A stretch of 63,567 nucleotides of DNA, filler included, from an uncultured archaeon (GTDB lineage Archaea; Nanobdellota; Nanobdellia; Woesearchaeales; CAIVOO01): the NCBI GenBank assembly GCA_903842985.1. It is 6 parts of 6 records of this genome, joined end to end, with 100 filler letters (N's around TTAATTAATTAA, not from the genome) between each part and the next. Parts side by side here need not be neighbours in the genome. Positions count along the whole stretch, not along the records: positions 1 to 29,446 come from CAIMOB010000013.1; 5 more parts are not named here. One strand, 5' to 3'. Below the pieces are notes generated by a model that was not told the origin of the DNA, did no database searches, and worked only from the letters and a program-made list of their open reading frames with translations. Below are positions 1 to 63,567 of this stretch, piece by piece. Made by a program: the position numbers and the translations under genes. Numbering within the stretch: position 1 is the first letter of the stretch; each line of letters opens with the position of its first letter.

Positions 1-726
1 CGCGCCTTCGGCGCCACTGCGAACTACCCCAAGGAAACGGCCACTGCCGTCGAGGTCGTCGCCGCCACCGAAGCCATCCCCGACGCTGCCGAGGAACAGT
101 AACCGGCCCTGAGATTGTCCTGGATTTATGCTATCAAAAGTATGCCAGTTCCCATACTGTTCTGTATCATAGACCTTTCCTGCAATATTGAGATATTTCT
201 CGAGCTTCTCTTCCCCGCCTGCGCGGGCAATTGCAAGAGGATTATGGCAAAGCTTTTTTATTGGCTGAATGCCTGACTCTGTTTTCCTGGCTTCATTGAA
301 ATCAATAACAATGACATAATTTGCAGGCAGTTTTGGCATTTTCCTGAAGTCATTGAATGAATAAACAGGAATTTTATCATTTTCAAGCACGCTTATAATG
401 TCATTGCTGCCAAGCCTTGCAGCGCCGTTGATAAGACCTTCCTTGTATGCCTGCCTGATTCTGGCGGGCGTCAAAACCTTAATGCCGTGGACTTCCAGGA
501 CAACTGGATTGCCTGCCTTTGTCTTTCCGGCAAGCTCCTCAGAATTCGCAGTAAGCCACTGCTTCCAATAAGCATCTTCCTCAGGGTTCTTTGCTCTCTC
601 TGCCACTAATTGTGGCATTGAGCATACGTACCCTTTCCTGACTTGCTCCTGCGCCTCCTTTAAAGCAGATGGCAAATCTGAATCATAAACAATGATTCTG
701 TTCTTTAATGGCTTTTGGGTTTCCAT
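1..726 (-). CDS. Putative DGR target (variable) protein, 3'-partial; runs off the window edge
   Basis: Manual translation from ATG at 726: METQKAIKENRIIVYDSDLPSALREAQ...YWKQWLTANSEE...YGNWHTFDSINPGQSQGRLLFLGSVGDGFGGGDDLDGSGRFLGVVRSGAEGA. Open for 242 codons. The C-terminus resembles DPANN DGR variable regions. Absent from the ORF track because it has no stop codon in the window. Confidence 0.8.
   Translation of the reverse strand, partial: METQKPLKNRIIVYDSDLPSALKEAQEQVRKGYVCSMPQLVAERAKNPEEDAYWKQWLTANSEELAGKTKAGNPVVLEVHGIKVLTPARIRQAYKEGLINGAARLGSNDIISVLENDKIPVYSFNDFRKMPKLPANYVIVIDFNEARKTESGIQPIKKLCHNPLAIARAGGEEKLEKYLNIAGKVYDTEQYGNWHTFDSINPGQSQGRLLFLGSVGDGFGGGDDLDGSGRFLGVVRSGAEGA
2..110 (-). 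mobile_element. DGR variable region with IMH-like tract (25-42) and GAA-loop hairpin (2-14)
   Basis: Abrupt GC-rich run of mostly NNC/NNT codons, then GGCCGTTTCCTTGGGGTA, then GCGCC-GAA-GGCGC. Confidence 0.7.
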
Positions 727-929
727 TGACGATGGTAAACAAAGGGCATATTTAAATCTTTCGGTTTGTTACTACTTATAAGTTATTGTAATAGTATAAT
801 AATATTTTCAATATTCTAACTAATTATTAACCCAAACCTCTCAAACCCCTAAATTCAAGCCTTATGGCGCCTATAAACGCATTTTAAAAACAAAAGATTT
901 ATAAAGAAAAACAGGTTCTGAACATCTAG

Positions 930-994
930 ATTTTCTCGACGAAGAAAATGCACTTTTTCGAAGAAAAAGTGCGACCAAAAAATGAAATTTTTTG
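930..994 (+). promoter_or_regulatory. Three tandem inverted repeats in the gyrA leader, downstream of a TTTATAAA box (898-905)
   Basis: ATTTTCT-cgacga-AGAAAAT; GCACTTTTTC-GAA-GAAAAAGTGC; CAAAAAAT-GAA-ATTTTTTG. Confidence 0.5.
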
Positions 995-997
995 AGT

Positions 998-3900
998 ATG
1001 GCAGAAACACCTGAGAAAAGCCCTGAAAAAATCATTCCCCGCGTTATTGAAGAGGAAATGAAGAAGTCCTACATAGATTACGCCATGTCTGTCATTGTCG
1101 GCAGGGCACTGCCTGATGTCCGCGACGGCCTGAAGCCGGTTCACAGGAGGATTTTATTCGCAATGCAGGAGCTTGGACTGCTCCATAACAAACCATTCAG
1201 GAAATGCGCAAGAATCGTTGGAGACACCCTTGGTAAATACCATCCGCACGGCGACATGGCTGTTTACGATTCCCTTGTTAGGATGGCGCAGGAATTTTCA
1301 ATGCGTTATCCGCTGGTAATGGGTCAGGGGAATTTTGGGTGCTTTACAGCTGATACAAAAGTCAAGTTAACTGATGGAAGAAATTTAAGTTTTAAAGAGT
1401 TAATAAAGGAAGCAAAGCAAGGCAAGAAGAATTACACTTATACAATCAATTCTTTAGGTTTAATTTCAATAGCAGAAATAAAGAAGCCAAGGCTTACCAA
1501 AAAAATGCGGAAATAATAAAAGTCATTCTGGACAATGATGAAGAAATCAGATGCACACCAAACCATTTATTCATGACAAGAAAGGGCATTTACAAAGAAG
1601 CACAGCATCTTAAGTCAGGGGATTCTTTGATGCCACTTTACTTTAGAATTTCAGAAAACGAGGATACAATAAACAGGGAAGGCTATTTGCTGGTGCACCA
1701 GCCCAAAAACAACTCATGGGTGCCTGCGCACCATCTCGCAGACAACTATAATTTGACAGCAAGCGTTTATGCAAAAAACAAAGGGAGGGTAAGGCATCAC
1801 ATTGATTTTAATAAACTAAACAATAGCCCAGACAACATTACAAGAATGAAGTGGGAAGAGCATTGGAAACTGCACTATGAGCATGCTTCCGAGCTTCATA
1901 AAAATAAAGATTACAAAGCAAAGATAGCTGAAGGAAGAAGAAAATTCTGGGACAATGCCTCAAACAAGGAAAAATACTCCCAGAGATTATCTTTAAGAAA
2001 TAAGGAAAACTGGAAAAAAGAAGAATATAGGAAATCAATGATTGCTAATTTAAGCAGGATTAATACGGAATATATTTTAAAACATCCAGAAAGAAGAAAG
2101 GAGCATAGCATAAGAGCAACAAAAACCTTGAAAAAACTCTGGCAAAATCCAGAATATAGGCAAAAAAAAGTAAATTCTCTGAGGGAAAAATGGAAAAATC
2201 CTGAATATCTTAAAGAGCAGTCAGAACGCATGAGACAACTGTCTTTTAGGATATGGTCAAATCCAAAACATAAAGAAGCAATATCTCAATTATTAAAAGA
2301 AAGGTGGAAAAACAAGCAGTATAAAGAAAAAATTATTAATGCTTACAAGAACAAATGGAATGCAGATGCTGAATTCAGGAATTACTTTTTGGACATACTT
2401 TCAAAAAACGGAAAAAAAGCAAACTACTCCAGATTCTTGGCGGTATGCAAACAAACAATAGAAGTTTATGGAGAGCTGAATGAAGAAAATTATGAAAAGA
2501 CAAGAGTCTCCTACAATTCCAGAAAAGGCGCAGGAATAATTAGGTATAATGAAGCGCTTAAAAAATTCTTTGGCAATGATATTGAAAGGCTGCATAAGGA
2601 ACTTGGAATAAACTTAATTAAATTAAATCACAAAGTGAAGGAAATCATTTTCTTGAATGAAAAAGAAGATGTTTATGATTTAACAATAGAGAATACACAC
2701 AACTTTGCCCTGGCAGCCGGCATTTTTGTTCATAACTCCGTTGACGGCGATTCACCTGCTGCCCAAAGGTATACAGAAGCAAAGCTAAGCAAGATTGCAG
2801 AAGAAATGCTTGCAGACATTGACAAGAACACAGTTGATTTTTCTCCGAATTTTGACGGCTCGCTGAAAGAGCCAACAGTCCTTCCTTCAAAAATCCCAAA
2901 TCTGCTGGTTAACGGCAGCTCCGGGATTGCAGTTGGGATGGCAACAAACATACCGCCGCACAACATGTCTGAGATTATTGATGCAACAGCTGCATTGATT
3001 GACAGCCCTGAGATTCCTGTCTATGATTTAATGAAACATGTCAAGGGGCCTGATTTCCCAACAGGCGCGACAATTATCGGAAAGGAAGGAATTGGGCTGG
3101 CATACACAACAGGAAGGGGGAAAGTGACTCTAAGGGCAAAATCTGAAATTATTGAGGAAAAGGGAAGGCAGAAAATAATCATTACAGAAATACCATACCA
3201 AACCAACAAGTCAGTGATGATTGAAGAGATGGCTACGCTTGTCAAGGAAGGCAAGATAACAGGAATCTCTGACATAAGGGATGAGTCGGACAAGGACGGA
3301 ATAAGGGTTGTGATTGAAATAAAAAAGGACTCCAATCCCCAGGTTGTTCTGAACCAGCTCCATGCGCACACAAAGATGGAGCACACATTCGGCATAATCA
3401 TGCTTTCTCTGGTTAACAACGAGCCAAAGGTGCTGAACCTAAAGGAAACAATCCAGCAGTTCATAATCCACAGGCAGAAAGTTGTAAGGAGAAGGACAGA
3501 ATTTGAGTTGAATAAGGCAGCAGAAAGAGCGCATATTCTTGAGGGGCTTATAATTGCATTGAAAGACATTGACAACGTTGTCAAGAAGATAAAGGCATCG
3601 AGGGATGTACAGGCTGCAACAATAATTCTGATTAAGGATTATTCTCTTACTGACATACAGGCAAAAGCAATTCTTGACATGAAACTCCAGAGGCTTGCTT
3701 CACTTGAGCAGGAAAAGATAAAAAAAGAGCATGAGGATTTGCTGAAATTAATCAAGGAGCTGAAGGAGATACTTGCTTCTGAGCAGAAAATCCTGGAGAT
3801 TATCAAAACAGAGCTTCAGGAAATGAAGGAGAAATACGGCGGCAGGAGAAAGACAGAGATTGTTGAGGGCGAGGCAGAAGAGATGTCTGCAGAGGACCTG

Positions 3901-4830
3901 ATAAAGCCAGAGGATGTTGTTGTCACAGTAACGCACGCAGGCTACATAAAGCGCATGCCTCTTGACGTCTACAAGAGCCAGGGCAGGGGCGGAAAAGGTG
4001 TTGTCGCGGCAGACACAAAGGAAGAGGATTTTGTTGAGGATATTTTCGTTGCAAACACACATTCATACATTCTGTTCTTCACAAGCAAAGGCAGGGTGCA
4101 TTGGCTGAAGGTGCACGAGCTTCCTGTTGCCTCAAGGCAGGCGAGGGGCAAGGCAATAGTCAACCTGCTGCAGCTTAAAGAAGATGAAAAGGTAAGCGCG
4201 TTCGTGCCTGTGAAGGAATTTGACAACAAGCATTTCCTGATAATGGCAACAAAGAACGGCACTGTGAAGAAAACAAATCTTGAGCTTTACTCAAATCCGA
4301 GAAAAGGCGGGATAATCGGAATCACAATTGACGAAGGCGACCAGCTGATAGAAGTTGTGCTGACTTCTGGAAGCAACCAGATAATGCTTGCGACAAAGAA
4401 AGGCATGGCAGCAAAGTTTATGGAAGAGGATGTAAGGCCTTGCGGAAGGTCTGCAATGGGTGTCAGAGGCATAAAGCTTAGGGAAGGTGATGAAGTTGTC
4501 GGCATGGTCATAGCTGAAGACGAAAAGGCATTATTAACTGTCACTGAAAACGGCTATGGAAAAAGGACAGCTATTTCTGAATACAGGCTGATTGGAAGGG
4601 GCGGAGTCGGCGTAATAAACATACAGTGCTCTGAGAGAAACGGGAATGTTGTTGCAATCAAGACAGTTACTGAAGATGATGAGATAATGCTTGTAAGCCA
4701 AAAGGGAATAATGATAAGGGTGCCTGTCAAGGAAATCTCTGTCATAAGCAGGAACACGCAGGGCGTGAGGCTGATGAAGCTCGAAGAGGGGGACAGGCTG
4801 TCTGCAGCTGCGAAAATTGCAAAAGAATGA
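998..4830 (+). CDS. gyrA: DNA gyrase subunit A, intein-containing, apparent frameshift at ~1499-1505
   Basis: [31 protein letters not shown], catalytic AAQRYTE, GyrA-box QGRGGKG and C-terminal pinwheel repeats. The two ORFs (992-1516, 1573-4830) join if one A is added to the A7 run. Confidence 0.95.
1340..2736 (+). mobile_element. Intein (~466 aa) with HNH homing endonuclease in GyrA
   Basis: Block [14 protein letters not shown] after GNFG; block [10 protein letters not shown] in the shifted frame; [18 protein letters not shown] motif; C-terminal [22 protein letters not shown] followed by Ser (SVDGD). Confidence 0.93.
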
Positions 4831-5897
4831 AAGCGCTTGCAATAACAAATAAGGGGCTGGAAAGTATTTCTGCGCTGGAAATTTATGAGCTGATTGGCAA
4901 AAAAGCGAAGATTGGCGAGACAGTTGTTTCTTTTGAAGCAGATGAAAATGAAATCTGCAGATTGTGCTACATGGGGAGGTCTTTTGTCAAGGTAATTGAG
5001 CTTCTGAAGGAGTTTGATTTCAAGACAAAAGAAGATATTATAAAAAATTCAAACATAAAAATTGATGCAAAGACATTTGTCGTAAGATGCCAGAGGGAAG
5101 GAAGCCATGATTTCACAAGCCAGGAGATTTCAGAAGAGGTTGGTGAAGCTATTTTTAACAGCAACAAGATAAAAGTTGAGCTTGAAGACCCTGAAAAGAC
5201 AGTTTATGTTTATGTTTACGGCGACAAATGCTATATTGGAATAGATTATGCAGGAATTGATTTGAGCAAAAGAGAGTACAAGATATTCTCGCATCCTGCC
5301 TCTGTCAGGGGAAATATTGCATATTCGCTTCTCAGAATCGCTGATTACAGCAGGAAAAATGTTCTTCTGGACCCTTTCTGCAAGTCAGGAGAGATTTGCA
5401 TAGAGGCTGCATTGTCTTCCTGCGGTCTTTCGCAGAACTTCTACAGCAAAAACAAGTTCGCTTTCCTTAAGTTTGCTGAATTTGATTTTGAAAAAGAGGA
5501 CAAGAAGGCAAAACTGGATGAGAAAGTTGAAATTTCCTGCTTTGATACAATTGGCGCGAACCTGAAGGCAGCTGAAAAGAACGCGAAAATCGCTGGAGTG
5601 AACAAAAAAATAAGATTCAGCAGGATTGACACAGACTGGCTTGACGTAAAGGTGAAGGAAAAGAGTGTTGACTGCATTGTTACCATCCTGCCTGACTTCA
5701 AGGAAGAGAAAATAGCAGAGAAGAATTACAAGGAATTTTTTTACCAGGCGAAATACGTGCTGAAAAAGAACGGAGTTGCTGTTCTGCTTTGCAAGAAGCC
5801 GGAGATTGTGAAGAAGGCGAGCGACCTGAAGCTTGCTGAAGAGTTTGAAGTTATGAGCGGGAAGCAGAAGCTGGCTGTGCTGAAGTACAAGGCATAA
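4827..5897 (+). CDS. THUMP-domain RNA (guanine-N2) methyltransferase, Trm14/RlmL-like
   Basis: N-terminal THUMP region (FVVRCQREGSHDFTS), LSKREY, LDPFCKSGEICIEAA. Confidence 0.8.
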   Translation: MKALAITNKGLESISALEIYELIGKKAKIGETVVSFEADENEICRLCYMGRSFVKVIELLKEFDFKTKEDIIKNSNIKIDAKTFVVRCQREGSHDFTSQEISEEVGEAIFNSNKIKVELEDPEKTVYVYVYGDKCYIGIDYAGIDLSKREYKIFSHPASVRGNIAYSLLRIADYSRKNVLLDPFCKSGEICIEAALSSCGLSQNFYSKNKFAFLKFAEFDFEKEDKKAKLDEKVEISCFDTIGANLKAAEKNAKIAGVNKKIRFSRIDTDWLDVKVKEKSVDCIVTILPDFKEEKIAEKNYKEFFYQAKYVLKKNGVAVLLCKKPEIVKKASDLKLAEEFEVMSGKQKLAVLKYKA

Positions 5898-5930
5898 GAT
5901 TTATAAATTCCCAATATTTAAACAGCAAAT

Positions 5931-6209
5931 ATGCCAACAGTAAGGACGCCGAATGCTTTTGAAAAAATACTTCTTATTATTGGAATTTTGATTGTCATGA
6001 TTGGCTACGGCCTTATCTATAAGGTTTTCAGCGTAACGCAGACATTGACTTGGGAAGGCCTGTTTGCAATCTTTCTCTGGCTTATCCTGATATGCATAAT
6101 AATTCTTGTTGCTGTTGCAGAAAACATGAAGGAAGAGCTGAGAATGGTAATAGAAAATCAGCTGACTGAATTAAAGCTTCTAAGGGAAGAAGTTAAGAAA
6201 AAGAGATAG
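5931..6209 (+). CDS. Small two-TM membrane protein with coiled-coil tail
   Basis: Two hydrophobic helices; upstream TTTATAAA. Confidence 0.7.
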   Translation: MPTVRTPNAFEKILLIIGILIVMIGYGLIYKVFSVTQTLTWEGLFAIFLWLILICIIILVAVAENMKEELRMVIENQLTELKLLREEVKKKR

Positions 6210-6240
6210 GCTTAAATATGACTTCTTTGAGGAAAGATAC

Positions 6241-6546
6241 TGTGTAGGGGCAGTAGTTGGCTACGCAACTTCGGTTGTGAGGAAAGTCCGCCCACAGTAA
6301 AAGGCCACTTCCAGAAAGAAGATCCAGAAATGGATGGCAACGGCTCAGAAACGGCACGGCCTATGGTTAGGATGATAATGGCGAATCAGCCTGCGAGGGC
6401 TGAGAGCTAACCCTTTGACATTGCCATAGGGAACGATGAAACGGCGAGTCCTGGCTTGTGCAAGTCCGTTCGGACGCTTAGTAGAATGCCAGCAAAGCCT
6501 GTTCGGCAACGAAGGCTTACAAAAGGCGGCTTATTCTGCCCTACAC
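6241..6546 (+). ncRNA. rnpB: Archaeal RNase P RNA
   Basis: GAGGAAAGTCC near the 5' end, ACAAAAGGCGGCTTA near the 3' end, terminal P1 pairing TGTGTAGGGGCAG/CTGCCCTACACA. Confidence 0.92.
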
Positions 6547-6592
6547 ATTTTTCTTCAAAACATTTATATACAACCTTTAATCTTATATACAC

Positions 6593-6766
6593 ATGGCACA
6601 GGACAGAGTACATATGCCCTCCAGTATGGGTGGACTAGTACGCTATTTTGATGAATATCATTCAAAAATAGAGTTTAAGCCAGGCGTAGTAATTATTTTA
6701 TGTATGATTGTGATGATAATAGTGATTCTTCTGCATATGTATGGCAATGGCCTGCTGGGAATCTAA
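6593..6766 (+). CDS. secG: Preprotein translocase subunit Sec61beta (57 aa; below ORF-track cutoff)
   Basis: MAQDRVHMPSSMGGLVRYFDEYHSKIEFKP plus one TM helix; GLVRYF is the family motif. Confidence 0.9.
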   Translation: MAQDRVHMPSSMGGLVRYFDEYHSKIEFKPGVVIILCMIVMIIVILLHMYGNGLLGI

Positions 6767-6767
6767 A

Positions 6768-7106
6768 ATGATACCAGGAATGAATCCTAGGCAAATGGCT
6801 GGAATGATGAAAAAATTGGGAATCCAGCAGACTGAAGTGGATGCAACAGAAGTCATAATCAAGACAAAGGAAAAAGAAATAATTTTCAAGAGCCCCCAGG
6901 TTGCAAAAGTCAACATGATGGGGCAGGAAACATATCAGATAATCGGCGAAGGGGTGGAAAGGGCTTTGTCAACCGAGCCTGAAATTTCAGATGAGGATGT
7001 TAAAACAGTAATGGATCAGACAGGGGTTGACAAAAAAACAGCTCTCAACGCCATCAAAAAGCACAAAGGCGACTTGGCAGAATCAATAATGGAGTTGCAG
7101 AGCTAA
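6768..7106 (+). CDS. nac: Nascent polypeptide-associated complex protein
   Basis: GMNPRQMAGMMKKLGI, NAC barrel and C-terminal UBA-like domain (EDVKTVMDQTGV...GDLAESIM). Confidence 0.93.
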   Translation: MIPGMNPRQMAGMMKKLGIQQTEVDATEVIIKTKEKEIIFKSPQVAKVNMMGQETYQIIGEGVERALSTEPEISDEDVKTVMDQTGVDKKTALNAIKKHKGDLAESIMELQS

Positions 7107-7116
7107 AAGCTCTAAA

Positions 7117-7605
7117 ATGTCAGAAAAATTCCAAAAGGCAAAAGATGATGCACTTAAGTTTTTGAAGTCTGCAGACCACATGCTTACGCAGACTTATCCT
7201 TTGGTCAAGGACCCCAAACTGCTGCTTGCGGTTCTAAATAATCTGAGCATATCGCTTGAGCACATAATGTCTGCGGTTCTCTACTATGACAGGATTTACA
7301 GGAGAATACCTCCATTTTATGATAATTTTGAGTCGAAATTCAACATCTTCAAGCTGAAGTCAGCGCCCATGAACAAGTTGACTGAGATGGTTGCATTTAT
7401 CCACGAAATAAACGAACTTGTCAAGAAGCACAAACACAGCCCTGTCGAGTTTTCAAGGAAGGATGCGTTTGTCATCTGCGATGAAAGCTACAAGATGAAA
7501 ACAATAACAATAGAGATGCTGCACGAATACGTTGAAAAGACAAAAGGATTTTATTCAAAAATGGAGGAAATAGTAAGGAATCTTGATGAAAGAAGCTTTG
7601 TTTGA
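7117..7605 (+). CDS. Hypothetical helical protein, possibly HEPN-like fold
   Basis: Long ORF in operon; ADH motif shared with the next gene. Confidence 0.65.
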   Translation: MSEKFQKAKDDALKFLKSADHMLTQTYPLVKDPKLLLAVLNNLSISLEHIMSAVLYYDRIYRRIPPFYDNFESKFNIFKLKSAPMNKLTEMVAFIHEINELVKKHKHSPVEFSRKDAFVICDESYKMKTITIEMLHEYVEKTKGFYSKMEEIVRNLDERSFV

Positions 7606-8041
7606 GGCAAACGAGGAGCTGAAAAGAGCGGACCATCTTATTTATGTCAGCCTGAAGTACACAAGGACAGTCGATGTCATAAAAAACATAATTGAAAGGC
7701 TGATAAACGCGTATGATTTTGCCATCGCCGCCCTGCTCAAAAAGCTTGAAGAAGAGGGCAAGATGATTGAAACTCCTCCGAGCATCATTGCAAAGTGCGA
7801 TGCAGTAAAAAACTATTACAGCGATGACTCAAAGATTGCAGAAAACATGGAGTTTTATCTGCTGCTCAGGCATATAAGCAAGGCGAAATTCGAAAGGTCA
7901 AGGGAGTACAGAAGGCATGTCACAATGACTGTCGAGCTGAAAGAAAAGAAAATGGAGATAAATATCGATGTTATACATGAATACTTTGACAAGACAAAAA
8001 ACTTCGTGGAGTATGCGAGGGAGCTGGTAAGAAATGAGTAA
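7586..8041 (+). CDS. Hypothetical helical protein, possibly HEPN-like fold
   Basis: Overlaps both neighbours; ELKRADHLIYVSLKYTRT. Confidence 0.65.
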   Translation: MKEALFEANEELKRADHLIYVSLKYTRTVDVIKNIIERLINAYDFAIAALLKKLEEEGKMIETPPSIIAKCDAVKNYYSDDSKIAENMEFYLLLRHISKAKFERSREYRRHVTMTVELKEKKMEINIDVIHEYFDKTKNFVEYARELVRNE

Positions 8042-8795
8042 ATTCGTCGGGATTGTGTCTGGAAAGGGGGGAGTCGGCAAGACCACCACCACAATTAATC
8101 TTGGAATGGTTCTTACTAATTTTGGAAAGGATGTGGTTGTTGTGGATGCAAACCTTAAAACGCCGAATGTCGGGCTTCATCTTGGCGTGTCAAAAATGCC
8201 AATTACACTGCATGACGCAGTCAGGGGAAATGTGCACATCACTGAAGCAGCATACAAGCATATCTGCGGGCTGAGAATAATACCTGCAAGCATCTCCTTT
8301 GAAGACTCAAAAACAAAAAGCCATAAATCACTTAGCGACATAATGCTTGACCTGCACGGAAAGGTTGATGTTGTCCTGCTTGATATTTCCGCCGGACTTA
8401 ATGAAGAGGTTACAGATGCTATGAAGGCATGCGACAACCTCATTGTTGTTGTGACGCCGGACATGCCTTCTGTGACAGACGCGCTTAAGACAATAAAGCT
8501 TGCTGAAGAAATTGGCGTGAATGTTTTCGGCGTCATTATAAACAAGGCAGGGGATGACGAGCTTACTGCGCAGAACATAGAGACAATTCTTGAAAAGCCG
8601 ATTATCGGCACAGTTCCCTACGATGAAAATGTCAAAAAATCATTGAGATTCAAATTTCCTGTTGTCTATTCACATCCGGAAAGCGCTGCTTCATTCGCAT
8701 ACAAAAAACTTGCCGCAAAATTGCTCGGCGAGGAGTACAGGGAGACGCTGCAGAAAGAAAGCGTTTTGGGCAGATTAATGAAAAAGTTTAAATAA
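8034..8795 (+). CDS. minD: MinD/ParA-family ATPase (archaeal MinD type)
   Basis: Deviant Walker A SGKGGVGKTT, VVVVDAN, LLDISAG, VVTPD..SVTDA. Confidence 0.88.
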   Translation: MSKFVGIVSGKGGVGKTTTTINLGMVLTNFGKDVVVVDANLKTPNVGLHLGVSKMPITLHDAVRGNVHITEAAYKHICGLRIIPASISFEDSKTKSHKSLSDIMLDLHGKVDVVLLDISAGLNEEVTDAMKACDNLIVVVTPDMPSVTDALKTIKLAEEIGVNVFGVIINKAGDDELTAQNIETILEKPIIGTVPYDENVKKSLRFKFPVVYSHPESAASFAYKKLAAKLLGEEYRETLQKESVLGRLMKKFK

Positions 8796-8816
8796 GCCAT
8801 TTACGACTAAGTCAAA

Positions 8817-9350
8817 ATGCCAAAGAGTTTCGAAGAAAGGATGAAGGAGAAGGGGTGGAGTGAGGAAGAGATAAGTCACGCGATGGAGATTATGTACTCC
8901 AAGGAGAAGGAAGGAAAGCATGTTATTTACACAAAAAACATGAACCCAATTCTCTACTGGCTTTCACTTATCATTGCCATTATCGGCAACCTTTTCATTT
9001 CAATCATACTAATTCCTTTTCTTCTGGTGCTTTCAAGCTACCAGCTTTATTTTGTCATTGTTGTGCTGGCCTTGACATTCGGAACAATCTTTAATTTTCT
9101 GATAAATGCAATAGAACATATAGAGACTACACATCACATAATTGCCGGAGCATTCATACCTGCCATTGCAGTAATAACTGTGTTTGTCATGGTGAATGTT
9201 TCAAACAAGCTAAGTGTTGTTTTCCAGAGCCCGATACACCAGAATCCTGTGCTTGTAAGCATACTGTATGTGGTCGCATTTATACTGCCTTATGGGGTTA
9301 CAAGGATAATATCTTATTTTAAGTATGAAAGGAAACCAAAATCTTTATAA
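8817..9350 (+). CDS. Hypothetical multi-TM membrane protein
   Basis: About four hydrophobic segments after a charged N-terminus. Confidence 0.7.
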   Translation: MPKSFEERMKEKGWSEEEISHAMEIMYSKEKEGKHVIYTKNMNPILYWLSLIIAIIGNLFISIILIPFLLVLSSYQLYFVIVVLALTFGTIFNFLINAIEHIETTHHIIAGAFIPAIAVITVFVMVNVSNKLSVVFQSPIHQNPVLVSILYVVAFILPYGVTRIISYFKYERKPKSL

Positions 9351-9452
9351 ACAACCCCCTTTAACTTTCTTTTAATCGGCCCGAGTTCAGCTATTGAGCG
9401 TTTATAGGGTCTTAAAACATGTTTTAAGACATATTCTTGGGCTTATTTCAAA

Positions 9453-9932
9453 ATGGAAGAAGGATTCAAACACATATTAAGGGTTGCCAACACTGACCTT
9501 GATGGAAACAAACCAATAGGCAGGGCCCTGATGAAAATCAAGGGGATAAATTTTATGTTCGCAAACGCTGTCTGCACTATTTCCGGCGTTGAAAAAGGCA
9601 AGAAAACAGGTAACCTTACTGCAGATGATTTAAAAAAAATTGAAAATGTAATTTCTAATCCGCTTGCTGCTGGAACACCTTCATGGATGCTGAACAGGAG
9701 AAATGATCCAGAAGACGGCAGTGACAAGCATCTTTTGAGCAGTGATTTGAAGTTTACTGTTGAAAATGACATAAAGATGATGAAGAAAATCAAATGCTAC
9801 AAGGGAGTGAGGCACAGCCTTGGACAGCCTGTAAGGGGACAGAGCACAAAATCACATTTCAGAAAGAACAAGGGAAAGGTAATGGGCGTATCAAAGAAAA
9901 AGATAGCACCGGCAGCACCGGCAAAGAAGTGA
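9453..9932 (+). CDS. rps13: 30S ribosomal protein uS13
   Basis: ILRVANTDLDG, YKGVRHSLGQPVRGQST. Confidence 0.97.
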   Translation: MEEGFKHILRVANTDLDGNKPIGRALMKIKGINFMFANAVCTISGVEKGKKTGNLTADDLKKIENVISNPLAAGTPSWMLNRRNDPEDGSDKHLLSSDLKFTVENDIKMMKKIKCYKGVRHSLGQPVRGQSTKSHFRKNKGKVMGVSKKKIAPAAPAKK

Positions 9933-9994
9933 TTTTAAAATGGCAGCGCAAATTTTCGATTTGCTGGTCATTTTAACTCCCGAAGGTCGTTAAA

Positions 9995-10522
9995 ATGGGT
10001 TCACCAAAAAAACAAAGGAAAAAATACCATGGACCAAGCCACATGTGGCAGAAGGTCAGGCTAGATGAAGAAAGGCCTCTCAAAAAAGAATATGCATTGA
10101 GCAACAAGAATGAGATATGGAAAATGGGCTCATTCATAAAAAAGGCTGCAATGCAGGCAAAGAAACTTATTGCAGAGCAGAGCGAGCAGGCTGAAAAGGA
10201 AAAATCACTTTTACTGCAGAAGCTGAAAAGGCTTGGCTTGCTAAAGTCTGATGCCGCGGTCGAGGATTGTCTTGGGCTTTCTTTAAAGGATATTCTTGAA
10301 AGGAGGCTGCAGACGCTTGTATACAAGAAAACCCTTGCAAAATCAACAAAGCAGGCAAGGCAGTTTATAGTTCACAGGCACATCAAGATTGGAAACAAGA
10401 TTGTCACATCACCTTCGCACATCGTTTCAATCGACGAAGAGCCGCAGATAGGCTTTTCAGAAAATTCTGCTCTGGCAGATCCGGCGCATCCTGAAAGGGA
10501 AGTCAAGGAGGCCAATAAATGA
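9995..10522 (+). CDS. rps4: 30S ribosomal protein uS4
   Basis: [23 protein letters not shown]. Confidence 0.97.
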
Positions 10523-10920
10523 ACAGGGGAGAAACCACAAGATGGGGAATCGCGCACATTTACGCTTCCTATAACGACACAATCATTCATGTGACAGACA
10601 TAACCGGAACAGAGACAATTGCAGTCGGCTCCGGCGGCTTGGTTGTCAAGGCGCACAGGCTTGAAAGCTCGCCGACTGCTGCAATGATTGCTGCAAAAAG
10701 AGTTGCAGAAGTCACAAGGGAAAAAGGAATAAACGGAGTTCATGTCAAAGTGAGGGGGCCTGGCGGTCAGAACGGACCAACTTCGCCTGGACCAGGCGCA
10801 CAGGCAGCTGTGAGAGCTCTCTCAAGAGCAGGTCTGAGAATTGGAATTATTGAAGATGTTACACCAATACCCCATGACACCTGCAGAAAGAAAGGAGGAA
10901 AGAGAGGTAGAAGAGTATGA
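10519..10920 (+). CDS. rps11: 30S ribosomal protein uS11
   Basis: [35 protein letters not shown]. Confidence 0.98.
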
Positions 10921-11702
10921 AGCTCGAAATCATAGACAAGAAAAAGGATAGAATGAGTTTTTTGCTTACTGGCGCGAAGCCTTCTTTTGCAAACATGCTA
11001 AGAAGAGTTATCAAAGATGAAGTTCCGGCAATGGCCATAGAAGATGTTGAATTCAGGAAAAACAGCTCAATACTTTACGATGAAATGATTGCACACAGGC
11101 TAGGCCTTGTTCCGCTTAAGACTGACCTGGAATCATACAATCTGCCTGAAGAGTGCACGTGCAAGGGAGAAGGCTGTGCAAAATGCCAGGTTACAGGCAG
11201 CCTGAAGGCAAAGGGCCCCGCAATAGTTTACGCTTCTGAGCTGAAATTCAAAGACCCTGCAATAAAACCAGTTTATCCAAAGATGCCAATAACAAAACTG
11301 CTCAAAGGGCAGGAGCTTGAGATTGAAGTTACTGCTGTGCTCGGAAAGGGCAAGGAGCATGCAAAATGGAGCCCAGGACATGTCTGGTACAAATACAAGC
11401 CTTACATCGAGATTGTCAAAAATCCTGATAATGCAGAAGAGATAGTGAAGATATGCCCAAAAGATGTTTTTGAAATCAAGAACAAGAAACTTGCAATCAA
11501 AAATCTTGATGAATGCCATCTTTGCGGCGCATGTGTTGACATAGCAAACGGCGATATAAAGCTGAATGAGAAGGACACAGAATTCATATTTTATGTTGAA
11601 TCATTCGGACAGCTTGACTGTTCAGAGATAGTTAAGGTTGCTGTAGAAACAGTTGAAAAGCAGCTGGAAGAATTCGGCAATCTCCTCAACAAACCCGCTT
11701 AG
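10917..11702 (+). CDS. rpoD: RNA polymerase subunit Rpo3 (D) with ferredoxin-like Fe-S insert
   Basis: [31 protein letters not shown]...CHLCGAC. Confidence 0.96.
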
Positions 11703-11706
11703 ATTT

Positions 11707-11790
11707 GCGGGGGTGTCTGAGTGGCCAAAAGAGTACGGTTGAGGGCCGTATGGCTTAGTGCCTGCGCGGGTTCGATTCCCGTCCCCCGCA
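11707..11790 (+). tRNA. tRNA-Leu(GAG), long variable arm, CCA not encoded
   Basis: Acceptor GCGGGGG/CCCCCGC-A, anticodon stem TACGG-TTGAGGG-CCGTA, T arm GGTTCGATTCC; conserved position between rpoD and rpl18e. Confidence 0.95.
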
Positions 11791-11802
11791 TAATTATTTA
11801 AA

Positions 11803-12165
11803 ATGAGAACAGGACCAACAAATCCAAACTTGAAAACCCTAATAAGGGAGCTTAAGACACTGTCAAGTACAAGCAATGCAGGCATCTGGAAAAAGATTGC
11901 GCTTGACTTGGAAGCGCCTTCAAGAAACAAGAGGGTTGTCAATCTCTCAAGGATAAATAAATGCGGAAAAGAAAATGAAATAATCATTGTACCTGGCAAG
12001 GTTCTTGCATCAGGTGAGATAGACAAAAAACTGATAGTTACTGCATGGCAGTTTTCAGAGCAGGCAAAGGAAAAAATAGCTAATGCAAAGGGAACGTGCA
12101 TGACAATCCCTGAGCTGATGAAAAAGAACAACATTAAGCCGTCGCAGATGAGGGTAATAGGATGA
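11803..12165 (+). CDS. rpl18e: 50S ribosomal protein eL18
   Basis: TNPNL, VNLSRINK, IVPGKVL. Confidence 0.96.
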   Translation: MRTGPTNPNLKTLIRELKTLSSTSNAGIWKKIALDLEAPSRNKRVVNLSRINKCGKENEIIIVPGKVLASGEIDKKLIVTAWQFSEQAKEKIANAKGTCMTIPELMKKNNIKPSQMRVIG

Positions 12166-12581
12166 TAATAGACGCAACAGACCTGATTGTCGGAAGAATG
12201 GCTACGAAAGCCGCGAAGCTTGCTTTGCTTGGCGAGAAAGTTGATATTGTCAACTGCGAGAAGGCAGTCATCTCCGGAAACAGGAGGGAGATAATTGAAA
12301 AGTACAAGGCAAAAAGAGACTTTGGTCACACTCCGTTCAAGGGCCCTTATTTTCCAAGGAGCTCAGACAGATTTGTCAAAAGAGTGATAAGGGGGATGCT
12401 TCCATACAAAAAAAGCAAGGGCGATAAGGCGTTCAAGAGAATAAAATGCTACCTGGGCCTGCCAAAGGAATTCGAGAACGAAAAGACAATCGCCACAATA
12501 AAAGAGGCAAATTTTTCAAAACTTCCTAATCTAAGATACATGCGTGTGGGCGAAGTTTCAAAAGAGATTGGTGCAAAATGA
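12162..12581 (+). CDS. rpl13: 50S ribosomal protein uL13
   Basis: IIDATDLIVGRMA, GPYFPR, IRGMLPYK. Confidence 0.97.
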   Translation: MIIDATDLIVGRMATKAAKLALLGEKVDIVNCEKAVISGNRREIIEKYKAKRDFGHTPFKGPYFPRSSDRFVKRVIRGMLPYKKSKGDKAFKRIKCYLGLPKEFENEKTIATIKEANFSKLPNLRYMRVGEVSKEIGAK

Positions 12582-12979
12582 AGGTAATAAACACATCAGG
12601 AAAAAGAAAGAAAGCAATAGCGAGAGCTGTGCTGAGAGAAGGAACTGGGAAAGTAAGATTTAACAAGATTCCAATCGAACTGGTGAAGCCGAAGATGGCT
12701 TTGCTTAAGCTTAAAGAGCCTTTGGTTCTTGCCGGCGACCTTGCCAACAAGGTTGACATTGATGTTGATGTAAACGGCGGCGGAAGCATTTCAGGAGCAG
12801 AGGCAGGAAGGCTTGCAATTGCAAAGGCGCTTGTTAGCTATTCAAAATCAGAAAAGCTAAAGCAGGTATTCCTGGCTTATGACAGAAACATGCTGATTGC
12901 AGACGTAAGACAGAGAGAGCCAAGGAAGCCTAACAATAGGGGAAAAGCCAGGCAGAAAAAGCAATTGAGCAAGAGGTAA
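12578..12979 (+). CDS. rps9: 30S ribosomal protein uS9
   Basis: SGKRKKAIARA, VNGGG, YDRNMLIADVR. Confidence 0.97.
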   Translation: MKVINTSGKRKKAIARAVLREGTGKVRFNKIPIELVKPKMALLKLKEPLVLAGDLANKVDIDVDVNGGGSISGAEAGRLAIAKALVSYSKSEKLKQVFLAYDRNMLIADVRQREPRKPNNRGKARQKKQLSKR

Positions 12980-12981
12980 AA

Positions 12982-13179
12982 ATGATAATACCAATAAGAT
13001 GCTGGAGCTGCGGAAAACCCATTGCGCATCTCTGGGAAGAGTATGAGGAGAGAGTTGCAAAAGGCGAGGACAAAAAAAAGGTTTTGGATAGTTTGGGCCT
13101 TGATAGATACTGCTGCAGGGCAATGCTCCTCGGCCACGTTGATTTGATAGACGTGACTGCTCAGTTCAAAAAGTTCTGA
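12982..13179 (+). CDS. rpoN: RNA polymerase subunit Rpo10 (N)
   Basis: MIIPIRCWSCGK, RYCCRAML. Confidence 0.98.
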   Translation: MIIPIRCWSCGKPIAHLWEEYEERVAKGEDKKKVLDSLGLDRYCCRAMLLGHVDLIDVTAQFKKF

Positions 13180-13181
13180 TT

Positions 13182-16100
13182 ATGGATTTCATAAAGATCC
13201 AGGGAAAGTGGCAGAAGAAATGGGAAGATGCAAAGCTGTTTGAGTCAAATGAGGGCTCAAAAAAGAAAAAATTCTACTGCCTTGAGATGTTTCCTTACCC
13301 GTCTGCTTCTGGCCTTCACATGGGCCATGCAAGGAACTACATCATCGGCGACATCTATTCAAGATTCAAAAGGATGAATGGCTTTAATGTTCTTTACCCA
13401 ATGGGCTATGACGCGCTTGGACTGCCTGCCGAAAACGCGGCAATAAAAGCTGGAACGCATCCGAGAAAATTCACAGAGGATGCAATCAATAATTTCATAA
13501 AACAGCAGAAGGAAATCGGATTGAGCTATGACTGGAGCAGGATGCTCAAGACCTGCGACCCTGAATATTACAGATGGAACCAGTATTTCTTCCTGAAATT
13601 ATACGAAAAAGGGCTTGTCTACAGGAAAAAGGCGCCTGTGAACTGGTGCCCGAAGTGCAACACTGTGCTTGCAAATGAGCAGGTGCATAACGGCAAGTGC
13701 TGGAGGCACAAGGATACAAGCGTTGAGATAAAGCATCTTGAGCAGTGGTTCATCAAGACAACTGCCTATGCTGACGAGCTGCTGGAAATGACAGATGCCC
13801 TTGACTGGCCCGAAAGAATCAAGCTGATGCAGAAGAACTGGATAGGAAAAAGCTACGGCACAGACATAGATTTTGAGATTAACGGGAAGAAATGGTCAAT
13901 TTTCACGACAAGGCCTGACACGATTTACGGCGTTACTTTCATGGTTGTTTCTGCGCAGCATCCGCGCCTGATGGAACTTGTGACAAAAGAGCAGAAGAAG
14001 GGAGTTGAGGCTTTCCTGAAGAAAATAAAGTCAACAAGCGAGAAAGACATCGAAGAGCTTGAGAAAGAGGGAGCGTTTACAGGAAGCTATGCTGTGAATC
14101 CGCTGACAAAAGACAAGATTCCTGTTTATGCTGGCAATTTCGTGATTGCAGAATACGGTTCTGGAATGGTAATGGCTGTTCCTGCGCACGACCAGAGAGA
14201 TTTTGAGTTTGCAAAGAAATACAAGATTCCGATAAAACAAGTAATAGCTCCGACTTTTATAACTAACGCGGGGCATGATGCAGTTAGAAAAGATAAGCCT
14301 ACTTCAGCAAGAGATTCTGCTATTGGGATAGTCAAGCATTGGAAAGAGGATAAATATTTTGTTTTAGATTGGAAAGAATTTAGCTGGAAAAGTTTTGTTA
14401 TTGGTGGAATTGAAAAGGGTGAGACTCCTGAGGAGGCAGTTGTTAGAGAGGTAAAAGAAGAAACAGGTTACCAAGACATAAAATCTGTAAAACCAATTGG
14501 ATTTGAGATTCATACTAAATTTTTCGCCAGACATAAAGATGTAAATCGACATGGGAAATTTAAAACTTTCTTAGTGGAATTGGGCTCTGATAAATACAAA
14601 AAACCTGAAGAAGAGCATACTAAAAATCATATTGGAAAGTGGTTAGAAAAAGAAAAGATATCAGGATACATTAATTTAGAAGACAATAAATTTCTATGGG
14701 AGGCTTATACAAAAGGAGAGAGCGCTTACACAGAAGAGGGCACGCTTGTCAATTCAGGCGAATTCAACGGGATTAACAGCAGGGAAGCCATTGATGAGAT
14801 TTCAAAGCATCTTGAGAAGAAAAAACTTGGAAAAAGAACACTGCAGTACAAATTAAGGGACTGGCTTGTTTCAAGGCAGAGATACTGGGGAACGCCGATT
14901 CCGTTTGTCTACTGCGACAAGTGCGGGCTGGTGCCTGTTCCTGAAAAAGAGCTGCCTATAATCCTGCCTGAAAATGTAAAGTTCGGCGAAGGCAATCCGC
15001 TTGAGACAAACAAGGAGTTTGTCAATGCAAAATGCCCGAAATGCGGAGGAAAGGCAAGAAGGGAAACAGACACAATGGACACCTTCTTTGACAGCAGTTG
15101 GTATTTCCTGAGGTTCTGCGACAACAAAAACAGCAAGGAGCCGTTTGCAAAGGAGAAAGTAAAGTTCTGGATGCCTGTTGACCTTTATGTTGGCGGGGCA
15201 GAGCACGCGTGCATGCACCTGATTTATGCAAGATTCTTTGTAAAAGCACTGAGGGATTTGGGCTTGTTGAAGTTTAATGAGCCATTCACAAAGCTTTACA
15301 ACCAGGGAATGCTTCACGGCACAGACGGTTTTGTAATGTCAAAATCAAGGGGCAATGTTGTCCTGCCTGAGGAGATTTCAAAGAAATACGGGATTGATAC
15401 TGCGCGCGTTTTCCTGATGTTTGTTGCGTCGCCTGACAAGGACATGCTGTGGGATGACAAAGGAATAAGCGGATGCTCAAAGTTCATGAACAAGGTAATT
15501 TCATTGTTTGAGAAAAAAATAACAAATGAAAAAGATTCGCTGCTTGAGTCAAAAACAAACAGGACAATAAAAGAGGTTACTGAAAAGATAGAAAGCATGC
15601 AATACAATGTAGCTTTGATAGATTTGATGGAGCTTGTCAAGTTCCTTTCTTCAAGAGAGACAGTTACAATGCAGAGCATTGAATCTTTGCTGCTGATTTT
15701 AAGCCCATTTTGCCCGCATGTCTGCGAGGAGCTGTGGGAGAAGCTTGGCAACAGGGGATTTATTGCTTCTGAAAAATGGCCTTCTTACGACGAGAAGAAG
15801 ATAAATCTTGAATCTGAGTATCTTGAGGACATAATTGCCAATACAAAATCAGATGTAATAACAGTTTTGGAGCTTGCAAAGATAGAGAAGCCGAAAGAGA
15901 TTAAATTGTTTGTCAGCGATGACTGGAAATACAAACTTTACAAACTGGTTGTTGACAAATTAAAGGAAACAAGGGATGTTGGAGTGATACAAAAGGCAGT
16001 TATGGCAACTGAATTGAAGAAATTCGGAAAAGACATTATCAGGATGATTCCGAGGATTATTGAAAATCCGCCTAAGATTGTTCTTAATCAGGAGAAAGAG

Positions 16101-16238
16101 CTGAAGAAGATAAAAGAATCAAAAGAAAGAATAGAAAATGAGTTCAAGTGCAAGGTTGAAGTGGTTAAAGAAGCTGATTCAAAGGAGCAGAAGGCAAGGC
16201 AGGCATTGCCTGGCAAGCCTGCGATAATAATCAGCTGA
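13182..16238 (+). CDS. leuS: Leucine-tRNA ligase: bacterial-type core, Nudix insert, archaeal-type C-terminal domain
   Basis: EMFPYPS...LHMGH, FTTRPDT, AVPAHDQRD, SRQRYWG, RETDTMDTF, VMSKS; C-terminus KARQALPGKPAIII. Confidence 0.95.
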   Translation: MDFIKIQGKWQKKWEDAKLFESNEGSKKKKFYCLEMFPYPSASGLHMGHARNYIIGDIYSRFKRMNGFNVLYPMGYDALGLPAENAAIKAGTHPRKFTEDAINNFIKQQKEIGLSYDWSRMLKTCDPEYYRWNQYFFLKLYEKGLVYRKKAPVNWCPKCNTVLANEQVHNGKCWRHKDTSVEIKHLEQWFIKTTAYADELLEMTDALDWPERIKLMQKNWIGKSYGTDIDFEINGKKWSIFTTRPDTIYGVTFMVVSAQHPRLMELVTKEQKKGVEAFLKKIKSTSEKDIEELEKEGAFTGSYAVNPLTKDKIPVYAGNFVIAEYGSGMVMAVPAHDQRDFEFAKKYKIPIKQVIAPTFITNAGHDAVRKDKPTSARDSAIGIVKHWKEDKYFVLDWKEFSWKSFVIGGIEKGETPEEAVVREVKEETGYQDIKSVKPIGFEIHTKFFARHKDVNRHGKFKTFLVELGSDKYKKPEEEHTKNHIGKWLEKEKISGYINLEDNKFLWEAYTKGESAYTEEGTLVNSGEFNGINSREAIDEISKHLEKKKLGKRTLQYKLRDWLVSRQRYWGTPIPFVYCDKCGLVPVPEKELPIILPENVKFGEGNPLETNKEFVNAKCPKCGGKARRETDTMDTFFDSSWYFLRFCDNKNSKEPFAKEKVKFWMPVDLYVGGAEHACMHLIYARFFVKALRDLGLLKFNEPFTKLYNQGMLHGTDGFVMSKSRGNVVLPEEISKKYGIDTARVFLMFVASPDKDMLWDDKGISGCSKFMNKVISLFEKKITNEKDSLLESKTNRTIKEVTEKIESMQYNVALIDLMELVKFLSSRETVTMQSIESLLLILSPFCPHVCEELWEKLGNRGFIASEKWPSYDEKKINLESEYLEDIIANTKSDVITVLELAKIEKPKEIKLFVSDDWKYKLYKLVVDKLKETRDVGVIQKAVMATELKKFGKDIIRMIPRIIENPPKIVLNQEKELKKIKESKERIENEFKCKVEVVKEADSKEQKARQALPGKPAIIIS

Positions 16239-16248
16239 TTCTAAGAAT

Positions 16249-16402
16249 TATAAAGCGGCGAGCCCGCACAAATTTTTTATAAAAATTTGATAAAAATAAT
16301 GCGACTCCTAGTTGCTGCGCAACCGGAGTCCCATAATGGCTTCTTGGGCTTTAGAATACAGAATCAATAATAAATTACAGAATATAAAGCGGCGAGCCCG
16401 CA
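16249..16402. repeat. 20-bp perfect direct repeat TATAAAGCGGCGAGCCCGCA (16249-16268 and 16383-16402), duplicating the SRP RNA 3' end
   Basis: Identical 20-mers; the second overlaps the SRP RNA terminus. Confidence 0.85.
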
Positions 16403-16659
16403 GAATTCGCAACAAACAACACTTACTGGTTTACCCCGAGTTTTCCTCAATTCCGCTACCCCATAAGCATCAAGCATTAAGGTTAGGGCTGCTCTGTTCC
16501 CAGCCTGACCCATTTCCCATAACGAAGATCCTACAGGACAGAATCTCATGGTACGACCCAAGACCAGCAAGCACTGCTTGCCTCTCGTCCTGCGTATAGC
16601 CCCTTCGTGAAGCCGATTTAAGGTGACAGGGTACGGCTAGCACCCCAGCATAGCCCGCC
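16389..16659 (-). ncRNA. ffs: Archaeal signal recognition particle (7S) RNA
   Basis: 5' GGCGGGCTATGCTGGGG, helix-8 motif TCAGGCTGGGAACAGAGCAGC, terminal pairing GGCGGGC/GCTCGCC, upstream TATA-like box. Confidence 0.88.
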
Positions 16660-16717
16660 ATAAAGCCATATAGAAAGGGTATTTAAAAAGGTTTTGATGT
16701 ATATACAAGTCAACAAA

Positions 16718-17215
16718 CTACTTCACATAGGCATAAACCATATCATCCATGAATTTGCCTTTTTTCAGCTTGTTTTTCCTCAAAATACCTTCAAGTTTGT
16801 AGCCTGACTTTTCTAAAACCCTTGCAGAGGGTTTATTGAATGTCCTGACATTTCCAGAAATTCTTTTTAGCTTGTGTTTCTTGAAAAAATATTCTGTTAC
16901 TATTTTTACTGCCTTTGTTGTGATGCCTTTGCCCCTGCACTTTTTTGCAATCCAATAAGAAATAATTGCCTTGTGCCCCTTTATTATGTCGTGAATCCCG
17001 ATGCTGCCAACTGCTTCGCCATCAATATCTATGACAAAATTCTCAGAATTCTTGCTTTTGTGAAATAATTCCTTTCCTGCCTCTTTTAGATTCTTCGGCA
17101 TAGACATAAAGTTTCTTGCAGTATCTTTATCCTGATAATTCTTGAACCAGCATTGCAAATCGCTCTTTTTTGCGGGCCTTAGAATGAATTTTGGATTTTG
17201 AGATTTTAGTATCAT
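16718..17215 (-). CDS. GNAT acetyltransferase, RimJ/RimL family
   Basis: ISYWIAKKCRGKGITT, NKPSARVLEKSGY. Confidence 0.9.
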   Translation of the reverse strand: MILKSQNPKFILRPAKKSDLQCWFKNYQDKDTARNFMSMPKNLKEAGKELFHKSKNSENFVIDIDGEAVGSIGIHDIIKGHKAIISYWIAKKCRGKGITTKAVKIVTEYFFKKHKLKRISGNVRTFNKPSARVLEKSGYKLEGILRKNKLKKGKFMDDMVYAYVK

Positions 17216-17251
17216 TAGATATACAAATTGAAAAATGATTTATATATTTAT

Positions 17252-18157
17252 CTAAATATTAATCAGCAAAACAATCAGCGCACCGACAAAGCAGCCAGCT
17301 GAAATAAATGGCATTGCTGGATAGAACTGCTCTTTCTTTGCTTTCACCAAAAGCAGAAGCAGTGCAAGTGTCGAGAAAGCAACAACAATCAATGACTGCA
17401 AAAAGCCGACTAAAACAGAATGGTGAAGCATCAAGCTTTTCATAACAACGCCTGCGAAAATTAATGGGAAGCCGATGTCCCCTCCGCCAAGCACAGCTGT
17501 CTTGACCATTACTATCTTTTTAGGTGCTGCCTTCAGAACATTTTTTGGAATTCGCTTCGGCATTTTGTATGGCAGAAGCAGGCCCGCAAATATCTTTTCC
17601 TTTGACTGCCACTTCGCAAGCTTAATCATGTGCTTGCTTTTCCAGACAGCATAGGCGTCATAGCCTGAAATTAATACAAGCAGAACAGTTACTGAAAATA
17701 CATTCATAATTGGGACAAAGAGTGCTGCCAGTCCGCCATAAATGAAAAGCTCTGAAATATTATGAACAAAGATGTTTGGCTTGAATACCTTCCAGAGCGA
17801 AACAATCAATGCCAGCACAAAAGCAATGTACTGATTGATGAAAGCGCCAAAAGCAAATGTCAGACAAATTAAAATGCTCAGGAAAAACCAGGTTTTCCAG
17901 ATGCTGCCTCCGCCAAATTTTATAATCACAAAAATTAATGCAGTTCCAATCAGTATCGCTGCAAAAATCCAAATAAATGATGTTTTTTCCTCAATCTGCG
18001 GCCTTGTAATATTGTAAGGCAATGATTTGAAAACAGTTTTTCCAGTTATAGCTGTTGCCTTGTGGTCTATGTACTCATTAACAATCCCAAGCCCAATTAT
18101 CTGCGAGAAGAGGAATATTAAAACCAATAAAAGAGTAATCTTAAGAGTGTGCTTCAT
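17252..18157 (-). CDS. Presenilin/SPP-family intramembrane aspartyl protease (PSH-like)
   Basis: YD (GYDAYAVW), GxGD (LGGGD) and PAMP motifs in a multi-TM protein. Confidence 0.9.
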   Translation of the reverse strand: MKHTLKITLLLVLIFLFSQIIGLGIVNEYIDHKATAITGKTVFKSLPYNITRPQIEEKTSFIWIFAAILIGTALIFVIIKFGGGSIWKTWFFLSILICLTFAFGAFINQYIAFVLALIVSLWKVFKPNIFVHNISELFIYGGLAALFVPIMNVFSVTVLLVLISGYDAYAVWKSKHMIKLAKWQSKEKIFAGLLLPYKMPKRIPKNVLKAAPKKIVMVKTAVLGGGDIGFPLIFAGVVMKSLMLHHSVLVGFLQSLIVVAFSTLALLLLLVKAKKEQFYPAMPFISAGCFVGALIVLLINI

Positions 18158-18274
18158 AAGTCAAGCTGGATTGGCTGGCATTTATATTTGTTGCTGTTTT
18201 TAGGCGTGCGAGGTGCTCTTCTTCTTTGGAAACTGTTAGAAACATTTTTAAATAAAGAAAAAAATAAAGGCAAT

Positions 18275-19363
18275 ATGGTGTTAATAGACCCCTGGGGTTC
18301 TGTATTGGTAAAGGACTATGAGGATGTGATAAAGACATTTGGGCTGGAGACATTCAACCCAAAATTATTTCCGGAGCCAAACAGGCTGATGAGAAGGGGC
18401 GTTGTTTTTGCAGGAAGGGATTTAAGAATTCTGGCAGGCGCGATAAAGAAGAAAGAGAAGTTCTATGCGCTGACAGGAATAATGCCCTCTGCTGAAAGGA
18501 TTCATTTCGGAAACAAGATGGTTGTTGAGATGATGAGCTACTTCCAGGAGCGCGGTGCAAAAACATATGTTCTTGTGGCAGATCTGGAGGCGGCAGCGAC
18601 AAGAGGCATTTCCCTGGAAAAAGCAAGGAAGACTGCGCTTGACTTCCACATACCTGCCTGGATTGCACTTGGGCTTGACCCGAAAAAAACAACATTCTAC
18701 CTGCAGTCAGAGAACAAGGAAGTCGTGCATATGGCATACAATTTCTCAAAAAGAATAACATTGAACGAGTTCAAGTCAATTTATGGAAGCGCTGACCCCG
18801 GAAGGATAATGGGCGCCCTGACACAGGCAGGCGACATTCTTTATCCGCAGCTGAAGGAAAGGATGCCTGGCGTGATTCCTGTGGGCGTTGACCAGGACCC
18901 GCACATAAGACTCACCAGAGACATTGTTGAAAGGACAAAATCAAGCTACAATTTCATACCGCCGTCTGCGGTCTTCAACAAGTTCACACCTTCGCTTGAC
19001 GGCGAACTTAAAATGTCTAAATCGAAGCCAGGCTCGTGCATCGAGCTTCCTGAAAACCCAAAAGAGGTCTGCAGAAAGCTAAAGGGTGCGCTGACAGGCG
19101 GAAGGGACACGATTGACGAGCAGAAGAAGCTTGGCGGGGAGCCTGAGAAATGCATGATTTTTGAGCTTTACAAGCAGCACCTGATAGACGACGACAAGCA
19201 GCTGCAGAAGATTTATGACGACTGCAAGGCAGGAAAGCTGATGTGCGGAGAGGATAAGCAGCACGCCTGCGAACTAATGACAAAGTTCATGGAGAAGTTT
19301 GAGAAGGATATGGAGAAGGCGAGAAAGAAGGTCAAGGAGCTGAAGTTTGTAGAGTTTAAATAA
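18275..19363 (+). CDS. trpS: Tryptophan-tRNA ligase (archaeal type)
   Basis: IDPWG, TGIMPS..IHFGN, PVGVDQDPH, KMSKS, ALTGGR; start reassigned to ATG 18275. Confidence 0.95.
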   Translation: MVLIDPWGSVLVKDYEDVIKTFGLETFNPKLFPEPNRLMRRGVVFAGRDLRILAGAIKKKEKFYALTGIMPSAERIHFGNKMVVEMMSYFQERGAKTYVLVADLEAAATRGISLEKARKTALDFHIPAWIALGLDPKKTTFYLQSENKEVVHMAYNFSKRITLNEFKSIYGSADPGRIMGALTQAGDILYPQLKERMPGVIPVGVDQDPHIRLTRDIVERTKSSYNFIPPSAVFNKFTPSLDGELKMSKSKPGSCIELPENPKEVCRKLKGALTGGRDTIDEQKKLGGEPEKCMIFELYKQHLIDDDKQLQKIYDDCKAGKLMCGEDKQHACELMTKFMEKFEKDMEKARKKVKELKFVEFK

Positions 19364-19390
19364 TAAAAAATATAAAAAAGAGGTGTAAAA

Positions 19391-19612
19391 ATGTCAAAAT
19401 ACAAAGTAGCGCCGTTGTCAGGGTCGTTTTTGCTGGCAAGCATGCTTGGATTTGCGATTTCTGCGGTCTGGGTTTATCCTGCATCAAAGAATTTCGGGAT
19501 AGCATTCATGATAGTGTTTGGAGCGATGTTTATCTCATCAATAATTTCGATGACAAAGGGGCCTGAAACAGAAGAATTGATAATGGATGCAAAGCAGAGG
19601 CCAAGGCGCTAA
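19391..19612 (+). CDS. Small two-TM membrane protein
   Basis: GAGGTG Shine-Dalgarno upstream; two hydrophobic helices. Confidence 0.7.
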   Translation: MSKYKVAPLSGSFLLASMLGFAISAVWVYPASKNFGIAFMIVFGAMFISSIISMTKGPETEELIMDAKQRPRR

Positions 19613-20247
19613 TAATATTTTATTTCTGCCTTTGCCCTTAGCTGCTGTATGAATACCAAGAAAGACTGCTGTGCCTTTTGGAATTTAACAATATCTTTTA
19701 ATTCGACCTTTGAATTCTCATAGGTGTCATTTATCTGCTCCTTGTACATGTTATAAAACTGCAATGTTTCATCATCGCTGACAGTTACGCTGTTAAGGAC
19801 TGTCTCGTTCATCAGCTTGAACTGCAGAAGCTGTTCTGCATAAAGGTTTTTGATGAAATCGACTGTGACTCCCTGCTGCTGGAGAAGTTTCTCATAGCCC
19901 TGCATTGTAAGATTGTTCTGCGCAATAAATCTTTCAACCAAGGCGTCCACTTCCTGCTTAGAAACAGTTATGCCCCGTTTTGTGATTTCCTGACCCATTA
20001 TCATATTATTGATTGCAATTTCAGTAAGATTGTCTTTTGTCAGGAGCTGTCTCTGCTGCACCGGCACACTCATGTTCAATGTGTTCAAGTCAGCAAGTGT
20101 TATTGCCTGTCCGTTTACCGATGCAACTGCCCCTGTCTCCTTTGCCTTCTGTGAAAGGAATAGAACAAGAACTATGATGATGACTACTATGGCGATAAAA
20201 ACTGCCTCTATTGGAAATTTTTTATGTTTTTTTGCCATCCCAGCCAT
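19609..20247 (-). CDS. Membrane-anchored SurA/PrsA N-terminal chaperone-domain protein (no PPIase domain)
   Basis: N-terminal TM, VASVNGQAIT, GITVSKQEV, LRAKAEIKYY. Confidence 0.8.
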   Translation of the reverse strand: MAGMAKKHKKFPIEAVFIAIVVIIIVLVLFLSQKAKETGAVASVNGQAITLADLNTLNMSVPVQQRQLLTKDNLTEIAINNMIMGQEITKRGITVSKQEVDALVERFIAQNNLTMQGYEKLLQQQGVTVDFIKNLYAEQLLQFKLMNETVLNSVTVSDDETLQFYNMYKEQINDTYENSKVELKDIVKFQKAQQSFLVFIQQLRAKAEIKYY

Positions 20248-20343
20248 AAAAACAGCTAACTTATAAATAAATCTTTCGATGGGTTTATTACTATTTTAAA
20301 GTGTTAAAAAACATATTTATACGCTATATGGATTTTAAGGACT

Positions 20344-21660
20344 ATGACCTATGATATAATTATAGGAAGGGACGAGAGCGATAAAAAAAGGTTTGGTGAA
20401 AAAGGCACAATCTACCTTGGAAGGCAGTTTGTAAAGATGGGCCCGGTTACCTCCATTTCTAACAAAATACTTATGGACGTTGCAAGGTCGCACGTTGTTT
20501 TCATATGCGGCAAGAGAGGCTCTGGAAAGTCCTACACAATGGGGGTTATTGCAGAAGGCGTTGCTGACCTGCCCCCTGAGGTAAGAGATAACATAAGCAT
20601 AATACTTCTTGACACAATGGGCGTGTATTGGACAATGAAATACCCCAATCTAAAGGATGCTGTGCTCCTGGAAGAAGCTGGATTGAAGCCAAAAGGATTG
20701 AATGTTGTTATTTTCACGCCAACAGGATATTTTAAGGAGAACAGGGAAAAAGGAATACCCACTGATTTTCCATTCTCAATAAAGCCAGTTGATTTAGATG
20801 CTGATGACTGGCTGAAATGCTTTGCCATCAATGAAAACAGCGATGAAGGTGTTCTGCTTGAAAGAACAATACACAAGATGAAGAAAGAAAGAAAATCATT
20901 TTCATTAAATGATATCGTTGAAGAAGTTCAGGCAGACACGAGATCTGAGCAGAAAATAAGGGATATTGTTGAAAACCATTTCCTTGGAGCTGACACCTGG
21001 GGTCTTTTTGATGAAAAAGGAACAGAGATGACTGACTTGGCAAAGGGCGGACAGGTTGCTGTTCTTGACTTAAGCGTCTATGCAACAATGCCCGGCGGCT
21101 GGGGAATCAAGGCGCTTGCGCTCGGGTTGATTGCAAAAAAACTTTTCATAGAAAGAATGATTGCGAGAAAATTTGAAGAGTACCAGACAGTTCATGAAGC
21201 TACCCATTATTTCAGCGAAGAGCAGAAGGAAAAGCTTGAGATGCCGCTTGTCTGGCTTGTTGTTGACGAGGCGCACGAGTTCCTGCCTTTTGAAGGCTCA
21301 ACAGCTGCCTCAAGCGCGCTTATAACAATCCTAAGGGAAGGGAGGCAGCCCGGAATTTCACTGATACTTGCCACCCAGCAGCCCGGGAAGATACACAGCG
21401 ACGTGATGACGCAGTCTGACACAGTCATAGCGCACAGGATAACTGCAAAGATTGATGTTGATGCACTGGGTGCATTGATGCAGAGCTACATGAGGGAGGG
21501 GCTTGTGAAGCAGCTTGATGACATGCCAAGAATGAGCGGAGCTGCTGTAATATTTGATGATTCAAACGAGAGGATGTTCCCGATGAGGATAAGGCCGAGG
21601 CTTACCTGGCACGGCGGTTCTGCGCCGTTTGCTATGAAGGAAGAAAAGAAAGAGATTTAA
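20344..21660 (+). CDS. HerA/FtsK-superfamily ATPase (DUF87)
   Basis: HVVFICGKRGSGKS, LVVDEAHEF, REGRQPG, LATQQP. Confidence 0.85.
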   Translation: MTYDIIIGRDESDKKRFGEKGTIYLGRQFVKMGPVTSISNKILMDVARSHVVFICGKRGSGKSYTMGVIAEGVADLPPEVRDNISIILLDTMGVYWTMKYPNLKDAVLLEEAGLKPKGLNVVIFTPTGYFKENREKGIPTDFPFSIKPVDLDADDWLKCFAINENSDEGVLLERTIHKMKKERKSFSLNDIVEEVQADTRSEQKIRDIVENHFLGADTWGLFDEKGTEMTDLAKGGQVAVLDLSVYATMPGGWGIKALALGLIAKKLFIERMIARKFEEYQTVHEATHYFSEEQKEKLEMPLVWLVVDEAHEFLPFEGSTAASSALITILREGRQPGISLILATQQPGKIHSDVMTQSDTVIAHRITAKIDVDALGALMQSYMREGLVKQLDDMPRMSGAAVIFDDSNERMFPMRIRPRLTWHGGSAPFAMKEEKKEI

Positions 21661-21683
21661 ATGGATATTGATTTAATTCTGGC

Positions 21684-22787
21684 ATGAAAGAGGAAATAAC
21701 TGCATTTGAATTGAAGTTTTTAGTTGAAGAATTCCAGCAATTAGTAGGCGCAAGAATAGACAATATCTACCACATCATGCCAAAGGAGATTATTCTGCAG
21801 CTTCATATCCCGAATATCGGTAAAAAAATCCTGAGGATTATGCCCCATCTGATTTACATTGCATCGCAGAAGCCTGAAGCTCCTGAAAAGCCGTCAAATT
21901 TCTGCGTCTATCTCCGCAAATACATTGGCGGGGCAAAGCTAAGGGAGATAAGGCAGAGAGGGTTTGAGAGGATTGTTGAGATTATTTTTGAGATAAAAGA
22001 GAAGAAATATATTTTGATAGCAGAGCTTTTTGACAAGTGCAATGTGATTCTCTGCGATGGAGATGGGATGATTCTGAGACCACTAGAAGTGCAGGCCTGG
22101 AAGGAAAGGGAGATAAAGCCAAAAGAAGTGTACAAGGGCCCGAAAATAAAATTTGATTTTTCAAATATAAACGAAGGTGTTTTGAAGGAAGCGCTGGGAA
22201 AAAGGGAATTGGTCAAGGCGCTGGCAGCTGATTTGGGCCTTGGAGGGGTTTATGCTGAAGAGGTTTGCATGGTTTCAGGCATTGACAAGAACAAAAAGGA
22301 GATTAGCGGAGCTGAATTAAAAAAAATATTTGAAGCAATTAAAAAATTAAAGACAAAGAATAAGTCTGCAAGAATTGTCTACAAAAATAAGGAAATTTGC
22401 GACATAGTTCCGGTTGAACTGCTGAAATACAAGGATTTTGAGAAAAAGGAGTTTGAAAACTATAACTCTGCCTTCGACGAAGCGCTGACTGAAAAATCAT
22501 TTGAAAGAAAAGAAGTGAAGACAAAGCAGAATAAACAGATAGAGAAGATTGAAACCATAATCAATGCCCAGGAAAAAAGGCTTATTACGTTGGAGGAAGA
22601 GACAGAAGAGAACAAGAAAAAGGCAGAAGCGATTTATGAAAAATATTCAACTGTGAACGAGATAATGACTGAGATAAAAAAGGCAAGGGAAAAATATTCC
22701 TGGGACGAGATAAAGAAGAGACTGAAGGGGCATGGCGTTGTGAAGGAGATAAATGAGAAGACCGGAGAGATTGTTGTTGAAATTTAA
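21684..22787 (+). CDS. NFACT-N/Rqc2 (RqcH) N-terminal-domain protein, short form
   Basis: GARIDNIY, FCVYLRKYI, FERIVEI, LIAELF, LGLGGVYAEEVC, coiled coil; no C-terminal NFACT-R region. Confidence 0.85.
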   Translation: MKEEITAFELKFLVEEFQQLVGARIDNIYHIMPKEIILQLHIPNIGKKILRIMPHLIYIASQKPEAPEKPSNFCVYLRKYIGGAKLREIRQRGFERIVEIIFEIKEKKYILIAELFDKCNVILCDGDGMILRPLEVQAWKEREIKPKEVYKGPKIKFDFSNINEGVLKEALGKRELVKALAADLGLGGVYAEEVCMVSGIDKNKKEISGAELKKIFEAIKKLKTKNKSARIVYKNKEICDIVPVELLKYKDFEKKEFENYNSAFDEALTEKSFERKEVKTKQNKQIEKIETIINAQEKRLITLEEETEENKKKAEAIYEKYSTVNEIMTEIKKAREKYSWDEIKKRLKGHGVVKEINEKTGEIVVEI

Positions 22788-22789
22788 AA

Positions 22790-23539
22790 TTATTTTATCT
22801 TTGGGATTGTGCTGATTAATAAATCTGTAACTTTTGCCACATTTTTATCAAATATTTCTGAGATAGCGTCCCAGGTTACTGGCTCTTCATCATCCTTCCA
22901 GCAGTCATAATCAGTGCTCATTGCAATTGCTGCATAAGGAATTCCTGCCTCATTTGCAAGGGTGGCTTCGGGAGCTATGCTCATGTTAATGACATCTGCG
23001 CCCCAAATCCTGAACATATTTGATTCGGCTTTTGTTGAGAATCTTGGGCCTTCGATTGTGACAACTGTTCCTGTTTCATGGCAGAATATTTTAAGTTCGT
23101 TGCAAGTTTTAATAAGCAAATCTCTTAGGTATCTTGAAAACGGCTCTGCCATTGGCGTGTGCTGGGGCTTGTGAGGCTTGAATTCATCATGAAATGTTAC
23201 TGCCCTGTGCCTTGTGAAGTCAATAAACTGGTCCAGAATAACTATGTGTCCCCTGTCAATCTCCTCTCTTAAGCTTCCTACTGCTGTTGTTGCAAGTATG
23301 TGCGTGCATCCCTGTTGTTTCAGGGCGTGAATATTTGCCCTGAAATTAACCTGTGTTGGCGGGATTGTATGCTCTCTCCCGTGCCTTGACAACAAAACAA
23401 CTTCGGTGCCTTTGATTTTTCCTGTCTTTAATGAAGAAGAGGGTTTTCCATAGGGAGTATTAACTTCTATATATTTCGCATTCTCTAAAATTTCAGGATC
23501 ATCCAAACCAGATCCGCCGATTATGCCTATTTTTACCAT
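22790..23539 (-). CDS. mtnP: S-methyl-5'-thioadenosine phosphorylase
   Basis: GIIGGSG, LSRHG, AVGSL, EGPRFSTKAES, TDYDCW. Confidence 0.95.
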   Translation of the reverse strand: MVKIGIIGGSGLDDPEILENAKYIEVNTPYGKPSSSLKTGKIKGTEVVLLSRHGREHTIPPTQVNFRANIHALKQQGCTHILATTAVGSLREEIDRGHIVILDQFIDFTRHRAVTFHDEFKPHKPQHTPMAEPFSRYLRDLLIKTCNELKIFCHETGTVVTIEGPRFSTKAESNMFRIWGADVINMSIAPEATLANEAGIPYAAIAMSTDYDCWKDDEEPVTWDAISEIFDKNVAKVTDLLISTIPKIK

Positions 23540-23630
23540 TTCCAACCCCACAATACAAAAACAATCAAAATTGTTTATATATTTTGCCTTTTTGTTTTAA
23601 ACAATATATTTTTAAATATAACAAGAAATA

Positions 23631-24512
23631 ATGTACTATATGAACCAGTTTTTAAAAAGGTACAATGAAATTTTGGGCGATGTAAGAGGGTTAAAGGAAA
23701 TCAGACTTCCTGAGACAATCAGAGTAAATACATTAAGGATTTCTGAGAACGAGTTTGTTGAGAGATTCAGCAAGAAAGCTTCACTGGAGAAGATAAAATT
23801 CGCTGACTTTGGCTACAAAGTCAAATCAAATTTCTCAATAGGCTCAACACCCGAATATCTGCAGGGCTTTTATTACATTCAGGAGGCTGCTGCACAGCTG
23901 CCTGTACAGGTCTTGGAGCCTGGAAACGAGCTTGTGCTTGAAATAGGCGCTGCACCAGGCGGAAAGACAACGCAACTGGCGCAATATATGAAAAATAAAG
24001 GAAAGATTGTTGCAATTGATATTGATGATAAAAGATTGGGGGCTTTAAGGAACAATCTGGAGAGATGCGGCGTTAAAAACTGCATCATTTACAAAAAAGA
24101 CGGGAGGTTTGTTGCTGATTTTGGACTGAAGTTTGACAAAATTTTGTTGGACGCTCCGTGCTCGGGTAATTTCATAACAGATAATAAATGGTTTGACAAG
24201 AGAACGCTTAAAGGAATAGAGGAAAGAAGCGTAATGCAGAAGGCGCTGCTTGCAAGCGCATTGTCTGTATTGAAAAAAGACGGCGTTTTGGTTTACTCAA
24301 CCTGCTCGCTGGAGCCTGAAGAGAATGAGTTTGTGGTTGACTGGGCTTTGAAAAGCTTCAAGATAAAATTAGAAGAGGTTAATACAATCGGCGATCCGGG
24401 AATAACATTCTTAAAAAGAAAGCTAGATGGCCAGATTAAAAAATGCAGAAGATTATGGCCGCATAAAACAGGCACGCAGGGATTCTTTATTGCGAAGATT
24501 AGAAAAATATGA
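23631..24512 (+). CDS. RsmB/NOP2/Sun-family RNA m5C methyltransferase
   Basis: AAPGGKT, LLDAPCSG, VYSTCS..PEENE. Confidence 0.93.
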   Translation: MYYMNQFLKRYNEILGDVRGLKEIRLPETIRVNTLRISENEFVERFSKKASLEKIKFADFGYKVKSNFSIGSTPEYLQGFYYIQEAAAQLPVQVLEPGNELVLEIGAAPGGKTTQLAQYMKNKGKIVAIDIDDKRLGALRNNLERCGVKNCIIYKKDGRFVADFGLKFDKILLDAPCSGNFITDNKWFDKRTLKGIEERSVMQKALLASALSVLKKDGVLVYSTCSLEPEENEFVVDWALKSFKIKLEEVNTIGDPGITFLKRKLDGQIKKCRRLWPHKTGTQGFFIAKIRKI

Positions 24513-24539
24513 TTTAGAATAATTAAAATATTATCAAAA

Positions 24540-25974
24540 CTAATCTACGAATTCTATGTGTGATAAAGTCTGATTTCTTCCTTTAATAAGCATACTAATC
24601 GCCTTTCTGGTTATTTTATAAATGTGTAATGGTAAGTGGTATGCATCATATTTCAAGATTAAATTTAATGTACTAAATCCATTTTGAAGGTAACTTTTCT
24701 TAGGATCAAAAGGATATGCTTTTTCTTTTATTGTAATTATGTTGAATGCTTTTTCTCTTTCTTCTTTTGTGAATTCAGGAGTTTCGAATCCTATCTCAAG
24801 AACTGAAGACTGATTCTTATAATCTCTTATTATTTTGCCATGTTTTTTTACCCAGTCATGAGCTCTTGTTCTTGGAATGGGCATTAAATTTTGCCACGAA
24901 TTAAAATCAAATCCAATTTCCTTACTTAGTTTGTACGATTTCATTACACCTTCAAAAGTATCATTTGGAAGACCGATAATGAAAAAAGAATATGTTTTGA
25001 CTCCATATTTTTTGAATAATTTTACTGCTGTTTTTATGTCATCGATACTTTCTCCTTTATCAACTTCTTTAAATATTTCTGGAACGAGACTCTCGACACC
25101 TATCTGTACTCTTTCACAACCAGAGAGTTTCATTTTTTTTACAAGCCTTTCAGTTATTTTGTCAGCCCTGGCCATGCAAGTCCATTTTAGATTGAGTTTT
25201 TCATTTGTTAATAGATCACAGAATTTTTCTGCTCTTGCTATATCTAGTGTAAAATTATCATCACATACTACAAAAGAGTCGCAATCAAACTTTTTAATAA
25301 CACTTTTTAATTCTTCTATTAATAAATCAGGTTTTCTTCCTCTCCAAGAATGTTTAGATAATACTTGGGAATAACAGAAACAGCAATTATAAGGGCATCC
25401 CCTAGATGTAATGAGAGGGTACTGATTCTTTCCTTCAAAATTAAATCTTTTTACACCGAGCGTTTCATAATCTGCAAAAGGAAGAGAATCGAGATCTTTT
25501 ATCAAAGGTCTATCTCCTGTATTTATTATTTTTTTTTCCTTTTTTGAATATTATCCCCTTCACTTCCTCAAATTTTATATTATGTTCGAGTGCTTTTATT
25601 ATTTCAAGTATGGTTTCTTCACCTTCTCCAATTACAACCACATCTATGTTTTTATTGTCCTTCAAAAGCTGTTCTTGTTCAATAAATGTCTGTGCTCCAC
25701 CCACAACAACAGTACAATCATGATATTTTTTAACAACATTAATCAATTTCATGCATGTATAATATGACAGGGAAAGCAGGGTGAATCCAACAATATCTGG
25801 CTTGAAATCATCAAGGGTCTTCTTCAATATCTTTTCTTGATTCTCTGTATATCTGTTGTTGAAATCTAGGACTTTTACTTCATGAGATTCTTTTTTAAGA
25901 ACAGCTGCCAAAAAAGCAAATCCTATATTTAACCCCTTTACACGCCCGGGCGGATCGATAAAAAGTATTTTCAT
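24540..25974 (-). CDS. B12-binding radical SAM protein, split by a frameshift at an A9 run (25529-25537)
   Basis: Cobalamin-binding N-part (IDPP, VVVGG, IGEGE) and radical SAM C-part (TSRGCPYNCCFC, DDNF, IGVES) fuse as GKKIINTGDRPLIKDLD if one A is removed. Confidence 0.85.
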
Positions 25975-26016
25975 TTTTAAATCAGATTTATCTTGCTTTT
26001 AATAATCTTTGTTATT

Positions 26017-26619
26017 TTATATTTTTCTAAGCTTGATTATAATTATATCACCAAAAAATCTATTTTTTATTGGGATATTTATGTGCAATAGTGGAATGAT
26101 GCTTCTATTATATTTTATTTTTTCAACCACGAATTTATTTTCAATCAGTAATTTAAGTTTCCAGGAAAATATTGGCTCTATATGACCTGTTATTTTATAA
26201 TTTTTTTCGTTTTGAAAATGAGCGAGTTTAGTTGTTAAAAAATAAAGAATTCTAGAATACCAATTTTCAACATTGGGGGTTGTTAATATAAGCGTTCCGT
26301 TTTTCTTAAGGACTCTATAAATTTCACATATTAGATTCCAAGGATTTTCAGTATGTTTTATTACTTCAGTACAAGTTACAATATCAAAGCTTTTATCTAA
26401 ATGTGGAAACTTTAAGTTGGCGTCAATTTTATCGCAAACGACACCTTTTAATTTAAACTGTTTGGGGTTGATATCACAAGCCCTAATTTCAAATCCTTTA
26501 TTTATTAATGAAAAAGCAAGCGCTCCTTCTCCAGCTCCAACATCTAATAACTTTCCTTTTCTATTTTTAAGTAACTCTAAAACAGTTTCATGAACATTTG
26601 GAGCAGTTTTTGCTTTCAT
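26017..26619 (-). CDS. Class I SAM-dependent methyltransferase
   Basis: LLDVGAGEG, FDIVTCTEVI, LKKNGTLILTTPN. Confidence 0.88.
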   Translation of the reverse strand: MKAKTAPNVHETVLELLKNRKGKLLDVGAGEGALAFSLINKGFEIRACDINPKQFKLKGVVCDKIDANLKFPHLDKSFDIVTCTEVIKHTENPWNLICEIYRVLKKNGTLILTTPNVENWYSRILYFLTTKLAHFQNEKNYKITGHIEPIFSWKLKLLIENKFVVEKIKYNRSIIPLLHINIPIKNRFFGDIIIIKLRKI

Positions 26620-26644
26620 TTTGACTCTTAGAACAAAAATGAAG

Positions 26645-26756
26645 CGGACAGCGAATCCCTGTTCCCGCGTAACGCAGTACTTAGGGAAACGTGGGCCTGC
26701 TTAACTTCCGAGTTCGGAATGAGATCGGGTGTTGCCAGGCCGCTATGACCGTCCTG
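26645..26756 (-). rRNA. rrf: 5S rRNA, standalone
   Basis: GGACGGTCATAGCGG...ACACCCGATCTCATTCCGAACTCGGAAGTTAAG...AGTACT...GCTGTCC; upstream TTTATAAA. Ends are approximate. Confidence 0.92.
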
Positions 26757-26866
26757 TTGTATGAAAAATTGGGGTTGTTTATAAAGGTTTTGAATGATTA
26801 TTTTCAATATTAAAAGTAATTATTAAAAAATAAATATTTAAAAGACATACAATATTTTAGTTTAAA

Positions 26867-27583
26867 ATGTGGAACAAAAAGAAGGTTAGTGTTGTTTTTC
26901 CTGCATATAATGAAGAAAAATACATTAAAACTGCAATAGAGGACTTCTTTTCAACAGGCGTTGTTGATGAGATAATCGCTGTCGACAACAAATCAAAAGA
27001 TAATACTGCAAGAGAGATAAAGAAAACAAAAGCAGTTTATGTCCTGGAAAAAACGCAAGGATATGGTGCAGCGCTTCAGAGAGGATTAAAAGAGACTACT
27101 GGCAACATAATAATAATGGCTGAGCCAGACGGCACATTTTTAGGAAAAGATGTATTTAAACTGCTTGATTACTGCGATGATTTTGATGTTGTGCTTGGCA
27201 CAAGAACTTCAAAATCTCTTATTTGGGAAAATGCGAAAATGAACTGGTTCCTGAGGATCGGAAATGTGGTGGTTGCAAAATTATTAGAATATTTGCATAA
27301 CGGGCCTTGTTTAACTGATGTAGGCTGCACAATGAAGCTTATTAAAAAAAATGCCTTGAAAAAAATAATTGAGAAATTCACAGTAAACGGTTCAAGCTTC
27401 TCTCCAGAATTCATGATTCTGTGCTTAAAAAATAAATTGGAAACTGTTGAAATTCCTGTCAACTATGCGCAAAGGGTTGGTGAATCGAAAATAACAAGCA
27501 ATTTTTGGAAATCATTCAAGCTTGGCATTGTGATGATTAACCTAATAATTGGGTATAAATTAGGATATAAAGGAAAAAAATGA
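26867..27583 (+). CDS. GT2 glycosyltransferase (DPM1-like)
   Basis: VVFPAYNEE, VDNKSKD, GYGAAL, VLGTR, RVGESK. Confidence 0.92.
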   Translation: MWNKKKVSVVFPAYNEEKYIKTAIEDFFSTGVVDEIIAVDNKSKDNTAREIKKTKAVYVLEKTQGYGAALQRGLKETTGNIIIMAEPDGTFLGKDVFKLLDYCDDFDVVLGTRTSKSLIWENAKMNWFLRIGNVVVAKLLEYLHNGPCLTDVGCTMKLIKKNALKKIIEKFTVNGSSFSPEFMILCLKNKLETVEIPVNYAQRVGESKITSNFWKSFKLGIVMINLIIGYKLGYKGKK

Positions 27584-28236
27584 AAAAAATTTCTGTATAT
27601 GACATCTTAAAACTATATGATTCGCCAATTGCAAAGATATATCTTTTTCTAAGGAATTTGCTTCTTCCACATCATTCTATTGAAAAATTCATACCAAAAA
27701 AAGGTGTTTTTTATGATGTTGGCTGCGGATTCGGCTCCTATTCAATTTTCTTTGCACTTTCCTCAAAGAAAAGAAAACTGATTGGTCTCGAATTAAACAA
27801 TAAAAGAGTAGCTGCTGCGAGAAATGCCAGCAAAAACATCTTGAATGTCGATTTCAAGCACAGGGATCTAAGAAAAAACGCAGAACTTAAAAAGGCAGAT
27901 GGGATTATTTTAATTGATCTGCTTCATCACGTTCCTTATGAGACACAAATATCAATTTTTAACGAATGCAAAAAACATCTTAAAAATAATGGAGTTATAA
28001 TAGTCAAAGAAATTGCAAAAAAACCATTATGGAAATATTTGTATAACTATGTTCAGGACAAGGTAATGACGCTAAATGACCATTTATTTTTTAGAACGCC
28101 TGAAGAGTATAAAACAATATTGGTAAGAACTGGATTTAAAATTGTTGAGGAACCAAAAATGCTCAAAACCTGGCCATTAAATCCCATACCGCACTATATA
28201 ATGATGGCAAAAAATGAAAAAAATAATCAAAGATAA
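27580..28236 (+). CDS. Class I SAM-dependent methyltransferase
   Basis: YDVGCGFG, IDLLHH, LKNNGVIIVKE. Confidence 0.88.
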   Translation: MKKISVYDILKLYDSPIAKIYLFLRNLLLPHHSIEKFIPKKGVFYDVGCGFGSYSIFFALSSKKRKLIGLELNNKRVAAARNASKNILNVDFKHRDLRKNAELKKADGIILIDLLHHVPYETQISIFNECKKHLKNNGVIIVKEIAKKPLWKYLYNYVQDKVMTLNDHLFFRTPEEYKTILVRTGFKIVEEPKMLKTWPLNPIPHYIMMAKNEKNNQR

Positions 28237-29446
28237 TCTGATTTTAATTATAATCATTTCTTTTGCATTATTCATAAGAATTTTATCTTTGAAAAATATA
28301 TTTGTTGCGGACGAATCTTTTTTTTATTCTACCATATCTAACAAATTATTTTGGTGGCATCCTCCGGCATATTTTTTATTGCAAAAATTGTTCATTGTAC
28401 CAAATGTTTTTTGGACTGCCCGATTGGTTCCTTTGATTTTTGGCATTATAAATATTATCTTGGTTTATATTATTTCAATAAATGTATTTGACAAAAAAAC
28501 AGCAATTTTTTCGAGCCTGCTGATGGCTTTCAGTTTTTGGCCTGTTCTCGCATCTTCAATGATCGATATAAACGGCTCTTTGGTTATGTTTGAATATTTG
28601 CTGACTTTTATCATGTTCACAAATTATTTGAAGACTAACAAAAACAAGTTCTTAATTTTAACGGGTGTGCTCATTGGGATTAGTTCCATTACAAAATACA
28701 TGGATACATTAATTTTAATTGCTATTCTGGGCCTAATCCATCTTTATGAAAAGAAAAATATTAAAAAATCAGTAAAATTTGGGATAACAATCGTTTTAAT
28801 CGGTGGGATTATCTATTCATTATTCCCTTTGCTTTCATACTTGCTTGGCTACTGGCCGCATTTTATCTCAACATTAGAAAATACCTCTTTAGCAAGCAGG
28901 GGGTTCACACTGCGACCGTTTATTTATCTTATATTCTGGGCAACGCCAATGCTGGGTGGATTATTTTTGCTGTCTTTGTTAAAGTTTGAGAAGAAAAAAA
29001 TATACTTTGTAATCTGGACAGCTGCTGTGTTTTTACTATATTTTTTTATTGTTGGCGCAAGCAGGCTTCCATACGAACGTTATCTTATGACAATGATACC
29101 TGCGCTTTGTATCCTTGGTGGAAATTACCTCTCAAAATTTAATTTTAAGGCAAAGCAGACAGTCATTGGGATAGCATCATTTGTGGCATTTTGTATTATT
29201 CTTTTATATTTGAATTTAAGAACAAAAACATTTATACCTCACTCTTTATCTGCTTACTTGAGTGCTGTAAAAAACTTAAAATTTAACTTTATGTATCCAT
29301 ATGTAGGAAGCAGCGGTCCTTCGTTCTGGATATCATTTGATTCAATGATTTTGATTGTTAGCTTAAGTTGTTTATTCCTGCTTTTGTATTTGTTTTATGA
29401 CAAATATCTGAAAAATAAGAAAGTATCCTCATTATTTTTTATATTA
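28214..29446 (+). CDS. GT-C (ArnT/PMT-like) membrane glycosyltransferase, 3'-partial
   Basis: ADE, HPP, ARL, TK and ERY motifs; many TM helices; ends at a gap. Confidence 0.85.
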
Positions 29447-29546
29447 NNNNNNNNNNNNNNNNNNNNNNNNNNNNNNNNNNNNNNNNNNNNTTAATTAATT
29501 AANNNNNNNNNNNNNNNNNNNNNNNNNNNNNNNNNNNNNNNNNNNN
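29447..29546. other. Artificial contig spacer (N-TTAATTAATTAA-N)
   Basis: 100-nt linker with stops in all six frames. Confidence 0.97.
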
Positions 29547-29547
29547 A

Positions 29548-32500
29548 TATATTGATCATGGCGATTTTAACACAATTGAATCTATAACCTCATATAATGT
29601 TAATTATGGCGTGTATTTGAATTACGGCAATAATAATAGTTTAGTTGGGAATAATTTCGCACTCAGTTCATCTGATGGCGTGGAGGTTGTTACGTCTAAT
29701 GATAACACTATCACTGACAATATAATGAACAATAGCGGCACTTATGGAGTATATGTGTTGCATTCTAACGGAAATACTCTTACAGGCAACACAATAACAT
29801 CATCCAATTCAAGAGGATTATTTTTATCTGAAGGCAGCAACAACAATATTCTGAACAATAATATTACAGATAGTTATTGGGAAGGGATTTATATTGATGC
29901 TCCGTCTTCAGGCAACACATTCACAAATACATTTTCTTGCTACAATAATGAAGATGGGTCGAGTTATGATGTCAATGATTTTAATGGGGCAAACACTTTT
30001 TCAGCTACTACCTGTGATTCATCAAGTCCAGGCGGTTTATGCAATTTTAGCTGCCCTGTTCCGCCTGTATTGTGCGGAGACACAATCACAACAAATAAAA
30101 TATTAACTGGTAATCTGTCCTGCGGGGGTTTATCCTCATCAAGTTATGCATTAAGGATAGGCGCACCAGGTATAACTCTTGATTGCAACGGTTATTCTAT
30201 AAATGGATCCGGTACGGGAATCGGCGTAAAAATAATGAACTCAGTCTCAGGAGTTACAATTAAGAATTGCAATATTTCTATGTTCGGAAACGGAATACTC
30301 AGCAGCAGTGCCCAAGGCAATACCATTTTCAATAACACAATCAGCAATATCACCCAATACGCAATAGGCATTAGGCAAGCGACAAATTATACTATTGCTT
30401 ACAATGAAATAAGCAGCTCTAATGAGGGCGTGCATATTTTTGCATCTTCCAACTCCAATGTGTACAAAAATACCCTTGCCGGAAACACATATGGAGTTTC
30501 TGAAGCGCAATCAGATGGGACTATTTTAGACAATAATACCATCACAGCTAATACTGGTTCTGGAATTTATATGGATGGCAGTGCCTCTGCTTCGACGAAT
30601 GTCATCATTAAAAACAACAACATAAGCTCCAATAATAATTACGGAATTGATGTTAATGATTGTGATGGGTCACAGATTCTCAATAATATAATCAGCTTGA
30701 ACAATTACAGCGGAATTTACATATATAGTAATAAACCACATTCTGGTCATTTGATAATAAACAACACAATAGAATACAATGTTCAGCAGGATTGCAGTCT
30801 TGGCGGCTGTGGCGCAATGGCTGGAGTAGAACTTTACGGCGAAGATACATGCACCATAGAGAACAACAATGTTTCTTTCAATAATAATAATGGCGTCACT
30901 TTATACGAAACATACTCTTCAGGTCTTATCTCCAATAACATCGAGAACAACAATAATTTTGGCATATTGTTTGATTCAGGCGAAAGTAATACAATCAGCG
31001 GAAACACGCTCATAAATAACACCAATGTTGGCATAAGAGCCTACGGCAGCAGCAACATGATAACAAACAATGTTGTGCAGGGAGATGGTGTGTATAATTC
31101 AACAAGTGGGTTATATTATAGTGGGATATATTATGATTTAGGAGAAGGAAATTATTTCAGCGGAAACAAGGTTTCAGGATACGAATATGGAGCATATGTG
31201 GACTCTATCAATAGTTTCACGATCGATAATGATGAGTATTATAGCAACAATGTCAGCATTTATCTTAATAATGTGGGCAGTTCAGCTGTAATTGCAAATT
31301 CAAACATCCATGACAGCTGCGAAGGAATAACTGTTGCTGGGTTTTCAACTCCAGTAATAACCGACGACACATTCACAAACAATACCTGCGTCGGATTGCA
31401 TGCAACAGGCAGTTTAAATACAACCCTGCTGAACAGCAATTTCTATGACAATGGGTTCTGGGGAATGTTCGGAGAATCATCATCACCAATACAGTGGGTT
31501 GTCACTTCAACAGCTGTGTGCAGAAATTCAAACATTAACATTACAAATGGATTTTTGGTTCCATTTGGAGGAGTCCTTAATGCTGACAGCACCTGCTCAA
31601 TCTATATCAACGGAAGATACCTGAATACAACTGCAGGAGAGCAGGGAGCATTCATATTGCCATTGGACACAAGAATGGGCATGGGCAGTTGCGGCACTAA
31701 TTGCGATGTTTTAGGCGGTCGTAATTACAGTGTCGAAATAAAGGTTTATACAAATGAGTCAACCCAGGCGAATGTCACCATAGTTTTCGTTAATGAAAGT
31801 CCCGGATCAAATTCATTGAAGCTGCTGGGCAACTATATCAAGATAGAACATGACCCAATAAACATCAGTTTAGTAAAATTAATAATCTATTACAATGAAG
31901 CTGAGGTTAATGCTTCAGGATTAGACGAGAGCAAGTTAAGGATTGAATATTACAATACTAACACCAGCACTTGGGAGAAATACGATACTCCATGGGGAGG
32001 TGTTAATGTTAGTGACAATTATGTCTGGGCCAATTTAACCCACCTAAGCACATTTGGAATTTTCGGAAGCGCAGCATCAGGCAGCAGCCATAGCAGCGGC
32101 GGAGGATCCGGCGATGCTGTTACTGTCACCTGGCCTGACAGCGCAGACGGACTGAGGCTGAGGGCGGCAAGCAGCGGAAGCGTTGTTTATTTCAATGTAG
32201 CCAATGCCGGCTATACGCTGACAATCCCGGCTGTATCTGCAAACGGCGCGTTATTTGAAGTTGCATCATCATTTGTTACTTTGCTTCCCGGACAGAAGAT
32301 TAGCCTCGACGTGAATGGTGATGGGGCTGCAGACATATCAATAAGCGTGACATCCATATCATCTGGCTCTGCTGATGTATTTTTTGAAAGAGTCAGCGCA
32401 GCACCAGCGGCGGTTCTGCCTGGAATTTCCAATGCAACAGCGCCAAAAGAGGCAGCTAAGCCTGCAGCAGCAGCGCCTGCAAAAGAAGAGCTTAAAGCGC

Positions 32501-32634
32501 CTGCTGTTAAGGAGAAGAAAGCAGAGAATAAAAAGTCGAATATTGCAGCCACTGTTTCAATAATCGCAATATTCTTGATTCTGGTATTGATTGCATCTTA
32601 TATGATGCTCAGGAAGCGAAAACACCATTTTTAA
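29548..32634 (+). CDS. Large surface protein with NosD/parallel beta-helix repeats and C-terminal TM anchor, 5'-partial
   Basis: Many GIYL..S..N.I.NN repeats, CGDTIT..L..CNGYSI motif, THLSTFG domain, Ala/Pro/Lys linker, TM plus basic tail. Confidence 0.88.
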   Translation, partial: YIDHGDFNTIESITSYNVNYGVYLNYGNNNSLVGNNFALSSSDGVEVVTSNDNTITDNIMNNSGTYGVYVLHSNGNTLTGNTITSSNSRGLFLSEGSNNNILNNNITDSYWEGIYIDAPSSGNTFTNTFSCYNNEDGSSYDVNDFNGANTFSATTCDSSSPGGLCNFSCPVPPVLCGDTITTNKILTGNLSCGGLSSSSYALRIGAPGITLDCNGYSINGSGTGIGVKIMNSVSGVTIKNCNISMFGNGILSSSAQGNTIFNNTISNITQYAIGIRQATNYTIAYNEISSSNEGVHIFASSNSNVYKNTLAGNTYGVSEAQSDGTILDNNTITANTGSGIYMDGSASASTNVIIKNNNISSNNNYGIDVNDCDGSQILNNIISLNNYSGIYIYSNKPHSGHLIINNTIEYNVQQDCSLGGCGAMAGVELYGEDTCTIENNNVSFNNNNGVTLYETYSSGLISNNIENNNNFGILFDSGESNTISGNTLINNTNVGIRAYGSSNMITNNVVQGDGVYNSTSGLYYSGIYYDLGEGNYFSGNKVSGYEYGAYVDSINSFTIDNDEYYSNNVSIYLNNVGSSAVIANSNIHDSCEGITVAGFSTPVITDDTFTNNTCVGLHATGSLNTTLLNSNFYDNGFWGMFGESSSPIQWVVTSTAVCRNSNINITNGFLVPFGGVLNADSTCSIYINGRYLNTTAGEQGAFILPLDTRMGMGSCGTNCDVLGGRNYSVEIKVYTNESTQANVTIVFVNESPGSNSLKLLGNYIKIEHDPINISLVKLIIYYNEAEVNASGLDESKLRIEYYNTNTSTWEKYDTPWGGVNVSDNYVWANLTHLSTFGIFGSAASGSSHSSGGGSGDAVTVTWPDSADGLRLRAASSGSVVYFNVANAGYTLTIPAVSANGALFEVASSFVTLLPGQKISLDVNGDGAADISISVTSISSGSADVFFERVSAAPAAVLPGISNATAPKEAAKPAAAAPAKEELKAPAVKEKKAENKKSNIAATVSIIAIFLILVLIASYMMLRKRKHHF

Positions 32635-32677
32635 ACCTTGAGAAAGCTATTTAAACTTTTTCTATTTTCCATTTTGT

Positions 32678-33088
32678 ATGAAGAAGACAATACTTATTCC
32701 GGCGCTGACTCTTGGATTGCTAGTAGCGTCGCCGAAGTGCGCAGCTGCACAGGAGTTCAGCTGCGAAAAAATCATTAGTGGCAGGCTTGAGAATGCGCTG
32801 AAGTTCTACCAGAAGGCTGAGCCGACTACTGAAAACCTCTACTGCCTTGCTAACGCATACCGATTGATCAAGGAGCCTGACAAGGCAATTGAAACCTTTG
32901 CAAGAATAACTGCAGAATCTATGGAAAATGGCGAGCAGGAGCAGATACTTGCTTCATTGGCTTCAATTTATTTTGATAAGGGCGACTACAAGAAAATGAA
33001 GGAGTCCTACGAAGCGCTCCTGAAGCTGAATCCCAAGAGCCACTTCAGGGATCTGGCGCTGGAAAGGATGAAAGACGTTAACATTTAA
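32678..33088 (+). CDS. Secreted TPR-repeat protein
   Basis: Signal peptide; TPR patterns LANAY..KAIETF and LASIYF..GDY..YEALLKLNP. Confidence 0.8.
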   Translation: MKKTILIPALTLGLLVASPKCAAAQEFSCEKIISGRLENALKFYQKAEPTTENLYCLANAYRLIKEPDKAIETFARITAESMENGEQEQILASLASIYFDKGDYKKMKESYEALLKLNPKSHFRDLALERMKDVNI

Positions 33089-33114
33089 AAACTCCGGCTT
33101 CTTAGCGTATATTA

Positions 33115-33645
33115 ATGAAATTGGAAGGAAAAAGGATAATACTGAGGCCTTACAGGAAATCAGATGCCAATGACCTGGCTGAAAAAATAAACCACAAGGA
33201 TATTGCAAGATACACTACAAACATACCTTACCCATATTCGCTGGAAGACGCAAAGAAATTCATAAAAAGTTTGCAGGAGAAGGCAAAGAAAAAACAGCCA
33301 TGCTGTTTTGGGATATTTCTCAGGGAAAACAAGGAGTTTATCGGTGGTATAGGGATTCACAATATTAACTTCAAAAACAAAAACGCAGAAACAGGCTACT
33401 GGCTTAACAAGGATTACAGGGGAAATGGCTATGCAAAAGAGGCATTGGAGCTTGTTCTTGATTATGCATTTAAGAAACTGAAGTTAAGAAGGGTTTACGC
33501 CAAAGTAATGACACCCAACAAGCCATCATACAAGCTTCTTGAAAAAGTTGGCTTCAAAAAAGAAGGCACGCTGAGAAAAGAGATAGAAAAAAACAAAAAG
33601 ACATTGGATGTTTATATTTACGGATTATTAAAAGAGGAATTTTAA
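33115..33645 (+). CDS. GNAT acetyltransferase, RimJ/RimL family
   Basis: GYWLNKDYRGNGYA, NKPSYKLLEKVGFKKEG. Confidence 0.92.
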   Translation: MKLEGKRIILRPYRKSDANDLAEKINHKDIARYTTNIPYPYSLEDAKKFIKSLQEKAKKKQPCCFGIFLRENKEFIGGIGIHNINFKNKNAETGYWLNKDYRGNGYAKEALELVLDYAFKKLKLRRVYAKVMTPNKPSYKLLEKVGFKKEGTLRKEIEKNKKTLDVYIYGLLKEEF

Positions 33646-35363
33646 TGAAAAACCCTGAGCTGGCAAGGATTTTCTACGAGATAGCTGATATTCTTGAAAT
33701 GCAGAATGTGCAGTGGAAGCCGCAGGCATACAGGAAGGCGGCAAGGGCGATTGAAGCATTGTCAGAGGATGTTGAAGCGATTTACAGGAGAGGCGGGATA
33801 AAAGCATTGGAAGATATCAGAGGAGTGGGCGAAGGACTTGGAAAAAAGATAATAGAATTCATTGAAACAGGAAAAGTAAATGCATATGAAAAGCTCCAGA
33901 AGCAGATTCCAAAAGGAATTGACGAGCTGATGCAGGTGATGGGCATCGGGCCGAAGAAAGTCACTTTCCTCTACAAGAAACTCGGGATAAAATCAGTGAA
34001 GGCGCTTGAGAATGCAGTAAAGAAGCACAGGCTGAAGAATTTAAGCGGCTTCGGCGAGAAAACAGAGGAAAATATTCTAAAATCACTCCAGCTTTACAAG
34101 GCAGGAGGCGAGAGGCAGCTATTGGGGCTGACGCTTCCGCTTGCAGAAGAGATTGTCAGCCGGCTGAAAAGATTAAAAGAAGTAAATAATGTAAATTATG
34201 CAGGCTCATTGCGGAGGATGAATGAGACAGTCAGGGACATTGACATACTTGCAACTTCTTCAAGACCTGAAAAAGTAATTGACGCGTTCACAAGGCTTCC
34301 AGAGGTGCAGAGGGTTATTTCAAAGGGAACAACAAGAAGCACAGTAATACTGAAGGCAGGGATACAGGCAGACTTGAGGGTTGTCGACGACAAAAGCTAC
34401 GGCGCTGCAATGCAGTATTTCACAGGCAGCAAGGACCATAACATTAAATTGAGGCAGATTGCGATAAAAAAAGGATACAAATTATCAGAATACGGGCTTT
34501 TCAAGAGGACAGGGCAGTTTGTCACAGGAAAAACAGAAGAGGAAATCTACAAAAAACTAAATCTGCCCTACATCGAGCCGGAGCTGAGGGAAAACAGGGG
34601 CGAAATAGAAACAAAAGTGCTTCCAAAGCTAGTCCAGCTTAAAGATATCAAGGGAGATTTTCACATTCACACAACATGGTCAGATGGCGAAGATGAAATC
34701 GAAGAAATTGCAAAAGCTGCGCAAAAGCTCGGCTATGAATACATTGCGATAACAGACCATTCAAAATCAATGGCAATTGCAAATGGCCTTGATGAAAAAA
34801 GACTGCTGAAGCAGATGGCTGAAATAAAAAAATTAAACAGCAGATTCAGGAATTTCAGGATTCTTGCAGGCGCAGAGGTTGACATAAAGGCAGACGGCTC
34901 ATTGGATTTCCCCAACGAGATGCTGAAAAAGCTGGACATTGTTGTTGCTTCTGTCCACTCAGGATTCAAGTCAACAAAAGAAGAGATGACAAAAAGGGTC
35001 CTCAAGGCAATATCAAACCCGCTTGTTGACATTTTTGCGCATCCGACAGGCAGGCTAATCAACAAACGGCCAGGCTATGAGCTTGATTTCAAGCAGCTAT
35101 TCAAGGCAGCAAGGGAAAATAAGGTTTGCATTGAGATAAATAGCCAGCCGGAAAGATTGGACTTGAATGACATAAACATAAAATCAGCAGTTGACAGCAA
35201 AATAAAGCTGACAATCGGCACAGACACGCATTCGATTAACCAATTGGGGTTCATGGAGCTTGGAGTTGCCCAGGCAAGAAGGGGCTGGGCAGAGAAAAAA
35301 GACATTCTTAACACGCTTTCTTTGAAGGAGCTGCCGAAGCATTTCAGGAAGATAAAAGTGTAA
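33645..35363 (+). CDS. polX: DNA polymerase X with PHP exonuclease domain
   Basis: AYRKAA, GSLRR..TVRDIDIL, YFTGSKDHN, DFHIHTTWSDG, TDHS, HPTGR, GTDTH. Confidence 0.95.
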   Translation: MKNPELARIFYEIADILEMQNVQWKPQAYRKAARAIEALSEDVEAIYRRGGIKALEDIRGVGEGLGKKIIEFIETGKVNAYEKLQKQIPKGIDELMQVMGIGPKKVTFLYKKLGIKSVKALENAVKKHRLKNLSGFGEKTEENILKSLQLYKAGGERQLLGLTLPLAEEIVSRLKRLKEVNNVNYAGSLRRMNETVRDIDILATSSRPEKVIDAFTRLPEVQRVISKGTTRSTVILKAGIQADLRVVDDKSYGAAMQYFTGSKDHNIKLRQIAIKKGYKLSEYGLFKRTGQFVTGKTEEEIYKKLNLPYIEPELRENRGEIETKVLPKLVQLKDIKGDFHIHTTWSDGEDEIEEIAKAAQKLGYEYIAITDHSKSMAIANGLDEKRLLKQMAEIKKLNSRFRNFRILAGAEVDIKADGSLDFPNEMLKKLDIVVASVHSGFKSTKEEMTKRVLKAISNPLVDIFAHPTGRLINKRPGYELDFKQLFKAARENKVCIEINSQPERLDLNDINIKSAVDSKIKLTIGTDTHSINQLGFMELGVAQARRGWAEKKDILNTLSLKELPKHFRKIKV

Positions 35364-35408
35364 CCAGAATTCATAAGCTTTTTAAATACCTCTATATGAA
35401 ATATCTTT

Positions 35409-36506
35409 GTGAAAGCCAAAATACTGATTCCTTTTATGCTGCTGCTTCTTGCCAGCTTTGCCTATGCGCAGGATGAGAAAACCTGTGTATATTTCTTCTA
35501 CGGCAACGGCTGTCCGCACTGCGCAAGGGTTGAGCCGCTCATAAACCAGCTGACGCAGAGAGCTGATGTTGAGGTTAAGCAGTTTGAGATTTATTATGAC
35601 AGGGATAATGTAAATCTGCTGCAGCAGTACTTTAACGATTACAATGTTCCAGAAAACCAGAGGGGAATTCCGGTTGTGTTCATTGGAAATACATACTTAT
35701 CGGGCGACACGCCGATTCTTGATGAGCTGGAAAAGACAATTAAAAATGAAAAAGGGGCAGTGTGCCCTGTGCTTGGCCAGGACAACAAGACAGGAATAAG
35801 CGGGCCAACATCGCCCACATCGCAGGTTCACGCATTGTCAATCATGACTGTGATTGGCGCTGCGATTGTCGACTCAATCAACCCGTGCGCAATAGCTGTT
35901 TTGCTGATACTGCTTGGGACGCTTCTTTCAGCAGGGCATAGGAAAAGGGCGCTGAAGTCAGGCATAGCATTCATTGTCTCAATTTACATTGTATATTTCC
36001 TTTTCGGCCTTGGGATTTTCCAGGCGCTGAGGATTTCAGGCTTATCATTATGGTTCTACAAAATCATAGGAGTACTGGCAATCTTGATAGGTCTTGCAAA
36101 TCTGAAGGATTACTTCTGGTATGGCAAGATTTTTGTGACAGAGATACCAAGGAGATGGAGACCGACACTGAAAAAGATGCTCAAGCATGTCACTTCGCCT
36201 GCAGGCGCATTTGTCATGGGCTTTGTTGTCTGCCTCTTTGAACTGCCGTGCACAGGCGGTCCTTACCTGTTTGTCCTCGGGCTTCTGGCTGAAAAAGCAA
36301 CAGAGATTGTTGCAATCCCGACATTATTGCTGTACAACATATTTTTCGTGCTTCCGCTTGTGATAATCACGCTGTTCATATTCATCGGGCGCACAAGCAT
36401 AGAGAAGACAGAAAGTTGGAAGGACAAGAATCTGAGGGTGCTTCACCTGATTGCCGGAATTATAATGCTCGCATTGGGATTACTGGTTGTAACAGGAATT
36501 CTCTAA
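35409..36506 (+). CDS. Thioredoxin-fold plus CcdA/DsbD-type transmembrane electron-transfer protein
   Basis: Signal peptide, CPHC, DSINPCA and ELPCTG. Confidence 0.88.
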   Translation: MKAKILIPFMLLLLASFAYAQDEKTCVYFFYGNGCPHCARVEPLINQLTQRADVEVKQFEIYYDRDNVNLLQQYFNDYNVPENQRGIPVVFIGNTYLSGDTPILDELEKTIKNEKGAVCPVLGQDNKTGISGPTSPTSQVHALSIMTVIGAAIVDSINPCAIAVLLILLGTLLSAGHRKRALKSGIAFIVSIYIVYFLFGLGIFQALRISGLSLWFYKIIGVLAILIGLANLKDYFWYGKIFVTEIPRRWRPTLKKMLKHVTSPAGAFVMGFVVCLFELPCTGGPYLFVLGLLAEKATEIVAIPTLLLYNIFFVLPLVIITLFIFIGRTSIEKTESWKDKNLRVLHLIAGIIMLALGLLVVTGIL

Positions 36507-36524
36507 ATAAGATATTTTAGAATG

Positions 36525-36887
36525 CTAATGCACCGGGAAATACAGCAGCTCCCCATTTTTTCTAAATGACCTGATGTACTCAGGAAGTTCAACAACAAAC
36601 TGCCATTTTCTTGCTTTAAAATATGTCCAGGCAATCTTCCTTATTCCTTTATCTTTAATTGATGAAACATAGGCAGTCTGCCTGTTTGGGGTATAGTTCG
36701 AAAGCTCATCAAGGGCATCATTCACCTGCAGTTCATCAATGCCAGTTTCTGCAAGTATGCACAGCTCGCTTATTTTTTTGAATTGTTCAGGGTCGTTCTC
36801 AAGCGCCTGATCGAGCGTGACTTTTGAAACCACTTTTTTGCCCAGCATCTTTTCCAGGTACTGCATCTGTTTCATAACTTCGTCCAT
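36525..36887 (-). CDS. Hypothetical protein
   Basis: Fills the gap between genes; host-like codon usage. Confidence 0.6.
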   Translation of the reverse strand: MDEVMKQMQYLEKMLGKKVVSKVTLDQALENDPEQFKKISELCILAETGIDELQVNDALDELSNYTPNRQTAYVSSIKDKGIRKIAWTYFKARKWQFVVELPEYIRSFRKNGELLYFPVH

Positions 36888-36959
36888 AAAATGGGAATAA
36901 CCTGCTTATTTTTATATTTTTAGATAAGATTTAAAAAGAGTGATTTTTAACTATAATAT

Positions 36960-37685
36960 ATGTTATTATACATCCTTATCTCAGTGGTCATTGTAAGCCT
37001 GCTTTCTTTTTCAGGCCTCGTCTTCATTTCAATGAGGCAGAAGGCGCTTGACAGAATACTTCTTGTGCTGATTGCGTTTGCCTCAGGCGCATTGCTTGGG
37101 GACGCATTCATCCATCTGCTTCCTGAGTCAGTTGAAGCAGGGCTTAAATCATCATTCATCTACGTCATTCTGGGAATGCTTCTTTTCTTTGTGCTGGAAA
37201 AATTCATACACTGGAGGCACTGCCACAAAGGAAAGTGCGATGTGCACCCGTTTGCCTATCTTAATTTAATTGGCGATGGAGTGCATAACTTCATTGACGG
37301 CCTGCTTATTGCAGCATCGTATCTCGCAAGCTTCCAGATTGGCATCGCAACAACAATAGCAGTCATTGCCCACGAGATTCCGCAGGAGATTGGCGACTTC
37401 GGTGTCCTGGTCTACGGCGGATTCACAAGGGCAAAGGCGCTTTTCTATAATTTTCTCTCTGCGCTTACAGCTGTTGCAGGCGCATTAGTCGGATACTTCT
37501 CAGTTGCATACTTTAACACAGCTGTGCTTGTCCCGTTTGCAGCAGGCGGATTCATCTACATCGCCGCAACTGATTTGATACCTGAACTGCACAAGAAAAC
37601 AAAAATCTCAGAATCAGTTGAGCAGCTGATTTTCATAGTTGTCGGCATCGGCCTGATGTGGGCGCTGAAGCTGGTGTTTGCCTAG
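36960..37685 (+). CDS. ZIP-family metal transporter
   Basis: HLLPE, HWRHCH, DGVHNFIDG, HEIPQEIGDF. Confidence 0.93.
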   Translation: MLLYILISVVIVSLLSFSGLVFISMRQKALDRILLVLIAFASGALLGDAFIHLLPESVEAGLKSSFIYVILGMLLFFVLEKFIHWRHCHKGKCDVHPFAYLNLIGDGVHNFIDGLLIAASYLASFQIGIATTIAVIAHEIPQEIGDFGVLVYGGFTRAKALFYNFLSALTAVAGALVGYFSVAYFNTAVLVPFAAGGFIYIAATDLIPELHKKTKISESVEQLIFIVVGIGLMWALKLVFA

Positions 37686-37996
37686 CTTTGTAAATAAACT
37701 TCTGTCCTGATTAGTTTCTTTGTTTTTGTGTAAGCAAAGAATACATAGCTGTCCAGGGCAGGCATCTTTCCTACGTCTGTTTTGAATTCTGAAAGATTCT
37801 GCCTGATGTAGCCCTCGAATCTGCTGAAGCCTGTATTTTTTGCAAGGTGCGCATTCAAATGAATGCCTTCATTGGCCTGCTCGAGCCTGAAATCCTTGAG
37901 CAGGTCAAGCGAGAATATCTTTTCAACCAGCTTAAGCTGTTCGCTGTCTATGTTAAGCCCGCCAAGGATGAATCTTACTGCTGTCTCGTTGTCCAT
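37682..37996 (-). CDS. Hypothetical protein
   Basis: MDNETAVRF...; convergent with the ZIP gene. Confidence 0.55.
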   Translation of the reverse strand: MDNETAVRFILGGLNIDSEQLKLVEKIFSLDLLKDFRLEQANEGIHLNAHLAKNTGFSRFEGYIRQNLSEFKTDVGKMPALDSYVFFAYTKTKKLIRTEVYLQS

Positions 37997-38081
37997 CTTA
38001 TTTTTCAAAAGCCCCAAATATATATTGCTTGCGCAACATTTAAAAACAGCAAAAACAAAACCAGATAAAAGAGGTGACAAT

Positions 38082-38270
38082 ATGGCAAATAAGGAATCTT
38101 GCATGAGCTACGAGCAGGTTGAAAGCATAGAAGGGGACATAAGGGACATTCTCAACTGGATAGCAACTTTCAAGCAGGAGTATGACATTCCGGCAGAGGT
38201 TGAGAAGACGCTGAAGAAGAAGCTTCAGGCGCTTGCAAAGAAAGTCGGCGGCGCGAAAGTGCTGAAATAA
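38082..38270 (+). CDS. Small hypothetical helical protein
   Basis: GAGGTGA Shine-Dalgarno before ATG 38082 (MANKESCMSYEQ...). Confidence 0.65.
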   Translation: MANKESCMSYEQVESIEGDIRDILNWIATFKQEYDIPAEVEKTLKKKLQALAKKVGGAKVLK

Positions 38271-38888
38271 TTATTTCATTTCTTTTTTAACTTTATTCCC
38301 TAATTTATGCGCCAGATGAAGCGGTTCAGGCAGCTTGTGCGGGAATCTTATGCAGTTCTTTATTATTTCAACGCTTGTTTTCAGGGAAATCCTGTGCCCG
38401 AGCGAGACAATGACTGGATTTGCCTTTTCTTTTGTTGAAATCGCATAGCCCCTTGCCTTGCCTTCAACCATTATTTTATTTCCGGAAATCTCTCCGACAA
38501 TCAATTTATTCGCAATCCCGATTGTCGCCTGGTCCAGAACCAGCCCGGCGTGCGATGCAATTCCCAGGCCGCGCGGATGAGTTATGCCGTGCCCGCCGAC
38601 AATCAAAACATCAGGTTTTACATCAAGCTTGCCGTAGGCTTCGACAATCGCAGGCAGCTCGCGGTAAGCCCTTAATCCAGGGATGTATTTCAGCTTCGAC
38701 TCTGTGACAGCATACTGCTCCTCAATTATATTCATTGTTCTGTAATCGCAGACAACAATTGCAGAAATAATCTTATTGTCTGTGAATGTCTGGTCAACTC
38801 CTCCAACAGTCTCTAGCTTTTCAAAAGAATCCTTCAGAATTACTTTCCTAGCCAGCTCTGTCTGCTCTTTCTGTAATTTGTTCAACAT
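38271..38888 (-). CDS. nfi: Endonuclease V with a catalytic Asp-to-Gly change
   Basis: GGVD, YIPGL.AYRE, VGGHGITHPRGLGIASH, IGIA, VSLGH, LPEPL..AH. Confidence 0.9.
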   Translation of the reverse strand: MLNKLQKEQTELARKVILKDSFEKLETVGGVDQTFTDNKIISAIVVCDYRTMNIIEEQYAVTESKLKYIPGLRAYRELPAIVEAYGKLDVKPDVLIVGGHGITHPRGLGIASHAGLVLDQATIGIANKLIVGEISGNKIMVEGKARGYAISTKEKANPVIVSLGHRISLKTSVEIIKNCIRFPHKLPEPLHLAHKLGNKVKKEMK

Positions 38889-39612
38889 TTTGATCGTCTC
38901 TCATGTCAGCATGCAGCTTTTCCAGCTGCAGCTGCGGCCGCTCTGCGATGTCGTAGTCAAAGCCGACAGCAAAAAGCCTTCTGTAAGGCGGGCGCATGGA
39001 GTGGCGTTTGTTGAACCCCTCCACAATCTTATCGAGATTCTTGAAATCCTCGTATGTTCCCGGAGAAATGAGGGTTATCTGCGACGATGGGCCGTAGGCG
39101 TCAATAATGCCCTGCGGCGCGTACTTCCTTATCACATCCATTGTGTCTGAAAATATGTTGAATCGGTCCTCGTCTATTATGTCCAGCGGCATTCCGTTCT
39201 CGCGTATTTCGAAAAATACCATTGTAACAGCTGACTCCAGAGATTTTTTAAGGAGCGTGTAGGAGAAAAGATGATTTGCATAAGGCAGCGACTGCCTGTT
39301 TTCCAAGTAAAGCGACTGCATGTATTTTCTTTTATTGGACCTCCTCCAGGCATCAACTGCAAGGAACACGTCTGTATTCGTGATTCCATATGCCTCGATT
39401 TTGTGCATCTCTTTTTCCCTTTCAGCAAACGCTTCCCTGCGGATTTTTTCAGCCAGCTCGTCTGAGCCGAGGTTTTTCCTAAGGTGGTTGATGCAGCCCA
39501 TCTCGTCAGAAGAGGCAGCATTAACTGCACTGTAAAGTGTCTTTGTCTCAAAGACAGCGCTGCACGTCGGGCACTGCGAGTATTTAGTACACTCTGTCAT
39601 CTGTTTTGTCAT
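38848..39612 (-). CDS. Hypothetical protein: Cys-rich N-terminus plus degenerate GGDEF-like domain
   Basis: CTKYSQCPTC; C-terminal half aligns by eye with the neighbouring ORF. The domain call is tentative. Confidence 0.6.
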   Translation of the reverse strand: MTKQMTECTKYSQCPTCSAVFETKTLYSAVNAASSDEMGCINHLRKNLGSDELAEKIRREAFAEREKEMHKIEAYGITNTDVFLAVDAWRRSNKRKYMQSLYLENRQSLPYANHLFSYTLLKKSLESAVTMVFFEIRENGMPLDIIDEDRFNIFSDTMDVIRKYAPQGIIDAYGPSSQITLISPGTYEDFKNLDKIVEGFNKRHSMRPPYRRLFAVGFDYDIAERPQLQLEKLHADMRDDQNVEQITERADRAG

Positions 39613-40252
39613 CCCTCTGCCCCACTATCATTTCCCTGGGCACAGCTCCGCGGTACTTTTCCAGCTCCATGTGAAGTGCATCTACAAGCCCATAGGGGAT
39701 TTCATCTGGCCTGTGGACCTTAATGATTCCAAGTATCCTTACATCCTCTGCCTTGTAATTTTTGTTGAAATCATCCAAAATGCAGTTGAGTTTTTTCTTT
39801 GTTTCCACCCAGGTGTCAGGGAATACGCTTGTTATCTGGAATTCGGGGCCGAGCGTCTCTGTAAAACCCCCTTTGTTGTTCGGCCTTACTTTGTTGTTCG
39901 ACCTTACCATATCCCTTGCCTTGTTGAATATGTAAAAATAACGAGAATCCTCAAAAACATTAAGCGGCAGCAATTTTTTCTTGAGTTCAAGATAAAGAAT
40001 GTTCACGGGCTCGTTGTCATGTTTCAGGACTTCCTTGGCAAGCAGGTCATTGCAGTACTTCCTTAGTGTTTCTGTAAGTCCAGGATCATCTTGCTGGGCA
40101 AGTTTTTTCAGAAAAAGCGACGGGTTTTTTCTTATGGAATCCAGTGCATAGTACACAGAACTATCTGCAAATTTCTTATCTATACTTTCTACTATTCCTA
40201 ATCTCTTTTCAAGGTTTACTTCGCTCATTTTCTCTGTATATGCTGTATCCAC
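39584..40252 (-). CDS. Hypothetical protein with degenerate GGDEF-like domain
   Basis: LAQQDDPGL..RKY..EPVNILYLEL..LGPEFQITSVFPDT..ILGI..LVDALHMEL pattern. The domain call is tentative. Confidence 0.6.
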   Translation of the reverse strand: MDTAYTEKMSEVNLEKRLGIVESIDKKFADSSVYYALDSIRKNPSLFLKKLAQQDDPGLTETLRKYCNDLLAKEVLKHDNEPVNILYLELKKKLLPLNVFEDSRYFYIFNKARDMVRSNNKVRPNNKGGFTETLGPEFQITSVFPDTWVETKKKLNCILDDFNKNYKAEDVRILGIIKVHRPDEIPYGLVDALHMELEKYRGAVPREMIVGQRDDKTDDRVY

Positions 40253-40620
40253 ATCAATCCTATCTTGTACATCGCCTTGTTAAATTTGTCAGAGATTATG
40301 TACTGCTTCTTGTACATATCATAGTCAATCATGCCCATGCCCTTCATCGGCGTCAAAATCCTGTCGTAAAACTGCCTTTTGTTGTAGGAAACTTTTGTCT
40401 TTTCCTTTTTCTTGAACATGCCCTCGCCCTTCTCAACCTCGACAACAACTCCATCGTGGAGCTGGGTGGCAAAGACAGACATCTCTGTCTTGCCCATCAT
40501 GCCCTCTGTTGACTTCATCTGGCTGATGAGCATCTTAGCCACCAATGCCTGCTGTTCCGTGGCAAAAACCACGTCAAAGACATTTTCGGGCATATGAAAC
40601 ATGTCGAATAGTACTACCAT
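40225..40620 (-). CDS. Hypothetical protein, possible winged helix
   Basis: YNKRQFYDRILTPMKGMGMIDYD helix-wing pattern; own TATA upstream. Confidence 0.65.
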   Translation of the reverse strand: MVVLFDMFHMPENVFDVVFATEQQALVAKMLISQMKSTEGMMGKTEMSVFATQLHDGVVVEVEKGEGMFKKKEKTKVSYNKRQFYDRILTPMKGMGMIDYDMYKKQYIISDKFNKAMYKIGLMWIQHIQRK

Positions 40621-40722
40621 TCTGGAATAATAAGAATTACACTACCAGTATATAAATGTTACGTTTTAGTATACTGGGGTACTATTTGGGTAAATTATAT
40701 ATAAATTATATATGAAGAATAC

Positions 40723-41001
40723 TCATCCCATCTTGATTTCATACTTCTGCCCCTTGTAATTAAGCCCAAGGCTGTCTTCAGAACACCAGTCTTTTTCTAC
40801 AGCAACACTGCTGTCATTAATCACAACCTTGCTAATGTATCCGTAAACCGGCTCCATGTAAATTATTTTTCCAGGACCCATGTGCGCTGTCAGGTGCAAA
40901 CTTGGCCCGTTTATTTCAACTGGAAGCTCTGACAATATTTTTTCAAGATTTTTCGCGCTGCATCTCCGGTCTGGCTGTATCTGTATGTTTTCTGTTTTCA
41001 T
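40723..41001 (-). CDS. Hypothetical protein
   Basis: MKTENIQ..., TTTATAAA upstream. Confidence 0.5.
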   Translation of the reverse strand: MKTENIQIQPDRRCSAKNLEKILSELPVEINGPSLHLTAHMGPGKIIYMEPVYGYISKVVINDSSVAVEKDWCSEDSLGLNYKGQKYEIKMG

Positions 41002-41099
41002 AATCCCGCAGGTTTTTTGCCGGTTTATAAAGTTTGCGAGTGACTGCTGGCTGAAACTATAACTGTTATGCAAATTTTTATGAAAGAAAAAGTCAATAT

Positions 41100-41558
41100 T
41101 TATGGCAGCTTTGACTGCCAAAGGCATCTTGCAGGCGATTGATAGCTCATCTCCCTGCCTGTTTCAATTTTGGAGACAATCTTCGTGTTATTTATGATCA
41201 GGCACACTTCATAATAACCATCTGCACCGGAAGCAGCCATGCCGCCCCTGATTTCCTGGAAATAGAATGGCGTCGGCTCCTTTGAATGGTCATCATCTTC
41301 AAAATAAGTGCCTGTCATCTCCCACTGCCCGTAGGGCATCTCCTGCAGGCATCTTACATTTTGCACGTTTAATTCATCTGCAGTAATATTTGCATCATTT
41401 AAAATAAAATAAAGCGAATTTTCGTAGCATTCAATCTTATCTTCATCGAGTTTTATGTAACTGGATTTTTGCGGCAGCAGGCATTTTATTAAAATTGCAG
41501 CCAGCAAAGCCATTATGACTATTCCTGCAACAATGAACAGAATTTTTCTGTTTTTCAT
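41100..41558 (-). CDS. Hypothetical exported or membrane-anchored protein
   Basis: N-terminal basic and hydrophobic signal; coupled to the upstream gene. Confidence 0.6.
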   Translation of the reverse strand: MKNRKILFIVAGIVIMALLAAILIKCLLPQKSSYIKLDEDKIECYENSLYFILNDANITADELNVQNVRCLQEMPYGQWEMTGTYFEDDDHSKEPTPFYFQEIRGGMAASGADGYYEVCLIINNTKIVSKIETGREMSYQSPARCLWQSKLP

Positions 41559-41797
41559 GTGTCAGTCTGTGTTTTCTCAGCCTCCAGCACAATATTATCA
41601 AGAAACTCCTTCTGGCGCAGTAATCTTTCCATACAGCCGGGCATTGTTTTCTTAATATCCTGTTTCAGCAGCACTCTGTAGCGAACCTGAATATATGTCC
41701 AGGATTCGTGATGCGCAAGCAAAAGTTCCTTTGCTCTCTCAAGATTCCCCTGCTCAAAGGCAATCTGATACTCCTCTGCAACCTTTAGGTAGCCCAT
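41555..41797 (-). CDS. Hypothetical protein
   Basis: Starts immediately after the XPD stop codon. Confidence 0.55.
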   Translation of the reverse strand: MGYLKVAEEYQIAFEQGNLERAKELLLAHHESWTYIQVRYRVLLKQDIKKTMPGCMERLLRQKEFLDNIVLEAEKTQTDT

Positions 41798-41798
41798 C

Positions 41799-43664
41799 TT
41801 ACCTGAAGAAGTTTCTTATCTCGCTTATATAATTTTTGCTTACAGTATATTCTGTGTCAGAAGGCAGGCACTGCCTGTAGAATGGAGTGTTGTATCTTTT
41901 GTCGAGCAGAATCAGCACACCCTTGTCTGTCTCGCTTCTTATGCACCTTCCTGTTGCCTGCACAGCTTTATTGATTGCCGGAAAGAAATATCCGTAATAT
42001 TTCCCGATGCCCCCAAATTTTTCCTCATAATACTTGAGAAGCTCCCTCAGCTCCAAATCAGGCGGATTTAAAGGAACGCCTACGACAACAACGCATTTCA
42101 AAACTCCGGGCAGATCAATGCCCTCGCCGAAGCTCCCTGAGAAGACATTCAGCAGGACAGCCTCCTTGTAGCTTGTGAATTTCTCAAGGAAGTTCTTTTT
42201 CTCCTCCTTTGTCATCTTCGACTCCCTGAAGGTTGTTTTCCTGCAGAGCTTTGAAAAATAATTGTCAACATCATCCCTGAACCTGTAGCTTGGGAAATAA
42301 AAAGCAGAATGCCCTGGCACAGTGTTTGCGATTTCAGCGCAGATTCTTGCGATTTCCGAATACATCGCAGGGCTTCTCTCGCTCTGGAGCGACGTTGTCA
42401 TTGGGATTATTAAATTTAACTTGTTCTGCTCAGGGAACGGGTTCTCAAACTCGCCTTCCTCGCATTTTTCAAGCCCGAGCAAATCCCTGTACATTGCAGT
42501 GGGCTTTAATGTTCCGCTCATAACGATTGTTGAATGCGCTTTTTCAAACACAGGCCCTGTAACAATCGAGGCGTCCAGGCATTTGTATGACAGAGTCAGC
42601 ACCGGCCTGTTTTTTATCCTTCTGCTGCCTATGATTCTTGTAAACCCGTCGTCAGGGCCTCTCCAGGACTCCAAGAATTTTGAGACTCCGCCGATGAACG
42701 AGCGCTTCTGCCTCAGCCTTACTGTATCTGCGATGAAATCAAGGTCAGCAATTATCTTGTCGTAATCATTTATCTTGTTTATTCTGCTGACGAAATCATT
42801 TTTTTCAATCAGCACCTCATATATATTTTGTTCAGGCTCAAGCTCCTGGCTTAGTTCCTCAAGAACTTTCTTTATCCCGCCAAGAAGCTCAATGGTCTCG
42901 TCAAAGTTGTATTTTTTTGCCTCTGCAATTGCCCTGTCAATGGTGATGCTTGTGAGCCTCTCAGAGACAAGGTCCCTCATTCTGTCAGAAAGATTGTGGC
43001 CCTCGTCAATAATAAGTATGCATTTCTCAAGCTCGATGCCTGCTTTTCCGAAAAATGCCTTCCTGATGTTTTCGTTGAACACATAGTTATAGTCGGAAAC
43101 AATAACAGCGGAGTCCTTTGCGAGATTGATTGCAAGCTCATAGGGGCATACCTTGCTCTGCCTGCACCTCTCAATTATCTTTTCTGTGTGGCACGGGCTC
43201 AGGAATTTTATATCTGCCAGGACTTTCTTTCCCTGCACGCTCAATGCATTGCTGTCCCTTGAATTTTCGTAAAATTCGCAGCTTCCGCCCTCCCTCAATG
43301 ACTTGCAGTACTCTGCGAACTCAAACGAATGCAGACCCTCGACAGCCGGCTGGAGGCACATGCCCCTTTTCCCGATTATGTCTGCTGCGACAAACCTTGT
43401 TCCGTACTTTTCCTTTATCATGCTCAGCGTCTCAATCGCAATCAGGTGCTGGGTATGCCTTGATGTGAGGAAAAAAACCTTAAGGTTGTTGTCGAGCGCG
43501 TACTTCAGCACAGGCGAAAGGACAGCAGAGGTTTTTCCAAGCCCGGTTGGCGCGTGAATAATCATGTTTTTTCTTTCCTTTACAGAATTCACCACCATTT
43601 CAATTAACTTGTCCTGCTTCTCCCTGACTTTTTCATGCGGAAAAAGAAATTCTTCTGCCTTCAT
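41799..43664 (-). CDS. xpd: XPD/Rad3/DinG-family Fe-S helicase
   Basis: APTGLGKT, Fe-S cysteines (MC, YC, SC, VCPYE), IIDEGHN, SGT, EGID, QATGRCIRSETDKG. Confidence 0.92.
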   Translation of the reverse strand: MKAEEFLFPHEKVREKQDKLIEMVVNSVKERKNMIIHAPTGLGKTSAVLSPVLKYALDNNLKVFFLTSRHTQHLIAIETLSMIKEKYGTRFVAADIIGKRGMCLQPAVEGLHSFEFAEYCKSLREGGSCEFYENSRDSNALSVQGKKVLADIKFLSPCHTEKIIERCRQSKVCPYELAINLAKDSAVIVSDYNYVFNENIRKAFFGKAGIELEKCILIIDEGHNLSDRMRDLVSERLTSITIDRAIAEAKKYNFDETIELLGGIKKVLEELSQELEPEQNIYEVLIEKNDFVSRINKINDYDKIIADLDFIADTVRLRQKRSFIGGVSKFLESWRGPDDGFTRIIGSRRIKNRPVLTLSYKCLDASIVTGPVFEKAHSTIVMSGTLKPTAMYRDLLGLEKCEEGEFENPFPEQNKLNLIIPMTTSLQSERSPAMYSEIARICAEIANTVPGHSAFYFPSYRFRDDVDNYFSKLCRKTTFRESKMTKEEKKNFLEKFTSYKEAVLLNVFSGSFGEGIDLPGVLKCVVVVGVPLNPPDLELRELLKYYEEKFGGIGKYYGYFFPAINKAVQATGRCIRSETDKGVLILLDKRYNTPFYRQCLPSDTEYTVSKNYISEIRNFFR

Positions 43665-43792
43665 AGGCAGAAAAAATAGAAAGACTTATAAAAAGCTTTG
43701 TATATTCTGTAAAGTATATATGGCAAACGATAAATATTTAAAAATAACTACCATTAACTATAGGTTGTAAGACACATTTGGGGGTTTTATCA

Positions 43793-44059
43793 ATGGACAA
43801 AAAGATTTACAATGTTTTTTTTAGGGAGAAACCGTCACAGATGCTCATAAATCTGAAAAATTGCAAATCAGGTGTTTACGCTTCTTCGCTTGCAAAATCC
43901 GTCGACTGCACATACAGCCACGTAGTTAAAATCCTGCAGATAATGGAGAAATCAAAGCTTGTCAGTTTCGAGAAGCAGGGAAGACTGAAACTTCTTACAT
44001 TGACAAGAAGCGGACAGGACATTGCAGAAAAAATGGAGTCAATCAAGGGGCTTTTGTAA
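43793..44059 (+). CDS. Winged-HTH (MarR-like) transcriptional regulator
   Basis: ASSLAKSVDCTYSHVVKIL..EKQGRLKLLTLT..G. Confidence 0.82.
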   Translation: MDKKIYNVFFREKPSQMLINLKNCKSGVYASSLAKSVDCTYSHVVKILQIMEKSKLVSFEKQGRLKLLTLTRSGQDIAEKMESIKGLL

Positions 44060-44441
44060 ATTTCTTAAGAACTTCTTCGGCAACCTTGATAAAATTCTCT
44101 TCGTTCTCCCTTGAAATTATCGCGCCTGCAGCAAGCTTATGGCCGCCTGCCTCTCCGCCTGCCTTCGCAGTTATCTCCTTTACAATGTCCCTAAGGTCGA
44201 TTCCAACGTCAGTGACAATCCTGAGGGAAACCTTTGTGAAGTCGGCGCTTCTCGCCATAGTCATTATCAATGTTCCTTTCTCGTAATTGCCTGATTTTGA
44301 GAGGATTGAGCCAAGTGTTCCTGCGATTGTTGAGAGTATGTTGTTCTCTGCATTGATTATCATGTATTTATCTCCTTTGATAAACGAATCCAGGTTTCCG
44401 TTGAACCACGCCAGCGCGCCTGTTATTTCCTTCTTGTAAAT
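44043..44441 (-). CDS. DHHA1 C-terminus of a RecJ/GAN-like DHH protein, 5'-partial
   Basis: KVSLR, GGEAGGHKLAAGA; truncated by a gap. Confidence 0.85.
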   Translation of the reverse strand: MYKKEITGALAWFNGNLDSFIKGDKYMIINAENNILSTIAGTLGSILSKSGNYEKGTLIMTMARSADFTKVSLRIVTDVGIDLRDIVKEITAKAGGEAGGHKLAAGAIISRENEENFIKVAEEVLKKFTKAP

Positions 44442-44442
44442 C

Positions 44443-44542
44443 NNNNNNNNNNNNNNNNNNNNNNNNNNNNNNNNNNNNNNNNNNNNTTAATTAATTAANN
44501 NNNNNNNNNNNNNNNNNNNNNNNNNNNNNNNNNNNNNNNNNN
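44443..44542. other. Artificial contig spacer
   Basis: N-TTAATTAATTAA-N. Confidence 0.97.
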
Positions 44543-44710
44543 TCATTGCGAGCGAAGCACGGTATTCTCAGGGATATGGGGAACTTACTCAGAATTGTAA
44601 ACTGGAATGATGTGTTATAATTGTTATTCCACGAATGCTTGAGCAGCACCTCAAACCGGGGACTATTGTCCAGCTGGGAATAGACGTGCTTGAGTTGGGG
44701 GAGACTAAAA

Positions 44711-46003
44711 ATGAATACTAGGCTCGTATGGGATGTTGCGAATGGAGATGAGAGCATACTTATAGACCATCAATCTTTATTTGAAAATCCTGAGGCGCTG
44801 CTTATGTTTCCACGCCGAAGTGCTTCGGATATGCTATCTATTCAGGGAACAATTTTGCAGGTTCTTGATGAACGGGGCTGGCAGCTTGGAGGCAAGGTAA
44901 ATGAAGGATGCACAAGAGATGTCTGGTCGGCGTATAAAACGGGAAATCCCCCATATCACGAAGACCGGGCCATGCTAAAGATACCAAAAAAAGAAGCGAA
45001 TGAATTATCAGTATGCACAATGATTAACCGTTCAAAAAAAGACCTTGAGGAACAAGAAAGAAATATCCTTACAAGCCTTGAACATCCGAACATAATCAAG
45101 ATCAGAGATTTTTTTCAAGCAAGGGATGGGAGAAAACTGGTTATTGAAGAAGATGCACAAGGTCTGGACTTGGAAAAAATCATAGAACAGGGCGGGCCAA
45201 TAAGGGACGACATAAGCATAAACCAAATTTTTGGGCAGTTTTTAGACGCGATTAATTATCTTAATATTGAAAGACGTGTATTGCATAGAGACCTGAAGCC
45301 TGCTAATGTGCTTATTGGCGGGAATGTCAGACTAAAGCTAACTGATTTTCAGAATTCTGCAAGAATTTCGGATGTTCGAGAACTCCTTATGCCAACAAGA
45401 GGCGGGACACAACATACCTACATAGACTTACTGAACTCTCTAGTGGGCGGAAAGCTTTCTAAAGCTACCCAAAGAACAGAGGTTTATTCTTTTGGCTCTA
45501 CTATGTATCATGCGCTCACGGGCCAGGATGCATTTAGATACAGAATTGTTAAGGATGATTCTGGAAAAGAGATTAAAATATGGCTCGGCAAGCCGGGGGA
45601 TGAGGAAAAAATAGCTGGAGATTTATTCACGACCAATGAGGACTTGAAAAGATTTTACAAAACAATCGGAGTCAGTTTGAAAGATGATGAAAGAACTCTT
45701 GATAGCATAACTCCTGAATACCATGAGGCAAGATTAGAAGAGGCACTAAAACGAGCTCCAGGAAAATACCAAGAATTCTTGAGAAGATGTATGACGAGCT
45801 GCCCAAAAGGGTGTTTTAGTGATGCTTCTGAAGCCAGAGATTATTTCAGAGAAATGATGGGGATGGTTCCCAATCAATACAAATTTGAAACAGTAAGAAA
45901 TCCTACGTCGGGGCAATTAGCAGAGGCAGTTCCAGTTTCAAAAGCACCTCTGAATTCGGTGATACTGACATATATGATTCTGAGCAATGCTGAAAAGAAA
46001 TAA
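44711..46003 (+). CDS. Hanks-type Ser/Thr protein kinase
   Basis: AMLK, E..IL.SLEHPNIIK, LHRDLKPANVL, KLTDFQ, EVYSFG..MYHALTG. Confidence 0.88.
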   Translation: MNTRLVWDVANGDESILIDHQSLFENPEALLMFPRRSASDMLSIQGTILQVLDERGWQLGGKVNEGCTRDVWSAYKTGNPPYHEDRAMLKIPKKEANELSVCTMINRSKKDLEEQERNILTSLEHPNIIKIRDFFQARDGRKLVIEEDAQGLDLEKIIEQGGPIRDDISINQIFGQFLDAINYLNIERRVLHRDLKPANVLIGGNVRLKLTDFQNSARISDVRELLMPTRGGTQHTYIDLLNSLVGGKLSKATQRTEVYSFGSTMYHALTGQDAFRYRIVKDDSGKEIKIWLGKPGDEEKIAGDLFTTNEDLKRFYKTIGVSLKDDERTLDSITPEYHEARLEEALKRAPGKYQEFLRRCMTSCPKGCFSDASEARDYFREMMGMVPNQYKFETVRNPTSGQLAEAVPVSKAPLNSVILTYMILSNAEKK

Positions 46004-46125
46004 TCACTTCTTCTCCTTATTCTTCTGAGAAATGAATAATCCTATTAACGGCGAGCTCGCAAGATAGAATCCGCGTATCGCACAAGTCAAATTGTGGTTT
46101 ATTATCACTTCGTCGCCTTTTTTCA

Positions 46126-46225
46126 NNNNNNNNNNNNNNNNNNNNNNNNNNNNNNNNNNNNNNNNNNNNTTAATTAATTAANNNNNNNNNNNNNNNNNNN
46201 NNNNNNNNNNNNNNNNNNNNNNNNN
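46126..46225. other. Artificial contig spacer
   Basis: N-TTAATTAATTAA-N. Confidence 0.97.
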
Positions 46226-46253
46226 AGTAATTTTAAATTATTTTTTAAGGAGA

Positions 46254-47360
46254 TTATTTGTTTTTTATCATTTCTATAATTTTTTCTACATTCATTATAA
46301 CTCTTTCTGAAGTTTCCATAAATCCCTTAATTTCTTTTTCTTGCCTTTCTTTCAAGCTTTCAAATCCATAACTCCGCGATGACCCTGATTCGCTGTCTTT
46401 GTTTTTTTCATTCATTTTTTCGTTTTCAATGCATAAATTCCTGTATGATCTGTCGCGCACATTTTCTGCCAACTTAACGTCGCTTCTTTTAAATATTCTG
46501 TCTAAGAATGAATAACCTAGCATTCCTTTTTCAAGCCTTTTCCAACTATTAACTTCAATCGGCAGAACCCGCTTTATTTCTTCCTCTTTCATGCCTCTTT
46601 CTCTCATGAACATTGTCCTTAACCCTTTGAATATTTCGACTTCCTTTTTGTCATCCTGCTCAAGCAGTTCCTTGTCAAAACTGAGCCCTGGGTTTTCAGG
46701 TGAGCTTCTCAGGCAAATGACTGCAATGGTCTCTGCCATGTTCTTTTTGTCAGCAATCCTTACTTTATTGCTGTAAAAATTCATCCATAGGAAATCTTCA
46801 TATCTTCTTGCAATTTTCTTGCCATTAATTCCAAGCATTGTTGAGTGTTTGAAAAACTCAGCCAGGCCTGCAACTGCATCATACATTGCAAGCATGTTAA
46901 TTACAACAGCATCTTTGGTTGTGTACCCGTCTTTCGACTTAAATGGGTATGGCTCTTTTGGAAGCAGTTCAACAATCTTCTCTGTGAATGGAATCAGATG
47001 AGGGAGGTACGCTTCTTCTGCGCCTTTTTTCAGCGGATTTCCCAGGATTTTCAGTTTGTCTATCTCAACAAGTATGTCAACAATTTCCCCTGCTTTCTGG
47101 CAGTCTTGTTCTTTGATTTCATTGTTTTTAAGAAGCTCATCAAGATACACATTTTTGTAAAAATCCGCAAAATTAGCAGAACGCCCCGGCTCAACGCTCC
47201 TTAAAACATTTATCGAAGTTAATGCGTTGTAAGAGCTGATTGTAAAAACCAGATTATCTTTTCTCAGCGCAGAATAATCATCCTTGGATAAAAATGAGTT
47301 TGCAGCAGTCAGTACCCCTGCAAGAACTTTCGCTTTGGTATAAATGGTTGGATCTGGCAT
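46254..47360 (-). CDS. Hypothetical protein
   Basis: 368-aa ORF with upstream TTTAAATA box; no recognised motif. Confidence 0.7.
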   Translation of the reverse strand: MPDPTIYTKAKVLAGVLTAANSFLSKDDYSALRKDNLVFTISSYNALTSINVLRSVEPGRSANFADFYKNVYLDELLKNNEIKEQDCQKAGEIVDILVEIDKLKILGNPLKKGAEEAYLPHLIPFTEKIVELLPKEPYPFKSKDGYTTKDAVVINMLAMYDAVAGLAEFFKHSTMLGINGKKIARRYEDFLWMNFYSNKVRIADKKNMAETIAVICLRSSPENPGLSFDKELLEQDDKKEVEIFKGLRTMFMRERGMKEEEIKRVLPIEVNSWKRLEKGMLGYSFLDRIFKRSDVKLAENVRDRSYRNLCIENEKMNEKNKDSESGSSRSYGFESLKERQEKEIKGFMETSERVIMNVEKIIEMIKNK

Positions 47361-47459
47361 TTGTCATAAAAAGAAAAAACCACTATTTAAATCTTTCTGT
47401 TTTTATCATTTAAAAGTAACAAAAAACATTTATATACTATGCACTTAAAAATATTATTG

Positions 47460-48017
47460 ATGCAGCTTTCACTATCTAAAAAACCAAAAAATCCCACAAT
47501 AATAGTCGGTTTCCCGGGATTCGGGCTTGTGGGCAACATTGTGACAGAGTTCCTGATTGAGCATCTCAACACAGAGCAGATTGGGAGCATAAGGGTTGAG
47601 GAAACAACGCCGCTTATTGCTGTGCACGAAGGCAAGGTTGTTGAGCCAATTGGAATAAGCTACGACAAGAAAAACAACATCATACTTCTTCATGTGATAA
47701 CAAGCTCTGCAGGAATCGAATGGCAGCTTACTCAGCAGATACTGAAGCTTGCAGAGGAGCTTGGCGCAAAGGAAATCCTTAGTTTTGAAGGCGTTGTCTC
47801 GCAGGATACTAGTAAGGAGACAGAGTCATTTTACTTTACAAACAACAAAATATGCGAGGAAAAGTTCAAGAAGGCAAAGATAGAAAAGCTCAATGAAGGG
47901 ATAGTTGTAGGGGTTACAGGCGCGCTTCTGCTTGAGAAAAAACAGCCGATTTCTGCAATTTTTGTTGAAACGCATTCAAACATGCCAGACAGCAAGGCAG
48001 CTGCAAAAGCTGTCGAG
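47460..48017 (+). CDS. PAC2-family proteasome assembly chaperone, 3'-partial
   Basis: GFPGFGLVGNI, GVTGALL, PDSKAAA. Confidence 0.88.
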
Positions 48018-48117
48018 NNNNNNNNNNNNNNNNNNNNNNNNNNNNNNNNNNNNNNNNNNNNTTAATTAATTAANNNNNNNNNNNNNNNNNNNNNNNNNNN
48101 NNNNNNNNNNNNNNNNN
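48018..48117. other. Artificial contig spacer
   Basis: N-TTAATTAATTAA-N. Confidence 0.97.
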
Positions 48118-48143
48118 CGGGGGTTCAAATCCCCCTCGCCTCA
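48118..48143 (+). tRNA. 3' fragment of a tRNA (T arm and acceptor strand), isotype unknown
   Basis: GGGGG-TTCAAAT-CCCCC-TCGCCTC-A followed by a T-tract; the 5' part is lost in the gap. Confidence 0.75.
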
Positions 48144-48170
48144 CTTTTTTATTTTTTCTGCAAATATTTT

Positions 48171-49994
48171 TCAGCCTGTGTTGGTCTGTAGAATGCTTCC
48201 TGCAACCAAATTAAATAATATCATTACCATCAGAGAAATAACTACATACATTATTGTTGATCTTGTGACATTCTGGCCAATCATGTATTCCTCATTCAAT
48301 TTGTCAACGCCGTTCTCTACGCTGTTTGCCATTATTGTCAAAATGTAAACTATCTGCACAACATAAACTCCGACAATCAGCTGGAAATAAAATGTTGGAA
48401 TACCGTCTCCGAATATGTCCATCAAGCCGGCGCCTGCCCCTCCTGCTGCCGCGGCTCCTCCGGAGCCTGATTGTATATTTGCCAGCTGGTCGCCAAGCTT
48501 TCCGATTATTGTTGTTATCATTGATGTTATTCCTATGACAATTGCCGAGATTGTGGGAGTAAGAAAACTTATCTGTGATTTCATATCAGAAATTACATCT
48601 GCCATCAAGTCCTTTAGGCGCTCGTCAACCTTGTGTATCTCCTTTACATAATTTGAAACATTGATTACCGCCTGGGATGCCACCATGGGTCCTCGTTTTG
48701 AGCTTTCAACAAGAACTTTCATGGAGCTGTCAATCAGATGGGAAGGATATTCAAGGATTGCGCCGACTTTCGGGTCAAATATCGCCTGCTCTACGCCAAG
48801 ACCCAGTCTTCTTATGTTCATAATTACTGTAGTGAAAAATTTGCCTGAAGCTGTTCCCTCTGTAACCTTCATTACTCTTTCAAAAGCAATCTCCGCCGGC
48901 AATCCGTCTGCCAGCCTGTTTCCAAGCTGGAAAAGCGCAGAAGCAAATTCCTGCTCAAGTTTCCTGATATTTTCCCTAATCTCCATGACTGACTTTGACC
49001 TTATTTTATAATAAATGCCAATGCCCAAGCCAAGGGCGAGAGGCAGTGCCAAGCTAAGGATTGCGGCGCCAAGACCGTATGGCCCTATGATCTGTCCTGC
49101 ATTCTTTTTTGATTCCCTGTATTCAAGAAGCCTTAATTTTACGTTCTTCATTTCTGCAGGCAGCGTATTTTCATTAATTACCTTTACAAAAGGCATTTCC
49201 GAAGTGATTGCTATGTCCCATTTATCATTGGCGACAACCTTATGAATGACAAGCGGAGAGATTGCAAGAAAAAAGAGTGCACCTGCAACAATAAGGCTGA
49301 CTACCAGCGGAGTGAAGCTTATTTGAGCCCCAAAAATCTTAAACCGCACTTTCTTGTATTTTTTAAGCTCTGGATTCGCCTCGCTTATGTCTGCCTGTCC
49401 ATAGCCTGTTGGCCTTTTTGAGAGTATGTTTGTTGACAGGTAGTATACGCATACAGGCAGCACAATGTTGTAAAGCATTGCGAGATGGTACCATGCAACA
49501 CCCTCCATAAAACTGACAACAAGCGGCAGGATTACAAGGCCGAGTATCGGCAGGATTATCCCAAGCATGTGCAGCGTAGTAATTGGAGCCTTGAGGTTCT
49601 GTGCGTAATGGAGCATTTTTTCGTAAGTCTCTTCCAACATCACTGTAAGTGATTTTTCCAGTATTGAAATTCTTCTTTCTTCATTTCCTTCATAAAGCGA
49701 AGATTCGATCAGATGGAATGACTCTATGAATTCCATGTTCCATTTTTTCCATGTCTCAAGATAGGATTCAAGTGATTCCTTAACATTCTCATATTTTTCA
49801 GTCTCAACGTCCCACAAAACCTTTTTTAGGTCAAGCGAGAGCGGTGGTGAAAGATGCTCAGATGCGAACTCTACTGCTCTTTCAATGTTTGAAGTGTGCC
49901 TCATATATGTGACAATATAAAAAATGCAGAGAACCATCTGGTTGGATGCCTTCATCCTCCATTTGTTTGCAAGCATATCAGGAAACTTTGAAAG
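48171..49994 (-). CDS. T2SS-F/TadC/ArlJ-like membrane platform protein of a type IV pilus-like system, 5'-partial
   Basis: Two repeats of a cytoplasmic domain plus TM helices; EFASALFQLGNRLADGLPAE. Confidence 0.75.
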   Translation of the reverse strand, partial: LSKFPDMLANKWRMKASNQMVLCIFYIVTYMRHTSNIERAVEFASEHLSPPLSLDLKKVLWDVETEKYENVKESLESYLETWKKWNMEFIESFHLIESSLYEGNEERRISILEKSLTVMLEETYEKMLHYAQNLKAPITTLHMLGIILPILGLVILPLVVSFMEGVAWYHLAMLYNIVLPVCVYYLSTNILSKRPTGYGQADISEANPELKKYKKVRFKIFGAQISFTPLVVSLIVAGALFFLAISPLVIHKVVANDKWDIAITSEMPFVKVINENTLPAEMKNVKLRLLEYRESKKNAGQIIGPYGLGAAILSLALPLALGLGIGIYYKIRSKSVMEIRENIRKLEQEFASALFQLGNRLADGLPAEIAFERVMKVTEGTASGKFFTTVIMNIRRLGLGVEQAIFDPKVGAILEYPSHLIDSSMKVLVESSKRGPMVASQAVINVSNYVKEIHKVDERLKDLMADVISDMKSQISFLTPTISAIVIGITSMITTIIGKLGDQLANIQSGSGGAAAAGGAGAGLMDIFGDGIPTFYFQLIVGVYVVQIVYILTIMANSVENGVDKLNEEYMIGQNVTRSTIMYVVISLMVMILFNLVAGSILQTNTG

Positions 49995-50094
49995 NNNNNN
50001 NNNNNNNNNNNNNNNNNNNNNNNNNNNNNNNNNNNNNNTTAATTAATTAANNNNNNNNNNNNNNNNNNNNNNNNNNNNNNNNNNNNNNNNNNNN
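49995..50094. other. Artificial contig spacer
   Basis: N-TTAATTAATTAA-N. Confidence 0.97.
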
Positions 50095-51161
50095 AATAGG
50101 ATACCAACTACGAAAGAGATTATTGAAACAAATGAAAGTAAGTTAGCCCAGTTTGGCTCAACTGCAAAGAATGCAATAATCGCAAATACAAGCAAAGCAA
50201 ATGCAACGCCAATCAGGATGTTCCCGAAAATCATGGTTTTCCTGTAGGGCTTTGCCTCTTTATCGACTTTTAGCTTTGTCGGCTTGAACTCCGCCTTTTT
50301 GCTCTCTTTTACAATTGCTTTCTCAACAATTGCCTTCTCAACCTTAAGCTTATTTTCAATGTCATGCTTTGTCTCTCTTTTCAATTCGCTCAGCTCGTCC
50401 CTCAAGTCAAGCACGTCATCTTCCAGCTCTTTTGTTGATTTTCTCAGGTCCTTATGCTTAACCATGTCAGATTCGACAAAACTCACATATTTCTTGACTT
50501 TATGAATTTCATTCAGCTCTGTCTTTATGTCGTCGAGCTCAAGGTTTATCTGCTTGACAAGGTCCTCGACCTGGTCCTTTTTAATCATCACTGAAAGCTT
50601 TTTGTTGGTGTCAACAATCTCCCTTGCAAGAAGGTCCAACTTCTTGTTCAGCTCCTCATTCTTCCTCTTCACTTCATTCACGCTGAGCATTTCTTTCCTG
50701 CTTTTGACATCAGCAAGCTCCTTGTGGACAATGTTGAATTCGCTGTTTATGTCGCTGATAAGATCCTTTACCTGTGTTTTTGAAACCAACTGCTTTGATT
50801 CCTCTCTAAGCTGGTTGATTGCTGTTTTAGCGTCAGAAATCTTCTTGTTTACATCAAGGTTCAGCTCCTGCATTTTCTGGTCGAAAAGTGATTTTGGAAC
50901 TGTTTTTGCATCAAGCTTTTTTAGGTTCTCCTCAATGTCCCATATCTTCTTCAGGCTGTCATTTATCTCGCCTATTTTTATCTTCAAAAGATTAAGCCTG
51001 TCTTTTGCAACATAGTCTTCCTTGACCCTGTCAAATTCCTGCTTGAGCTCATAGGCCCCTTTCATCTGCTGGGTCCTGAATTCCTTCAGCTCATCCATAT
51101 CCAGTTTTATGGCTGCAAAAGAATTCTTCAATATTGCATTTAGCCTGTCAAAGTCATTCAT
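50095..51161 (-). CDS. Long coiled-coil protein with C-terminal TM helices, 3'-partial
   Basis: Heptad-rich ~300 aa followed by two hydrophobic helices. Confidence 0.75.
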
Positions 51162-51310
51162 TGTTAAAACCCCTTGAGGAAGCTATTATAAACTCATATA
51201 TAAATCTTTTGTTTTTAAGTACTATATAATAGTAAAAATTACTTTTTATGTCTGAAACGAGCCTAAAACCAATACTGATGCAAGCTCGTTTCTGGCATCC
51301 TAAAAATCCG

Positions 51311-51610
51311 CTAAAGGCGGTTTTTATGATATACAAACCTGCTGTATTTCTTACATTTGAAGCAGTAAGAAATAAGCTTGCCCCTGCTTGCCCTGATTCT
51401 GCTGTTTTTTCCTGGCCTCAGATAAGAATTGCAGTGCCTGCAGAACCTTCTTTTCAGCTCAGAAGGCATCTTCACTTTCAGCTTCATTGCTATTTTTCTT
51501 GCAAGCTCAACATACCTGTCAGCATATTTCTCTGACCTGCGCGCCTCTTCAAAAAGAATCTTGATTCGTTCAAGCGCAATTTCTTTTTCCTCGCTTTTGT
51601 TTCTTTTCAT
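51311..51610 (-). CDS. rnp4: RNase P protein Rpp21
   Basis: IALERIKILF, ADRYVELARKI, FCRHC, CFKC. Confidence 0.93.
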   Translation of the reverse strand: MKRNKSEEKEIALERIKILFEEARRSEKYADRYVELARKIAMKLKVKMPSELKRRFCRHCNSYLRPGKNSRIRASRGKLISYCFKCKKYSRFVYHKNRL

Positions 51611-51662
51611 ATTGAAAAATAAAACAAAAAACTATATAAAATCTTCCATTTCACAGCAATTC

Positions 51663-52385
51663 ATGAAGAAGACAAAATCAATCGACGAGGAGGTTCAGAA
51701 GGAATACAATATCAGGCTTCCGTACCTGCCTCCACTGCAGAAGGAGCTTGATAATCTGCTTGAAAAATTCGGAACAAAAATTAATTATTTTGAAACCAAG
51801 GCATGGCTTGAGAGCAAAGGGGTACAGTTCGACCCGGTAAAAACCAACAAGTACGTTGTAGGGATGAGAGAAATCTTGTCACTGATGGAGAAAAAAGTTA
51901 AAAAAATAAGTCGGGTAGACTACATTAACCTGCTCGGCAAGTTTGGAAGCACAATATATTCTGACTTCAAGGGAAGCGCAATATACTCTGACTTCAGAAG
52001 ACTACCTATTATTGGAAGCAAAGACGGAGAGCAGTTTAACCTTGGCAAAATCTTTATGTGGGTCAGGAAAAATGCAAACCTCTATCCAAGAACAGTGTTT
52101 TTTAATAGAGCCAAAAGCCAGATTAATGATGCGGCACCTGACACGCCTGACCCGACGCTTGAAAGAGTTGTTTCAAGCTACATTCAAAAAAATATAAAGG
52201 GATCAAGCAAAACATGCACTGTAGTCAGCAGGGTCATTGAGTTGGTTCAGCAAAACGACAGGCTTGCGTACTGCTGCTATGAAGACGAAAACAGAAAACT
52301 GCGCGTTTACAAATCAAAAAAGCAGGAAATTGTTTCATTTCTTTCCAAGGAGAATCTAAGAGAGTTCCTGAAAGAGCTTGCCTGA
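51663..52385 (+). CDS. Hypothetical protein
   Basis: Start reassigned to ATG 51663 after a TATATAAA box. Confidence 0.6.
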   Translation: MKKTKSIDEEVQKEYNIRLPYLPPLQKELDNLLEKFGTKINYFETKAWLESKGVQFDPVKTNKYVVGMREILSLMEKKVKKISRVDYINLLGKFGSTIYSDFKGSAIYSDFRRLPIIGSKDGEQFNLGKIFMWVRKNANLYPRTVFFNRAKSQINDAAPDTPDPTLERVVSSYIQKNIKGSSKTCTVVSRVIELVQQNDRLAYCCYEDENRKLRVYKSKKQEIVSFLSKENLREFLKELA

Positions 52386-52426
52386 CTATCAAAACATTTA
52401 TTAATCAGTCCTGCAAATAGCGAATT

Positions 52427-53677
52427 ATGAGTTTTTTAAAGAGACTGTTTAAGAGAGAGGAGAAGCCGGCTGGAAAATCCAGCATAAATTCTTCAGAGCT
52501 TGCAGAGTGGTTTGAAAACAAGACACTGGACATCATGAAGGATGTGGCGCATGACATCGGCCAAGAGTTTTCTGAAATCAGGGATGCGATAGAGCAGACA
52601 AAAAATGCAGTCAAGGAGCTTGAAAACGCAAAGCTGATGAACGAAGGCATAACGCTGAAGGAAAAGCAGTTCATGGAGGGCAACAGGCTGGCTTACATGA
52701 AAAAGGTGAATGACTTTCTTTCCAGAATATTGCCTGCGAAAATGTCGCTGAATGAAACAAAGTCATACATAGAAAATTACAGGAAAGAGGCAATCGAATT
52801 TGCAAAGGGTTCATTTCGCGCATTCCAGATAACCGCCAACTTTTTTGGCGACCAGGCAGCAGACATAGCGAAATGCATAAAGGAGATTGACAGCAGCGTT
52901 AAGAAAGTGTCAGATCTTCTGAACCAGGAGAAAATGACTGTAATAAATGAAACAAAAACAAAAATAAAAGAACTGAACGGGCTGATACAGAAAAGGGAGG
53001 AGTTGATTTCATCCATAGAGGAAGAGGAAAACAATTATGAGGAGCTGAAGGTGGCGAAGGCTGACTATGAGCTTAAAATCATAAGGCTGAAAAAGAATTC
53101 AGCCTATCTCGAGCTTCAGGAGCTTAATGAAAAGCTGAAGAATTTTGAAGATGAATTAAAAATCCTGAAGTCGCAGTTCCTTGATACTTTCATGCAGGTA
53201 GACAAGGCATTGAAGAAGGTTTCAAAGCTTGGCGATGAGGGATTGATAGCAAAATATCTCGAAGACCCTGTTTCTGCGCTTCTCAGCGATTCAGAGCTTA
53301 AGATACTTGAAATCCTTAAGAGGACAAAAGAGGCGCTTGAGACAAATCAGCTTGAGATAGAGGAAAAGAAAAAAGAGAAAATGGTTGTAAGAATAAATGA
53401 AATCACAAAAGAGTATCTTGTTGATTTCGTGATAAAGCATAATGACCTTGAGCTGAAGAAAAGCGATATGAACAGGCTGATAAAGCAGAATTCCTCGATG
53501 AATGACTTGAGCGAGCTGCACTATAAGCTTGACCACACAAAGGACAAGCAGGCGAAAACAACCGAAAAAATAAAGAAGCTTAATCAGCAGCTTGAAAAGC
53601 TTGAGCTGGAAGAGACAAAGGATAAAATAGAGAAAAATCTGAAAAATCTGAATTATGATGCTAAGGTGACAATATGA
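52427..53677 (+). CDS. Coiled-coil hypothetical protein
   Basis: 416 aa, E/K-rich heptads. Confidence 0.75.
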   Translation: MSFLKRLFKREEKPAGKSSINSSELAEWFENKTLDIMKDVAHDIGQEFSEIRDAIEQTKNAVKELENAKLMNEGITLKEKQFMEGNRLAYMKKVNDFLSRILPAKMSLNETKSYIENYRKEAIEFAKGSFRAFQITANFFGDQAADIAKCIKEIDSSVKKVSDLLNQEKMTVINETKTKIKELNGLIQKREELISSIEEEENNYEELKVAKADYELKIIRLKKNSAYLELQELNEKLKNFEDELKILKSQFLDTFMQVDKALKKVSKLGDEGLIAKYLEDPVSALLSDSELKILEILKRTKEALETNQLEIEEKKKEKMVVRINEITKEYLVDFVIKHNDLELKKSDMNRLIKQNSSMNDLSELHYKLDHTKDKQAKTTEKIKKLNQQLEKLELEETKDKIEKNLKNLNYDAKVTI

Positions 53678-53835
53678 GGGCTGGAAAAAATATCCTGTCT
53701 TTCATATTTGGCATAGCATTTGTAGTTATCGGCATAATACTGATGAGCGATTTTCTGCTCAAGTTCCTAAAATTCACGCTCGGCATAATCCTGTTTTTCA
53801 TCGGGCTTGCGCTCGCGTTCAGGAAATACTACTAA
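53674..53835 (+). CDS. Small two-TM protein (53 aa; below ORF-track cutoff)
   Basis: MRAGKNILSFIFGIAFVVIGIILMSDFLLKFLKFTLGIILFFIGLALAFRKYY; ATGA overlap with the upstream gene. Confidence 0.7.
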   Translation: MRAGKNILSFIFGIAFVVIGIILMSDFLLKFLKFTLGIILFFIGLALAFRKYY

Positions 53836-53836
53836 A

Positions 53837-54310
53837 ATGATAGAAGACTTCATAAAAAAATTCACAGACAAAAAAGTAGGCGAAATCACAGAGATAAGAA
53901 GCAGGTTTTTTCTTGCAGACAGGGAGCTGATTGAATTAAAGAACAGGATAAGGGACGAGCCGTTTGCATTCGGGACATTTCTCGGCGAAATAAATGAGAA
54001 TAAGTTTAAGCCAAGCATTGCCCTGCTCGACAACATTTCAATGCTTTCTGACAAAAAAGTTTTTGTGAATGCTAAGGCAGAATGGCTTTTTTTGTGCGGC
54101 AGGGATGTTTTCAGGCAGGGGATTGTGAAAAACAATGTAAATGAAGGGCTTGTCCTTGTGCAGAATGAGAAAGACGAGAATCTCGGCTACGGCGAGTTTT
54201 CTGTTGGGAAGGTTGCAATAAAGAACTTATTGGACCGCGGAGATTTTCTTAGAAGAGAGTCAGTCCAGCGCTTTGATTCCAGGAAGCACTTTTCCTTCAA
54301 GAAATTCTAG
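53837..54310 (+). CDS. Nip7-like PUA-domain ribosome biogenesis protein
   Basis: GTFLGE, AEWLFLCGRDV, LGYG, LDRGDFLRRE. Confidence 0.85.
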   Translation: MIEDFIKKFTDKKVGEITEIRSRFFLADRELIELKNRIRDEPFAFGTFLGEINENKFKPSIALLDNISMLSDKKVFVNAKAEWLFLCGRDVFRQGIVKNNVNEGLVLVQNEKDENLGYGEFSVGKVAIKNLLDRGDFLRRESVQRFDSRKHFSFKKF

Positions 54311-55399
54311 TGAGGCGCCTCCGCCTGTGCTGACATGGTTCATTTTTTCTGCAAGCTTCAATTCATCCAGAGCAGCAGCAGTGTCCCCGCCGCCTACAAT
54401 TGTTGTTGCCTTCAGCTGTGCAAGATGCTCTGCAATTTCAACTGTTCCCTTTGCAAATTCTTCTATCTCGAAAATACCCAGAGGGCCGTTCCAGACAGCT
54501 GTCTTTGCCTTGTTAAGGATTTCCTTGTAAATCTCAATTGTTTCTTCGCCAATGTCAATGCCGATGTCATTGGCCCCAATCTTGTCAATCGGGACATTCC
54601 TCACTTCAGCGCCTTTTTCAACCTTGCTCGCAACCCTGACGTCAACAGGCAGGATTATTTTCTTGTTTGAGATTTCAAGAAGTTCTTTTGCCTCTGCGAC
54701 CTTGTCATCCTCAACCTTGCTTTTCCCAATATTCAGTCCCATTGCCTTGAAGAATGTGAAAATCATTGCCCCGCCGAGAAGCAGTGCATCAACCTTCTTG
54801 AGCATGTTCTGTATCAAATCAATCTTTGTTGAAACCTTCGCTCCGCCCATTATCGCGACAATCGGATGCTCTGCACTGTCTATGTGCAGCATCTTGATTT
54901 CTTTTTCAAGCTCGAAGCCGGCGTAGGACGGAATGAATTTTGTTACCCCGACAATCGAAGCATGGGCCCTGTGCGATGCTGAGAAACACTCATTTACATA
55001 AATGTCTGCAAAGCCTGCAAGCTTCTTTGCAAATTTCTCGTCATTTGCCTCTTCTTCTGCGTGAAATCTCAAGTTTTCAAGAAGAATGATTTTATCATCA
55101 GGAATTTTTATGTCAACGCAGTCATCAAGTTTTTTTATCTTCTGCCCAAGAAGCTGTTCAAGCCTTTTTGCAACAACATTCATCCTCAATTTCTCAACAA
55201 CTTTCCCATCTGGCCTGTCCAGATGCCCGATGATTATCACCTGCTTTGCGCCGTTTTTAAGTGCATAGCTTATTGTTTGGATATTATCCTTTAATCTCCG
55301 GTCATCTTCTATAGAACCATCATCCTTTATTGGAATGTCAAGATTAGCACGTATCAGAACTCTCTTCCCTCTCAAATCCACCTCTTTAAGCGTTTTCAT
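54260..55399 (-). CDS. pgk: Phosphoglycerate kinase (bacterial-like)
   Basis: LLENLRF, HRAHAS, GGAKVSTK, WNGPLG, GGGDT, STGGGASLEFLEG. Confidence 0.96.
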   Translation of the reverse strand: MKTLKEVDLRGKRVLIRANLDIPIKDDGSIEDDRRLKDNIQTISYALKNGAKQVIIIGHLDRPDGKVVEKLRMNVVAKRLEQLLGQKIKKLDDCVDIKIPDDKIILLENLRFHAEEEANDEKFAKKLAGFADIYVNECFSASHRAHASIVGVTKFIPSYAGFELEKEIKMLHIDSAEHPIVAIMGGAKVSTKIDLIQNMLKKVDALLLGGAMIFTFFKAMGLNIGKSKVEDDKVAEAKELLEISNKKIILPVDVRVASKVEKGAEVRNVPIDKIGANDIGIDIGEETIEIYKEILNKAKTAVWNGPLGIFEIEEFAKGTVEIAEHLAQLKATTIVGGGDTAAALDELKLAEKMNHVSTGGGASLEFLEGKVLPGIKALD

Positions 55400-55452
55400 G
55401 CACTGGACATTTGCTCATAAGGTTTATAAATGTTTCTGCCCTCGTCAGTGTT

Positions 55453-58032
55453 ATGCAAAAAATATCATTTCTTGAAAAGCCGAACAAGCCAGAGGAGCTG
55501 ATTCAGATACTTAATCCTATAGTCAAGAAATGGTTCTTTTCGCAGTTCAAGGAATTCTCAGTTCCGCAGCTTTACGGTGTCATGCCGATTCACAGCAGAG
55601 AAAATATCTTGGTTTCAGCGCCCACAGGAGCAACAAAGACACTGACTGGATTTCTTTCTATCTTAAATGAGCTTGTTGACTCATCTGAAAAAGGAATTTT
55701 GGAAAATAAGGTTTATGCTGTCTACGTATCTCCGCTGAAAGCGCTTTCCTATGACATTGAAGTCAACCTTGTCAGGCCGCTGAAGGAAATGGAAGAGATT
55801 GCAGGCAAAGAATTAGGGATAAGAGTGGCAGTAAGGACAGGAGACACAACAACTTCAGAAAGGGCAAAGATGCTGAAGCATGTTCCACATATTTTGATAA
55901 CAACACCAGAGTCATTGGCAATTCTCCTGACAGCGCCGAAGTTTCGCGAGCATCTGAAAGATGTTGAATGGGTTGTTGCTGACGAAGTGCATGCACTGGC
56001 GGAAAACAAGAGGGGAGTTCATCTTTCATTGACGCTTGAAAGGCTTCAGCGTCTTGCAAGCCACACCTGCAGAGTCGGGCTGTCTGCAACAATTGCGCCA
56101 ATTGAGGAGGTTGCGAAATTCCTTGTCGGCAATGAAAGGCCCTGCAAGATTGTTGATGTCCAGTTCCTGAAAAACATGGACATGCAGGTTATTTCGCCTG
56201 TCAGAAATCTCATTGATGTTGACTATGAATATCTGCACAACAGGACTTACGAGCTTCTTGACAGGCTGATACAGGAGCACAAGACAACATTGATTTTTAC
56301 GAACACAAGGTCAGCGACAGAAAGGGTTGTGCATCATTTGAAAGAAAAATTTCCTCAAAATTATTCTGAGAACATAGGCGCGCATCACGGTTCATTGTCA
56401 AAGATTCACAGGCACACAATTGAAAACAGACTAAGGCAGGGAAAACTGAAGGCAGTTGTCTGCTCAACTTCGCTTGAATTGGGAATAGACATCGGCTTCA
56501 TTGACTTGGTAATTCTGCTTGGCTCGCCGAAATCAGTTGCAAGGGCATTGCAGAGAGTCGGAAGAAGCGGGCATCAGCTTCATTCAGTTACAAAAGGCAG
56601 GATTGTTGTGCAGGACAGGGATGATTTGGTTGAATGCGCCGTCATTCTGAAGAGCGCGATTGAAAGAAAGATAGATAAGATTCATATTCCGACAAACTGC
56701 CTCGACGTGCTGGCGCAGCAGGTTCACGGAATTGCGCTTGAAGAGATGATGCACATAGATGATATTTACAAGCTTGTAAAGAAAAGCTACTGCTACAGCA
56801 AATTAAGCAGGAAAGAGCTTGGCGAGATAGTTGATTATCTCTCAGGCAAGTATATCTCGCTTGAAGACAGGCACATTTATGCGAAAATCTGGTACGACAA
56901 GGATACTGGAATGATTGGAAAAAGAGGCAGGATGAGCAGAGTCATCCATATGACAAATATAGGTACAATTCCAGAGGAGACTTCAGTTGTTGTGAAAGTC
57001 GGCGAGCAGCCAATCGGGACAATCGAAGAGGCATTTTTGGAAAAATTAGAGCCAAATGACATTTTTGTTTTGGGCGGAGACACCTACCGCTTCAAATTCG
57101 CGAGAGGCATGACTGCACAGGTTGAGGCTGTCTCAGGCAGGAAGCCCACTGTTCCGTCGTGGTTCTCTGAGATGCTTCCGCTTTCGTTTGACCTGGCTTT
57201 GGACATAGGAAAATTCAGGAGGCTGATGGAGGAAAGGTTCAAGGCAAAGGAGCCGAAAGATGAGATTATAAAATTCATAAACAAATATCTGTATGTTGAT
57301 GACAACGCGGCAAATTCAATTTATGAGTATTTCAGCGAGCAGTATATTTTTGCAGAAATCCCGAATGACAGGAAGATTGTTGTGGAGCATTACACAGAAG
57401 ATGACCAGAAATACATAATCTTCCACACATTGTTCGGCAGGAGGGTGAATGACTGCCTTTCGAGGGCAATGGCTTTTGCAATCTCAAGGATTTACCATAA
57501 GGATGTTGAATTAGGGATAAATGACAATGGCTTTTTCATAAAGCACAGGAAAGGAGTTCAGGTGACAAAGGTTTTCAAGCTCCTGAAATCAGAGGAGATG
57601 AAAGATATTCTTAATCTTGCGATTGAAAAGACAGAGGTGCTGAAGAGAAGGTTCAGGCACTGCGCAATGCGCGCATTGATGATACTTAGATCGTACATGG
57701 GAAGAACAAAAAGAGTTGGAAGGCAGCAAGTATCCTCAATGATTCTGCTGAGCGCAGTCAGAAGGATTTCAGAGGATTTCCCAATCCTGAAAGAAGCAAG
57801 GAGAGAAGTTCTTGAGGATTTGATGGATATAGACAGTGCAGTCAAGGTGGTTAAGAAAGTGGAGGAAGGAGAGATAAAGATTGTTGAAATAGAGACGCAG
57901 CTCCCGTCGCCGTTTGCATTGAACACAGTTATGCAGGGCTATGTTGATTTGCTGAAGATGGAGGACAGAATAGAGTTCATGCGCAGAATGCACCAGATGG
58001 TTCTGGCAAAGATTGGATTAAAGCTTAAGTAA
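55453..58032 (+). CDS. lhr: Lhr-family SF2 helicase (Lhr-Core)
   Basis: SPLKAL, RTGDT, ITTPESL, DEVH, GLSAT, HHGSLS, SLELGID, QRVGRSGH, PSWFSE. Confidence 0.93.
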   Translation: MQKISFLEKPNKPEELIQILNPIVKKWFFSQFKEFSVPQLYGVMPIHSRENILVSAPTGATKTLTGFLSILNELVDSSEKGILENKVYAVYVSPLKALSYDIEVNLVRPLKEMEEIAGKELGIRVAVRTGDTTTSERAKMLKHVPHILITTPESLAILLTAPKFREHLKDVEWVVADEVHALAENKRGVHLSLTLERLQRLASHTCRVGLSATIAPIEEVAKFLVGNERPCKIVDVQFLKNMDMQVISPVRNLIDVDYEYLHNRTYELLDRLIQEHKTTLIFTNTRSATERVVHHLKEKFPQNYSENIGAHHGSLSKIHRHTIENRLRQGKLKAVVCSTSLELGIDIGFIDLVILLGSPKSVARALQRVGRSGHQLHSVTKGRIVVQDRDDLVECAVILKSAIERKIDKIHIPTNCLDVLAQQVHGIALEEMMHIDDIYKLVKKSYCYSKLSRKELGEIVDYLSGKYISLEDRHIYAKIWYDKDTGMIGKRGRMSRVIHMTNIGTIPEETSVVVKVGEQPIGTIEEAFLEKLEPNDIFVLGGDTYRFKFARGMTAQVEAVSGRKPTVPSWFSEMLPLSFDLALDIGKFRRLMEERFKAKEPKDEIIKFINKYLYVDDNAANSIYEYFSEQYIFAEIPNDRKIVVEHYTEDDQKYIIFHTLFGRRVNDCLSRAMAFAISRIYHKDVELGINDNGFFIKHRKGVQVTKVFKLLKSEEMKDILNLAIEKTEVLKRRFRHCAMRALMILRSYMGRTKRVGRQQVSSMILLSAVRRISEDFPILKEARREVLEDLMDIDSAVKVVKKVEEGEIKIVEIETQLPSPFALNTVMQGYVDLLKMEDRIEFMRRMHQMVLAKIGLKLK

Positions 58033-58470
58033 GAATTCCTTCAGGAAACTGTCATCATCCATTCCCTTTGAATATGAATACCAGTCAAGCTTCTTGCTTT
58101 TGAGGAGTTCGATTAATTTCTTCTGCGTCTCTGAATCCCATTCATTGAATCTTCTTGCTGCATTGCACATGTAATCAGGATTGCAGTAGACATTTTTCAT
58201 TTCCATCCTCAAATCTTTCCCATTGTTCTGCCTTGGATGCCCTGGGCATCCGATTTTATTCTTTGCAAGAAAAACTAAATTCACGCAGACGCCGGAATCC
58301 CTTGTGCAGCCTGCATTCCTGTCCATGAATTTTTTCACGTCTTTTATGTCCTTGAATTCCTTTGTATTAAGCAGAAGGCTGTTAAGCACAGCTTCCCTGT
58401 CCAGCATTCTTTTTGCGCAGCAGCCGAAACAGGTCAGTCCAATCTCCTTATTGTGGCATAGCGGGCTCAT
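58018..58470 (-). CDS. Cys-rich hypothetical protein (possible Fe-S or Zn binding)
   Basis: LC..CFGCC..VC..IGCPGHP..C...YMC. Confidence 0.65.
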   Translation of the reverse strand: MSPLCHNKEIGLTCFGCCAKRMLDREAVLNSLLLNTKEFKDIKDVKKFMDRNAGCTRDSGVCVNLVFLAKNKIGCPGHPRQNNGKDLRMEMKNVYCNPDYMCNAARRFNEWDSETQKKLIELLKSKKLDWYSYSKGMDDDSFLKEFLLKL

Positions 58471-58535
58471 AGCTTTGATTAGTATGGGTAAATTTAAAAA
58501 ACTTTTTAAATTGAGCACGCTTCCTAAGCCGCAAG

Positions 58536-58982
58536 ATGAGGTCAGCAGAAGAAAAAAAGGCAGGCAAAATAAGAATAGTAAAACTAGGTGCCATGGTTAT
58601 TGCAGTTAGTTTGACGATTAGATTGCTTGCATCAGTTCTCGGCTCAATTGCAACAAAAGAGGAGTTGATACGTGTCTATCAAAACCTGCCTCAGGACAAA
58701 GTAGTTAAAGTCATTGGATTAAGAGATAAAATCAAAAGTGACAAGGAAATCAAGAAGGCAGCAGAAGGTCTGCTTACCCTTCAATTCAATATTGAATCAA
58801 TAAAGTCTGCAATGGAAAAAGGACAGCTCCCAAAAGCGCTTGATTTGGTTATTAACGCCAATGGCTTGATTAATGATTTGGAAAAGAAATACGACTTCTC
58901 GCTTAAGGAAGAAAAAGACAAGCTTTTACAAGTAAGATTTGAATTGGCTGAGACTATTAAAAACTCACAAAATTTCCATTAG
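58536..58982 (+). CDS. Hypothetical membrane-anchored helical protein
   Basis: N-terminal hydrophobic segment; fills the gap between genes. Confidence 0.55.
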   Translation: MRSAEEKKAGKIRIVKLGAMVIAVSLTIRLLASVLGSIATKEELIRVYQNLPQDKVVKVIGLRDKIKSDKEIKKAAEGLLTLQFNIESIKSAMEKGQLPKALDLVINANGLINDLEKKYDFSLKEEKDKLLQVRFELAETIKNSQNFH

Positions 58983-59501
58983 TGCAGCAAAATCCCTCTC
59001 CATCTCCTTTCTTATCTTCGGGAACCTCATCCCTGCAGACGGATGGAACATCGGGATGTAAATCCTGTCCTTCTTTATTACCTTCCCATGCTGGCTTGAA
59101 ATGCCTTTCATGCCAAGAAGCGTGTTCAGCGCAGTCTCGCCAAGCAGGACAATTATTTTTGGATTGACCAGCTCAATCTGCTTATCCAGATAAGTCCTGC
59201 ACGCCCTGATTTCATCTGTCTTCGGCACCCTGTTGTTCGGCGGCCTGCATTTTATCACAGAGGTTATGAATACGCTATCTCTTCTTATCTTTGCAATTGC
59301 AAACAGTTCATCAAGAAATTCGCCGGATTTTCCGCAGAACGGCTCGCCTAATTCATCCTCCCTGTTTCCCGGCGCTTCGCCTATGAACATCAGCTTTGAT
59401 TCAGCGCTTCCTTCGCCTGGCACAGTATTTTTCCTCTCTTTCCAGAGCTCGCATCTCTTGCAAGCATTTATCTTCTCTGCCAGTTCTTTCAGCTCATCCA
59501 T
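58965..59501 (-). CDS. udg: Uracil-DNA glycosylase, family 4
   Basis: CKRC, GEAPG..ED..GEPF, KCRPPNNR, FHPS. Confidence 0.94.
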   Translation of the reverse strand: MDELKELAEKINACKRCELWKERKNTVPGEGSAESKLMFIGEAPGNREDELGEPFCGKSGEFLDELFAIAKIRRDSVFITSVIKCRPPNNRVPKTDEIRACRTYLDKQIELVNPKIIVLLGETALNTLLGMKGISSQHGKVIKKDRIYIPMFHPSAGMRFPKIRKEMERDFAALMEIL

Positions 59502-59932
59502 CTTGTCAGCCTGCTTTCCAAAAATTTTTCCGCCTTCTCAAATAATTTTTTGTCGTTCTTGAATGTCAGCCTTTCAACTGCTTTCTTGTATGGAAGCCAT
59601 TCATAATCATTGTGCTCAAAGCTCAGCGTCACTTTTTCCTTTTTTGTCTCAGCAATGAACCAAACCACTTCCTTGTAAACTGTCTCGCCTTCTTTTTTGT
59701 AGAAGAATTTTTCCTTTTCCTTGAACCCTTCAACGAATTTTAGGTCGTTAATTCCTGTCTCTTCTTTTATTTCTCTTGCAGCTGTTTCCTTTTCATCTTC
59801 GCCTTTCTCAACATTGCCCTTTGAGAAGCTCCACTGCTCCCTGTATTTTTCGTGCGCTTTCTTGTAGAGAAGCAGATACATCCTTTCCTTTTCCTGCCTG
59901 AAAACAACTGCGCCCGCTGATACCTCTTTCAT
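59489..59932 (-). CDS. Nudix hydrolase (Ap4A-hydrolase-like)
   Basis: SAGAVVF, KGNVEKGEDEKETAAREIKEETG, LSFEH; start reassigned to 59932. Confidence 0.9.
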   Translation of the reverse strand: MKEVSAGAVVFRQEKERMYLLLYKKAHEKYREQWSFSKGNVEKGEDEKETAAREIKEETGINDLKFVEGFKEKEKFFYKKEGETVYKEVVWFIAETKKEKVTLSFEHNDYEWLPYKKAVERLTFKNDKKLFEKAEKFLESRLTRWMS

Positions 59933-60005
59933 GGCAGAATAGGTGCTCTGGTTGTTTAAAAAGTTTTTGAAAAACTTTATATAGTCACGAGCCCCACTTG
60001 GTTTT

Positions 60006-60707
60006 ATGAAGCAATCCATCGAATCCCTAAAGACTGCTGTTAAAAACGTTCTTTCGAGCAAGATTGACATCTTCAAGCCGAAGTTTGATTTGGAGAATTT
60101 CAAGGACAAGAAGGCAGAGTACCACAAGAAAACAATCGAGCAGAGCATCAGGAACTTAAAATCATTTAACTTGTGCAATGAGCCGAATTCTGCAAAGATT
60201 GCTTCGCTTGTCAATGAGATTGATTCGCTTTACAGGGAAAAGAAGCTTGACAAAATAATTGACGCTGCTGAAGCGCTTTCAAAAATCCCATTTGCGCAGA
60301 AGGCTGTTTCAGGGCTGAAGATTGCTGTGCCGAAAGTTCCGCTTGAAATCTATTCTGAAATAAAGGCAGACGTGAATGAGCTTGAAAAATGCTTCAACTC
60401 AGACTGCTACCGCTCTGCGATTATCCTCTGCGGAAGGGTTCTTGAGACATCGCTGCACAGGAAATATTTTGATTTGACTGGCAAGGACATTCTTGAAACA
60501 AACCCAGGCATTGGGCTTGGGAACCTGATTGCGAAATTAATGGAAAAAGGGTTTGAATTCGGTCCGGGCGTGTCAGAGCAGATTCATTTGATTAATCAGG
60601 TACGAGTCTATTCTGTCCACAAAAAGCAGAGCGCTTTCCAGCCGACAAAGGAGCAGGCTCAGGCAATAATTCTTTACACAATGGACATAGTCAAGAAGAT
60701 ATTTTAA
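60006..60707 (+). CDS. DUF4145/HEPN-like protein
   Basis: YRSAIILCGRVLE..L; RVYSVH (Rx4H) motif. Confidence 0.75.
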   Translation: MKQSIESLKTAVKNVLSSKIDIFKPKFDLENFKDKKAEYHKKTIEQSIRNLKSFNLCNEPNSAKIASLVNEIDSLYREKKLDKIIDAAEALSKIPFAQKAVSGLKIAVPKVPLEIYSEIKADVNELEKCFNSDCYRSAIILCGRVLETSLHRKYFDLTGKDILETNPGIGLGNLIAKLMEKGFEFGPGVSEQIHLINQVRVYSVHKKQSAFQPTKEQAQAIILYTMDIVKKIF

Positions 60708-60733
60708 AAAATAAAAAATAAAAGAAAAAGCTT

Positions 60734-61111
60734 TTACTGCTCGTCTCCAAATTCTTCAGTTTCTTCGGATTCTTCAGCTTCTTCGCTTTCCTCTCCGAAT
60801 GATTCTGACTCTTCTGGAGCAGCTTCCTGTGATCTTTCTGCTGGAGCCTCTCCTTTTCCGACAACTTCGGCAAATCCGACTTTGCGGAAAACCTTTGTCA
60901 CTCTTATTTTGACATTTTCGCCTGCCTTGACTCCTGGCACGAAAAGCACGAAGCCGTTCTTCTTTGCTATTCCGTCTCCTTTTTCTCCAACAGCCTCGAT
61001 GATAACATCGAGTTCTTCGCCGACGCTTACCGGCGGCGTGTTTCTTTGAAACCCTCCTCTTCGCGGCCCTCCATAACTTCGGCCACCACCATATTCATTG
61101 TCTTCTCTCAT
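60734..61111 (-). CDS. Single-TRAM-domain RNA chaperone with acidic tail
   Basis: PPVSVGEELDVIIEAVGEKGDGIAKKNGFVLFVPG; start reassigned to 61111. Confidence 0.9.
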   Translation of the reverse strand: MREDNEYGGGRSYGGPRRGGFQRNTPPVSVGEELDVIIEAVGEKGDGIAKKNGFVLFVPGVKAGENVKIRVTKVFRKVGFAEVVGKGEAPAERSQEAAPEESESFGEESEEAEESEETEEFGDEQ

Positions 61112-61207
61112 ATTTAATTTACACCTTCCTTGAATTTTGGCATCATGGGATGCCTGCGAATCTGTTGATGGGAAGGGTTTATAAACTTTGTTGTTGATAT
61201 GCAATAT

Positions 61208-61909
61208 ATGAAAATCCTGCCGAAAATAGATATTATTGACCTTGCGCTCAGGATAGGCAACACCCTGATAATCGCAGACACACATATAGGATATGAAGAG
61301 GCGCTTAACAGGCAGGGCATACTTATTCCAAGGTTCCAGTTTGAGGAGATAATCAAAAGACTGAAAAAAATAGTTGGAAAGAAGAAATTTGACACAATAA
61401 TAATAAACGGGGACATAAAGCACGAGTTCGGCGAGATTTCAGAGCAGGAATGGAGAAATACGCTGAGGCTGCTAGATTTCCTATCAGAGCACACAAAGAA
61501 AATAATCCTGATTAAGGGCAACCACGACAAAATCATCGGTCCGATTGCAAGGAAAAGAAATATAGACGTTGTCAGCCATTACAAAATCAATGATATCTAT
61601 ATCTGCCACGGCGATAAGATGCCGAAAGATACAGCATTTGAGTCAGCAAAGACAGTAATTATAGGGCATCTGCATCCTGCCATCTCTTTAAGGGAAGGAG
61701 CAAGGACAGAAAAATTCAAATGCTATTTGAAAGGCAAATACAAGAGCAAAAATCTGATAATAATGCCTTCATTCAATCTTATTACTGAAGGCACAGATAT
61801 CACAAAAGAGAAGTTTTCAAACCCATTCATGAGAAATTTGGATGATTTTGATGTTTTCCTGGTTGAGGACAAAGTTTATAAGTTTGGAAAGGTCAAAGAC
61901 ATTAAATAA
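61208..61909 (+). CDS. Metallophosphoesterase (Lhr-associated MPE-like)
   Basis: ADTHIGYE, NGDIKH, GNHD, HGD, GHLHPA, MPSFN. Confidence 0.88.
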   Translation: MKILPKIDIIDLALRIGNTLIIADTHIGYEEALNRQGILIPRFQFEEIIKRLKKIVGKKKFDTIIINGDIKHEFGEISEQEWRNTLRLLDFLSEHTKKIILIKGNHDKIIGPIARKRNIDVVSHYKINDIYICHGDKMPKDTAFESAKTVIIGHLHPAISLREGARTEKFKCYLKGKYKSKNLIIMPSFNLITEGTDITKEKFSNPFMRNLDDFDVFLVEDKVYKFGKVKDIK

Positions 61910-61986
61910 TCCACTTAAGAGTAACAAACATAGAAAGGTTTATATATAAGCTACTCATTTTAAGATTTGTTGGGGTGTCAAATATA

Positions 61987-63402
61987 ATGAAAAAAACACT
62001 ATTAACCATATCTGTTTTGGCGATACTATTAAGCGCAGCTGTTGTATTTGCAGCTTCTTCAGTGAGCCTTCCTTCGTCTGTTATAGTCACAACTTCAGGA
62101 AGGAATGCCACTGCAACCCAGACATTCATAGTAAAGAATACTGGCAACACAACACTTTCAGGCATCAGCATAACATCTGATGCAGACTCAAAGTATAATG
62201 TTCAATTCTCAAATGTTCCTTTAACATTAAATGCAAGCGCAAGCAAGAGCGTAACAGTAAAAGCATACGCACCAGCTGACGAGTCGCTATCGCAGCACAG
62301 CATAGGAAACATAATTTTTAGCTCAAACAGTGTGACAAACAGCACTGCACTTAAACTAGATGTCCTAAGCAAACTTAGGATTTATGGAGTTAAGATAAGC
62401 ATAGGCAGTACTTCAGATACAATAACTACTGATGGAGATGACTTTGACCATGATAACAGTCTTCCTGGAAAAAGCTATTCTATTAGTGTAGAGGTCTGCA
62501 ACAAATTCACAGATAGCAGTGATAAGATAAAGAACATCAAGATAAAGGCAGTATTCCAAGGCATTGACGATGGCAATGATATTGAAGGAGAAGTTAGCGA
62601 GTTCACACTTAGTGGAGATGATTGCTCCTCATACAAGGTAGTTAAGATGGACCAGAACACAATACCTCTTCTGACTGATGAGGATTCATATGACCTAGAA
62701 ATCACTGCTGAAGGCGATGCCAGTAATGGAGATAGCTATAGTGAGTCATGGACAATACCTGTAAAAATCTACAGGGACAACGATCCATTAATGCTTTTTG
62801 ACACGACAGATGTGCTACCTTCGCAAATCACATGTTCAAGGCAAGCGACAATAGATGTTTCAGCCTACAATATTGGAGACAGTAATGATGAAGGAGTTCT
62901 TACAATCAAGAACTCAGAGCTTGGAATAAGCATAACAAAGTATTTCGAATTTGGAAACAGCCCAAGCGACGACTGCGATGCTATTGACAATCCTAGCGAT
63001 GGATGCATAGGATTTGACAAGTCATTCAATGTTGACCTGCCAAAAAATATTGCAGCAAAGTCATATCCAATTGATTTCAAGCTTTATTCCTCTACAACAA
63101 GGTTGATGAGCCAGAAAACAGTGAACCTGGATGTACTGGACTGCGGAACACAGGCAACAACAACCACATCTACAACATCCACGCCAACGACATCGGCAAC
63201 CACGACACAGACAACAACACCAGCAACTAATCCAAATGTTGTAGTTGTGACACAGCCTTCAACGACATCATCTGTAACAGGCGCGGCAGCGACAATAGTA
63301 AAGAAAGAAAGCACAAGCAAACTTTACATTGCAATACTTGTAACAGCAGATTTGGCAATCATAGCAATAATCATTTACCTGCTTACGCTGTTCATTATTT
63401 AA
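61987..63402 (+). CDS. S-layer-like surface glycoprotein with Ig-like domains, Thr-rich linker and C-terminal TM
   Basis: Signal peptide, VKNTGN and NIG Ig-type motifs, NxS/T sequons, poly-Thr tract, terminal hydrophobic helix. Confidence 0.8.
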   Translation: MKKTLLTISVLAILLSAAVVFAASSVSLPSSVIVTTSGRNATATQTFIVKNTGNTTLSGISITSDADSKYNVQFSNVPLTLNASASKSVTVKAYAPADESLSQHSIGNIIFSSNSVTNSTALKLDVLSKLRIYGVKISIGSTSDTITTDGDDFDHDNSLPGKSYSISVEVCNKFTDSSDKIKNIKIKAVFQGIDDGNDIEGEVSEFTLSGDDCSSYKVVKMDQNTIPLLTDEDSYDLEITAEGDASNGDSYSESWTIPVKIYRDNDPLMLFDTTDVLPSQITCSRQATIDVSAYNIGDSNDEGVLTIKNSELGISITKYFEFGNSPSDDCDAIDNPSDGCIGFDKSFNVDLPKNIAAKSYPIDFKLYSSTTRLMSQKTVNLDVLDCGTQATTTTSTTSTPTTSATTTQTTTPATNPNVVVVTQPSTTSSVTGAAATIVKKESTSKLYIAILVTADLAIIAIIIYLLTLFII

Positions 63403-63420
63403 TTTTTTTATTTAAGAATT

Positions 63421-63567
63421 TTATTTCTTTTCTATGAATTTCTTCATCCCACTTACAAATTCGTTTGCCTTTTTCAAGTAGCTGTCATACTGCTTGCCTG
63501 TAATACTCTTTATTTCCCTGTGCGTTATGCTCTTATAGGTCTCATAGAACAGGCGCATTGTTTCAAC
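63421..63567 (-). CDS. C-terminus of a gene entering from the right edge (HEPN-like helices)
   Basis: ...YKSITHREIKSITGKQYDSYLKKANEFVSGMKKFIEKK-stop. Confidence 0.55.
   Translation of the reverse strand, partial: VETMRLFYETYKSITHREIKSITGKQYDSYLKKANEFVSGMKKFIEKK

Follow-up and report, generated by a model that had tools for sequence, protein, structure and literature searches.

DGRs of this archaeal host group, AvpA targets, and the avd-less architecture A are already in print. The closest described systems are the DUSEL4 Nanoarchaeota DGRs and AvpA (PMC4372165, PMC5006420, PDB 5IOO). In the sections of these reports drawn on here, the IMH/IMH* pair TGGGGT/TGGAAT is found in DUSEL4 DGRs together with GRA-loop hairpins lying within the target gene (Paul et al., 2015; PMC4372165), and AvpA carries its VR internally, followed by a tail of 46 residues in which the hairpin lies; an RFxGV end is present as well, and no ligand is named for it (PMC5006420). 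Another related arrangement is architecture A1 (target-TR-RT) of Wu et al. (2018) (PMC5758913); in the parts of that paper used here, architecture A accounts for 75 of 372 DGRs, and Avd-independent homing is flagged as unexplained. A further reference system is the BPP-1 DGR (mtd-avd-TR-brt; bioRxiv 2023.10.23.563531), which has Avd and a 140-nt Sp. Finally, the RNA motif RT-16 (Rfam RF03019) is given no function in the main text of Weinberg et al. (2017) (PMC5737381), where it is only speculated that further RT motifs act in DGRs.

In the present study, we analyzed a stretch of 63,567 nucleotides composed of several contigs (the window), positions 1-29446 of which correspond to contig C13 of an 879-kb archaeal genome (G000) that is 92.65% complete. 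The gene at its left end is very probably the target of a complete Avd-less archaeal DGR (target, RT-16 RNA, TR, and RT). Together with the C54 contig end, this DGR likely makes up a single cassette of 2.2 kb, and its RT has likely rewritten a stretch of 85 bases at the positions of template adenines, thereby varying the face of an AvpA-type lectin fold that is predicted to bind the ligand. The locus shares with the published DUSEL4 and AvpA accounts the TGGGGT/TGGAAT pair, a GRA-loop hairpin inside the target, an AAY-rich TR, a VR located internally with some 46 residues of tail behind it, the RFxGV end, and a predicted AvpA-subclass CLec fold (~30% identity, Z 27); the target is an ordinary new member of the published AvpA group. 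It differs in several ways: G000 has a single cassette, compared with at least four in DUSEL4; the stretch from target to TR lacks an ORF the size of Avd; two versions of the VR are available, as is an empty site; and an RT-16 leader is present, of which the DUSEL4 sections drawn on here make no mention. Gene order is shared with architecture A1, and the accessory gene is likewise absent, whereas the parts of Wu et al. (2018) used here describe no structured leader RNA. The locus resembles BPP-1, as far as the preprint sections used here describe it, in a TR-to-VR transfer that is specific to adenines, in the IMH and the hairpin, in having a related RT, and in an RNA duplex (here predicted) between strands upstream and downstream of the TR. 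Unlike BPP-1, the locus has a large RNA structure 5' of the TR, only 38 nt from TR to RT start in place of the 140-nt Sp, and a hairpin with a 3-nt loop inside the ORF; the upstream strand of the duplex lies about 147 nt from the TR here and is adjacent to it in BPP-1, and Avd was not found.

Target Gene, Template Repeat, and Variable Repeat

The target gene occupies window positions 1-726 on the minus strand and encodes codons 1-242 of about 281 of an AvpA-type CLec protein, as judged from the frame, phmmer, and a predicted model. The frame from 726 to 1 was open for 242 codons with no stop before the contig edge, and the gene was probably left uncalled because no stop precedes that edge. On the C54 side, the same frame added 39 codons and then a stop (last 39 codons plus stop at G000:C54 29110 to ~28991), which gave a protein of about 281 aa. 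The 242-codon ORF described in the initial annotation is therefore open as stated but is not full length, being cut by the contig edge. Since the frame runs off the contig and continues for 39 more codons on C54, the VR is internal, about 47 codons before the C-terminus, rather than C-terminal as was first proposed. The GC-rich codons quoted in that annotation for the end of the ORF were present, with a GC content of 0.69 over window 1-110 compared with 0.44 over 111-726, and C occupied the third position in 17 of 25 codons at 207-231 versus 40 of the 206 preceding codons. The GGCCGTTTCCTTGGGGTA tract (window 42-25) and the hairpin GCGCC-GAA-GGCGC (window 14-2), which are separated by 10 nt, were both found as described, with the correction that the hairpin sits within the coding frame (G-A-E-G-A).

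A BLAST search of window 1-800 against the genome yielded two significant matches to the VR region, both on C54. The VR (window 24-108, minus strand, codons 207-234) has its TR at C54:28749-28833 on the minus strand, which is 85 nt long with 27 A and 11 AAY codons. All 58 non-A template sites were identical between TR and window VR, and 19 of the 27 A sites were changed (hypergeometric 5e-13); that is, the mismatches fell at TR adenines in 19/19 cases and at other bases in 0/58. The runner-up site for the TR in the genome reached 33/58 non-A matches, and neither an adenine-masked scan nor a self-comparison of G000 revealed a further VR or a second DGR. The template predicted by the initial annotation was thus located, with mismatches confined to its adenines, and the claim of a hypervariable DGR target was borne out by the adenine-only TR/VR mismatches, the two VR versions, and the linked RT. 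The A-to-G bias was strong in the window VR (18/19 changes) and weaker in the C54 version (8 G, 5 T, 1 C). By computation, the TR could give rise to about 5e13 different proteins, none of which would be cut short by a stop codon.

According to the VR/TR alignment, the IMH core TGGGGT lies at window 26-31 on the minus strand, and the TR has TGGAAT (IMH*) at the corresponding place. The 5-bp hairpin with a GAA loop (window 2-14, minus strand) was identified by pattern search, folding, and other cassettes. Its stability alone was not above that of shuffles (z +0.36); the combination of a GRA loop with a 5-bp stem made up only of G/C occurred at only 2 sites in the 879-kb genome, which are the two versions of this hairpin site. 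Of 18 other cassettes, 11 had a 5-bp GRA/GRNA-loop hairpin 3' of the VR. By analogy with BPP-1, the RT would copy an RNA that includes RT-16, the TR, and a short tail at the 3' end, making errors at A; the resulting cDNA would then replace the VR from the IMH onward, with the GAA hairpin aiding.

Upstream of the target gene lies an AT-rich region (window 727-800, minus strand), and the right cassette border falls near 800, given that the window again resembles the empty site of the relative G001 from about 801 onward. A motif of the TATTTAAA type near window 750, with 19 occurrences in the genome, is a candidate promoter element. A sigma-70 promoter scan was set aside as not applicable to archaea.

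Reverse Transcriptase

An intact RT gene of 336 aa was found at C54:27701-28711, downstream of the TR, with YVDD and PLGNLTSQ motifs. Its best PDB match was 8UB7 (328-aa reverse transcriptase, E 1e-48), which we take to be the BPP-1 bRT, and the best group II intron RT scored 1e-19. A group II intron or retron RT was rejected on profile scores (TIGR04416, 156 bits vs. a cut-off of 300; retron St85, 51 vs. 235). Named RT relatives at 49-68% identity were mostly records titled Woesearchaeota or Nanoarchaeota, so that the host is presumably a DPANN archaeon belonging to this group. Counting G000, 79 of the 401 genomes in the order had a close RT (E <= 1e-40). The RT query returned no match in the incomplete genomes G001, G002, G010, G015, and G060; target-like genes are present in four of these. 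Of the DGR-type RT and the Avd that had been anticipated, the RT was found 38 nt from the TR, but Avd was not found in G000.

Many related RTs (L021, L022, L023, L028, L033, L038, L040, L041, and L045) lie in open frames of about 550-580 aa, which suggests a C-terminal extension of about 220 aa. At L021, L028, and L045, the RT is followed by an ORF of 168-171 aa, the end of which we presume from its motif to be tyrosine-recombinase-like. At L021, L023, L028, and L038, the upstream gene is on the strand opposite to the RT.

Fold and Location of the Target Protein

The target matched no family in Pfam or NCBIfam. A phmmer comparison with AvpA (PDB 5IOO) gave an E-value of 2.6e-21 over residues 13-238, at about 30% identity. 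We then compared an AlphaFold2 model built from 13 sequences (pLDDT 88.7) with 5IOO and obtained an E-value of 2e-17 with TM 0.77/0.88 by Foldseek, and Z 27.1 with an rmsd of 2.3 over 207 residues by VIA-align, in which the next rows, at Z ~5, were C-type lectin domains and the DGR protein TaqVP. Among the AvpA motifs, RFxGV was exact as RFLGV, and GxxVVVYAH and HPxxxPFxG were diverged but aligned (GNPVVLEVH and NPLAIARAG). These results indicated that the predicted fold of the target is the AvpA-subclass CLec fold, in line with the C-type-lectin fold expected by the initial annotation.

The hydropathy profile of the target had a 19-residue maximum of 0.63 with no N-terminal hydrophobic core, and the same was observed in 12/12 homologues. 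By hydropathy, there was no hydrophobic signal or transmembrane stretch, which agrees with the earlier remark that no signal peptide is evident. The target may accordingly be cytoplasmic. We tentatively suggest that the target protein could be soluble and bind, inside the cell, a foreign protein that changes, whether from a virus or from the host. It is also conceivable, if somewhat unlikely, that the target is a surface protein that is exported by a non-canonical route and attaches to host cells: CLec DGR targets are usually surface binders, and the part of Handa et al. (2016) drawn on here proposes a role in symbiosis, but the hydropathy values of the target and its 12 homologues speak against export, and archaeal clade-5 DGR targets are typically without transmembrane segments (Roux et al., PMC8144416).

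An alignment of 13 targets contained no stretch conserved enough for a scan of the collection, and a metagenome scan with the single protein gave one locus among the matches listed, which was without an RT. In G002, for which no close RT was found, a same-family AvpA-like gene (L018; G002:C114:1-540, minus strand) stops at the contig edge just before the expected VR. Tandem target-like paralogues without a nearby RT were seen as two genes in L049:485-2278 and as a run of related genes of 260-310 aa with similar C-terminal tails in L017 (G060:C138).

Leader RNA and Apparent Absence of Avd

The interval between the target stop and the TR is 157 nt and holds no ORF longer than 32 aa. Directly upstream of the TR, at C54:28834-28978, we identified the Rfam RT-16 RNA (RF03019) with 70.2 bits against a cut-off of 50 over model positions 1-158. 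As in the published account of RT-16 (PMC5737381, in the parts used here), this full-length match lies near an RT gene; unlike in that account, it directly abuts a verified TR, ending one base before it. Our literature search returned no paper tying RT-16 to a DGR TR, although the supplement of Weinberg et al. (2017) or the article by Paul et al. (2017) (PMC5436926) may already link them.

We examined the 29 best other RT loci with their flanks (the frame call at L030 is unreliable). A co-oriented target-gap-TR-RT layout was observed in 18 of them, with gaps of 135-333 nt, and the remaining 11 had no such target/TR pair within the flank examined. RT-16 was above the cut-off in 20 of the 29. 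Counting this locus, none of the 19 co-oriented cassettes had an ATG-started ORF longer than 45 aa between target and TR. At the genome level, RT-16 was detected in 67 of 78 relatives with a close RT and in 0/40 genomes chosen from the RT-negative list, and 11 of the 78 had no RT-16 match. The Avd family was above the cut-off in 3 of the 78 RT-bearing genomes, and these three had no RT-16 match; one further genome had a weak Avd match together with RT-16. Because the genomes are related, these counts overstate independence. Two Pfam models for Avd (PF22296 and PF05635) were without a match in G000, which is 92.65% complete, and Avd is described as poorly conserved in the part of Wu et al. (2018) used here (PMC5758913).

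These results suggested that the usual helper protein is likely dispensable for the cassette, which probably relies on the folded leader RNA instead. Alternatively, the element might need a helper resembling Avd that is missing from the assembly or has diverged beyond recognition, with RT-16 serving only as a transcript leader or stabilizing element. This would fit the requirement of bRT for Avd (bioRxiv 2023.10.23.563531), the Avd-sized basic ORFs marked in DUSEL4 cassettes by Paul et al. (2015) (PMC4372165), both as given in the sections used here, and the incomplete genome. We consider it unlikely, in view of the 19/19 co-oriented cassettes without a suitable ORF, the 3/78 genomes with Avd above the cut-off, and the report, in the portion of Wu et al. 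(2018) used here, that avd-less DGRs also have no remote avd (PMC5758913).

Predicted Long-Range Helix around the Template Repeat

Folding of the leader, TR, and tail predicted that the first RT-16 bases pair with the TR 3' tail about 15 nt (8-25 nt) past IMH*. In a whole-region duplex test, which is cruder and noisy, 7 of 19 cassettes passed and this locus failed (p 0.30). A contiguous Watson-Crick helix test, for which narrower windows were picked after the whole-region output, beat shuffles at p<0.05 in 14 of 19 cassettes, and this locus gave 8 bp with p 0.04. The helix scored 21.9 with own partners compared with 15.8 with permuted partners (permutation p 5e-5), and the sequences differ among loci. 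Five of the 19 cassettes failed the strict test, of which three, by eye, pair with G-U. In a competing fold, the RT-16 5' arm can pair within the first RT-16 stem. A MITE-like DNA inverted repeat was also considered as the source of the long-range pairing and was disfavored; the imperfect pairs read as G-U on the sense strand, which favors RNA over a DNA inverted repeat.

The predicted RT-16:tail helix would resemble the avd:Sp 'cPRT Stop' duplex of Handa et al., which, according to the preprint sections drawn on here, was surveyed in Avd-bearing DGRs only (bioRxiv 2023.10.23.563531). We lean toward a model in which the RT-16 5' end pairs with the tail 8-25 nt past IMH* and closes the TR in a loop, and in which the leader would supply the RT-binding or priming structure that BPP-1 keeps in its downstream Sp.

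Second Variable Repeat Version and Activity

Window positions 1-168 overlap the C54 end (29111-29278), which, according to the alignment, carries a second VR version. The two differed at 13 positions, all of which lay within window 44-100 and at TR adenines (chance 3e-8 in the 85-nt VR). Window 1-43 and 101-168 were identical to the C54 end, with identity at all 155 other overlapping sites. The C54 version likewise had 14/14 of its mismatches to the TR at A. The two VR versions indicate past activity, not necessarily current activity. It might be argued that the DGR is real but now inactive and that the versions go back to old differences between strains or to the pooling of samples; only two versions were seen, in contigs of one assembly. 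We regard this as distinctly unlikely, given that the RT, TR, RT-16, IMH, and hairpin are all intact, and that identity at the 155 other overlapping sites points to recent divergence of the versions.

Probable Contig Join and Origin of the Cassette

The gene scpB precedes the RT on C54, and gyrA follows the target on C13. These two genes are adjacent on one contig in four of six family relatives, namely G001 (same genus), G003, G004, and G006, and on different contigs in G002 and G005. G001 aligns with C54 up to 27702 and again from window 801, with zero DNA between, and thus presents an empty site. In G000, the target gene is represented by only a single 5' half and a single 3' tail. The reconstructed cassette is 2208 bp, with a GC content equal to the genome mean, and inspection of its borders by eye revealed no target-site duplication, terminal repeat, or integrase. 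Most likely, the cassette is a single insert, flanked on one side by a small ORF that follows scpB and on the other by the region upstream of gyrA, a join that rests on overlap and synteny. The gene order in the four relatives makes a single locus with an assembly break at the VR likely, and the assembly most likely broke at the place where the population differs. In the contigs from public data (4 DNA runs of one study, with no RNA run listed), the VR is left uncovered on the C54 side. Pieces from three public runs start at window-equivalent 101, 108, and 90, two of which are one base past a variable site; at low depth, this is a weak hint, to which we gave no weight. Gain of the cassette in this lineage would be more parsimonious than four losses.

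It is highly improbable that the window gene is instead a remote paralogous target diversified in trans by a C54 cassette with its own copy, as the scpB-gyrA adjacency with the clean empty site in G001, the single 5' half and 3' tail, and the identity of the versions outside TR adenines all speak against it, even though the overlap is asymmetric (identical flanks of 43 bp and 68 bp), the join is seen in no bridging contig or read, and remote targets are known in DUSEL4 (PMC4372165, in the sections used here). The suggestion in the initial annotation that the RT and template lie to the left or act in trans was therefore upheld for the left side, with action in cis backed by synteny, and was not supported for trans.

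With confidence slightly short of even, we propose that the single cassette is an active DGR of minimal content that was acquired recently and belongs to a Woesearchaeota-type lineage with a wide distribution, in which RT and RNA alone would perform mutagenic homing, and in which RT-16, clamped to the TR 3' tail by a covarying helix, would take the scaffolding and priming roles of BPP-1 Avd/Sp, making it a one-protein hypermutation system. With an RT gene alone and some 270 nt of RNA, the intact cassette, for which two natural products and an empty site are known, makes Avd-independent homing directly testable and gives the orphan RT-16 motif a likely job. If true, a one-protein DGR would simplify engineered hypermutation tools. 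With the assembly likely split at the VR, neither gene callers nor DGR finders that work on single contigs would pick up the target together with the machinery; DGR activity can thus conceal itself through assembly breaks at the VR.

In G003, a different ORF of 101 aa (L011:2331-2636) fills the scpB-gyrA interval, and this spot may take up insertions repeatedly.

Other Features in the Window

The gyrA gene (window 992-4830, plus strand) carries a large insertion, which by motif presumably has intein-like ends. Its frame changes near window 1500-1515 in an A run, possibly as an assembly error. In G001, gyrA with the insertion is one frame of 1280 aa, and G003, G004, and G006 have GyrA of 804-810 aa without the insert. 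Two short repeats were also observed, in which window 16269-16368 corresponds to C12:18870-18971 (89%) and window 31244-31412 corresponds to C52:7187-7355 (88%).
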